A DNA stretch of 64,000 bases from Chlorokybus atmophyticus (taxonomy: Eukaryota > Plantae > Mesostigma and Chlorokybus algae). The stretch covers positions 175,446-239,445 of the forward strand of contig RHPI01003020.1 of NCBI GenBank assembly GCA_009103225.1. The letters run 5' to 3'. The notes under the pieces are model-generated. The model was not told where the DNA came from and did no database searches. It saw only the letters and a program-made list of their open reading frames with translations. Positions 1 to 64,000 of this stretch are shown here, piece by piece. Made by a program: the position numbers and the translations under genes. How positions within the stretch are numbered: position 1 is the first letter of the stretch; each line of letters opens with the position of its first letter.

Positions 1-1312
1 GCTTGTTTGCGCGCTTCATCTTTTCTCCTCTCATCCTCCTGTTGTGCAAGCAGTGTCTCCGGTCTCATCGGCTCCGGTAACCGGCTTGTTGTTCTAAACT
101 CCATCGCCTGCGAACACCAGCAGCATTCAGATAGAAGTCTTTTGCAGGTTTCTTACTGCTGTTTATGCACTGTCAGCAACACAGCCTAACCTGGTCCACA
201 GCACGCGTGAAACTCTGCTTCTTGGTCTTTGTACTTCGAGCCTGAAAGTCCTAAAACACACGAGTTCGAGTAAAAGGCAAGTCCTGAAAAGGTATGCTCA
301 GCAGAGCCTTACCGTTTCCAGACTGGAGATGAACTTGGAAGCTGAGATCCAAGCGCTGCATGAGAAGACCCAGGTATGCATAATAAGCGGGAAAGGCATA
401 CGCAAAGCGAATAAGCATAAAACTCAGCGCATGCCACACCACAAGGACAGGCCTAGGCGTTCAGCTTCTCACAAGTCAAATGTGCCAAAGAACTGGACGA
501 GCACCGCCCCCATTGACGCATTGGCCGGTCGACTGCGCCCAAGCTCGCCTTCTGCCAACTCTTGAGACTTGATCTGCAACGCATCGAGTGCTTGACAATT
601 TCCAACTGCGCTCAAACTTTGAACTGTGAACCATCTCCTTCAACACATGGTACACACACCTGCGCAGGCCACCTGCATGAACACGCAAGAACTGTTCAGT
701 ATCCCTCGAAGTAAACAACAGGTGGTGTAGACATGCGTGCATGCATGTCTACACCACCTGTTGCACACGCACACACACGCGCTCTAGCGCACGAACGCAT
801 GCTTGCACTCACACAGTGTTACCAGCAAAAAGGAGGCAGCTTTGCCCAGATGACGTCGTCTTCGTGAAACCCTGCCGCGACAGACTCAGGTGGCATAGCC
901 CTGTGGCTGTCTTGCGCAGCCTTTCTCTCAGAGTGCGAAGCCCCGTATTCATCCGATTTAGCTGCAAGCATCAAGGCCAAAGGTCACAACCAGACAACTT
1001 ACAAGGACAAGCAAACAGGAAGAAGATTTCGGCGTACTAGCTATTGCGTTGGATTGCCATGTTGTCACATACGACAAGTCACACACGACTAGCTTGCCTG
1101 CTTAAGCTGCAATAGACGGTACTGTCCCATGCAAAGCAACAAACTCAGAGTGAACATGCACATGCATGCGATGTTTCTGCAGGTGGGCAAGGTGAGCCGC
1201 ATGCAGCTAAGCATTCGAGGTTCACAATCAACACTGTACAATACTAGAATCACCATCGGCAAACCGACACACCTGACGTGCTAGGCCCGGCGCCGTTCTG
1301 TGCCATCATCAT
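1..1312 (-). CDS. PWWP-domain chromatin protein; multi-exon, 3' part runs off the window
   Basis: Hand splicing gives MMMAQNGAGPSTS..FHEDDVIWAKLPPFC-WWPAQ-IKSQE..AVLVQFFGTFDF-AWISASKF..DFQARSTKTKKQSFTRAVDQ. This has the W-A-K...W-W-P, V-x-F-F-G and A-W pattern of PWWP domains, and all junctions are GT-AG and in frame. Confidence 0.8.
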
Positions 1313-2376
1313 CAGCCGCGCTTCCGCCGCCGCAGCGGCGGCAGCTAGCCCGTCCAGCGCTACCGCTTCGCCTCACCCCAGCGCACTCAGTGCCAACAAC
1401 ACACAGTCTTGGGGCTAGGCCTCAGCAACCCCACCTAGCAAACCGCCTGCCAAACCCAGCCACAATCCCAACCACAATCCAAGGCAACCCCACCTCCACC
1501 TCCACGTCCACGTCCACCTCCGCCTACCCCGCCGCCGCCAATGCTAAGCTAACAAATTGTCAGTGCCAATGCACAGCATACTGCCTTCCACACAGCCAAC
1601 ACGAGCGCTGCTGATATCCGTCTTTGAAATCCACGCCGCTACCTCGATATCACTCACGTTTCAGCACGGCATATGCTCTCAGAACGTATCATTGGCTGCT
1701 GACATCAGCGTGATTCTGTCAATGATCAGGCAGTTAGGGTTTGGCGGAAGAGCTATCGTAGTGCCTGGCGGCGACGGTGGCGGCGGCCGAGGCGGTGCCC
1801 GTGGCGGCGTAGGCGAGGTCAGCGCGGAGGTTTGTAGTCTTGCGGTTTGTGGTGTAGGGTGATGCCTTGTGTTTGCTGTGTGTGCACGAGAGGTTTGCGG
1901 CGGTGTGTGTGGTGGTGGGTGGTGGATGGTGGTCGGAGCTGCCTAGCATTGCGTGGTTGCAGCTGGGTGCTTATGGCAGACACTTGCATGTGGCTGGTTG
2001 GAGTGGTGTATGCTCTGTCTCCACTCGTTTGGCAAGTAGACTACAGCACATTGCACATCAAGAATGTCGTTCTGTGTCTGTCAAGGTGTTGACAGAGGGT
2101 GGATTGTGTATTTTCGTGTTTGCAGGAAGGCAGGCACAAGGAGTGTTTCCATACACAACCGTTGCACTCAATGCGACGGCACGCATTAACGCCTGCAACA
2201 TTACCCAGAGAAGAGCTGTTGATGTGCGGTTATTGCTGCCTTGTCAACCGGGATCGGGAAGCTCAGCTGGGGCATTCACGGTGTCGCTGTTGTGGGATCT
2301 CTTGCGGTGGTTTGCGTCGCTGTACGCCACCACCTACGGCGAAGACAACCACTGGCCTGCCGAGCACAGCGGCAAG

Positions 2377-3653
2377 ATGAGTATTGTCAGTTTGCGCACC
2401 TTCCGGTGCGCGCACAGCCACCCGCTGGCAGCGTGTGCACCCTCCACATCATCCCTTGCGGCAGCTCCGTCCACTCGTCGGTATGCAAAACACACATGCT
2501 CGTTCATCACTGCTTGCATTGTTGGCTATGGTAGAATGCTTGCGCGTACATGGTCAGAGCAAGAGGAGTCTTCTGGACCGGTCCAGTGCAAGCTTATCCA
2601 GCACTTGATGCTTGTGCATTATGCAGGGACAGACGGCTCACCGAGTCAGCCGACAGTGCTGCCTCTTCATCAGGGCACCGTAGTGATGCTCCAGCGGCAG
2701 ACCCAGAGCCCGGCGTGGACACGGTAACTAAAGAGCGAGTAGATGCGCACAGCCCGCTGTCCCGTGCACTCAGTGACCGATACCCGCGTTCTCAGGTGAG
2801 AACGATACAGCATCCGATCCACTAGCTTGCCCATGCCCACAGCCGCTTCAGGAATGGAAACAGGCACTCGTCACATCGGTTGCGAACTGCATGAGGGGTA
2901 AACATTGCACATTCCACTGCAGGAGTTGAATGTAAACATCTCACCATTGTATCGGATGGCCCTGGGTTCTGGGTTGCCCCTTCCCTCTCCAAAGCTCAGG
3001 CGACGCTCCCTTCTTGCCTTTGCATCGGGACCGTCAAACCCTGACGCCAATAAGATGCAAGTACTCATTGTGCAAATGGGTGTTGGCTACGACCAGCACG
3101 GGTGGGTATTAGTGGTGGATTGTCAGCATGTGTGTCTCGGTTATGCTTGACAGTTGGTAGTTTGCAGACAAGACATAACTTCAGCTGCATGCAAAGCTGT
3201 GCGGGATGCTATACGCTCCAACTCAATCCCAGCATTCAGAAACGGTAGCCAAACAGCTATTTGTCAGCTCTGACATTTCCTACCATGGCTGTGCACACGG
3301 AACAGCATTGACGTCAGTGCTGTTTTCAGGGGCGCTGCCTGGCTTAACAAGTGCGAACATGCGGCTTCGAGTGAAGCTTGGTGTGCCCAGAGTGGCCGCT
3401 GCGAGGCTGGACCTCGAGCAAGTAAAAGCTGTCTTCCCATAGTAAGTTACTGCGTGAATTGCGGATGTCGGCGTTTGTCGTGCACAGCTCTCTGATTATG
3501 TCTTGTCTTCTGTGCAGCGGGGAAGTTGTATCAATAGAAGTTGTAGATGGCGGGCTTGTATGCAACAGTGGTTGCGTTATACAAGAAATGGGTGACACCA
3601 ATGAAGATTGCTATGTAGTGAATGCGGCAGTCGAAGTTGGCTATGTGCGCTGA
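2377..3653 (+). CDS. Lin0512-family protein (plant-type, probably organelle-targeted); start uncertain
   Basis: Spliced C-terminal part reads MQVLIVQMGVGYDQHGQDITSAACKAVRDAIRSNSIPAFRNGALPG..MRLRVKLGVP..LDLEQVKAVFPYGEVVSIEVVDGGLVCNSG..EMGDTNEDCYVVNAAVEVGY, matching the Lin0512 family pattern. The stop is at 3651-3653. The start could be 2377, about 2955, or further upstream. Confidence 0.75.
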
Positions 3654-4566
3654 CTCATGCCGTGTTCAGCGCAATTGTACATATTCCTTGCTATGCAATA
3701 GCCTTGTGTTGCGCGGCTGCTATTACTAGTGCTAAAGAGGGAGATGTAGCTCCTGCAACAGTGATGCCTTCCATTGTCACAACATTGCATCTGCTGATGT
3801 TGATTCACAATCTCAGAATAAGAGTTGCTCATGTTGAGAGTACACTATGTGACCTGTTTATCCTTACTGTACACATACATCTCTCGTACCGTATGAACTA
3901 CATAATACTTATGGCCGGGATGCGCGCACAAATGGATAGGTACCGATATCGCGAACCCTCATGCTCGATGCATGCTTTCGATAGGCGCAAGTTAGATCCC
4001 TAGCCTAATCTGAATGCGTCATGATACAACTCAAATTGTTTGGCAAAAAGTGACGTAGCAGAAGTAGGGTAAGAAAAGCGAAAACTGTCAACTTACCACC
4101 TGTTGCAGTGACGTACGGCACAACTTTTGGCGCTTTGTCCGATACATTATAGTTTGCAATACCGGTAGTTGTGACGGTCGAGGTTGCTCGAACAGATATC
4201 TATAACCATCTCAATCGGGCGTCTCACCCATAATTTAAATGACATGAAGCGGCACGGACACAATGTGAGACAGAGGCATTATGTGACACACAAAATGCCG
4301 CTGCCAGCTGTCATTGATACAGAGAAAACCGCACGGGTTAAATGCATTCTTATTCGTGACGACGACGTGCACCGGTAGCCTACCCAGTGGTAGGCCTACA
4401 ATTGTTTATTTCGAGGGGGGAGCGCAGCGGAAAGGCCAAAACCAAGGCGAAAAGGGACTCTGCTTTGCCATGACTGTCATGCCCTCAGTGTATCATACCG
4501 TATGACAGACACTGTTGAACGCCACTGGCAGGCGCATTAGGGTTTGGGACGGCAGAGGCGGGCGGC

Positions 4567-7204
4567 ATGGCGACGGCGGCGGCAGCTGCGGTGGTGGTGG
4601 GGAGGGGGCGGCTGTCGGGGACGTCGGCGTCAGTGGGGTCTGTGAGGTGCGGAGCTCACCCGCCGGTGTTGGCTCAGCGCAAGCACAGCAGGCAGCGGTT
4701 CGGGAGCAATGTGCCTCCTTCGCCTGCCAGGTTGCATCCTTCAGCGCCTACGTCGTCAGCGCCATGCTCCCCATCCATTTCCTGCTGCGCCGCCGCCGCT
4801 GGCAGCGAACAGTCGCCGACAGACTCCGAGCAGGCTGGCTGGGAGAAGCGCAGGGTGAGGCAGCGCTCAGTTGCATGTCGTGAGCGGAACTGCAAGCTGC
4901 CAGCTGAACTATCCACCTTCGTACAATGCATCTTCGAACAATGCTGCATGTGGTTGCTAGAAGCGTAATGCTTAGCCATATTGATGCCTGCGCCTCAACT
5001 GCCTCCTGCTCACATGCAACATGCATGCCTGCAGCCGTGCATGTTATGGTCAAGCGCTTGTGGTATTACACATTGCCAACATGTTGACCATGGCTAATCA
5101 GTCGACATGCACGCCCCCTATGGCGCTGCATGCATCGTGGTTGTAGTGTTCTCACTGCGGCTGCGCTTTGCCGTGTGGTTCTTATGAGTTGGGATACTCC
5201 TGGTGGAATGCCGCTCACATTGTTGGCCATGCTTTGCTCGTTTCTTGCAGGAGGAATCTGCTGCTGCTGGCGTAGCTGCTCCAGACACCTGGCAGTGGAC
5301 TCTCAACTGGAATGAGATTACACCAGGCATACTTGTTGGTTCGTGCCCTCGCTCAGCAGCAGACGTGGTACGTTAGAGGATATGTGGCCTTGTTCTGTCA
5401 TATTCTTGTCAACACCTGATGTTAATCGTTGTCATATAGGACCGGTTGGTCAACGAAGCTGGCGTACAGGCGATCCTCAACTTGCAATCAGATGCCTGTT
5501 TCGAGGCCTTGCAGGTGTACCATTGAATCACTTGATGCACGCATGCAAGCCATGCATCAAACAGTTCTTGCCCGACAGTTGTGCTACATGCATGGCGGCC
5601 TTGCAACTTGTATATGTTGTCTGTGTAGTTTTGGCAGTGCTGATGTTGGCAAATGCACGGCAGATACCATATCCGGAAATACGGCAGCGAGCTGTTGATC
5701 TTGGCGTGCTGTACACGAGAACCCCTGTCTTCGACTTTGATCACAATGATCAGGCGAAGATGCTTCCCGTAGCTGCACGGCAGTTGAACGTGTTGATGTC
5801 TTTAGGGAAGAAGACGTATGTGCACTGCACGGCTGGCATCAACCGGGCATCCCTAACCGTTGTCGCCTACTTGACATTTGTAAAGGGTATGCGTAGAGCT
5901 GAGGCAGTGGCTATGGTCCGGGAGGCTCGTCCCGTAGCCAATCCTTACATGGATTGCCTGGATGTTGTTCGCAAGCGCATTCTGGAGGGAAGGACAGAAG
6001 AGCTGACGTACATCAGCAAGTCCATCTACGAAGATCGCTGCAAAGGTGCGTTGGCAGTTGTGCCATGTAGGCTTCAGGCTGCTGTTGAGGATTTGAGCCT
6101 ATATGGTGTAGGCATACGGATGGTCATGCTCAGTGCTGCGCTGTTGCTTTGCTTGGTTGTTAGCTTGCATGTCGTGTGACCTCCAGCAGTGACACTCTCT
6201 TTGCAAAGGTCTTGGAGATCAGAGCAGCGCTGCACGAGGTGTCATTGGTTGGCATGTGCATAGCAGGTTGGAACCCCTGTTGCTTGTTCAAGATCGTTAC
6301 TGAGCAACCCGTCTGTTGGCAGGTGGTGTGCATGGTAACATGGAAACGGACTGGCGTGGGGCGCAGGGGAAGCTTATTACACAAACGTTCGAGCGCTTCT
6401 TGGAGGCAGACCTCTATCTGTTGAATGGGTCAACAGAAGTTGCTGTCACTGACTACAAGAAGGCGACTAAGGCACGGAAAGGCAACGGCGTGCCAAATGA
6501 CGTGCACAAGACAGATGCACACAGCACCTTACTCTTGGAGCGAGAACTGGACGCTCTGCGCCATGAGAATCTGCAATTACAGAAAGAGAGGGTAAGCAGT
6601 CAACAAGTCGACAGCTGCGAAGCATTGCACGCATTGCTTCGCTGAGATTTGGTTGAGAGTACTTGAACCCAGAATGGCAGGCAAGCAGCTTTTGTGGTCA
6701 AGTTTGCTACTACTGCTCATATCGTCCAAGTCGCTTAGGGCAGACAACATGATCTTACATCATCAACTACAACTCTGGTCTTTGTTACATCTGCACCGCT
6801 CATACGGCTGGCAAAGAGTTGTAGTGAGCAGCATTGTGCAACTGCCTCGCACTTCTCTGGGTTGATTGACATCGCTGCCGGCTGCAGGACGGTGCTTTGG
6901 CAACTGCGGCCATGGCGCGAGAAGAGGCCTCGCGACGTCTTGGGGCTTCGTCAGCACTTGCCAAGAAGGCAGCGCTTGAGGCTCAGGTATGTGTCAGTTG
7001 GTGCATGTATAGTGAACGTCTCGTCGATGCACTGCAGTGTGCCCCACACTGGACCTGTCCTCTCATGTACTTGCATACCTTCAGGCCCAGCAAGCTGTGG
7101 AGTCTGTCAGGGAAGTGACCAAGCTCATTGAGCAACTAGCAGACTCAATCTCTGAAGATAGAGCTCTGCATGAGTTTGTGAGCACAAGAGACAGTGCTCG
7201 CTAA
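4567..7204 (+). CDS. Dual-specificity phosphatase, laforin/SEX4/LSF2-like, with transit-peptide-like N-terminus and coiled-coil-like C-terminus
   Basis: Ser/Ala/Arg-rich first exon from ATG 4567. Exons encode NWNEITPGILVGSCPRS, AGVQAILNLQSD, FDFD, and the catalytic loop VHCTAGINRAS followed by VAYL..ARPVANP. The last exon ends in TAA at 7202-7204; one small internal exon near 6.6-6.9 kb is unresolved. Confidence 0.8.
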
Positions 7205-8557
7205 ATGGTGAACAGTTTGTGTGAGAGTAGTAGCTCAGGCTGACCCCGTGGCAAACCAATAGGTGTAAATATGCACAGGAACAAGCGGTTACGGTAGCAT
7301 AAGCCCCGTGTGTAGATGCCGATTACAAATATGCTGTCCAGTGGTGATGAGAGTAAGTGGTTATCGCTTGTACTTGTGAGTGTGTAAGCAAAGCCCCAAT
7401 CGCGCATCTGGCACATTGCACAGGTGACACATATGCAAGGGTTGCAATTGTCTATTAAGCTGTGCCACATATTCGCCGACATGCGGGTGCAAACACTCCA
7501 GCAGCCAGTAAATAAACAGTATTAACCTACATACACCAGAGGGTTAATTAGGTGGGGGCCTAATGTAAGGTAAGTGCAAGCAGCGGCAGCAGGGGCATAT
7601 CATCGACCAACGAAACAGCAGCACATGCAGGTTGACGCTGACATTGCCGCTGCCGCTGCAGTGCCGCCATCATGCATGGCTGCTAAGACATCACACGTGA
7701 TTGGCCTTTTTGTATGCCAAATGCCTGGTGCTGCTATTCTGCACAATTGCAGTCTCTGGCTGGAGTGACCCAGTAAGAGAACATGGGAGACAGAAGTAAA
7801 ACATGCCTGCGCATACATTTTGATGTTCAAGATGCTGTTTTGGCGCAAACCAGTACAACTATAGCCAGATCGCCGCCTGCTGGCATGTGCTTAGTAAGGT
7901 AATGTCTGAAGTAACAAGGTGACATTTGCGATGAACCTGTCCTGTCCAAACTCAAGCGGGCCAAGAATTGATCATAAGCCACTAGCAGAGCTGTAGCGGT
8001 CAATGCTGCCTTTGCATGCAGCAAGCCAATCAGCCAATCATCTGTACTGTGCAATCTGTGGCAGCTCTTGTGCGCTGGCTGGCCGTATGTCGGCGTGGCA
8101 AGCTCATACTAAGGGCAGGATCTATGCGGGAAGCAGAATGCCAGGTCGAAGTTGCACTTTGAAGCACCATTCTGGCAATTGATGGCAACAAGCCATCAAC
8201 ACCTGTAGATACTGAGCCGCTACGCTGTCATGATACAACATGAGATGCTCACCGGGATGCGACATGCAACATGCAAAAAAACTGGGTCGCTTAGTGGCTG
8301 TGTACCATGGCCACCGTCCAGAAACGCTGCTTCCATCAGCCATGATGCGTAACTGCAGCCGACATCTACTTGGACCTGTGGTGGGAAAACCTCAGCAAAG
8401 TCAACAGCGTGACACTTGCAAAGGTATCAGTTCACACGTTGTCAACGCATGCCAGCCAAGCGCATATGGCCTGTGTAATACTGGAGACCTTACTGGCAAC
8501 ACACGCAATGCCTTTGTAATGTATGGTAGGTTGAGCTACTGCCACATTAGCGCAAAC

Positions 8558-10950
8558 TTACCCTGCTGAATCGGATGAAGTTCCACTTGAAGAAGAAGGC
8601 GACCTGCCAACAACCACGCTTCACATACAGCCACATCACAAGCTTGCCAATACCTTGGGTGGACGGGTTGTGAGTGAGGATGTATGTATACCTAGACGGG
8701 CTTCTGCGCGTCGGAGATTTCTACAGCAACAAAACAGCTTCAGCATTAGTACATGAGCTAATTTTAGAACCGCTCAACAGCCATGTAAGATGAGTCCTTG
8801 GCAGCTTGCATGCTGTCACTTACAGTGTTGCGAGGTGGACTCCTTGGCGGGGACCTGTTGCCGCGAGGTGGAGGAGACCTGCCTCTGCGCAACAGTTGCA
8901 AGGCTTAAAACCCCATCCATAACTAGTAGCCTTATGCAATTCATATCAACACCACGACTACACCACAACCAACCTCCTGGGTGGCGACCGAGAGCGAGAC
9001 CTTAATGGACGACGAGGAGGAGAGCGGCTGCGCCGCCGAGCAGGTAGAGGTGACCGTGGCCTACATTTGCGACAGGTCATACAGAGGACAGCAGGCAAGC
9101 ATGGCATGCATGTAAGGTGCAGTTCGTTTGACAAATGCTCTGTGCATCAATGCTCTGCAATCTGCGAGCACTCAGACAAACACATAGACAGCTGGCTAAC
9201 CTCGGGCGGTATGGAGGTGAGCGACGGCCACGGTATGGGCTGCGTGGGCGCCTGGGAGGACTTCTGCAACAAAGCAAGTACTGCTTAATGAAAAACAGTA
9301 ACATTCGTATTGTGCCCTGCAGTTACTGCAAGCTACATGAACTCTGTGCATCCTCTGCACCTGCGATCACCACCGCGCATCGGGGAGCGTCGGCGATATG
9401 GCGATGCAGCTCGTCCAGGTGGCCCCCAGTACCCTCCACGTCGCGGCGACGGTGACCGCCTTCGAGGTGGGGGAGACCTTCGACGTGGTGCTGATTGCAG
9501 GTAAACTAGTTAGCGCTCGAGATGCAACAGGACACGCATGCAAGGATATGACCATACAACAGAGAATAGAGAACTCAGATAACATACGGGAGCGACGGTC
9601 AAGACGGCCATCACGTGTATCCCGGCCATTGCGATCACTTCGAGGACCATCCTTCAAGTTATCACGTCCACGTGGAGGAGATAAGGCTGGCTTCTTCTTG
9701 GGAAGCAAAATGAAGTTGCACGTGATAACATTACCATCAATTTGTCCCTGGTAGACATTAACCAGAATGAGCGACGTACCCCAGTTGAGTATGCACACTT
9801 GTACACGTTCGTGCATGCATGCTGGTACGCGCGGGGAAGGGGGAACCNNNNNNNNNNNNNNNNNNNNNNNNNNNNNNNNNNNNNNNNNNNNNNNNNNNNN
9901 NNNNNNNNNNNNNNNNNNNNNNNNNNNNNNNNNNNNNNNNNNNNNNNNNNNNNNNNNNNNNNNNNNNNNGGGGGGAGGGGACAGGCAGGTTGCATTACAG
10001 ACGCACCCCATCCATGTGCTGAAGTGCTTTCTCACTGTCTTCGCGCTTTGAAAATTCCACATAGCAATACCCCTTCGGCAGGTTGACCTACACCAGAGTG
10101 TCATTACGACAGGAATAGAAACAGCAGATACTCAGACATCGCAAACGTAGTTGCACAAGACGACCACATGATCAGGTGCTCACCTGTCTATCAACTGCGA
10201 GGTCCACATGTACTACCTCGCCATAATTTCCTGTTCCAATCCATCGTCGCACATAAGAAGCAGGTGCACGCTTTGAGGGCAACGACACAACGTTAAGCAT
10301 GTGAGCTTACCAAATATCTCTTTGATGTGCTCCTCATTGACATTCCGCGTCAAGTTGCCAACATGTATGGTCGTGCTTTGTGGTGAAGGGCTCTTAGCTT
10401 TTCTGCATGCGAGCGACACGAGTATTGTCACACTGCGGATTTGCCATACCAATCTACTTGTCAGTGGCACTCAGACTAAAACCTACTTGGGAGGCCCCGC
10501 TGCAGGAGCCTTGCCTTTGGGAGATGGAGACCGACCTCGTGCGGACGGCTTGTGTCCCGGACTGTCAAGCGACACTCAGTGTATTGCTTCACCTTGATCA
10601 TGCTTTCCGTATGCAAATGCAAACAGCTACAACTGTACTGCAATGCCGCGCAATGTTTAAAATACGTGTCTATGTTGCATGCATTGCACGAGCGCTCAGC
10701 CCCGCTACTGCGCAGTTGACACCACGTGCACGTGAGATGCATGGCCGCAAGCACAGCCATTGCAGCCATGCATCTCTTGGGTTCATTTGAGCATGCTCTC
10801 AGCTGCCCACCTTCGAGACCTGCTCCTGCTGGGTGACCTGCTGGACGACGTTCCAGTACCGCTTGACGACCTGGACACGGACGACCCGCTGGACGTCGAG
10901 CTGGAGGATATGCTCCGCGACCTGGAGCGGGAATTGGAGCGCCGCGCCAT
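8558..10950 (-). CDS. SR45: SR45/RNPS1-type splicing factor (RS-RRM-RS)
   Basis: N-terminal RS exon (MARRSNSRSRSRS). The spliced RRM reads IHVGNLTRNVNEEHIKEIFGNYGEVVHVDLAVDRQVNLPKGYCYVEFSKREDSEKALQHMDGGQIDGNVITCNF, followed by several RSP-rich exons and TAA at 8558. Confidence 0.92.
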
Positions 10951-11092
10951 CTCAGCCGCAAGCCAGGACAGCGCAGGGACGGCAACCTTGAACCGCCCAA
11001 CCCACCCAGCACCGCCGGCAGCGGCGGCGGCGGCGGCGGCGGCGGCCTCCGCCTCGCCCTCAACCTCCGCCTTTCCCCGCTAAAATGCACGT

Positions 11093-11114
11093 AAACCCTA
11101 AAAACCAAACCCTA
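11093..11114. promoter_or_regulatory. Double telo-box (AAACCCTA) in the SR45/UBA1 divergent promoter
   Basis: AAACCCTA at 11093-11100 and 11107-11114, between the SR45 ATG (10950) and the UBA1 ATG (11375). The same 8-mer recurs near most gene starts in the window. Confidence 0.55.
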
Positions 11115-11374
11115 ACTCACTTGCTTGTGCGATCTGCACAGCTTGTGCACACTGTCTTGTGCGCAGCTGGGTGTTTCAGGCTACTGCTATGCTGCTTGCG
11201 GCGGCAGCGGTGGCGGTGGCGGAGGTCGGCGGTGAGGCATTTCAGGAGGTTGACGTTGTAAAGCATTAGGAGTATATTACAATTCTGTTCTTGGATGAAT
11301 TTGGAAGAACACAAGCATGTAAGTTGCTGTGCATGGACGCAGAGACCGCCGCCAGCGTAGTGGGTAGAGTGTAG

Positions 11375-14300
11375 ATGGCGCCGGCAAAGGAGCATCTCGC
11401 TGCAGCAACCATGGACGTTGACGTTGAGGTTGACGTCGTTGGAGGTGGTGGCATATATGATGCCGCAGGAGTGGCGTTCAAGGAAGCTGCAGGGGGCAAG
11501 CACCTGGATGAGGAGTACTACTCTCGCCAGTACGTTGTTGCAGCTGCTGCAGTCGTGACACTTCTCACCTGCAACAGGCGGTGGACACTGCACCAGCCTC
11601 TGTTGCACTCGGTCATGCGTTTATCAGCTCTTACATGACGAAGGTCTATACGCTGACTGCTGTGCAGTTGTTCACTACCGCATGCATGCAGTCTCAATCG
11701 ACATGCTCTCAGCTGCTTGTGACAAGTGAGTTGAAGCAGATAGGGTACAATATCTCTGCCAGGCGCTGTTGATAATGTCTAGGCTTGCGTCTTTTGTGTC
11801 ACTGATGTCATGCCGCCTGCCTACTCTACAGATGGCTAGTTTAGCCAGTTGTTGTGCACTGTGCGGGTTTGCGTTGTTACCTGCATTTAGCAAAGCAGCT
11901 GCAGGAGGTAGCGCTGTAAATGCCGTGCTGGCAGGTGCAGTGTGCGATATCACTATATCACGTTGATGAGTGCAACGGCTTCCACCCCAACTCCCATCTC
12001 CATTCATTGAGCAACTTGTTAGCCGGTCCATACATACCATGCTAAAAAATATCAAAGCCACTTGAACGGTTGAGTGCATGTCTCCTGCCCATGTTTGCCA
12101 GATGTTTGCGGCCAACATCTTGTGCACTGTAGGATATACGCGCTTGGCGCTGATACAGTACAAAGGATGGGCACTTGCAGTGTTCTGATTGTTGGAGCCA
12201 GGGGAGTTGGCGTTGAGATAGGTGAGGGTTGTCGCGCAACCGTAAAATCTCGGTTCTTCACGTACAGTGCACACAGACTGCTGTTAAAAATGTCTGATCA
12301 TGCTGCCGTGTTTGCACTTCTCGGCAGCCAGGCACACAGTACTTGCGGGAGCCCAAACTGTCGTTGTATATGATGATGAGTTGGTGGAGGCTTCCGACCT
12401 GTCTGCACAGGCAAGCATTGCAGCTTCTAGGGTCAAGGCCATGCAAGCGTTCAGTAATAGCTGTGCAACAAGGTGACGTCGCGGTTGTGTGCAGTATGTG
12501 CTCCGCGAAGATGACGTTGGCCTGAATAGAGCAGCAGCATCCATCGGCCGTTTGGCTGAGTTGAACAAGCATGTGACCATTAGGGCGCTTCACGGTCCAC
12601 TGACAGACGACTTGCTCAAGTCCTTTGATGTACGTGACTTGATAAGCACAACCTTAGGTGCGCTGTTGTTGCTGATGGTAGGAGTGTTTACTCCGTTGTG
12701 TAGGTGGTTGTTGCCACATTGGGTAACTGGAAGGAGTGGACGCAATGGGATAATGTATGCCGCGCACACGGTGTCCGCTTCATAGCAGCTGGCACCCAAG
12801 GCTTGGTTGGATATCTCTTTGTAGATGTTGGAGACACCTTTGCCGTGACAGATGCAACAGGAGAACCGCCAACGACATCAATCATTGAGTCCATAACAAA
12901 GGTATTTGAGAAACTCGTTGCTGCAGTGCGCACTCAAGTTATTGAGTTGGTTGCCAACGATTGAGTGCCATGACAGGATTGCCCAGCAACTGTTACGGTT
13001 GTTGAGGAGCAGCGGCACCGTCTGGAGGAGGGAAGTCAGGTGTGTATCAGATTGTTACTGCAGCTATTGTGCAAGCGATGGTGACCTGTTTTACAGTCGT
13101 CCATGCTGCTTAGGTGTGCTTTAGCGGCGTAGAAGGAATGCCAGAACTCTGCAACGGGGCTCCGCGCTTCGTGCATGTCACTGGTGCACATACATTTACA
13201 ATACCCGATGATACGCGGAAGTACGGGAGTGCCGGTGGTGGCGGTCAAGTGCGATTGCATAGGCCACCTGTCTTCGTCAGTCATATCGCGCTGGAGACAT
13301 CGATTCTGCATCCTGACATTGCGTTGGTGGATGCAAGCAGATCACATCGTGCAAGCAGTCTACATTGGGGTGTACAGGTGTGCTTTTCACACTTGAAGGT
13401 TGCACCAACCGACTGGTGCTGTTGGTGCATTGCGCTTTGTGTGGAGCAGTTTGCGGTTGAGTGTGCACGTAGGTTGTGGGTGGTGGCCAGTTTTGTTATG
13501 TTTGTCTTGCCATCATTCTCTCAGACTGCCATCTGCTTAGTCAGTTTGAGTTGAGAAAGCTGTGCTGTGTGCCAAAGTGCGGTTACGTCTTGCAGTCGTG
13601 TGCCCGTTGCCACTTGTCAGGGTTGTCTCCACTTCACTTAACCTGCACTGAGTCTCTGCTTTTGTTGCGCGAGCCATGCCTACTTGAAGTCCACCTCTTC
13701 ATGTGTTTCCTTCACTGTTTGACATGCTGTTGGGTGTGGGATACAGGCACTTGAAGTCTTTCAGCAGAAGCATGGAGGGGCCAGTCCCAGCCCTGATAGC
13801 CAGGCTGACGCTGATGAAGTATTGTCGCTGGCTCTTGAGCTCAGTGCTCATTGTAGTGTTGAGACGGGAGCCAGCCTTGATGAACAAGGGATTCGCGCAC
13901 TCGCCCGCAGCTGCCGTGCACAGCTATGTCCAATGGCAGCCATTATTGGAGGCTTAGCCGCCCAGGAAGTGCAGAAGGCTTGCACTGGCAAGTATACGCC
14001 CTTGCACCAGTGGCTGTATGTGGATGCCCTGGAGTGCCTTCCACCATCTTACACCACTGCAAGCAGAGACGACTTCAAACCGCTATCAGGCAGTCGTTTT
14101 GATGCGCAGATCATGACCTTTGGGAAGAGCTTCCAACAAACTTTAGGAGGCCTGCGGTACTTTCTGGTAGGCGCTGGTGGTCTTGGCAACGAGCTTCTGA
14201 AAAATTGGGCTTTGATGGGAGTTGGATGTGGAGCAGGCGGCAGCATCCACGTCACTGACAATGAGGTTGTTGAGTACTCCAACTTGAATAGGCAATTCCT

Positions 14301-16660
14301 GTACAGACCAGAGGATGTCAAGCAGCCCAAGTCGCTGGTGGCAGCCTCAGCCATTCTCGATATCAATCCACAAGCAAAAGTTAAGCATTATCAGGAGCGT
14401 ATGGGTTTCGAAAAGGATGATGTCTTCGACGATGACTTCTATGAAACATTGTCGGCCGTAGCGCTTGGTGTTGACAATCTGGCTGCTCGCCTTTGCATGG
14501 ATGCCAAGTGCGTCACAATGTCAAAGCCCTTGCTCGATGGTGGGGTCTTTGGTCCCAAGGGCCATGCACAGGTTAGTGCTGATGAATGTGATACAGACTG
14601 TTACTATTATGTGTTGTCAGATATGTTTACGGAAGGAGTCTACTACTTGTGACCGCGCTGCTGTTGCAGGTGTTTGTCCCCTTCCTGTCAGATCAGTATG
14701 CATCTTCACGGGATGCCATGGACAAGAGCACGCAGATCTGTACATTACGCAACTTTCCCTATGCTCCTGAACACACCGTTGAGTGGGCGCGAGAGTTGTT
14801 CGAAAGCATGTTTCAACAAAGGCCCTCGGACGTGAATGCTTTCCTATCCAGGTAAGTACTTTCCTAGTAAGAGGGTATCTGCAATTGTTAATCCGTAGTC
14901 TTGACAGCAATGCTAAAACCGTGTGTGCACGCAGTCGAGACTTTTTGGAGTCACTGAAAAAGAACCCATCACAACAGTTGACAACGCTAGAAACCTTGCG
15001 AGATGCGCTTGTGCGCCACAAACCACTCAGCTTTGCAGGTTTCAAAGCAGTTCTCACCAACTTGTGGTATGCATTCCACTCTAGCCATATGACCTGATTG
15101 TTCATGGCAGCTTGTGTGGAGTGGGCGCGTCTGCAATTCGAGGAGCTGTACGTGAATAGCATTAAGCAGCTGTTATTCAATTTCCCAGCACACATGAAGA
15201 CGGTGGCTGGTGCACCATTTTGGTCCGGGACAAAGCGCACACCCAAGCCGCTGTGCTTTGACGAGAACGATGCATTGCACTTGGACTTTGTGTTGGCTGC
15301 CTCCAATTTGCAGGTACCCAGATGATATTCAAACAGGTTGCAAGGTAGTGTCCCTGTGACTTCAGGTGGCACCAGCCAGTTTTTGCGCTGACCATGATAT
15401 GCTCAATTTGTCAGCTATTATACATGCTTGTATGCTTCAACTCCTTTTGCAGGCTGTTGTATATGGACTGAAGGGGTGCAAGGATCGTGTGACAGTCAAA
15501 GACCTTTGCCGTAATGTAGTGGTCAGCGAGTTCAAGCCACAGGAGGGCGTGAAAATACCTGTCACGGACTCTGAGGCTCGAGCACCGCGCACGCGTGATG
15601 CAGACCCCAATGCACTGGCAGCGGTGCGTAAGATGTCCAGCTTGACACTCACAGCGCTTACTGCTGGTCTGTCTCGTCTTAAGTCAAGTGGCGTGTGCAG
15701 GCCTGTGACCGGGTGTTGAGGGAAATGCCAACGCCCACCGACCTGGTTGGATACCGGCTGCTGACTCTGGACTTTGATCTGGAAGACGACTTGCATATGG
15801 ATTTTGTTGTTGCAGCTGCGCGGTTGCGCGCAGCGAATTACAGCATCACTTCAATAGATCGGCTTCAGGTGTGTCTTGTTAAGTCAACTCCCTGTCCCAA
15901 TACTGCCTCTTAGCCTCTCACTAACATCATTCTCTGTCACCCGAGTAGATCAAGCAAATAGCAGGCAACATCATCCCTACACTCCCTTCAACAACCGCTG
16001 TCGTGGCTGGCCTGATGTGCTTGGAGGTGTACAAGCTTGCACAAGGCAGAGTTCTTGATGCTTTCCGCAACAGCTACTTCAACCTTGCTCTGCCATTGTT
16101 GGTGTCCTCGCAGCCTGTTGAAGCTCAGAAGTATAAAGTACGCCATTGCAGCGTGGGCATTGTGCTCGCAGCGCTCATCCTGATTTGCTGGTTAAGTTTT
16201 GGCTACTTCATGTCCCAATGCTTTTATGCTCTGTATAGGTGAGCACACTTCATGACAAAGTTCTGGAATGGACGCTATGGGACAGATTCAATATGAGCGG
16301 TGTTGGGTTGAGCCTGGGAGAGTTCTTGAATAAGTTCAAGCAGGAGCATGGCCTGGAGGTAAGACGGCACCTTCATGTGTCCCTCAGTTTCTACGACCCA
16401 TAGCGTCGTGCTGGTTGGTTGTCATGTGTGCTTGCCAACTGCAGATCACCATGATGTCTTACGGCAAAAGCCTGCTGTACGCTGAGTTTATGAGGAAAAA
16501 GATGGAGGAAAGAATGCCATGGTCGCTGGAACAGCTGATCACAAAAGTGGCCAAGACCACAGTCCCTGCTAGCGCCGCATCCGTTGCATTTTCTATTTCC
16601 TGCACTGATGCCCAGGGTGAGGACGTGGAGGTCCCAGATGTGCGTGTGCGCATCAGGTAG
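11375..16660 (+). CDS. UBA1: Ubiquitin-activating enzyme E1 (UBA1-like), divergent
   Basis: Contains LDEEYYSRQ-IYALG, GGLAAQEVQKACTGKYTPLHQWLYVDALECL, LVGAGGLGNELLKN, SNLNRQFLY, the catalytic ICTLRNFPYAPEHTVEWAR, DDLHMDFVVAAARLRAANY, and a C-terminal UFD ending EDVEVPDVRVRIR. Confidence 0.92.
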
Positions 16661-17599
16661 CCTAGCTTAGGTCTAGCTTTGCAAGGCTGAGGTCCAGAAG
16701 TGCACTGTCAGTAGTGTGTATTTTGTGTATAATTGCATGAAGTGGTTTCTGATGCGGCGATTGTGCCTTAGCAGCCGTCCATTTTTGGGCATGCACAGGC
16801 CATGCTTGTCACAATCAACTAACATGAGGCAACAGGTTCTCGAAGCAGAACGTAAGTTTACTTGGGTTACGAGTTATCACAGATAGCCTTTAGGCAGTGC
16901 TTAAATAGATGTGTACATCTCAATGCGTCACCCAAGTAATGTCAATGTGTACATGGGTGGACAACGAGCATCTCGCGCACTGTCGCTTTGATGCTAGCAC
17001 AAGCGCTTTACACAGGGGCTGCCGCTGCACCGGCTCAGCGGGTACGCGGCGCTGTTTTGGCAGTGTGTGGCGGCAGTACCAGCGCTGCTGAGGGCGCAGA
17101 GCCTGGCGTTGCTGGAGCGCGGAGCAGTGGCGGTGGCGGCAGCACCAGACTGGAGCCCGCTGCAGACGGGTGCTGGCGTCTGAGGTGGATGTCGCCTTGG
17201 CTGCAACGGGTGGCTAAACTCTAGCCAGAGTGGCACTGCATGCCAACGACAGGTCGGTTGTGACTGGTGCTGGGTTGTTATTGTGCCGTGGGTAGATAGG
17301 TATGGTCGGGCTGTGAGGAACCTCGTGCATGTAGTTTGTGACATTAGTGTGAGAGCGAGATCATGCACAAGGTGCATTCCATCCTTGCGCTATCCTCATC
17401 GATGATACGAGCTGCAGGGGCACACAATTCCCTTTCGCATTTCCGGTGCATTAGCCATGGCAATAACAGCCGCCACCAATGACTGCGTTGGCTGGTGTGC
17501 TTGCTGTGGCTACGATGGCTGATGTGGTCGACATGACTCATTTTCATTTAAAAATCAGCATAGTGCATTATGAGTATAAAGTTTCTACCTGCACATGCG

Positions 17600-17760
17600 T
17601 GCAAAAAAAATGTTTGATTGCCATGCATGCATGTCCAACAGAGTAGGTGAGTAGTTAAATGCTTAGTAAGTAGAGTAGCAGTAGGATAGCCCGGTGGTAT
17701 TATACATGAAAGCATGGTGAATGCTGTGTGCTGTACATTTGATGAGGTGGGGTACGCCAT
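17600..17760 (+). repeat. Copy of a degenerate dispersed repeat family with core TAGCCCGG(T/C)GGT
   Basis: Core at 17687-17698. Related cores are at 24251-24262 (-), 54938-54949 (+) and 55081-55092 (-), with alignable flanks. Confidence 0.6.
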
Positions 17761-18098
17761 GTGACTTGCATATGCACGATTCACCTTGGGTTTTACATGT
17801 ACTCAGAGTCTGGGTTCACGTCAATGCTCGTGCGCATGAGATAACCACGTTGTCAAGTGTGAATGGCGGAGCAAAGGCCTGCAATATTGTTGCGTTACGC
17901 AACTAGTGAGGGCTTCGACTACGATCTTAGAGATCAATATGAGGGCGGTGGTGGCAGCAGGAACAGTTATTGCACATGTGGTAAATGTGTAATGATCGTT
18001 GTTGCGGCACGTGTGTCACGTTGTGCTTATGTTTACTGCATGTACTATGCATGGGCAATTGCATTTTGCACTTTGTGTGCAGCATAGCACACCACTAC

Positions 18099-18624
18099 TG
18101 TAACGGGAAGTTACATTAAATTACCACAAATCGACCATAAAAGCACCAAGTCTTTTGTGGTCGAGTGGGCTGTGACATTGGTATCGGAGCTTGAGACCCG
18201 GGTTCGATTCCTGCCTTGCACACGAATTCCGCGGTCGTTGTTTCTCGATCTAATAATCGTAAATGGTCACTTTATGAGTGCCATCATCGATGGGTCGCGA
18301 CTTGCCTAATGGCAGTCGCGCCGAACTGACCAGTTCAGTCGGCGCGGCAGTGCGCGACCTGCCTGTCGCGATGCGACCTGTGGGGCCGGCAGCGGTGCGC
18401 TATGCGCGCGTTGACCGGTATGGGCCTAAAATTAGCCAGTCCTTGGCGTTGGGACCGGTGACCGACCCTAGCAAACCCCTGGGATGATTCCCCAGCTGAG
18501 CGTGAGCAGCTGCCGAGGACGTCAGCGTTCTTAAGTGGGGGGGAATGTAACGGGAAGGTACATTAAATTACCACAAATCGACCATAAAAGCACCAAGTCT
18601 TTTGTGGTCGAGTGGGCTGTGACA
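18099..18624 (+). mobile_element. Complete TRIM (non-autonomous miniature LTR retrotransposon), 526 bp
   Basis: 79-bp TG..CA LTRs at 18099-18177 and 18546-18624 differ at one base. There is a 5-bp TSD ACTAC (18094-18098 / 18625-18629), PBS TGGTATCGGAGC (18179-18190, tRNAiMet type) and [16 protein letters not shown] just before the 3' LTR. No coding capacity. Confidence 0.95.
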
Positions 18625-19990
18625 ACTACTGCTGCGCTTCTCCCTTTACCCCTGCTCGCCTTGCTACTATGCTTGCTACTCTTTAAATCTTGACTGTCGC
18701 CTATGTGCATGTGTGCTTTAAGCCTGTTGGTTAAGCTTGCTAATTGCCACTATTGCCTACAACCCCGCCCCACTTGCATTTGGAGCACATAGTGTTGCAC
18801 GCGGTTGATTGCATAAATGTGGTCGTATCCTGTTTGCTAGCCTTGTGCTTGCTGTTTGTGAATGTTGTGTTACTGTCTTATGCATATTCGTGACTCATAC
18901 CTTACACAGGCAGGGCCTGCAGTGCAACGACGCTGTGTGCAAGCCGCAGCTGCCATTAACTACCGGTAGGCTCTTCTCCTTGTATTTATAAAGTTTGGAG
19001 AGCTTCTCCATGAAGCCCACTTCGCCACATGAAGCGACGACATAAATCTGCCCCGGATTCCATGAAGGGACGGACGCTGCTAGCCACAAAGCAGGCCAGT
19101 CCTAACCGCGAGTTTCACCTCACTGGGACCTCAGCCGTGGAATGCAGCCCCCACATCTTGGATTGTCATCACGCAGAACACAAAACGTACCATTTTCTGC
19201 TCGTTTCATGCACTCACCATGTAGCATGGTCCATTTCTGCATGAGATTGCATCAGAAGGTAGAGTTTCGGCCTTGATGTGGCCTCAGGATTCCGTTTGTT
19301 CGGCGCTCAAGTGTTGATGTGAAGCCGCCGCTGATGAAACGTGACATGTGTGACAGTGTGCGATCTGACCGCAGGAAATGCCATAACATATTAATCGACG
19401 ACCGAGGCTAGGTTACATATACCGTCGTCTGCCCGCAGTTTTAACCGTAAAGTCACGCGCGGTCACGCCCAAGTCCCGTCAATGCGTTACGCAAGCTAGC
19501 CGGTTACGCTGCAAGCTTCTGTCGACCGACGTTATGTTTTTGAAAAACACCTGTTAGGTAATAGACCGCGCGTCACGCATGTGCTAAGCGTATCCATATA
19601 ATGGCGAATCTCTGCCGGTTAAAGTCTTATTTCGGTTAGTTCTCCGTTTGGTGACGAGCCCAGTTGACCTGGCTGATATGCAAAAATTGACTTAATGTCA
19701 GCCTGGCTATAGGCAATCTTGGTCAGACGGAGGCGGAGGCGGAGGCGGCGAGGTGAGCGGCGTCGGCCTCAGTGTCGTCGGGGTGAGGGTTGTCCGCTTG
19801 TAAGGCAGCCGTTGCAGCACAAGCTTGGGCAGGTCGGCGAGTTGAGTGGCGGAAAGCTCACTTGGCTAGGGTTTGCTCACCGCCCCTGCGTGGAGTTTGA
19901 CTCTGCCGAAATTAGGGTTTCTGGCCTGCGGCCCAGGAGGGCGGCGGCGGCAGCAGTAGCAGCAGGCTGCGAGCCTGTGTGCGCTGTGTA

Positions 19991-22900
19991 ATGTCAGCCG
20001 CCACCGCCGCCGCGGCCAGGGGCTCTTCATCCGTGCTGTCCGCTGTTCTAAGCGCGCAAGTCAGCGGGCGGGGGTGCAGGTCTCTGCGGGCTTTGCCTCG
20101 TGCCACATATGCACGCCTCAACAAGGAGTATCATGGCATGGCAGGTATGATGACTGCGATGGCGCGTGCCCTGCAAATTGTATGCTGAATTTATTTACAC
20201 ACTTTTGACAAGGACCCTTCACATGCATCGTGTCGTTGCAATCTGCGTAGCCAGATGCTTTGTGCATCATGCTGAAATCTTGACTGACAAGGTCCTCACT
20301 GCTGTGCTTTTGTGGTATGCACCGCACGGTGTGTTTTGCATGCTTGGGAATGCCGCACGTTGATTGGTTTGTTCAATCGCAGCATATGGACTATACCTCC
20401 AAGAGTGTTCTCGAGCTTACATGCACTTGAGGAACCTTGCAGTCACATTGCTTACAGAGATGTATGTCAGCAGTGATATGGTGCTTATGGGCGCAGAACG
20501 TCATCGCACCATGCCATGCCCTCCAACATGGTTCCCAATGCCAGCATCTTCTTGTCTTACACTGCAGTTTGTTTTGTACGCAGCATTGGTCTCGGAGTTG
20601 GAGGAGACCTTTTTGTTGAATGACTTGTCCACGTGCAAAGCCGTTTTGTCAAATGTGTCCCGCAAGACTTGCGAGCTTACCAACGTCAGGCATGCCAGCA
20701 ATAGAGAAGCCTTCGTCTTATTTGGTGGGCCTGAGTTGCTGCTTCGGATCGTGCGATCTTCGTTTTGTAGAAGAAACAAGATTTTCGATGAGGCGTTGCA
20801 GGTATGCAAGCGCAACCTTGGCTCAGTTACTACACGGGCACGCTTGCCCAATGTCATTGTCTGCGGCATTGCTGTGTGTTGGGTCACTGCAATCTGCTGC
20901 AAATTGTCAACATATGTGCATGCATTGGCATTGGTGACGTGTGTAGCGCTGTGTGTAGCCAGAAGCAGACACTTCAGTGTCCGTGACAACATGCATTGGG
21001 ACTGAGTCGTCTCAGTAGCATGTGTTCTTTTGCAATATGCCAGGCTCACGCAGTTGGAGTTGCGCTGCCTTCGACTAGAACTATGTTAGCATCTGACCTA
21101 GTTGTGGTTTCTGTTGCAGGTTGATGTCATGGTGGAGAACTTGTGGGCTGTTAGAAACGACTGCTTAGCCATCTTGCGAGAACTGTGCTTTACAACGCCA
21201 TTCTTTTCCGAGAGTCTGTCATCCCATGGTGACTTTATTGTCCATTTATTCACTCTCATGCGCAATAAGCACACCTTTGACAATGCTGTGGGCCTCGCTG
21301 AGGAGATTCTTGCTGTCCGAGAAGAGACCTTCAACTTATCGGATGTCGCCGGCTTTGCTGCTCTCATCCGCTCGTTCTCTTCGCGCCAGCTGGCGTTCTT
21401 TTGCCGCGTTCTCGCACTGGTTGTGTTTGAACCCGAGGATAGGTCGGGTGCCAGCGACTTTGCGATGCACAGGAGTTCGCAAAGTGATGCTGAAGCATCA
21501 CAACCTAGCACTTCGGAGCCGTCTTCTGCACCTTCACCATTTGCACCACCGTCAACTTCGTCTTCCTCTTCGCGCACAGGCATTTGCAGAGGTGCAGATG
21601 CCAACCACTCCGTGTTGTTGCAAGTCCCGGAGCTCTTACCCCGTCTCGTGAAGCTGCTGCGCACGGCGCCCAGTGCGCAGGTGAGGCCTGTGCGCCTGTA
21701 AGACTATGTCCTGTTGGCGGCAAAGTGTTGCTGTGGTTTCAACTTTTTTCTGTTTGCTCAGTCATTGCTTGCGCAGGGCAATCATCTGTTATCTCATCTA
21801 CCCATCACTCCGGAGATGCTACCGTTTTTGGTGAGCTTGCGTGATCGAGATGACTGGGAGGACAACATGGACGATGGAACAGTGACTGAGGCGGCTGCCG
21901 GCAGCGATGGCACCGTTGATGTCGGGACCACCACTGAGCAGCGGCCGGTATTGTCTCTCAAAGCCTTGACGCTGGCCACGCACCAAGTAGAGGTGCTGTT
22001 TGTGCTGTGCGCCCTGCTGGGAGGCAAATGTAAAGGCCAAGTCCAGGACGTCCTTGCCAAGCTTGGTCTCATTCCCGCCTTGAATAAGATGTTTGACCGC
22101 ATGGACTGGGGTGTGGCGCCACCCCGCCCGCCCACTCCACATGGCATGCACGGCCCTGGCTGCGCTTGCAACCCGGAGTCCGCTCTCAAGATTCAATACC
22201 TGAGGTTGATACACAACTTCTGCGACAGGGATAGCAGCAACACCAACAACAAGCAGCTGCTCCTGTCGGAAGATGAAAGGCGTACGCGCCGGTCTCTACC
22301 CGAGGCCGGCGCACCGCTGTCTCCCTTCTTTGTCTCCTCCGATCCTGCAATAGCCTCTGCACAACCTACACCAGGACTCATGACCAAGATACTTAAAGTG
22401 TTGATGAAGGAACCGGTTGACTCTGCATACCGCTTTTGGCTTGCGAGCTGCGTGGAAGCCTTCTTGAGAGGTTCGTCGCCAGATCACCAGGAGTTTGTTG
22501 CCTCCTCTGGTCTAATTGAACATCTTCTTGGAGAAATTTTGCGCTCTGGCTTTAAATGCGCAGCAGGCCTGCAAGTGGACTTTGACTTGCTTGGAGAGCT
22601 TCTCAAGTGCAACTCTCAGATGTTTGGCGTGTTCAACGACATGCTTGAAGGCGAACGGTTCGACCGCTTTGTCGAAGTGATTGTCACCCACCTGATCGAT
22701 TCGAATGTGTTCCTGCGCTCCGTGGTGCTATCAATACATAATGAATGCTGCGCTGTGCAACATGATGAAGTGCAGCTACAGCTGCATGGTTGGCCAGCTG
22801 GTCCAAGCAACCGGCATCAATTAGCAATGCATCAGCATCATGATGCGGCGCCTCAGTTGCTGTCACCCACCTCTCCAACTTGCTTCAGTCCCGGAGGCAG

Positions 22901-23448
22901 GAGGCCTGCCGGCAGGCGCGCTGCTAACCTTGGCAAGATTGCAGAGTTTGTCGAGTCCAACTGCGTGAGGTTGCTGCGGGACCTGATGACGGCCATACAC
23001 ATCGGGGACGTGAATCAGGAGAACATCTGTGTGCTGAACACGGCGCTGATTTTCCTCATTTTTGCTGAGAGGCACGGCCAGCTGGCTCTTTACCTGCACG
23101 TGTTGAGGAGTTTGGACTCGGGAGGCTATGCCACCGGCAACTTCCGCGCACTTCTGGAGTTCTGGCAAACATACTACCAGACAAGGGGGCGTGATTGCGT
23201 GTCACTGGAGTTCTCATCAACGATATCCTTCTCAGAATGGTACGTTGCCTCAGGGTGTGCATGTTGATCTGGCTTGCTTCTCCAAAGTCACCAGATTCAG
23301 ACGCTAACTGAGTTGTATTATGTGTCGCAGGCTGAGGGTGGTGTCTCTGTTGTTGGGGCCAGCTGATTCCCCCGTGTCATTGTCTTATCTGGGCCCTACA
23401 TCGCATCATTGCACGTACAGGGCCGATTTGCCGGTGAGGCGTTGCTAG
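19991..23448 (+). CDS. TRPC4AP: TRPC4-associated protein (TRUSS)-like
   Basis: Large exon encodes GCACNPESALKIQYLRLIHNFCDRD, YRFWLASCVEAFLRGS, FDLLGELLK, LIDSNVFLRS and QENICVLNTALIFL, motifs I recognise from TRPC4AP. The 5' exons are approximate. Confidence 0.8.
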
Positions 23449-24159
23449 TGGGTTTAGGTAGATTGTGTTTGCTAGCGATTAGTCTGTTGTGAGATAACAG
23501 GCTCCTCATTCATGCTTTATACAGGAGTCCCCGCGGCATGCACCTCGCTGCCGGGGCTCCTCCCCCCAAGTTGGGTTGCTGATTTAGGCAAGCTGGTTGT
23601 GGGATCCGGGTGTTGTGGGCTCTGTCATGGTAGTGGCATTGTCTTCGCTGCTATGTCACATTTGTCTGACTGGTTATACAGTCGGAACTGTGTGCATACT
23701 GAAATAGTGTGCCCAGCATTTGCATTGAAACACCTTTACTGTCAGATGGTTGTTTATTCAGGCCTTGTAGTATTGAAGGGTTTGCGCACGGACAGCAAAG
23801 TTGTGTGTGCGTCGGCATCTTCGCGAAAGTCATTACTTCAATTTGTCAGTAGGTAGCCTCGCTTCCTCGCGACAATGCGGTCTTACGTTGTGGTGGGCCT
23901 GCAACAGATTGGTGAGTGTGATGTGACCGTGGACTTTGTTGTGTCTATCAGTCAGTTTGCTGTTGCATGCTTAAGTAGCGGGGTGCGGAAGACAAGAAGC
24001 CTATATACAATAGTGGTGTTCTTGAATTGTAACAACCTGGACATGGCTTACTCCGTGGTCAACAGTTATTGGTAGTCGAGAGGGGCTCGTTGGCTAGCGA
24101 TGAGGTGAAATCGGCTCGTCGTAACGAGGCAATTGTGTAATGTACAAAAGATGTTATGC

Positions 24160-24420
24160 CTCATATGCTGCATGCAAGGGGTGTCATGCATCACCACACA
24201 TACAGTGATATTCACCAACCAGACATAGCAAGCAAAGTCTCATATAATTCACCGCCGGGCTATACTATGTACACTACTACCACACTACTCGCCTTCCCCA
24301 TTAGTCATACAAGAATGCACGTGTCCCAGTCACCTGGACAATGGCGCAAAGTTAGCGGCCAGCCCTTGAACTCCAGCAATCAGCAGGACTCCCTTCCCCT
24401 CCACACCGCCACCTCCGCCC
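24160..24420 (-). repeat. Copy of the TAGCCCGG(T/C)GGT dispersed repeat
   Basis: The reverse complement tagcccggcggtgaattatatgagactttgcttgc aligns with the 55.1-kb copy tagcccggtggtgaaatacaaatgactgtgcttgc. Confidence 0.65.
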
Positions 24421-26801
24421 ACGCTGCACTCGCCTGCAATGCACTGCAATTGCTGCCGCCAGGCAGCATTGCTTACACGTTAGGGTTAGGGTTAGCTGAC
24501 ATGCACCACGTCAGCATGAACTCGCCTGTCATCGCTGTGTGTGCCACTTCCCTGACATTGGCAATGGGAGTTACTCCCCATGTGCTTTCCACAACTCGTA
24601 CGTGGTCTTTATCCTGCTCCCGCAGCTGGAGACCGTGCCTGTGCGGCGTGGTGCGCAGTTGAAGTTAAAAGACTACTTATGCATGCGTGGTCAGTATACA
24701 TAAGTCCGGAATGCACCAATGCAGCATGCACCAAGTGTCTTGCACACATTCATGTTGCAACCAAGCGTGACATGCACACAAATACACGGTACCATACCCC
24801 TCATATACACACACACACTCTCACCTCACTCACATAGATGTTCTTTCGCACATGCGCATGCTATATATATGTACTACTGAGCAGCGACTACCATTGTTGT
24901 ATGTACACATGGTTAGAAGGTGCAACTCCACCTCATAGGTAAGTGAGATTTACGTTCTTTTGTGCACTTCATGGTTGAGTTGAGCCATAGCTACCTGCTG
25001 CCAACCGCCTGCCCCATTGCCATTGCATTGCATAGCACATATCAGCATTTGGGGGTAGCGCGTAGGTGGCCTCGTGTGTAATAGTTTCTGCCTCTACTTG
25101 TTGTGCCTGCTCTGCTTGCCCTGCAATGCATTTCTGTCTATGCACGCATGTTTGCATGACATACCACGATCTGTACCTTATACTTACAAATATGGTAGGT
25201 GAGGTGAGCACTGTGTCAGAAGCAGCGGGACTGCCCACGCAGACATTCGTTCGTGTGTACATACTGCATGCTGCATTTGCTGGCTTTGCAAGTGAGGTGT
25301 GGCTTGTGAGAAGGGTGACAACGCGTGTGTGGGTGGGTGGGTATGTGGGTTGGTGGGGGGGTGGGGGGCACATGCTAGTTGAGCGCGCTTGTCTTGGGCA
25401 TATGCGGTTAGGCTGAGTGTGTGAAATTGCAAACCCTAGTGGCCTAGGCTAGCGCAGTTGTTCTCTCCCACACTGCCCTGCTGGGCTTCCTTGCATGACA
25501 AACCGCTGTCATTCCGAACAGCAAGCGGCTCTTATCACAGCCGTTGAGGGCCATGCATATCTTGCTGGCTATGGTGGCGATATAGCACGGCATAGCACGG
25601 CATTCAAGTATAGCACAGACCTAATGCACACCATTTACCCATATGCGCAAAAGCTGCAAGGGAAAATACGCTTATTTAAGTCAGCCTGCACTTGTATGCC
25701 ATGGACATCTCCACCATGCCATCATCGTCAGGCTTGCAACCAACATACCCAACCACCGGACCCACTTGCTAATGACGCGGCACTCGCATGGCGTGACGTG
25801 TGGGTGTGCGTCTAGAGTTGTGTGTGATGTGTGTGGTTAGGCATGGTGGCAGCACTGACAGCCAACACTTGCATGTCAAATGGTGATTAAGGAAGTTGTT
25901 CAACCACCCGGCTCAGGATCATCATGCTACGAACGCCAGCTCACTGCTAGCGCTAGCAGCAACCTACCTCCACCATCAGTCATGCACGCATGCCTGTTAT
26001 ACAGATCACTACCTGTACACACGCCAAGCCTGTCAGTTTTTCATCTCCCACAGGTTCACATGCGCACATGCAACCCAACAAGACAGAACAGGACGCCCTC
26101 TCGCCGCCTCTCTCCATCCTCCTCCATCTCCGCCCCACATATTCTGCCTCTTCCTCCCGTACGTGCCTTACTAATTCTGCATAACTCATACCTTTTACAG
26201 CATGCAGCAATCCTCGTGCACTGCCAGCGTCAGCAGTGCATGCTGCGGTGCGGGCTGGTCCTTGTTGCTAAGTGTGTCGGCTGTTCGTCACGCACGGGTA
26301 AGCTGCATCACAGTAGAGCCAGACCACACTATCATGTACCAATGCACATGATGACCATGCTATGAACAGCGCTGATGTGGACATCAGCATGTCCACTTTG
26401 GGCACTACGCACGTTATGGGCAAAGCCCTCGTACAGTTCTGCACAGTGTTGTACAACGCTCGCCTTAGATCATTGGGTAATGCACGCAGCGCTCTTTGAC
26501 TTGTGCACAAAATTGCATCTTGGCAGTACCAAAAAAAGAGATGCTGGTGGTGCTGCTGCTGCTGATGCGATGCATAAACTCTCACGAGAAGCTCCGTACT
26601 GTCGAACGTTGTCGGATCTTGTGCTGTGGCCCACACCATGTGGGGCCTACCAGTACACTGCACATCGCGCAAAATGGTACACAAAAGAATGACACCTAGC
26701 AAGTAGAGAAGATGAGCAGCATGTTGCCTTCTTTACAAGGGCATCAGTCACACGTTTGGGTCCTGCCAGTACAGTTTCTCCCAGAAGTCCTTCCAACACT
26801 G

Positions 26802-29190
<2,389 letters not shown>

Positions 29191-30168
29191 GGCTGCCGGC
29201 AGCAGCCAGACGTGCAGCAAGCTTGCGCCTTGTTAAACCCTCATGACCAAGCAGCAGCCGACGCAAGCCTCACTTGCAGCCGTGCGCACAACTTGACAGC
29301 TGTGCCATCCACTTCACGACAACAACCAGAAGCAAGAAACGCAGCGCCTGCAACGAACAGTTCATCAGCAATCACAACTGCCATGCTGCTGCAGCATGGC
29401 GTTTTTCATCAAACAAGTAGCCCAACAAGCAGCATGCTGACTTGAAACAAGGCTCACCACCATGCCAATGCTGTCAATTGCTTTACCACACCAACACCAC
29501 TTCCGGCCAATGTAATACACTTCAAGTGATGCCAGTGCTGTTAACCCAACAGAGAGCAGCTCAATCGACTACATGCGTGTGAATGGCAGCAGCACTCAGT
29601 TCAACTGCGTGTTCATCAACGAGCATACCTTGCCAAGAACAGCGCCCACCGCCCAAACCTAGCTTGAACCAACTGCGCTCACGCTCGCAATCAGTGTCAG
29701 TAAACGACCCCTGCCGCCCCCGACCGCCACACTCTGCGTTGGCACATAGCCGAAGTGACAACGACTAGGACGACTAAGACCACAACGCCAACCACGCCGT
29801 GCGAGAAACGCCGAACACGCCAGTGCGCGTCAGCTTGACAGCTGGCCTCTTCTCTGCTTGCTGCTGTTTCCGCCGTGGACACGGCACGCTACCGTGACAC
29901 GACCGTGCCCCTTGCAATCTGTAGCGTAATGCAGTGTGTCCGAGCTAGTCATGGCTTGGAACACGCTACGTGTCCCAGGAGAAACCCTAACTACAAACGG
30001 CAGTGGGACGGCAAGTGGCAATAAGTATGTAGGAATGCGGACACTGCCGTTGAAAATGCCTACTTTCAAAGTTGTAGTACTTTGGTTTGACGAGCGTTTA
30101 ACGAATGCGGCTCACGTGCTGTTAAGGGAGAAACCCTAATTAAAACAGTTTGAAGACCGCCAGTGGCA

Positions 30169-32002
30169 ATGCGTGGCGGCGGCGGTGGTGTGGGTGAGGG
30201 TGGCGGCGATGATCTCGTCGTCAGGGTGGCGGGGGTGGCCGGGAGGATCGTTTCGCAGTGTGCGCCGCTGGTTGCACATGCTTCCGTCGCCACCGCTGCT
30301 TTCGTGTCTACCCTGGGAGTCACACAGGTATGCATGGTTGCGTAACGTGAGCGGCGGAGCAAGCATTGATAAAAAGTCATTCATGCTTAGTGAGCTGAGT
30401 CTGTAGCAATGCCGGCAATAGGTCACCGCTGGAGCTCTTAGGGTATCATGCGCAACGCCCGTCCTGGGAACCGCCTTCGGCATTGCTGGCGTCGCCGCCG
30501 CCTCCGTTGCAGCTGGACAGGTGCGATGCGACAACTCTTTGCTTGCGCAGCTGGTTGCTGGTTAACTTACTGCCTGCTGGCCTATTTCAGGCTTCTCATG
30601 CATTCGGGGAGTGGCGAGAGAGCAAGCATTGGCCTCAACTGCGTGCTTATACATTCAAGCTGACCGTGGAGCGGATGGCTACGGATGCTATGCTCGGCGT
30701 CGCTATGTTTGCGGTGAGAATGCTGAAAGCGCCATGAACTGCATTGTACGGCAACCATAAAGAATGCCAAAACGTTGTGCACGTAAGCATGCTTTGTGCT
30801 CAAGCTGACGCTTGCTCTATTAGGTGCTGGGATGCAAGTACTCATCCATCCTGCCAAGTGATCTGCGGTTTCCTGGCGCACTAGCGCGTGTTTCAATTCC
30901 AGGTGAAGGATTGTCTTTGTAATGTGACTGGCTTTCACATTCTGAGTATTATAATATTGGAGTCTATATCGGAATACGCTTAGCAGATACCCGTCGGCTG
31001 ACAATGGCACCTTTCATTAGTGCAGGAGGCAGAAGGCGTCACCTATGCTGATAAACTGCGACGAGGAGTCCTGAGGGTGTTGTTTGAGCAGTATGGCTGC
31101 CATCTTTGCGGCATTCGCACAGGCCAAGTGTAAGTGCTCAATGCACCCAAGCAGCAATTTCCTTGTGGAGTTGCTGAGGCTGTGCATGCATTGACTGCGT
31201 GGTTTCAGTGTGGCAGACCACATGCCGCCCAACCTGTTTGTATATGGGTCCAAGTCCGAACCCAAGCTGGTTCGCTCTGTACGGAGAGGGAACAAGTGGT
31301 TCGTGCAATGGCGCAAACCTGCATTGCAAAGGTCAGCAGCATGGATAGATTGGCTGTGATATAGATGTGTATGTCCGTCACTGGTGTACCTCAACCAACT
31401 TCGCTGGCAGGTATTACCCAAGTTGCTTGAAGTGTTCTGGCATGCAGTCTGGTGCTGTCAAACTGAACATCCAGAAGCTCAGATTTCATACCTTTGGCCC
31501 CCAGGTGAGCAGTTTGCAAATCAAGCGTCGCTTATGACATTTACACAAATGCAATGGTTACTCGCAATCTTAGCTGAACATGTGTGTTTACTCTTAGCGG
31601 CGACTTGTCACCATTCCTGGAGTGCTGCTCGCTTTCCGTGACATTGGTAGCACGCGAAATGGCTCGGGCACATCAGAACATGACCGACCCGCCGACAAGC
31701 GCATCACCACACGTGTATCCGACATCACCAACACCATGCATCTACCGACTGTCCGTGCAGTGGACCGCCCGCTCTCTGGACAGTATCATGCTTTGCGCGA
31801 GCAGTATGACATTTTGCAGCAACTGCGGGCCTCAGAGGTGCAGCTAAGAGAGGAACTCAGGCGCTGCGATGCAGATGATGAGTTAGCGCGCGAGCTCAGT
31901 GCTGAGCTCGCAGTAGTTGTAGCTGAGAAAGGCAGAGTGAAGGCCAACATTAGCCAGTTAAGGAGACAGCACTCTGATGTTGGTCAGCCGACTGATCAGT
32001 AG
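30169..32002 (+). CDS. Uncharacterised protein: Gly/Ala-rich hydrophobic N-terminus, HNH-like Zn-nuclease motif, C-terminal coiled coil
   Basis: About eight GT-AG exons splice in frame to ..LRVSCATPVLGTAFGIAGVAAASVAAGQA..DAMLGVAMFAVLGCKYSSILPSDL..LFEQYGCHLCGIRTGQVVADHMPPN..QRYYPSCLKCSGMQSGAV.., with the stop at 32000-32002. Confidence 0.7.
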
Positions 32003-32309
32003 TGCTGGTCAGCGTAGATTTGGGCTGCCTGTTTGTGCTCTTTGCGCACACAACTGTCAGCTGTACAGATACAAACTATGGTGGACAAGTAATACTAACA
32101 TTTTATGTGATTTTGTCATGCAGGCAAGATGCTCTGGTGCTTGATCAGCAATGTATTGTGCTAGCTGCAAAGAACTGATGTGCTGCAATATTGCGACTGC
32201 CGTGGATGGCATGGTGGGTGCTGCCGCCGCCGCCTGGCCCCTCTCTCTCTATATATATATAACAAAAGGACAGCGCAGCCGCTTGGACAGGCCAGCAGCT
32301 GCTCATATC

Positions 32310-32499
32310 CCCTCTCTCCCTCTCTCCCTCTCCCCCTCTCTCTCCCTCTCCCTCCCTTGCGCTCGCGCTCGCTCTCGCGCTCGCGCTCGCGCTCGCTCTC
32401 GCTCTCGCTCTCGCTCTCGCGCTCGCTCTCGCGCTCGCTCTCGCTCTCGCGCTCGCTCTCGCGCTCGCTCTCGCTCGCTCTCTCTCTCTCTCGCTCGCG

Positions 32500-32547
<48 letters not shown>

Positions 32548-33320
32548 CTCTCTCTCGCTCGCGCTCTCTCTCTCTCGCTCGCGCGCTCTCTCTCTCTCGC
32601 TCGCGCGCTCTCTCTTGCTCGCGCTCGCGCGCTCTCCCTCTCTCTCTCTCTCTCCCTCTCCCTCTCCCTCTCCCTCTCCCTCTCCCTCTCCCTCGCTCTC
32701 TCGCTCTCTCGCTCTCTCGCTCTCTCGCTCTCTCGCTCTCTCTCGCTCTCTCTCCCTCTCTCTCCCTCTCCCTCTCCCTCTCCCTCTCTCCCTCTCTCTC
32801 GCTCGCTCTCTCGCTCTCGCTCTCGCTCTCGCTCTCGCTCTCGCTCTCGCTCTCGCTCTCGCTCTCGCTCTCGCTCTCGCTCTCGCTCTCGCTCTCGCTC
32901 TCGCTCTCGCTCTCGCTCTCGCTCTCGCTCTCGCTCTCGCTCTCGCTCTCGCTCTCGCTCTCGCTCTCGCTCTCGCTCTCGCTCTCGCTCTCGCTCTCGC
33001 TCTCGCTCTCCCTCTCCCTCTCCCTCTCGCTCTCGCTCTCGCTCTCGCTCTCGCTCTCGCTCTCGCTCTCGCTCTCGCTCTCGCTCTCGCTCTCGCTCTC
33101 GCTCTCGCTCTCGCTCTCGCTCTCGCTCTCGCGCTCGCTCGCGCTCTCGCGCTCTCTCGCTCGCTCGCGCTCCCTCGCTCGCTCGCTCTCTCGCTCTCTT
33201 GCTCGCTCTCTCGCGCTCTCGCGCTCTCTCGCTCTCTCGCTCTCTCTCGCTCTCTCGCTCACCCTCGCTCACCCTCGCTTGCTCGCTCGCTTGCTCGCTT
33301 GCTGTCTCGCACTCGCTCGC
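32310..33320. repeat. Compound CT/CTCTCG/CTCTCC microsatellite, about 1 kb
   Basis: Long (CTCTCG)n runs mixed with (CT)n, (CG)n and (CTCTCC)n; almost no A on the + strand. Confidence 0.97.
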
Positions 33321-34212
33321 TGTCCCCCTGTCCCCCTCTGCCCCGCTCCCCCGAGGTGGCTGATGTATAAAACGTGCTGAGCCACTACATTGCTGTAGCT
33401 GTTGCAGTGTAGTTGGCTGTGTGGTGGTGTATGATATTTGAAATGCAGCAATTGCGGCATGCGAACCACTAGCATAGCATGCGTGTGTAAGATACTGCAA
33501 CAGTACACATGTGTGCGTGCGCGCGAATGCATGTTGGCGCGTAGATGAGTGTGCCAATGTCTGAGTGATTGCCTGCTAATGGATACCACTGTTGCCACAT
33601 GTAGCGTTCAACAGGGGGGGGGGGTGTTTGTTTGTAACAGCGACTACGCGTTTGGAGACAAGTCTATCCCCCTCGCCGCCTTTGGCACTCCAAGTGCCTT
33701 CCTTGCACAAGCTGATGAGCAACGTATGCGCACCATGTGGCCCAACAACGGGTAATGCCTGCTAGCCGCTTCTTGAAACAGCTTCGGGCTTCTTGTACAT
33801 GCAACGGACTGCTCGTGGGCTCCAGCGTGCTTGGGATGTGGAGCTGTGAACGCGGGCCAACCATGGCCGTGTGCAAATTGCTGGCCAGCACCGCGATTGA
33901 CCCCTATACCTTGTCAGACGTTGCATGGTCTTGGTGTGAGGCCTGCGTGCTATCGCACATAGCTTGGTGATGCTAAATGGGATAGTGGTTGCTGGACGTG
34001 TTGGTATTGCTGCCGTAGCTGGCGTGTGCCGGGTTGTGGTTTGTGCAGCGTTTCAATACTGCAGCAATTGTTGTGCTCCTCAAGGCTGTCACTCACCAAG
34101 GGCCAGCAAGCACATGACACTTGCATAGGCATGATCAAGGTGGTCAAGTGTCGAGCTGTCAACTAGTTGTTGACAAGTTGGTTCGATTCGCCAACCACAA
34201 CCGCGCAAGACT

Positions 34213-36127
<1,915 letters not shown>

Positions 36128-36972
36128 GTTAGTTTAACAAAACTGCCACACTCAAACAACCACTCACATGACAGACTTATAGTTATACAAGTTGCCGCAC
36201 AAGCTGCATTCAGTTGTTTGTGCGGCACGCGCACAAGCAAAACGCGCGAGACCCGTTAGTACGAATGCCTTTGAAAAATTTGTTTTTTGAAGGCATCTGT
36301 TAGGCGGCGGCGATAGTGGTGGCGGCGGCGGTGTCCGCCGGGGTGGTGGTCGGAGGCATGGGGAAGGGCAGGAGCGCTTCTCTGGAGGGAGCGGGAGCTG
36401 TCACGCCGGGTAGGGAGGGGGAGGGGGCAGGGCAGGACGAGGGGCATCGCCACCAACAGCGCCATGGTGGAGCACCCTCGTCGGTGCCGCACAAACCACC
36501 TACCTACAAAGGTGCCTTGCATGGAAGACTAGCTTGTTAATGCACACAGTATACTGACCTAACTGTGTCTATTTTGAATGCTTGAGCCGCTAACTCCCAC
36601 AAAACACCTGCGTTTGCATTGCCTCTCTTATTCAGTTTAGCTCCCTTGTTCTTTACCAAACCCTAGTCGTGCCCTGAGTGTCTTAGAAATGGCAGTGTAT
36701 GGTTTCTATGTCTCCTGTATTTATATTAAGACCCTTTATCTTGCGCTTATTGCGCAGGTGGGTACAACTTTCGGCATAAGCCAGTTGCATTCACACTCCT
36801 GGACCCGCCTTATCAACTACAACAACAGCCGCCTGACATGGACTTGCGCTCACCTACTCCACTGAGACGTGAGCATTGGGTTACTCTGTCGTCAGCTTGA
36901 CTACACATTGATAGCTCGCCATTGCAGTGCAATATATTGACGCTATGCGCATGCATTGTCTCAGCGCGTAAG

Positions 36973-39900
36973 ATGAAGTCGAGAAAGCTTTCAGCTGGTA
37001 TTGCAATTGACGAAGATGCGCCCACCGCTTTTCACAACACTCCACACATCCACGACATCCCTAACAACAACCAAAACAATGACAACATGAGTCACTACCC
37101 ACCAGAACAACCAGATGATATTGTCCCGTATCACAGCAGTCCTTCCGATGACTTGCTCAGCGCTTCAGAGCTGCGCAGCAAATATATGCACGATGATGAG
37201 GAGGCGATGACGGATCTGCTCGGCCTGTCAGACTTCAGGTTGAACATAGGCGGAGGAGGAGGAGGAGGAGGTGTCCAACATGTTAAAGCTGCTGCTCCTG
37301 CGGCATGTGACACTGCTGCCGCTCTGCTGAAAGCCAACAGAGCTCTTGAGGCTGCTGAGAGACGCAATGCTGAGCTCGAGGAGATTGTTGCCAGGCAGCG
37401 AGCGATGTGTGCAGCAGAAGCTGAAGAGGTGAAGAGTGTGCAAGAGAGTGAGAGTAGTGGATGGCGTGTGTGTGTGTGTGTGTGCGCAGTGTGGTGATGG
37501 CGTGTGTGGTTTGCAGGTTATGCGGCTGCGGGAGCAAAGGAATGATGCGATAGCGCGCATGAGCGGGATGGAGAAAGACATCACACAGGTTGCATCTGAC
37601 TGCATTGCTGCTCAATCCAAACTGCAGGTGAAATGATATCAGTGGACAGACAGTGAGTCATGCCACTATGAAGATATCGTAACTCATATCGCTTATGTTG
37701 GTCAATGCAGACTGTGGAAGCGCGTGCACGTGACCAGCATGCAGAGATCATAAAGATAAACAGAGAGCTGGAAGAGTGCACCACGCATGCCACTTTACTC
37801 GGTACAAAACTTTTCATAGTTGTTGCATGCTGGCCAGCCAGCTGTCTAAGCATGTCTGTTTGGGTCCGCTTGACAGAGGAAGAGAATGCCAATATGAAGC
37901 AGCGTGAAGCCAACTGGCAACAGCAGGCGCGGACGCAACTGCATGCCATCAACATGCTGCAGCTTGAAGTGCAGGTGAGTTGGGTTGTATGGTAATGTTA
38001 GTGTTCAAATGTGCGCCCATTGGCTTACTCTGATAAGTTGTCTTCAAGGCTGCGAAAGAGGCGCTGAGATTATTGCGCGAAGACGCCAACCAAGCCGCCA
38101 GCGAGATGGAGCAAGCGCATGAGAGGGATGAGGCAGCTGTGTCAAGCGCAGTGCAGGCCCTGGGTGTGTATTGCATCTTTGTCAATCGAATTGTCCATGT
38201 TCCTAATGAGGCAATGTGTTGGCACTTTGTTGTGAACAAGTTGTTGACTGCAGCCTCCGAACACGCTCTCATGGCACAAAGATACCGCAGCGAGGCGGAA
38301 CAGAGGCGGGCACTGTACAACCAAGTCATAGAAATGAAAGGTGTGCATCACATGCACACACTCAATCACACATAGACTTGCACACGCGCACGCGCACACG
38401 CGTGTGTGCATGTGCTCCTCATACAACCATGTGCTATGTATGACAACGGTAATAGCATGTTTACCATGCAGGCAACATACGTGTCTTCTGTCGTTGCCGG
38501 CCGATGCTCCCCTCCGAGCTAGCACGTGGTCTGAGCGACGCCACCGAGTTCGACCCCCTGAGGCCCAACGACATCACCGTGCGCATGGCCTCAGGCCTGC
38601 GCAAGACATTCCGCTTTGACCGCGTCTTTGCGCCGAATGTCGACCAGAGCGGCGTGTTTGAGGACACCAAGCCTGTCGTCGTGTCTGTCCTGGACGGGTA
38701 CAACGTGTGTATCTTTGCGTTTGGGCAGACGGGCACGGGCAAGACATTCACTATGGTGAGCTTGAGAGGTTTAAGCAATTGTGTTGCGCTGTGTTGTGTG
38801 CCATATGCTGCACATACGTACTGAAGGGGCTTTGAGCCATGCATGAGCATCGATGGGTAACTGCTGCTGGCATTGCCGACTTCAGCGTGGACACAATGCA
38901 CACGTGTACACACGTGCGCACATGCATACACGCATGTAGGAGCGCACACATGCTGATTTCTTCTTCAGGAGGGTCCTCCTGGGCAGCGTGGAGTGAACCA
39001 CCGGACTCTGGAGGAGATGTTCCGCATAGTTCGCGAGGAGCGCGCAAGCGGTGAGGTGGACTTCACCATCAGCGTCAGCCTCCTTGAGGTCTACAACGAG
39101 ATGCTGCGGGACCTCTCGGCCTCCTCCAGCACAGACAAGTGAGCGTGCTTGTGATGTCAAGATTGTTATGTTGGATTGTTAAGCATGCATTCCAGGCTGG
39201 AGATTAAGCAAGGCCCTGAAGGCGTCTTCGTGAAAGGTTTGACTGAGACCACAGTGGAGACCATGGCTGAGGTGCGTGTGTGTGCAGCATCCTTGCTCTG
39301 CCTTTCTATGAGGAAGAGGTCTTAACTGAAAGAGCATGTGTTGCTGTAGGTGTGGGAAGTTCTTGTTGCTGGAAGCAAGGTGAGGGCCGCAGCCGCCACC
39401 AATGCGAACGAGCATTCCAGCCGCTCACACAGGTAAGGTAGTCTTGTGCTCGGCTGCTTGCAGTAAGGGGATGTGTCGTGCGTGCTCACAGCATTGCATG
39501 TGTGCAGCTTGTTGTGCGTGAAGGTGGTGGGCCGCAACCGCCTCACGGGTGTAACCACACGCGGGAAGCTCTGGCTCGTGGACCTCGCCGGCAGCGAACG
39601 CGTTGCTCGCAGCGAAGCCACTGGCGAAAGGTTACGGGAGGCGCAGCATATCAACAAGAGCCTCTCAGCTCTGGGCGACGTCATCGCAGCGCTCACGCAA
39701 GGAGGAGCTGCCGGAAAGGGAGCCAACAACGGCCAGCATGTGCCCTATAGAAACTCCAAACTCACGCACCTGCTTCAAGACTCACTTGGTACAAGCGTGC
39801 CAGCCTTTCTGAGGCCATACTATTGTAACAGACTTTGTGTCTGAGATTTACATGTGTGCTTTTGAATACAACTCACCTGTTTGGCGGACTGGCAGGTGGG

Positions 39901-41516
39901 GAGGCCAAGGCGTTGATGTTTGTCCAGATATCCCCAAGCGAGGCGGACTGCAGCGAGACGCTCTGCAGCCTCAACTTTGCCTCGCGCGTGAGGGGCGTCG
40001 AGCTTGGACCTGCACGGCGCACTGTCGAAGCTGGCAACGAAGTACACAAACTCCGCCAGCAGGTTAGATCTTGCTTCACTGCACACGGGAAAGCGTGTGC
40101 TTGGTACATGCATGTGTGCGTCCGTAAGTGCCTGTGTGAGTGTGCATGTGTGCGCGTGCCCGCGTGAACATGCGCGTGTATGAGCATGTGTTTCATGCAC
40201 GCCACCAAGTGTGAGCCACCAGTTGTGTATTTAGCTGAGAAGCTTTTGCATGGCAGGTGGTGGTGCTTAAGCAGGAGGCCAAAGAGAAGGAGGATGCAAT
40301 GAAGAGGCTTGAGGAAACCGTAGGTGCAGCAGAGGCTCGTGCACGTGCGCGTGAAGAAATGGTCCAGGCACTGTCTGAGCGCGTGCGCTCGAAGGAGAGC
40401 GCCCTTGCTGATATGGAAGCCCAGATACAGGTTGGTGCTGACTTATGTCGGAGTTGCTGTCAACGCATGTTGCTCTAGCATGCATGCATCTGATACACAT
40501 GCGTGTTGTTGCAGGCCGAGCGTAAAGCTGCACAGGCAGAAAGGCAAGCCATGCGCGAGTTGCAGCACCAACAGCAGTTACAACAACAGCAACAGCAACT
40601 TTTCCAGCAACAACACCAACACCAGCAGCAACAAGCGCAGCCTTCATTGCAGCAACAACACGCCACCTTTGAGACCGCCAAAGAGAACGCAGATCCCAAC
40701 ATGAGCAGCAGCACGAGTCTGACTGCTGGGAACGCGCACGCGCTGGCGTTGCGCGGGAGTCCTTTTGTAGGAGCTAACAACAGCAAGACTGCAAGCCTTT
40801 TCGCAAGACTCGCCAACACGCCAAGCAAGTCGCGGCGACTATCGGTTGCACCTGTCGCCCTTGCGCTCGTCAACCGACTCAATGCTCCGACAGGTACATA
40901 TTCATGTACTATTGCACGCCCGTGCGCGGGTGCACACACGTACACACATACACACACACATGCAACGATTTGCTGGCATGTGCGGTTGCCTACCCAGTAC
41001 ACATATATACAGGCAACTTACACTTGCTTCTACTACTCTGCAGGTGGGCCAAGACTGCCAGTGGTGACTATGCCATGGATGTCCACATCAGCAAAGGACG
41101 TGGAGAAGCGCAGCCACGATGCTTCGAGCGAGCCGCGTGTGCCGATGAGCGAGAAGACCAACATCAGCGACGGGACCACCACCGCAACAGACTCGATATC
41201 CGTATCCACCAGCGGGGCGAGCTCGCTGGCGATGTCGGTCAAGACGGTCCCCTTTGATGCCAAAGCCATGCGCGCGGAGTACATGCAGCGCTTCGAGGAC
41301 TTCAAGCGGCGGAAAGGGGGGGAGGTGTCATCATCTCGTGGTGGTGACGTCCCGCCTCGCCACCCTCATCACCGCATTGCGCACACCACCATGAGCAACA
41401 CCACCAACAACAACACCATGGTCATGGGCAACGGGCCCCTGCGCGTGCGCAACAGAGAACGGTACGCAGCACCGCCCGTACCTGCCACGCCATCATCGGG
41501 CCGATGGAACCAATGA
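36973..41516 (+). CDS. Kinesin-14 family motor with N- and C-terminal coiled coils and a polyQ tract
   Basis: Neck [89 protein letters not shown] and [18 protein letters not shown]. The start is approximate. Confidence 0.92.
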
Positions 41517-41775
41517 GGACTGCATGATGAGACTGTATATTTATTACACCTGTAGAACAATCGTCTCACTGCTAGACAGGCGGTTGCAATAAGTTAACGC
41601 CCGCATTATTTCTTCAATGTGCATGAGAACAAGTGCTGTCAAGTGGTAGTAACAGCTCAGCCCACAGTCACAGGCAAGCAAAGCATCCACTACAAACAAC
41701 TGCATGCGTACGTGCACGCACATGTACACGCATGCTCGCACACACACAAGCGTAGATACACACAAGCACACACAT

Positions 41776-44700
41776 TCAGTATGGACTGCGATCGCGTCTA
41801 ATAGCTGGCGCCCCTGTCCTTAGCTTACGCAGCCTCCCGCCCTCCTCAACCGCTTCTCCTCCCCCTCTCAAGTACACGACACCTCCGCTCCCTACCGCGC
41901 TACGCATCCCAACACTCCCGCTGGCACCCTCGCCCTCGCCCTCAACCGCACCCCATGCCACCACGCGACCGTCCTCACCGCAGGAGTAGCAAACCGCCGG
42001 TCCTGCTACAGCCTGCTGAAGCCGATGATGCGTGTCGGCACCTTCGGCAGTCCAACATAAACCCCTCACAACGCCTTCGTGCCCACCTGAGCAACGAGCA
42101 AGCGTGTGTGTGTGTGTGTGTGTGCGTGTGCGTGCGCATGTGCATGAGTGTGTGCACGCGTGCGCGTGTACGTGTGCGGGCACGCGTGTGTGTTAGTGTG
42201 TGTGCACATGTGTCAGTGAGGCTCAATGAGACAACGTACAGAATGCGAGTAACTATCGGTCTCACCCGTAAGAGCAACTGTGGGTCTGCCAAGGATCCCC
42301 TTGCGCGTGGCTGGTCGGCCAACATAGCGCACAGAGCTGCTCGCATCAAAGAGCGCCACGTCGCCGGCTTGCGTGCCCGCCGCAAGCGCCAGCGAGTTCG
42401 AGCTCGGGTCATGCATGCAGCGAATCAAGTAGTCCACCTGCACTTGTTGTTGTTGTTGTTGTTGTCGTCGTCGGGGATGCAAGGAAGGAAAGGACATGTT
42501 GGGTTGCTTTACTTGCCTGTGTATTGCACAGGGCCGAAGCTTGCGAGCGTGTCTCAGCATACTCAGCAATTGGCTCCGCATCGTCCCACTCCCAAACACT
42601 GTAACCAACAAAGCAGGCAACAAACCATCACGCTGATGAGCGCAACTAAGTACCAGCTGTGGTATGCACATCAACCAACACGCGCACAACAACCCAACAT
42701 GCGTGCGCAGTTATGTACACGCTGTGACATGCCCATCACCTCAACACCCACATCCACCCACCCTCACCTCATCGTTTCCGTTGTAGTGATACACCACACG
42801 TTCCTCCCCCCCTCCCCCCCGAACCCGACCCTCGCGACCCCCGTCCCGACATTCATGATCTGCGTCACGGCCTCGTCTTCGTCAAAGGCGGTCGACGTCA
42901 GGTCCTCGAAGACGCAGATGAGGCCGTCGGCGGAGGCGGAGAGGAGGACGGGAGTGGAGGAAGAGGAGGGAGCGAAGCGGACCTGGTGTTGGGGGGAGAT
43001 ATATAGGCATGAGATGGATGAGTGAGACACTGTTGGTAGGTAATTGTTGGGTTGTCGTATGCCACCTGCTGGATTGCATGACACCAGCTTGACACACGCG
43101 CGCGCACAGACACACACACACAAGCACAGAGAGGAAAAGACGCGCGCACGCATACACGCGTGCAAACACGTGCTCGTGCATCAGCAGGGGAGCAAAGCAC
43201 ACCTGCGCGTGTAGGTAGAAGAAGGGTGAACACGACATGCACGAGATTGACAACTGACCAACTGCATTGCAAGTAATAATAGTTGGATGGCCTCGTGCAC
43301 CCGCAATCAACTTTTGTTGATACACCAAGGGACACAGGAATAGTCGCGTTTGTCTGTGAGTGCGTGCGTATGTGTGTGTATAGATGTGACATGCCGCACA
43401 TGTGTACAAACTTACACACCCACACACACAGCCTCTCCCCTTCCCCCACCTGCGTGACAGCGTCCCCGTGGCACTCCTCGAACGCCCCCACCACCCTCCC
43501 TCCCGCCCGTCGCCTGTCCCAGAACACCACCCGGTCGTGCGCCCCCGCCGCCACCAGACTACTATGGAATGCACAGGACCAGATCTCGGCGGCGGGACCG
43601 GAGGAAGGGCCGACGGAGAACGACTGGACCTGTGTGTGTGTGGGTGAGGGGGGGGGACGTGCATCTGTGCGTGTTCATGCGTTGTGCACGTACGTGTCCA
43701 CATGCACGTGCCACGAAGCTACCACTGGGCATGTCTGTGAGCATGCGAGTGAGTAGCATTCGTATGCTCGTGCCACACACCTACTGTGCGTGTCTGTGTG
43801 TGTGCACGTCTGCATGCATGCGCATACATGTTGTTCACACAGACACGCACACACCAAGATATCTCCGATTGCACGCCACCACACACGCGTGCCCTCTCAC
43901 CTGTTCTCCTGTCCTGACGTCCCACACCCGCACCCTCCCATCCTTCCCGCTCGCCGCGATCTCCCTCCCCCCTCCCTCCCCATCCCCATCAATCCAGCAC
44001 GCCTCCGTCAGGACCGGTCCCGTCTTGCCTCCATCATCCGAGGCCGACAACACCGAAGCCGGTCGGAGCAGGGCGGCGGGGTCGTAGAGGACCAGCGCGG
44101 GGAGGGAGGAGAGAACAGCCAGGAGGGGGGAAGAGGAGGGGCTGGGGAGAAAGGAGAGGAGAGGGGGGGGTGAGCGTATGCACACACACGCGCGCGCGTG
44201 CGCAGCCATCGTGCGCGCGTGCACTTGCGTATGAGTGGGCATGGGTGTGCATGCTGGTCGTCTGTCTGTGCGCGCGTATGATTGTGCATGCATGTGCATA
44301 GTTGGTTATCTGTTTGTGTATGCGTGTGTGCATGCTCGTTTGCACACTGTCGTGTTACACACGTCTTGTGTGTCAGTTTCTGGCGTAGTTGATGCAGTTC
44401 GTTGAGAGGTACGCACTCCTAGTATCATACCGGTGCTCACGATGTGTACAAGTATACTGAAGCTATGTTGAAATTGTGAAGATTTCTGGATACCAAAAGC
44501 AAGCTCAACTGCAAAACCTCTGTCTCGATGACTGTGTGCACTCATGGCCAACTTACAACACAAACACAGATTTGCGACGCACACAGTCAAGTCAACATGT
44601 TGCAAGATATTGCTCTACTCTCTGACGTGTCAACAAGAAAGGCAAGCGCGCACACACGCACATGCACACAATACGAACTCTGACGTCTCGACAACAACCA

Positions 44701-44918
44701 CAAAACTTTCATCTTCACCTCTTCAGTACGTCCAACGCAAACACATCGCCCCCGCCGCCGCCTCCTCCTCCCGTCCTCCCCTTCAAGTCCGCTCCCACAT
44801 GCGCCGTCAGCAGCGGACCCAACCTCACGGGCCCTGGTCCGGCCTGAGGCTCGCCCTCATCGGCGTCGGCGTCAGGGAGGTCCTCGTCGTCGCCGTCGTT
44901 GAAGCGCATGTGAGGCAT
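41776..44918 (-). CDS. WDR89: WD40-repeat protein, WDR89-like
   Basis: Exons encode ASGKDGRVRVWDVR, VVFWDRR, FEECHGDAVTQVRFAP, LLSASADGLICVFE, DEDEAVTQIMNVG and GGHEGVVRGLCW..SCGEDGRVVAW. Confidence 0.78.
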
Positions 44919-45209
44919 GGTCTGGAAAGGGGAGAGAACCCGGCGCTCAGCGCTGCCGCCGCCGCTTGACTTGGCCTGGTCCTAGCCTGATTTGGCCTGG
45001 TCCTGGCCTGGCCTGATGAGCTAAACTGATAGCTTACCTCCTCCGGCGCCGCCCCTCCTCCTCCTCCTCCTCCTTCTACGACTACTTCGCCTCCTCCGCA
45101 GCATCCTCCTCCTTAGCCGCCCACACGCGCAGTGGCTAGCACTTGGCGGCCGAAGGCGGCGGAGGCCACTGAGGCAGCGGCGGAGGCGGCTCGGGTGGCG
45201 ACGAGGGGC

Positions 45210-48035
45210 ATGGACTTTGTTGTGCATCAGAAGGCGGAGGCGGAGGCGGAGGCGGAGCAGGCGGGGACGGGGGCCGCCGACGGAGGCAGGACGGCGGGGC
45301 GTCAGGCTGGGAATGAGGAGGAGGAGGAGGAGGAGGAGGAGGAGGGGGAGGACGAGGAGCTGCGGGCGCTAGAGTTTTACAGCGGCATAGGCGGCATGGT
45401 AAGCACCACCTCCAACCACAACCACAACAGATGTTGTCACGTTTGCTTGAGTTGGATCCTATGTTGTGCTTCACGTACGGTGCGTGTCGACTTAAGTTTT
45501 CACAGCCAGAAGCAAATGCAGTGTTCCAAGAAGACGTCCTCCAAGCGTTGCTCAATAGTTGTGCGCCATGTTGGGCAAAGATATGTATGCGTTGTGTAAA
45601 CATCGCACAGTCTGTATGCCTATCCCCAACTGCAACTGCAACGGGGACAAACGCACGCACGCAAGCACGCGAACATGCATGCGTATGCAAACATGTCCAC
45701 ACACAGCACCCGCGCACATGCACAAGCACACGCGTGCGAGCGCACACACTTGTCTGCCTGCATGCACACAGGCAGCATACACACATGTGCACACTTGCGA
45801 AGCATGCAGCAGCAACGCGCGCGCGCACGCACGCACTCCAACAATCTACCCGTATGTGCTCCCCCAGCGTTACGCATTGCGACGTTGGGAATCGCACCAC
45901 GCCTCCTCGTCCTCCTCATCATCATCGGGGCGGCAACAGCGGAGCCGGAGATGGCGTAAGGGCGCGCGGGTGAGCGGCGCGTGGGAACTCAGTGGCATCG
46001 CCAACGACGTGTATGAGTATAACGGGGAGCACAGACCGACTGAGGTATGTGGCAATGTTGTTGGTTGTTTGGGGGGGGGGGGGGGGGGGGGGNNNNNNNN
46101 NNNNNNNNNNNNNNNNNNNNNNNNNNNNNNNNNNNNNNNNNNNNNNNNNNNNNNNNNNNNNNNNNNNNNNNNNNNNNNNNNNNNNNNNNNNNNNNNNNNN
46201 NNNNNNNNNNNNNNNNNNNNNNNNNNNNNNNNNNNNNNNNNNNNNNNNNNNNNNNNNNNNNNNNNNNNNGGGGGGGGGGGGGGGGGGCAAATACGACTCC
46301 TTTTAGGGTAACATATCAAGGGTGACGGTGAGGGAGGTGGATGCGCACGCCGCGCAGCTATGGATGATGTCGCCGCCGTGCCAGCCATACACCCGAGTCG
46401 GTGAGCTGCTGTTTTATATTGCTTGTGTGTGCGCGTGCGGTTGTGCGGGCGTGTGTGTGTGTGTATGTGCGTACGCATAGCATGCGTGGGCGTGCAGATG
46501 TGGGTGTGCGCGTGCGTGCGTGCTGGTGTGCGCAGGCCCAGGTGTGTGTGCTGTTGAATTAGTGGATGACTGCATGCCATGCGTGAGCGTGCCAGTGACG
46601 TGAAGCTAGCGAGCATACTTCTCCCTTTGCCCTCACTCACTTACCCTCTCACTCACCCACGTGCTCTTCAAGTCACCCACTCCCTCGCTCACTCTCTCAC
46701 CTTCACACACGCACAAGCAGGCTTGCGCCGCGACGCTGCCGACCCCCGTGCCCGCTCCCTTCTCGACCTTCTCGCCCTCCTGCCCCACCTTTCTCACCCT
46801 CCCTCCTACCTCCTCCTCGAGAACGTCCTCGGCTTCGAGGCACGGCTTCGTATCATTGTGTTCTTGTCGTGTCGACACAACAAGCCCACAACAAGTGCAT
46901 AATGCGATCTTGTCACAGGTGTCGGAGAGTGCGGGCAGGGTGACGGAGGTGCTGTCTTCGCTCAGGTATGTCATGCAGACGGTGCTGGTGAGCCCGAACG
47001 ATATCGAGGGGGGAGAACCGTACTCGCGGCCGCGATGCTATGTGTTGGTAAGGATGGAAGAGAGATATACGAGTAGATGTTGGGTATATTGAGTTTGTCC
47101 TGTTCAGGCGAAGAGGAGTCCACTTAAGTTTGCATTGCCTCATTTGGACGGGAAGATTATCGTCGGTATGCCCGGTCGATATCCGCACAGCGGGGAAGAC
47201 AGTGGGGATAGTCAAGCTAAGGCGGGTCGGCGAAATCGACATCTACGGATACGGCCTGTCCGGGAATTCCTCGAGGCGGATGTGGATATCGGCGAGTACG
47301 GGGTGACGGAGCACGTGATAGAGAGATGGGGCGCAGCTTTTGGTGAGATGTGTGTGTACAAATTTTGTGTTGGTGATGCGTTGATGGTAAAACTGATTGT
47401 GTGGAGCAGATATTGTCACGGCTGAGTCACATCGCTGCTGCTGCTTCACGAAAAGCTATTCGCAGTATGCCAAAGGCACCGGCTCGCTACTTGCAACAAA
47501 GGCACAGAAAACCCAACATTGTCAAGCATGTTGACACACTTGAACGCACATCAGACCAACACGTGTTACTCAACCAGGTGAAAGAGTTGGGTGATGGCTG
47601 GGAGCCGATCACCGATGCGACGCTGGCTGAGAGGGGACTGGGGTTGCATGACTTGGGCTTGCGATACTTCACGCCACGCGAGGTACGTCACAACATGGTA
47701 GTTGTGTGATGGTCTTATGGCTGAATGGTTATTATTGTGCTCTTGATAGATTGCCAACCTGCATGGCTTCCCGCAAGACTTTGCGTTCCCTGAGTCCACC
47801 ACTCTGCGTCAAAGGTGCGTGTGCGTGTGACTTTGTCACACGCAGAGTGGCCATCCGGCCAATATACACTTTGCTGTAACAATGTTGTCTGTGTGTTGTT
47901 GCTGTATGCAGGTATGCGCTGTTGGGCAACAGCTTGAGCGTCACGGTAGTCGCGTTGCTCCTCGATTACTTGCTCACGGACGACGTAGAGCAGGTCGTAG
48001 ACAACATGAAGCGGGAAGCGCCTCCTGCGACGTGA
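45210..48035 (+). CDS. DNMT2: DNMT2/TRDMT1 tRNA(Asp) C38 cytosine methyltransferase
   Basis: Motif [14 protein letters not shown], motif [12 protein letters not shown], motif [11 protein letters not shown], motif VIII YSRPRCY, the DNMT2-specific CFTKSY, and [29 protein letters not shown]. One intron contains an N gap. Confidence 0.93.
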
Positions 48036-48859
48036 CTTGAAAATGTTGTGCTGTACCTTCAAGGCAGAGACACCACCTTTGAACAGCAACATCTTGGTAC
48101 TGTAGTAGTACACATGACAAAAGCTTATGAAAGGCAACCTCGCCACGCACACACACAGACGCGCGTAAGCATGCATGTATGCATGCATGCATGCGTGCAC
48201 ATATGACAGGCAGGTGTGCTTCATAGCTTTACGGCATGCACGAGGGCATTTTGGATCCAATTCAGCGTCAGCGCTCAAAACGCTAACGCCCGACCGCGAT
48301 TAAGCTGAGCTTGGAGTAGTTTGCATGGCTGTGATTGTCGTCGGCGGTGGCCGGGGCAGCGACGGTGTTGGTGTCATGCCAGGAGAACGGAACAGCAACG
48401 ACTGCAGGAGGGGCGACGCTGCTGTTAGTGTTTGTTGGTCGGGCTGATTGTAGCCTCAGCTGAGCTTGTCTTGCTGCTTCAGTGGACAAGGCATGCATGT
48501 TGTGAAAATATCGTTGCTTAATCAGGCTCTGCAGCCTGCCTAGCTTTCAGCCTGCGAGTTGTGCACACATGTCGCTGCATACTGCTCGCCCAGTCATTTG
48601 TTTGCCAACCCTAATTGGGACGCACCAGAAGCAGTAGTCTGTTGCTGCAACACAACAACACTGGCTTGTGCAGGTACTTTTGGCTGCACTTGTAGGTGTA
48701 GGCTGTGAAACCATTGCGCGTGTCCCCTGTAGCCTCAGCAATGCTGCTAGGCTGTTTGATGCCAGTGACAGTTATGTTCTCAAGCAGAGAGCGCTGCATG
48801 CAGATGAATTGTGCACATGCACGTAGTGGTGACGCTTATCATAATCTGCCACCAGCACC

Positions 48860-49862
48860 ATGGCGGACTCGCTCAGTTCCGAAGTGAGCGAGTTCGATCC
48901 GTTCACAACAGCAAGCCAGGAAAGTGCAGCAAGCGTCTTGCAGCACACTCAAGAGTCTGCCAATGCACCCCACAAACCCGGTTGTTGTCGATCGTTCTCT
49001 GGTGGTTAAGGGCCAAGATGGACGACGCCAGTGGCAGGCAGGAGTTGCTTGCAGCCCGCATGGTTCCCGACTTCATAGCTGTCGTCAAAGAAGCTAAGTG
49101 CATCGAGCCCAAACTTGAGGTCGCTGAGTTTCTCTGCAACTTGGCGTCCTATGAAGACAGTCGCAGTGCCTTTCTGCCCGACAGTGTCCTGAATGATATC
49201 ATCCATGCTTGTGGCTTCCCTTGCCTAGTACAACTCGTGCAATCCAACTCCACGAAGGCGAAGATCGGTGCTCTGTACATGTTGAAACGGTTGTCCTGGA
49301 ACAACTCCAACCGTGTGTCTGAATTGGCGAGTCTGGGCAGCATCAAGCCTCTTGTGCAACAATTGGCCAGCAGCGATTCTATTGTGCAGACGGGTGCAAT
49401 GATTGTGTTGGCTAGCTTGGCACATAAGCGTGCGCTGCACAGGAGATTGTGCACAAGCTGGTGTCACTGCCCCTCCTTGCGCACTCCCTGCTGTGCGATA
49501 GGTCAAGTAGGCAGCAAGCACATGCTGCACGCACGCTTACGTTCCTGGCGGACAGAACTGCACACTGCCGTGACATGGCACACGCGGTGGGGGACGGTGT
49601 GAAGACATTGGTGGAGCGCTTGCAGCTGAATGACCACTCGTATAATGTGAAGTGGACGATGAGGTTGCAGGTGGCTGCGCTTTGCATCATGTCCGCATGC
49701 TGCGACAGGAAAGCCAGGCCTGCAATGGCATGCGACCTGGCTGGGGACGAAGCAGGCGCGGCCTTCAAGAAAAGGGTTAAAGCTTCAGTGAGAGACGTGG
49801 TTTGTTGCATGGGCTCCTTGAAGCGCCCCCGTGCAGCGGATGTTGACAAAGGTGCCGCTTGA
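48860..49862 (+). pseudogene. ARM-repeat gene copy A (frameshifted, internally deleted)
   Basis: Homologous to the 56103-57404 ORF (QTRLL..DDASGRQELL..LEVAEFLCNLASYED..IKPLVQQL). Frameshifts lie near 48970 and 49430-49450, and a large central block present in copies B and D is missing. It ends DVVCCMGSLKRPRAADVDKGAA*. Confidence 0.8.
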
Positions 49863-51588
49863 GCCCAATCTCCACCATGCGTTGTCAGACTACCAAGCAG
49901 CTTGCGACCCTTCTGTCAGCTACTTTGGTTGCGGTTGCCAACCATGTCAGTGTCAATCTGCACATGACTAATAGTGTACATAACTGTGGCATAGCTGGTA
50001 CTATGCCTGTGTGTCAACAGTACACGTCTGGCAACTACGAGTTGGATGTCCGTTTGGTCATCGTGTAACCCAGCTATTCTCGTTGTAGAGCAGTGCACTA
50101 GCTCTACCTACTAGAGCAGGAGCAGGTGTGAGCAGGAGCTCTACTTACTAGGTCATATTGTGAATGCAGGAGCTGGTGTGAGCAGGTGACAGGATGGTCG
50201 CACCGGTCCTCACATTCCTGTTCACAGATCATCATGATGTGGGAGAAAGGAGTGAATAGGGACAACATGCAAGGCACTGCAGTAAGTGAATGAATAAATC
50301 TTGAAGTCTGAGTTCATTCAATCAGCTGAAGTGCATTGCGCATGTGCAGCGTGTACAGGATATGCAAGGCGGTAATGCTAACAGGCAGAAGAGAGCAGCA
50401 AATTGCGCATAGCAGCAAACACGCACCTTGATGCTGCATACATGACCATCGGGCTAACTCTACCTTGCAATTGTACTCTGCCCCAACCAATCCCTATCAG
50501 GCATGCATGCATTCACGACAACTTTGTTGTTGAACCCTGGTTACCTGGGCCAGGGCTTGTGGTTAGCGGGCAGCCCATGGGCACGATCAATGAAGAAAGG
50601 GGGGGAGGGGGGGACATGAGCTATGCTATAGCTCATGTAGCTCAGTGAGCTACAAAGCCACCCAGTTACGCGCATGCGCACAGCACTTCACATAATCATG
50701 AATTAACGTATCCACGCATGCCTATGTGACATGTCGCTGAGTTACAAAGCTCCAACGTGGAGCCTTCAAGGCTCTGAAAGGAAGCCTTGGAGGAGTTGAA
50801 GAGTCGAAGCTTTGAGGGCTGAAGCAGAGACATGCATACGCGAGCTAAATCGCGATCCGTTACGCTCGACCGAGATCAAGCCTCGAAACGGTTTGCATGT
50901 GTGCTCGGGGGGGGGCTGTGCGTGCCGCAGTGTGGGCGGGAGCGGTGGCCTGGGCGACGCCGGTGGCGACGGCGGTGGCGGTGGCAGAGGGGAAGGCGGA
51001 GGCTAGTGTTTAGCAGCTGTTGTTTTGTTGGCAATGGTGGGTGGCTAGCTGTGCTTGTAACGGTGTGGAGGTTACACCAGCGGACAAGACCGCAACGACT
51101 GCAGGAGGGGCGACGCGCTGGCAACTGGCTGGTAGTGTTTTAGCCATGGCTACCAGGGCCTGGTACAGGCTGTCAGGCTGAGCGTCGTTTTGTGCTGCTA
51201 TTATTAAAAAAGGGCATGCATGTTGTGAAACTGTTGATGCTCGAGCCTTGAGCGGCAAGTTTGCAGCTGCCTAGCTTTCATCCCGCGAGTGGTGCATGTC
51301 GCTGCATGCAGCTCGCCCCTATGAATGCAAATCCTAGTTGGGAGGCTGCTGCATTGCACATAACCAATCAGAAGCTTGCTGTAGCAAAGACACTGTGCAG
51401 GTAGGCGTACTTCTTGCTGTGTTTGTAGGCTGCATCACACCACCACAATGTCGTCATTTGTAGCCTCGTGAATGCCGCTAAGCTGCTCCATGCTAGTGGC
51501 AATTGTGTTCTCAAGCAGTCCGTTGCATGCAGACAAACAGCGCACATGCACGCTAGCTGTGCCGCCTTCAGAGCCTGCCAGCAGAACC

Positions 51589-52988
51589 ATGGCGCAGATG
51601 CTCAGTTCATCAGTTCAACAATCCATGACAGTGCGAGCGCTCTTCCTCGATTGACGGGACACTGCACTGCACTGCTTGCGGCAAGAGGCATGCATGCCTC
51701 TTGCCGCAAGCAGTGCGCTCAGGAGGCTGCCAATACAATGGCACAAACCCGGCTGTTGTTGTTCGTTTTCCGGTGGTCAAGGTAGAAGCTTGAGGACTCT
51801 AGCGGCAGGCAAGAGTTGTTCAGAGCCTGTGTGGCTCCTGAATTACTCGCTGCTGTCAAGGAACTTGACTGCAACGAGCTCAAAGTTGAGGTCGCTGAGT
51901 TTGTCTGCAATCTGGCGTCCTATGAAGACAGCTGGAGCGCATATTTGCTAAGTACAGCCTTGGATGATATCAACCGTGCGTGTGACCTCCCTTGCCTTTT
52001 TCAGCTCGTGCAATCCAGCTGCACGAAGATCCAGGTGGGGGCACTACGCACGTGCTTGATCGGCTGTCCTGTGTAAACTCCTGCTGTGCAGGGAAGTATA
52101 TGAGTCTGGGCACCACAAAATCTCTTGTGCAAATGGCCAACAACGACTCTCATGTCCAGATGGGTGCGATGACTGTGTTGGGAAACATGGCACGTGATGA
52201 TGAGGCGGCTGCACAGAAGATGGCACAATCTGGAGCAGTGCCACTCAGCGGCTTACTTGACCCATCGCGCAACTCATGCTGCGCGATGGGTCAAGTAAGC
52301 CGCTGCAAGCGAGTGCTGCACACACTCTTCCGTTCCTAGCATGCACCACGGGTTACCAACGTGATATTGCACGCACGTTGCGGGACAGTGTGAAGACGTT
52401 GTTGGAGCGCTTACAGCCACACGAACACTCATCCAGTACTGTGTGGTCAACGTCTTCGTTTCTTCGCATACTGTCATTTGAGTCAAAAGTCAAAGCCCTT
52501 GAGATTGTTGATGCTGGCGCTGTTGAAGCTTCAGTCAAGCTGCTACAGACAGGCAACCAAACGGATGTCGAGTCCTCCCTAGGGTTATGGTACGTTTTGG
52601 CACCAGTGACCAATGGTGTTGCTATGAGAGTTGCCGAAGCTGGTGGGTTACAGCCAATCATACGGTTGATGCACTCCACAGACAAGAAATTGCAGTCTGA
52701 TGCGGGGTTTGTTTTGGACGCCATAGTCAACTCCTCTACCGTTGCAGACGATTTGCCTGTGCGCAACATGTTGGAGTCCAGGGATCACAAGCATCAGCTG
52801 GCGGCGCTTTGCATCATGTCTTCGTGCTGCAAAAACGAAAGGCCGCTGCAATGGCGCAGGACCTGGCTGGGCATGAAGCACGCGGAGCCTTTGAGGGAGA
52901 CGAGATATCTTCAGTGAAAGACGTGGTTCGTTGCATGGGCTCTCTGAAGCGCCCTCGTGCAGCAGATGACGATGATTGTGCCGCTTGA
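51589..52988 (+). pseudogene. ARM-repeat gene copy B (in-frame stops and several frameshifts)
   Basis: Pieces in different frames (51816-52076, 51992-52339, 52276-52917) align end to end with copy D. There is an in-frame TAG near 51783, and the shifted end reads DVVRCMGSLKRPRAADDDDCAA*. Confidence 0.85.
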
Positions 52989-53164
52989 GCGCCATCTCCG
53001 CTACGCGTTATTAGACTACTGAGCAACTTGCAAGTTTCTGTCATCGGCGGCCATGCTATTTCGGTTGCCAATGCTGTCAGTTTCCCAATTATGTATTGTG
53101 CCTGATAGGCACTAGCCCTCAGGCTGTACATTACTAATACTTGTCTGGTGGTCATTGGGTGTCG

Positions 53165-54096
53165 CGTGACACCCCGCACCGTGCATCTGACTTGATGAGT
53201 CTGGGCAGTGTAGAGCCTTTTGTGCAGCAACTGACCAGTAGCGACGCGCTTGTCCAATTGCGAGCGCTGGTGGTATTGGACAAGCGCGACTGAATATAAA
53301 TACAAAACGACTGAGTATGTTGCCGTTGCTGCACCGAGTGCTGCGCAAGCTGGCACAGTACTTCCCATCGTGCAACTCCTGCTGTCCAATCCATCAACAA
53401 GGCCGCTGCAGGCGTCTGCTGCACGGACGCTTACGGTCCTGGCATTCAATGCTGCCTATCGACGTGACGTTGCACTTGCGTTGGGAGACAGTGTGAAGAG
53501 TTTGATTCAGCGTTTGCAATTGAGAAAGTGGTTGCCCATCCAACAGGCAGTACTTTATAGCAACATTGCTTTGGTGCCTGGCGTTTGATAAAGCCACAGC
53601 ATTGAAGATTCTTGAAGCTGGCGGTTAAATCGAAGCTTCAGTCACCCTCTTGAGAAGAGGCAACCAGAGCGTGATTGCATCATCATTGGGCCTACTGAGC
53701 ACTCTGGCATGCTTTGACCATAGCAGGGCGACGCGAATGGCTGAAGCTGGTGGCTTACGAGCGGCTATGAGGTTCGTGCAGTCCACTGACCAAACGGTGC
53801 AGCTTGTGGCCAAGCTTGTTTTGGACAACACAGCAGCCTCTGCGGCTGCTATTACCTTTGCCAGCCCTGTACTAGGCATGCTGTATTCAAGGGATCAACC
53901 GCAGCAGTTGGCTGCGCTCAACATACTATCCTCTTGCTGCAAGTCGCGGGCAGCTGCAGTGGTGGAAGACCTAGCTGGGGCTGAGGCAGTCAATCCCCTC
54001 AAGGAATGGTTTCAGCCTCCTGTGTCGGAAGTGATTCGCTGCATGGGCTCCAGGAAGCGCCCCCGCACAGCCGATGCCAGCGGAGCTGCCGGTTGA
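53165..54096 (+). pseudogene. ARM-repeat gene copy C (5'-truncated, frameshifted)
   Basis: Fragments PIVQLLLSNPSTRPLQASAARTLTVLA and RMAEAGGLRAAMRFVQS..QQLAALNILSSCCK..EVIRCMGSRKRPRTAD. It begins immediately after the 3' flank of copy B, with no leader. Confidence 0.82.
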
Positions 54097-54699
54097 GCTC
54101 TATGATTGCCCTTGCGCCGTCGGACTATCAAGCACCAAGCAAGTCAGTCTTCAACCACACTGTGGTTGCCAGCGGTGTTGGTGTCCACTTCTGTATACAG
54201 TTAGCGCTTGTTCTGCATGTAGCTACTTGTTGAGCTGCGAGGAGTATTGGTTCGTGTAACTCAAGGCAGCTGCTCTTGACCAATCTGGTTGCAACCTGTT
54301 GTCAGCACTAACCCGAAGCTTAGACACCAGAGCTTGTACTCGTCTAAATCTGTACATTAATACAGACATAGTACGCACGTGGCGATTCATGTTCATGATA
54401 AATTTTGTCTCTGTTGCATTGACGAGTGTCCAGCACCAGGAGGACTCGACTATGGGTGCACACCATGTATGATGGGCTTCGTGCTGAAACCCAGTGCCAC
54501 TGGTTAGACCAGTGATTACTCACCGTCGATATGCACCAATGCACAGGGCCGCGCTCATAGTTCAAGCGCCATACCTAGCTACGCACACCATAGCATCCGA
54601 CACCATCAGACACGCTTAGCACACGCACACGCCCTATACATGCGCAGTTCGTTGCAGTTTGCATGGTATGTACATACCCTCGACGTTTTGTTGTACACA

Positions 54700-55560
54700 C
54701 CCTGAAGTGCGACAGCGGCAGCCATTGTGGGTCGAGGGTCTGGGAGTGGCGGCGGCGGCCGGGAGTGGAGGCGGAAGGGAGGAGGGCGGGGGAGTCCTCG
54801 TCGCTGTTGCTGCTGTTGCCATGCTAGCCGACAGCTACTGACAGCAGCCCTTGCGGGCAAGTGATCGCAACTGCATGTACTGACTTGCATGTCTAGAGGG
54901 GTGCTAGCCTTAGCGTAGAGTAGTGAAGTAGTTGTGGTAGCCCGGTGGTAAACATGAATTAAGCAGAGTAATGGTAGGCGTGTGCTGCTGTGTTTACAAA
55001 GCACGCAATGTGGTGCATGTGAACACGCATTCATGCACAGTCATAGTCAACATGCAGGCAAGCACAGTCATTTGTATTTCACCACCGGGCTATACAAGTA
55101 CTTACTTATCTTCACTACTTCCCCAACCCGTTAGGCATGCTTGTTAGCAGTTGTCATTACCTGCCCACAGGGCCGTTTGTGCTGGCATGTTGGTCATTGC
55201 ATGCACACTTGTATCACGCATTTACTGTACACCCTGCACACCCACCTCGCGGGCACCGCGTGCTCACTACAGCGCCACTGAACACCCTCCTCACCACCAC
55301 GACGCTCGACCACATGGCCCGTGGTCGCCCTCTAGCTTCACATGCCAGCGCCGCCGTCAACGGGGTCGCTCGCCGGGGCTCCCCAGCACGGCACAGCCGC
55401 CACCGCCGCAGCACTGCGGAGGAGCCGCACCGGGCTCCAGCAGTGCCTGCGCCCTGCTGCAGTGCGCACGCCACGCGCTGCCAACAATGGCGATAAAGCT
55501 GCTGAAGTAGTGCACGTGCAGCCCTCGCAACTGCACCACCACACGCAAATACCCGTGGTC
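54700..55560. repeat. Two inward-facing copies of the TAGCCCGGTGGT dispersed repeat
   Basis: Cores at 54938-54949 (+) and 55081-55092 (-). Each is preceded by an alignable G/T/A-rich stretch and a GC-rich block. Confidence 0.6.
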
Positions 55561-56102
55561 AACCACATGCCAGAACACTGTGTGGCACTGTCAGCAGCAA
55601 TACCACTGCCTGGTTGTACCAATCTGCACATATGCGTATGTCTTTACTGCCTCTGCTTTATAAGCAGAGGCAGTAAAGAAGCAGAGTCAACCCTATACAG
55701 GCATCCGATGCATGAGTCATGCATGTGCAGAACACTGTGATTCACCTTTTGTACAGAAAAGGCAACTTGTTCTGAAAACAGCACAGTCTCTAGTGTCTAG
55801 CAAGAGCACCTTACTCATGCTAGTGACTTGCAGCTTTACTGATGAAAGAGTAGCTGGCTGAGGTACCCAGACATGACTCTCAGCAGCGCGACTCGGACTT
55901 ATTGGACAAGTATTTCTTTTGTAAAGATCCATATTGCTGATGCACACTTATTACTTTCAGGCAAGAATCGAGTCATGAAGATACCCCTACTGTGGGCAAC
56001 CGCAGCATGGGTCAGCATGAGTCAGGGTTAGCTTGGTGGAGACATGACTTGCTTGTCGCTGTGTAGGCCGACAGCGCAAGATGCAGATGCGGCTCCAGCA
56101 GC

Positions 56103-57404
56103 TCAATCGCTGGCGTTTGCTTCTCGGGGGCGCTTTCTGATACGCATGCAGCGAACCACATCTTTCACAAAGGGTCTGGCTCCATTATCAAAAACATAAC
56201 CTGCTCCATCTCCAGCTAGATCTGTTGCAACTTCAACCGCCTTGTGCTTGCAGCATGATGACAGGATGCGAAGCGCCGCCAGATGCTGCTCGTAATCCTC
56301 TGACTCCAGCATGTTGCGCACGCATGCATGAGTTGAAGAGGTAGCAGAGTCTACTATGACGTCTAGAACACGCCCAGCCAAGTCCTGAACATATGAGTTT
56401 GAGGATTGCAGCAACCTTGCGAGCGCCTGTACCCCACCTGCTCTGGCAACTCGCATCGCAGTACCACTGTTTATGCTCGCTAAAGCCCGCAGCATACCCA
56501 ATGTTGATGTAACAACATAGTGCCACCCTGGTGACCACTGGTCTGTCTCTAGAAGCCTGATCGTGGCCTCAATACCGCCAGCATCAACAATTCTGAGCGC
56601 TGTCAATTCTTCATCTGCCAGGTCTTGGAGCAAAAGTGCTACAGTCGCATGGAAGTAATCATCTGAATGCAAATGCTCCACCAGAGCCTCTACATCATCC
56701 CCCAAGGCGTTTGCAATGTTACGTCTGCAAGCGGTAATCAATGCCAGGACCCTCAGCGTGCATGCAGCGCCCACTTGGACCGACCTTGACTTACTGATCA
56801 TTAGAAGCTGCACAAGGGGTGGTATTGCACCAGCGTCCGCAACTTCCTGTGCAGCCACGCCAGCACATGACGAGAGCAGCGAGATAATAATAACAGCCAG
56901 ATCATTCGCGTTACGCGTTTCCATGCAATACTCTTCATTCGCAGCCATGGCGTCACCAATGACCAGTTGATGCACAAGAGGCTTTATGCCGCCCGCACGT
57001 ACTATGTCACGTACGTGACATGGCTTGAGAGAAAGCTGGGCAAGCACGCACATAGCCCCCACCTTGACCTTTTCGCAATCGGATTGAAGGAGCTGTACCC
57101 AAAGTGGGAAGCCCGCAATGACATCCGCCTGGACTGTATTGGGGGTGAAGGCGCTCTGACTGTCTGTGTAGTATGCCAACTTGCAGACTAAGTCAAGGAC
57201 TTCAGTCTTGCGCTCTTCACAGCTGATCTCCTTTACAGCACCCAGTAAATCAGGGACCACGCCGGCACTGAGCATCTCCTTTCTGCCCTCAGGATGGTCA
57301 ACTTTGTCCCTTAACGATCCGAGGATGAAGGCCATAAGCCTCGTTTGGGACCCGTTCGCTGCCTGCTGAGCATGCTGTAAGCCGCTGGCTGCAGTGTCTC
57401 TCAC
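56103..57404 (-). CDS. ARM-repeat protein copy D; the only uninterrupted ORF of the cluster
   Basis: 433 open codons with armadillo-type repeats (AGGIKPLVHQL, AGAIPPLVQLL, DAGGIEATIRLL, AGGVQALARLL) and C-terminal RKRPR. The ORF-track start is GTG; the first in-frame ATG is 57335, and an upstream ATG at 57460 is out of frame unless spliced. Confidence 0.7.
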   Translation of the reverse strand: MRDTAASGLQHAQQAANGSQTRLMAFILGSLRDKVDHPEGRKEMLSAGVVPDLLGAVKEISCEERKTEVLDLVCKLAYYTDSQSAFTPNTVQADVIAGFPLWVQLLQSDCEKVKVGAMCVLAQLSLKPCHVRDIVRAGGIKPLVHQLVIGDAMAANEEYCMETRNANDLAVIIISLLSSCAGVAAQEVADAGAIPPLVQLLMISKSRSVQVGAACTLRVLALITACRRNIANALGDDVEALVEHLHSDDYFHATVALLLQDLADEELTALRIVDAGGIEATIRLLETDQWSPGWHYVVTSTLGMLRALASINSGTAMRVARAGGVQALARLLQSSNSYVQDLAGRVLDVIVDSATSSTHACVRNMLESEDYEQHLAALRILSSCCKHKAVEVATDLAGDGAGYVFDNGARPFVKDVVRCMRIRKRPREANASD

Positions 57405-58360
57405 AGAAGAAGGGCGCTCGCCCTGTTATGGCTATCTGACAAACCAACCTGTTGCGCCATGCTTGTGATTGTGTGCTAGCTCTGGTAGACGGCAGCACGA
57501 AGGCTGATTGCATGCGGCAGACTGCTTTGCACACTTTGTCAGTTGATTGAACTGCTGAGGCGGCCTTGACGTGGCACACTCAATGCGAACACTGCTGGTT
57601 TAACGTCAACACCTACAAACACCGCAAGAACAGTCACAAGTAGTACACGCACATGCCAGCTTCTGCATGTACTACTTGCACAAGCTGCGTGTATTGCAAG
57701 CTTTCACAGCAACAAGCTACTGCCTCCTTCCGCTATATACAGCAGCAGCCTCCCAACTAGGGTCTACACCAACAGCGCCAGCAGCATGCACCGTTGTTGC
57801 AGCACATGACGGCAAAGACAGCTACGACCCTAGCTGAGCTTCAACCACGCAACAAACAGGCCCTCTCCGCCGAAGCAGCGCAACAGTTAGCTTCTGCGGC
57901 CACCCTCAGCGTAACAGGGACACCCACACCAACACTCTCACCTGCAATTACCAGCAACTGGGCGGTGCCCGTCTAGCTTTGTGACGACCTTTTCACCTCC
58001 GCCGCTCGTTGCAGAGCCCGTCACAAGCACGGGCAGACAAGTATCACCTGCCGCCAATCAACCAGCCAGCTCTCCCAACCGCCACCTCCGCCGCCGCTGC
58101 CGCCCGAGCCACCGCTCCCGCCGCTTGGTGCATGTGCATGCAAACGGTACAAGGTGACGCAAGCTTACAACTCGACGCATGCTTGGCAGCGTTGGTGGCG
58201 TTGAAGCTGACTTGCGTGGGTACTTGAATGATTGTGCAATTGTTGCTGCCCTCTGGATGTTGCAATCTTAATTTACATTAATCTTGCTGTGCACAAAGGG
58301 CCCCCCCCCCCTTTGGTGTGCACTTCAAAGTTCTTGTAGTTGTGTTGTGCTTATTTATAG

Positions 58361-58550
58361 GTAAGCGTTGCTGGGCAACAGCTCGAGTGTCACAACGGTC
58401 GCATTGCTTTTGCCTGCTTGCTCGTAATTTATGCGGTGGAGGCTCAGGACAACATCTGATCGGAAGTGCCTCCCCATAGCTGGTGATTACGTTGAAGGCC
58501 AGCGCTACAGCACTGTATCTGTCAAGGCATGTTCATCACACTTTGTTTCA
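58361..58550 (+). pseudogene. Duplicated terminal exon of DNMT2 (non-functional fragment)
   Basis: ag|gtaagcgttgctgggcaacagctcgagtgtcacaacggtcgcattgct aligns with ag|gtatgcgctgttgggcaacagcttgagcgtcacggtagtcgcgttgct at 47910 onward. The Tyr codon has become TAA and there is a frameshift. Similarity continues into the 3' UTR. Confidence 0.85.
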
Positions 58551-59834
58551 GCTGTCCTTAACATGTCAGTGGAACAGTCTAGCCTACCGTCGGGCCAAGC
58601 CAGCGCAACAAAGTGCCCACACCAGAGAGCATTGTGCCTCTGCCGATTACAGCCATCAAGTCTTGTTCGGACACGCGTGCTGCTGCAGCAGCTGCTTGAA
58701 GACAATGTAACGGTCTGTGACATGGTGTAGTTTGTTCAGAGCTGCGGACTATGTGAGTTAAGTTAGCGTAGGGAGCTTAGCTATGCTATCTCTTCATGTC
58801 CTTTTGTATGTGTGGTGCATGTCACAGACCGTTACACACGATGTGCACCCCCTAGCCGAGACACCTCCTAGTGCTAGGCATCACTATGTGAGTCTGTGCA
58901 AACCATATGAACATTGTCACATGCGCAGGGTGGCGCCTGCATGCCCAAAACGCTATTAATGGCCACATCACCGCCTGGTTATCCCACTTACAGCAGATTT
59001 GTTCATGCGGTAGAGGAGAAGCAGCATGGACATATATCACCACAACCGTAGACAACAGGTCAAGTACGACATATACTGCCTATGTACATATTAATAGGGT
59101 TTGCGCATGTGGTGCTGCTCCGTTGCTATTTGGTGTCACATCGTGGCATGCGTAGTGGTTCATGTTAAAGGCCGCTGCACATTATGAGCACCCTTCAGGC
59201 AAGGTAGCCATCGGCTTGGTGCGACTGCCTGTAGCAAGCAATTAGCAGTATGCTGGAACACGTGTCCATGTGTATGGATTGTTCCAGATGGTTTGATTGG
59301 CGGTCAATGTGGGCACCCATCAACCATACAGCGACAGTCACCGCATCCGGCAGGCAGCGCCTGCATATCTGGTATGCTGTTGATAGCATGACTCCTAGGC
59401 CTGGTAGGGTTCTTGATAACTCACAAGTTTAATGCACAATCTACCAGCAAAAACGTAAAGGGGTCCACCCACACGTCAAAGTTAGCGTTGCTTGTCTGCT
59501 GGTTACTTGCAATACGGCACATAGCTGCCTACCCAGTACACATTGGCCTTATGTACACTCTCTGTTTTATTCTGTTTGAGTAACGCAAAAAATCAAGCAC
59601 ATCACAAGCGCGCCGACACTAAGTAAGAACCAGCTGGCTTACATGACGATGAATGCAAGTGTCGCTGACTCTTAACAGCTAGACAAATGCTACTCAGGCA
59701 CTGCTTACAACGTTGAACACCACTGTACGCTTGTGAAAAAACGGCGCCCGAGTGCAGCATAGCTTGCATATGGCATGTCACTTGCCTGCTGCAACAACAA
59801 CAATTGCAACATGTTGACAGGTAAGCATGAAGTC

Positions 59835-61110
59835 TCAATTGGCAGCCTGAGGGTCGTTGGCATCTACTGTGCGGAGGCGCTTCCGGGAGTCACTCATGCA
59901 GCGCATAACATCTCCCAATGAGGGTTGAGCCCCTTCTTCAATAACATTGCCTGCATCATTCATCGCAAAGTCTTGTGCATTGGCCTTGCGCTTGCAGCAA
60001 CAAGACGTGATTCAGAGCGCAGCCAGCTGCTGCTTGTAATCCTCTGACTCCCACATGTTGCGCATGATAGGCTCAATAACCACGGTAGTTGAGCTTATCA
60101 TGACGTGAAGGATATACTCAAGAATACGCTCAGCAGCAGATTGAACACTTGGTTGTTGCATTGAATGAGCCTCGTGAGCGCCTTTCTGCCACTGGCTTCA
60201 GCAACTCTTTTTGTAATGGAGTTGTTGCTTGGCACCATGCGACTCAAAGTACATAAAGATGAACAGCGTACCCTCTTTCTATCTGACTCCAGACACTTGA
60301 CCAAAGCTTCAATGCAATCAACATCCACGATGTCAAGCACCGCTACCTCATCTTTTGCCAGGTTGGTAAGCAACTCCACCTCAAACCAGCACATTTGGTT
60401 GTCATCAGATTGCGAATGCCCGACCAGTGCCTGCACACCACCTTTCGACGCCTGTGCAATGTCCTGTCGGCAATGAGGATTGTACGACATGTTCTTCAAC
60501 GCGGGTGCAGCCTTCATTTGCACCCTGCTTGTTATATTATTGGACACATTGGACAGCAGAAGTTGCAGGGTAGGTGGTACTACCGCCAGCTCGCACGACT
60601 GCCCATGCGGACACGGCATCCACTGCCAAAGTACTTAACAAACTCAGTGCACACTGCTGGCCAGTGGATTCGTTGGTGGCCAGTTGTCCCACGGCTTGCT
60701 TCAGGTAGCTGCAAGTCACTATGTTACGATAGTCTTCACGACAGTGAATTCTGTCAGCATCAGAGCCTTCATTGAACATCCAGTCATCCAAACTCCTAGC
60801 GCCCACCTTGACCTCTCCGCAGCTGAACTGTACTTCAGATGTGACGAAAGCGGGAAGCAGAGCGCCAGAAAGTGAACGACATCCCTCTCAACTGTGCCAC
60901 GCAGAACATGGGCTGTCTTCGTAGGACGCCAGTTTGCAAAAAAACTCAAGGAGCGCCTGTGCATGCATCGCAATCGACAGAGACCATAATCCTGTTGATA
61001 GAGATCAGGGCGGAGACAACACCCGCATTGAGCAACTCCTGACTGCCGCTGGAGTCATCTGCCTTGGCCCTTAGCTGGCAAAGAAGATGCACTAGCAACC
61101 TAGCCTTGGC
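59835..61110 (-). pseudogene. ARM-repeat gene copy E (frameshifts and premature stop)
   Basis: Pieces ARLLVHLLCQLRAKADDSSGSQELLNAGVV, EFFCKLASYED, GGVQALVGHSQSD..DCIEALVKCL, and RNMWESEDYKQQLAAL*ITSCC..DVMRCMSDSRKRLRTVD. Confidence 0.82.
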
Positions 61111-63059
61111 ACCCTGGCCAGTCTCTGGGGCATGCAAGTTGCTTGCTGCGATGTGCATTAAGTGGACAAGGATGATGGCACTCTCAGGGCTTGTTGATGA
61201 GCAAATGTGCCATTAACTTGCTCGTAGGCTGTGGAAGCTGCTGCTGGTGTTACTGCCTGTAAAGGACAAGTCAACGACATGCACGCTGCTGTCGTATAAT
61301 CGTCCAGCTGACATTGTTTTTAAAAATGCGTGGTATTGGCGTAAGAGCATGCCACTGCATGGTAGCATTGACACTGTACCTCCAACCAGCACAAGCGGAA
61401 GTATGCAAAAGATAGGCAAAGATACTCTGATCACTATGGCCCAGTGGCAACATTTGTTGTGCTCCTAGCTGTATACACAAGCAAGCCGTTTGACCCAGAG
61501 TTCAAAGCCGACACGCAGTGTGAAGGGCAGTGTCGTGCTATAGGAAAGGATAATAAGGGACATCTTGCTGACGATGATCAACTCCTCAACGTGACTACTC
61601 TCAATAAAAGAACAGCATGCTTGGCTAACGTAAGCACCCTCAAACTCATGGAGACCTAGCCTGCAACCTTACCAGCAGCGGTTGCTAGCAACCACATTGC
61701 AAGCCGGTCGCTCCACCACGCACGCCGGTGACCATCACAGACACACGCAAACCACCAACATTCGGCGACTGACGGACAGCTTCCCCAATCGCCACCACCT
61801 TCCCTGCTCCCGCCCCCTCCCCTGCCGCCTAGGGCACCGCTCTCGCCAACACTGCCGCCTGTCAGGCTTATAGTCACTCCGCTAAGCACACATGCAAAGC
61901 GGTTGAACTTGATTTTGGTCGAGCGTGAACGGGTTTACAACCGGCCCCGGATTGATTCAAGCTTGCTTTGGAGCTGACTGCCTGTCTTTTCAGGGTTGTG
62001 CAAGCAGACAAGTGAATTGCAGTTTGCGTGTATGCGCGCTATACGATATATGGCATGCTGTCAATTCGTGTTTGCCTTCGCTTGTTGACAACGATGAGAG
62101 AGACCGAATGCTCTTGCCAACGTGCCCGCTAATCTTTTGTCTATGCTTGACAAGCATAGCCAAAGCCGCGGGGTGGGGGGGTGGTGTGGGGGGTTGGGAG
62201 GTATGTGTGACTAGCCTTGATGTTCTCAAATGACTTTGATATTAATACGTCCATCAACACTTGGCACTCCGGAAGTTCATACTTCAAAACCCATGTACAA
62301 ATGGCCCGCTGGTTCATATGCACTTTCTTCGCTATTGCACAACAGCCTATCCATGCACGCCACCGCATACTCACAATACACACAGTATGCTATCTTGTAT
62401 ACACATTGCCATACGCACACACTCTACCCTACACCATCACACAGTGCCACGTCTTCTCGTCGTCGTCGCACACGTACACACGCGGTGTGAGCGTGGTGAC
62501 GCAGTCCCCCCCCCNNNNNNNNNNNNNNNNNNNNNNNNNNNNNNNNNNNNNNNNNNNNNNNNNNNNNNNNNNNNNNNNNNNNNNNNNNNNNNNNNNNNNN
62601 TCCCCCCCCCTCCCCCCCCCCCCCCCGGGCGCTGCGTCACCACGCTCACACTGTCGCCAATGCTGCCATCACCGCGTTCACCTCCATTGTCAGCTAAGTT
62701 CCTCGCATTGGCTCCCAACCCGACTCCGCTGCAACCGCCGCCGCTTCCTGCTCGTGCCAGTGCCTGCCGTTGCTGTAACACCGCCACAAAGCATGCACCG
62801 CCATAAAGGCACTTAGACGACGTACATGCAGCACCGGCATCTGCACCCGGCGTTCCACTGCAGCAACTGTTTGAATGCGATGTGGAAGGCAATTGCGTGG
62901 CTGTCTCTGCTGTGCTGTTGGCAGTTGTATATATAGAACCGCTCTTCACAAGTTGGACAGCATGGCGGCATTGACACGGTTCTCCACAGGAACAGTGCTT
63001 TAAAAGCTACAACCACAGCGGCAAACATCACACCCACGAAGTGGACATGGACAAGCACA

Positions 63060-63900
63060 TCTTCTCTCTTACTCTCTTATGCTCACATCCACAATCTATC
63101 AGTTCCTGCAGCTGTACACGGAAGCAGCCTCGCAACTGCGACTTGCACTGACAAACCAGAGCAGCATGCAGCATCCATTGCGCCACTTGACGTCGATGAC
63201 AGGCAGCTTCTGCGTTACCTCAGCATCAGTTCGCAAGATAACCCTTGAAATATGCATGCTCTCTCCGCTTAAGCAACAGCAAGAGCAGTACGACACGTGT
63301 AGCTGCCGTCAGACTGACGGGGGACATTCTCACCGAAACCCTGCACCAGTTGCCAGCACGGCGCCCCTCTCGCAGTCGCTTCTGTTCCGCTTCTGTTCCT
63401 CCCAACCTCGCACCACAAACACCGTCACCGGCTCAGCCAAACAGCCACTTATCCAAGCAACCAAACGCCCCGCTTCCCTAACGCCCCCTCGCCCGCCACC
63501 ACCGCTACCGCTGCTCTGGCCGTCCCGTACTCTGCCGCTCACGTCACTCACATGCACATCGGTTCGAGCTTGATCTCAGTCGGGCGCGAACGGGTTTTCA
63601 ATTGGCCCCAGACGGACCCGAATGCAGTGCTTGGTTTGGAGGTCGACTACCTGTCTTGTCAAGCTTGTGTCACAAGTTGTGTGTAAGTTGTGTGCAAAGA
63701 AGCTGTGGAGGTTGCAACGTGCGTGCGTGCATGCGAGCGCGTGTTCTTCAATTGCAATTGTGTATGTGTTCACTTGTTGAGAAAACAAGCGTCAACTTCA
63801 AGTGTGGAGTAACCCAATGCTCTTGGCAACATGCCCATTGTTAACTTTGTTATATGCTTGACAAGCATAGCTGGAGCCTGCGCGTGCACCCACTGACCTG
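63060..63900 (-). repeat. Leader/promoter-only sixth unit of the ARM cluster (no coding remnant seen)
   Basis: 63545-63870 aligns with 61880-62160, and the reverse complement of 63100-63290 aligns with the copy B leader at 51200-51350. Confidence 0.65.
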
Positions 63901-64000
63901 TTGATTACATGCTTGACAAGCATGGCTTAAGCGTGCACGCGGGAGAAGGAGGCCCCCAACACACACACACTTTGCCCCGAAGGGTGTGTGTGTTTTGGGG

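Follow-up and report, generated by a model that had tools for sequence, protein, structure and literature searches.

A decayed cluster of ARM-repeat genes in Chlorokybus atmophyticus with one open copy as its likely survivor

The 64-kb window of the Chlorokybus genome analysed here, i.e., the whole stretch of DNA, is part of scaffold Chrsp290 and harbors a cluster in which one copy, D, is likely (probability about 0.6) to be the sole surviving gene of a decayed, lineage-restricted family of proteins made up of armadillo (ARM) repeats only. D would encode a solenoid that binds a partner in the nucleus, with a predicted function, a putative intron, and presumed nuclear targeting and partner binding. 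Five paralogous ARM-repeat units were found between 48.3 and 63.9 kb, A, B, and C on the plus strand and D and E on the minus strand, together with a leader-only remnant, F (Table 1). Searches of the whole window with tblastn, phmmer, and frameshift-aware alignment with D recovered exactly five ARM bodies. This is in agreement with the initial annotation, which had described five ARM units and a leader-only sixth. The starts given there for A (48860) and B (51589) correspond to a conserved ATG that is present also in D (57460) and E (61213). Unit C has no leader and is the counterpart of D residues 128–432. In unit F, which lies close to the window end at 64000, both the ATG region and an ARM body are missing, and its similarity to the other leaders fades at a distance of at least about 350 bp from the assembly gap.

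Table 1. Coordinates of the ARM-repeat units and associated features in the window.
Feature	Position	Strand	Details
Unit A, pseudogene	48384..49954	+	leader 48384-48859, conserved ATG 48860, ARM body 48917-49841, 3' flank to 49954
Unit B, pseudogene, JGI model Chrsp290S04335	50857..53084	+	leader 50857-51588, ATG 51589, body 51711-52976, 3' flank to 53084
Unit C, 5'-truncated pseudogene	53174..54153	+	body 53174-54081, 3' flank to 54153
Unit D, open copy, JGI model Chrsp290S04356	56037..58122	-	ORF 57404-56103, body 57404-56106, 3' flank 56102-56037, leader islands up to 58122
Most conserved part of the family	56106..56342	-	D residues ~355-433: last ARM repeat, SSCCK motif, disordered tail VRCMxxxKRPRxxD
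Unit E, pseudogene	59853..62166	-	body 61149-59853, ATG 61213, leader to 62166
Assembly gap	62515-62600, feature 62485..62651		in poly-C tract; 25-nt inverted arms 62485-62509 and 62627-62651
Unit F, leader-only remnant	63083 (about)..63932	-	collinear with leaders of E, B, A, D

The similarity among the units is not confined to their coding bodies. It spans 370–730 bp of leader upstream of the conserved ATG, and the units share 3' flanks of 66–110 bp. Since leaders and 3' flanks were duplicated along with the bodies, the earlier proposal that amplification occurred at the DNA level is supported, and the family would have grown as whole units, from promoter/leader through coding body to 3' flank, were duplicated in tandem and in inverted orientation. 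The units can be described as essentially but not strictly intronless, as the conserved ATG of D would be brought into frame only by removal of a putative intron of 74–86 nt.

Units A, B, C, and E together carry 15 frameshifts, three stops, two large deletions, and one 5' truncation. Unit A has four frameshifts (48970, 49428, 49451, and 49464) and has lost about 100 residues (D 259–373) and a further ∼11 residues. Unit B contains one stop (51783), three frameshifts (52049, 52261, and 52839), and palindromic insertions at 51669–51716 and 52231–52320. Three frameshifts (53253, 53537, and 53557) and one stop (53626) were located in unit C, which is without the first 127 residues, and five frameshifts (60965, 60904, 60833, 60583, and 60146) and one stop (60014) in unit E. 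The claim that four copies are disabled and D alone is open was thus confirmed, the frame of D running for 433 codons plus a stop. An interpretation of the frameshifts as small introns was rejected, since the public model of B treats them in this way and in doing so skips or misreads conserved homologous segments.

These lesions are true mutations and not assembly errors. They lie mostly outside homopolymers (14 of the 15 frameshifts, the exception being 48970 of unit A in a C4 run) and are accompanied by in-frame stops, large deletions, and templated inverted (palindromic) insertions of 17–48 nt, none of which are found in D. Assembly or sequencing errors, which would leave several of the copies as intact genes, had been named beforehand as an outcome that would overturn the reading of decay. 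Such errors are very improbable: the C4 run in unit A and the presence of gaps and long homopolymer tracts in the scaffold would fit them, whereas the position of the remaining frameshifts, the three stops, the ∼100-residue deletion in A, the 5' truncation of C, the templated insertions, and the long clean ORFs of D and the neighboring genes do not. The assembly gap lies in non-coding DNA between the leader of E and unit F, with no ARM homology within ∼350 bp, and hence continuity across it affects none of the units. Templated palindromic insertions as a cause of gene death represent an unusual mutational signature.

The copies are highly diverged, as had been noted initially, with identities of 34–54% at the protein level and 65–75% at the DNA level. 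Pairwise dS values were 0.5–1.2, near saturation, and dN/dS values were 0.4–0.9, with three methods disagreeing and omega being unreliable. Identity by codon position followed the order second > first > third, though protein-guided alignment inflates the first two positions. The three stops in 4218 aligned nt correspond to a neutral decay of K ∼0.02 (0.004–0.055), in contrast to the dS of 0.5–1.2, which implies that the copies kept intact frames over the greater part of their existence and were disabled recently. The paralogs would have stayed open while their proteins drifted apart, and four of them would then have been disabled fairly recently. The pattern is one of an old expansion followed by recent decay. 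The rapid turnover proposed in the initial annotation was not borne out, as the duplicates are old and were long kept open, and no young copies are present in the window.

Birth-and-death multigene families are described by the model of Nei and Rooney. The cluster consists of paralogs duplicated at the DNA level, four of them disabled, without concerted evolution. It resembles such families in its gain by duplication, independent divergence without homogenization, and loss by pseudogenization. It differs from them in showing the death phase alone, with no young duplicates in the window of this one genome. The locus is a clean, small case of long-held paralogs decaying at about the same time, with one testable survivor.

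The survival of D was evaluated against the decay of the other copies. Each dead copy carries 3–6 disabling lesions in 300–400 codons, whereas D has none in 433 codons. Removal of an intron of 74–86 nt would be required to bring the conserved ATG of D (57460) into the frame of the ORF; the candidate donor is at 57448 and the candidate acceptors at 57375, 57366, or 57363, and the JGI model splices 57448 to 57363. In both D and B, phase-0 donor and acceptor sites allow the body to be joined to the conserved ATG. The product of D would most likely comprise ∼420 residues, encoded by a short ATG exon and, beyond the putative intron, one large exon. Its N-terminus reads MAQQ... from the conserved ATG and MAFILG... 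from the first Met within the ORF. The public model of D amounts to 129 aa only, with ARM sequence spliced out, and the pipeline of the annotators did not yield the full-length gene. It is unlikely that all six units are dead and that D has merely not been hit yet. The out-of-frame ATG and the 129-aa public model would agree with such a state, but in-frame splice sites rescue the ATG, and with frameshifts numbering ∼4 per unit, D would be free of them with a chance of ∼0.02 and, in addition, free of stops with a chance of 0.37. The probability of a neutrally evolving D remaining stop-free is 4e-6 at K = 0.25. The open frame is the one feature that points to constraint on D, its dN/dS being high and its dS near saturation. 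The base composition of D by codon position is the same as that of the neighboring host genes.

The single-exon ORF of D was used as the query for searches and fold prediction. The Arm profile of Pfam (PF00514), for which the cut-off is 20.6, gave D a score of 69.6 bits (E = 1.6e-19). The AlphaFold model was all-helical, with 28 helices and a pLDDT of 81; about nine three-helix ARM repeats form a solenoid in D, as a right-handed superhelix. Foldseek returned ARM solenoids as the best matches (probability 1.00, TM 0.55–0.68), with designed ArmRP first, followed by Vac8 and PF16/SPAG6. D is a canonical ARM solenoid and probably a nuclear binding scaffold. The KRPR of the conserved tail (Table 1) is kept in four of the five copies, E having KRLR, and the tail region has a pLDDT below 50. 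The tail resembles a monopartite nuclear localization signal. It would take D into the nucleus, where the solenoid may bind a partner protein.

The best overall matches of D were designed ARM proteins (OR497, dArmRP), with a sequence E-value of 1e-21 and a Foldseek E-value of 8e-13, and the repeats of D are thus near the ARM consensus. The artificial dArmRPs bind peptides and carry an Asn/Trp ladder, whereas D, as judged by eye, contains three Trp residues and mostly no Asn at the ladder position. Vac8 was the best natural match (sequence E = 2e-9, fold TM 0.63–0.68) and, similar to D, consists of about nine canonical three-helix ARM repeats. However, identity of D to Vac8 and generic ARM-repeat-only scaffolds was only 16–29%. 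Unlike Vac8, D lacks the N-terminal myristoyl/palmitoyl (Gly2 plus Cys) motif and carries at its C-terminus an SSCCK...VRCMxxxKRPR tail of its own; orthologs of D were not found outside Chlorokybus. No importin-alpha IBB domain was matched by Pfam in D at E ≤ 1, while importin-alpha itself matched at E of about 1e-3. D is not of the PUB type, as neither a U-box nor any other N-terminal domain was matched and ARM_PUB scored 20.6 bits, under its cut-off of 33. No domain was detected in the leaders.

The initial annotation had compared the cluster to immune, self/non-self, or conflict gene families. The features behind this analogy are the raised dN/dS and the pseudogenes. It found no direct support, as the searches brought up neither immune-type domains nor a partner gene, and helix conservation revealed no hypervariable face. 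Pfam searches of the units and spacers showed no immune-type domains, D having ARM/HEAT-type matches only, and the single match among the spacer ORFs, UNC119_bdg (E = 0.094; 12.7 bits, under the cut-off of 27), does not constitute a credible partner. The cluster is neighbored by genes of an ordinary kind (DUF3689, ThiF, and DSPc). A family with its ARM groove under diversifying selection, the pseudogenes being a by-product of fast turnover, appears improbable. The level of dN/dS despite long-open frames, the orphan nature of the family, and the slightly lower conservation of H3 than of H2 helices (0.37 vs. 0.47, a small difference in raw identity) are compatible with it. Against it stand the age of the duplicates (dS at least 0.5) and the absence of young copies, the unreliability of omega with dS near saturation, the lack of immune-type domains, and a family that is shrinking to a single gene rather than turning over. 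It is a long shot that the members were nuclear ARM binders that evolved fast and had a separate target each (virus, transposon, or mating-type factor), that selection maintained their open frames over a long period as their surfaces diverged, and that they were dropped together once the targets vanished, D being the last working sensor or adaptor. If true, this would be a recognition family built from ARM repeats alone, for which streptophytes offer no known counterpart. As it stands, with the immune analogy unsupported, the locus opens no major question.

Chlorokybus is placed near the base of the streptophytes, and hence its lineage-specific families show inventions and losses of the early relatives of land plants. 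The restriction of the present family to this lineage, as claimed earlier, was supported by a search run exhaustively against 1.84 billion proteins. Only two matches were obtained at E ≤ 1e-30, both of them gene models of this cluster; the next 20 were non-Chlorokybus proteins, so that no Chlorokybus protein from outside the cluster was present among the best 22. A word-based protein search with D gave weak matches, predominantly of the Vac8 type (E about 1e-5), and no family member, and a search of the ESM Atlas gave generic ARM clusters and nothing closer. Literature searches turned up no work on ARM families of Chlorokybus and none on birth-and-death clusters of ARM genes.

Tandem Repeats Finder found nothing in the sequence. 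The intronless bodies, the absence of close cellular relatives, and the fact that some of the distant matches are ARM ORFs of great length and without introns from metagenome contigs would be expected of foreign DNA, e.g., endogenized giant-virus or transposon cargo. Such an origin is hardly credible, as no viral or transposon domains are present in the spacers and no terminal repeats bound the cluster. It was rejected on base composition, the GC content of the cluster and its GC by codon position being those of the host genes.

ARM-repeat bodies, the coding parts of the units, were sought by tblastn with the D ORF, phmmer on six-frame pieces, and frameshift-aware protein-to-DNA alignment, and all three agreed on five bodies and no others in the 64 kb. 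Along with the collinearity of the leaders (duplicated DNA upstream of a conserved ATG), these searches confirmed the five ARM-repeat units and leader-only sixth unit (F) of the initial annotation. D stands as the single open copy, with A, B, C, and E all carrying frameshifts. F aligns collinearly with the E, B, A, and D leaders, and may be either what remains of a unit or a leader duplicated upstream of E. Since the window stops at 64000, the cluster may continue past its end.

Units of the ARM-repeat cluster and inverted repeats associated with its lesions (window coordinates)
Feature	Strand	Position	Remarks
Unit A	+	body 48917–49841	4 frameshifts; ~100 residues missing
Unit B	+	body 51711–52976	stop at 51783; 3 frameshifts
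Unit C	+	body 53174–54081	without first 127 residues and leader; 3 frameshifts; stop at 53626
Unit D	-	body 57404–56106	open, 433 codons
Unit E	-	body 61149–59853	5 frameshifts; stop at 60014
Unit F	-	63932 to about 63083	leader homology only; without ATG region or body
Inverted repeat		48864–48896	coincides with lesion in unit A
Quasi-palindrome		49439–49464	at A frameshift cluster
Perfect 48-nt palindrome		51669–51716	B N-terminal region
17-nt insertion in B		arms 52231–52320	reverse complement of the adjacent downstream coding DNA; causes frameshift at 52261
Perfect 14-nt arms		53245–53288	at C frameshift

A stretch of Ns (62515–62600) lies within a poly-C tract over 30 C long, with 25-nt inverted arms on either side (62485–62509 and 62627–62651), and a hairpin with a poly-C loop at 62485–62651 was probably the cause of sequencing failure. 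As phmmer on six-frame pieces of the window found no ARM homology near the gap, and leader similarity ends before it (E at 62166, F at about 63083–62950), the gap is non-coding and leaves the frame of every unit unaffected. Nor can it account for the missing body of F, whose homology is lost at least ~350 bp before the gap.

The lesions were found to be real and not assembly errors. Sequencing noise was rejected as 14 of the 15 frameshift sites lie outside homopolymers and the other lesions comprise three in-frame stops, the large deletion in A, and the 5' truncation of C, along with templated inverted repeats. D and the neighboring genes contain long clean ORFs. Several lesions of the plus-strand block (units A–C) map to short inverted repeats that are perfect or nearly so. 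Exact repeats of at least 10 nt within 40 nt numbered four in 48300–54200 against 0.28 in shuffles (~14-fold; 0 of 100 shuffles reached four), and none was found in D and E. These lesions look like products of template-switch (quasi-palindrome) mutagenesis, a neat side observation at this locus.

Public JGI gene models of the early-branching streptophyte alga C. atmophyticus (EukProt EP00898) have exons identical to D (P0018; Chlat1 4596, Chrsp290S04356) and B (P0019; Chlat1 4595, Chrsp290S04335); hence, the window corresponds to scaffold Chrsp290. The B model reaches 313 aa only via splicing around lesions, skipping one conserved ARM repeat and misreading the frame of the conserved tail, and is typical gene-predictor output on a pseudogene. 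Beyond its first intron, the 129-aa D model splices ARM sequence out at GTTGGA sites, and this part does not make a credible main product. All three donors of this model (56106–57404) read GTTGG(T/A), and two fall within V(K/Q)|VGA, an ARM motif. The consensus of the repeat thus creates donor-like sites of its own, which may mislead gene predictors on this genome's ARM genes.

The conserved ATG has the context CATGGC in A (48860), B (51589), and D (57460) and AATGGC in E (61213). In A it shares the reading frame of the body; in B and D its frame runs into a common TGA after ~20 codons. A phase-0 donor (CAG|GTTGGT, 57448) and any of three phase-0 acceptors (57375, 57366, and 57363) would link the ATG of D to its body. 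In B, the phase-0 sites comprise a donor (51631) and two acceptors (51711 and 51714). A carries a donor at the equivalent position (48884), and the JGI model splices D from 57448 to 57363. It is therefore likely that D has a short 5' intron.

Similarity between A and B at the DNA level extends from 48392/48490 (370–470 bp ahead of the ATG) to a point 110 bp beyond the stop, and B, D, E, and F are linked by shorter leader islands and 3' flanks. As leaders and 3' flanks are similar along with coding DNA, whole gene units were copied as DNA, bearing out the proposed DNA-level amplification. The short non-coding leader islands are 74–96% identical between units, whereas their coding DNA is only 65–70% identical, and are candidate shared promoter or 5'-UTR elements; the core of one is GCAACGACTGCAGGAGGGGCGACGC. 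Such non-coding islands occur at 48384–48424, 51089–51128, and 63394–63346, and at 50857–50956, 61932–61826, and 63669–63549. The spacer between the inward-facing blocks contains a 39-nt near-perfect palindrome (92%; 55641–55679) close to the orientation flip.

The high divergence between copies also held, with pairwise protein identity of 34–54% (A/B closest, E most distant). Codon-position identity followed pos2 > pos1 > pos3 in every pair, although inflated by the protein-guided alignment, and dS was 0.5–1.2 with omega 0.4–0.9 between copies, on which three methods disagreed. With a chance of 0.037 that a substitution in these codons creates a stop, the three stops in 4218 aligned nt correspond to a neutral decay K of about 0.02 (0.004–0.055), a few percent of the between-copy divergence. 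Hence, by this estimate, the paralogues stayed open through most of the time since they separated, and they were disabled recently, at roughly the same time. A neutral D would lack stops with a probability of about 4e-6 at K = 0.25, and would escape both stops and the ~4 frameshifts per unit seen in other copies with a probability below 0.01 even at K = 0.02; D is very probably under maintaining selection. As read from the sequences, the family expanded long ago, retained its copies over a long period in which their proteins diverged fast, and has recently decayed to a single gene.

Domain and structure searches used the single-exon ORF of D. Pfam identified Arm (69.6 bits) and no domain of any other kind. 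AlphaFold predicted an all-helical solenoid of ~9 repeats with a disordered last decapeptide (pLDDT 81, pTM 0.71). By sequence and fold, D was closest to consensus-designed ARM proteins, ahead of Vac8, beta-catenin, and PF16/SPAG6. Paralogue conservation peaks in the last repeat and tail (identity of 0.60 at residues 361–390 and 0.61 at 421–433, against 0.19–0.47 elsewhere), with the conserved C-terminal motif QLAALxIxSSCCK ... DLAG ... VRCMxxxKRPRxxD. The K-R-P-R of the disordered tail matches the monopartite nuclear localization pattern K-K/R-x-K/R. D is probably a nuclear ARM scaffold whose groove would bind a partner.

Searched exhaustively with HMMER, 1.84 billion representatives yielded 146 matches at E ≤ 1e-3, of which only P0018 and P0019, both from this cluster, reached E ≤ 1e-30. 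The next 20, with no Chlorokybus protein among them, were long ARM proteins of 28–36% identity from chlorophytes, one glaucophyte, amoebae, and metagenomes; this search detected no close relative inside the annotated Chlorokybus proteome or outside Chlorokybus. The cluster is decaying and represents a new orphan family of the ARM-repeat type. The earlier reading of it as akin to immune, self/non-self, or conflict families is improbable: the raised but unreliable omega is the one point in favor, against which no immune domain, young copy, or partner gene was found. The spacers between units contain no recognizable domain, the GC content of the cluster, overall and by codon position, matches host genes, and the neighboring genes are ordinary (DUF3689, ThiF, and DSPc). 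A 2-kb block at 32001–34000 (GC 0.60, GC skew -0.28, AT skew -0.48), in which long ORFs of the two strands overlap (32145–33557), is probably low-complexity or simple-repeat DNA.
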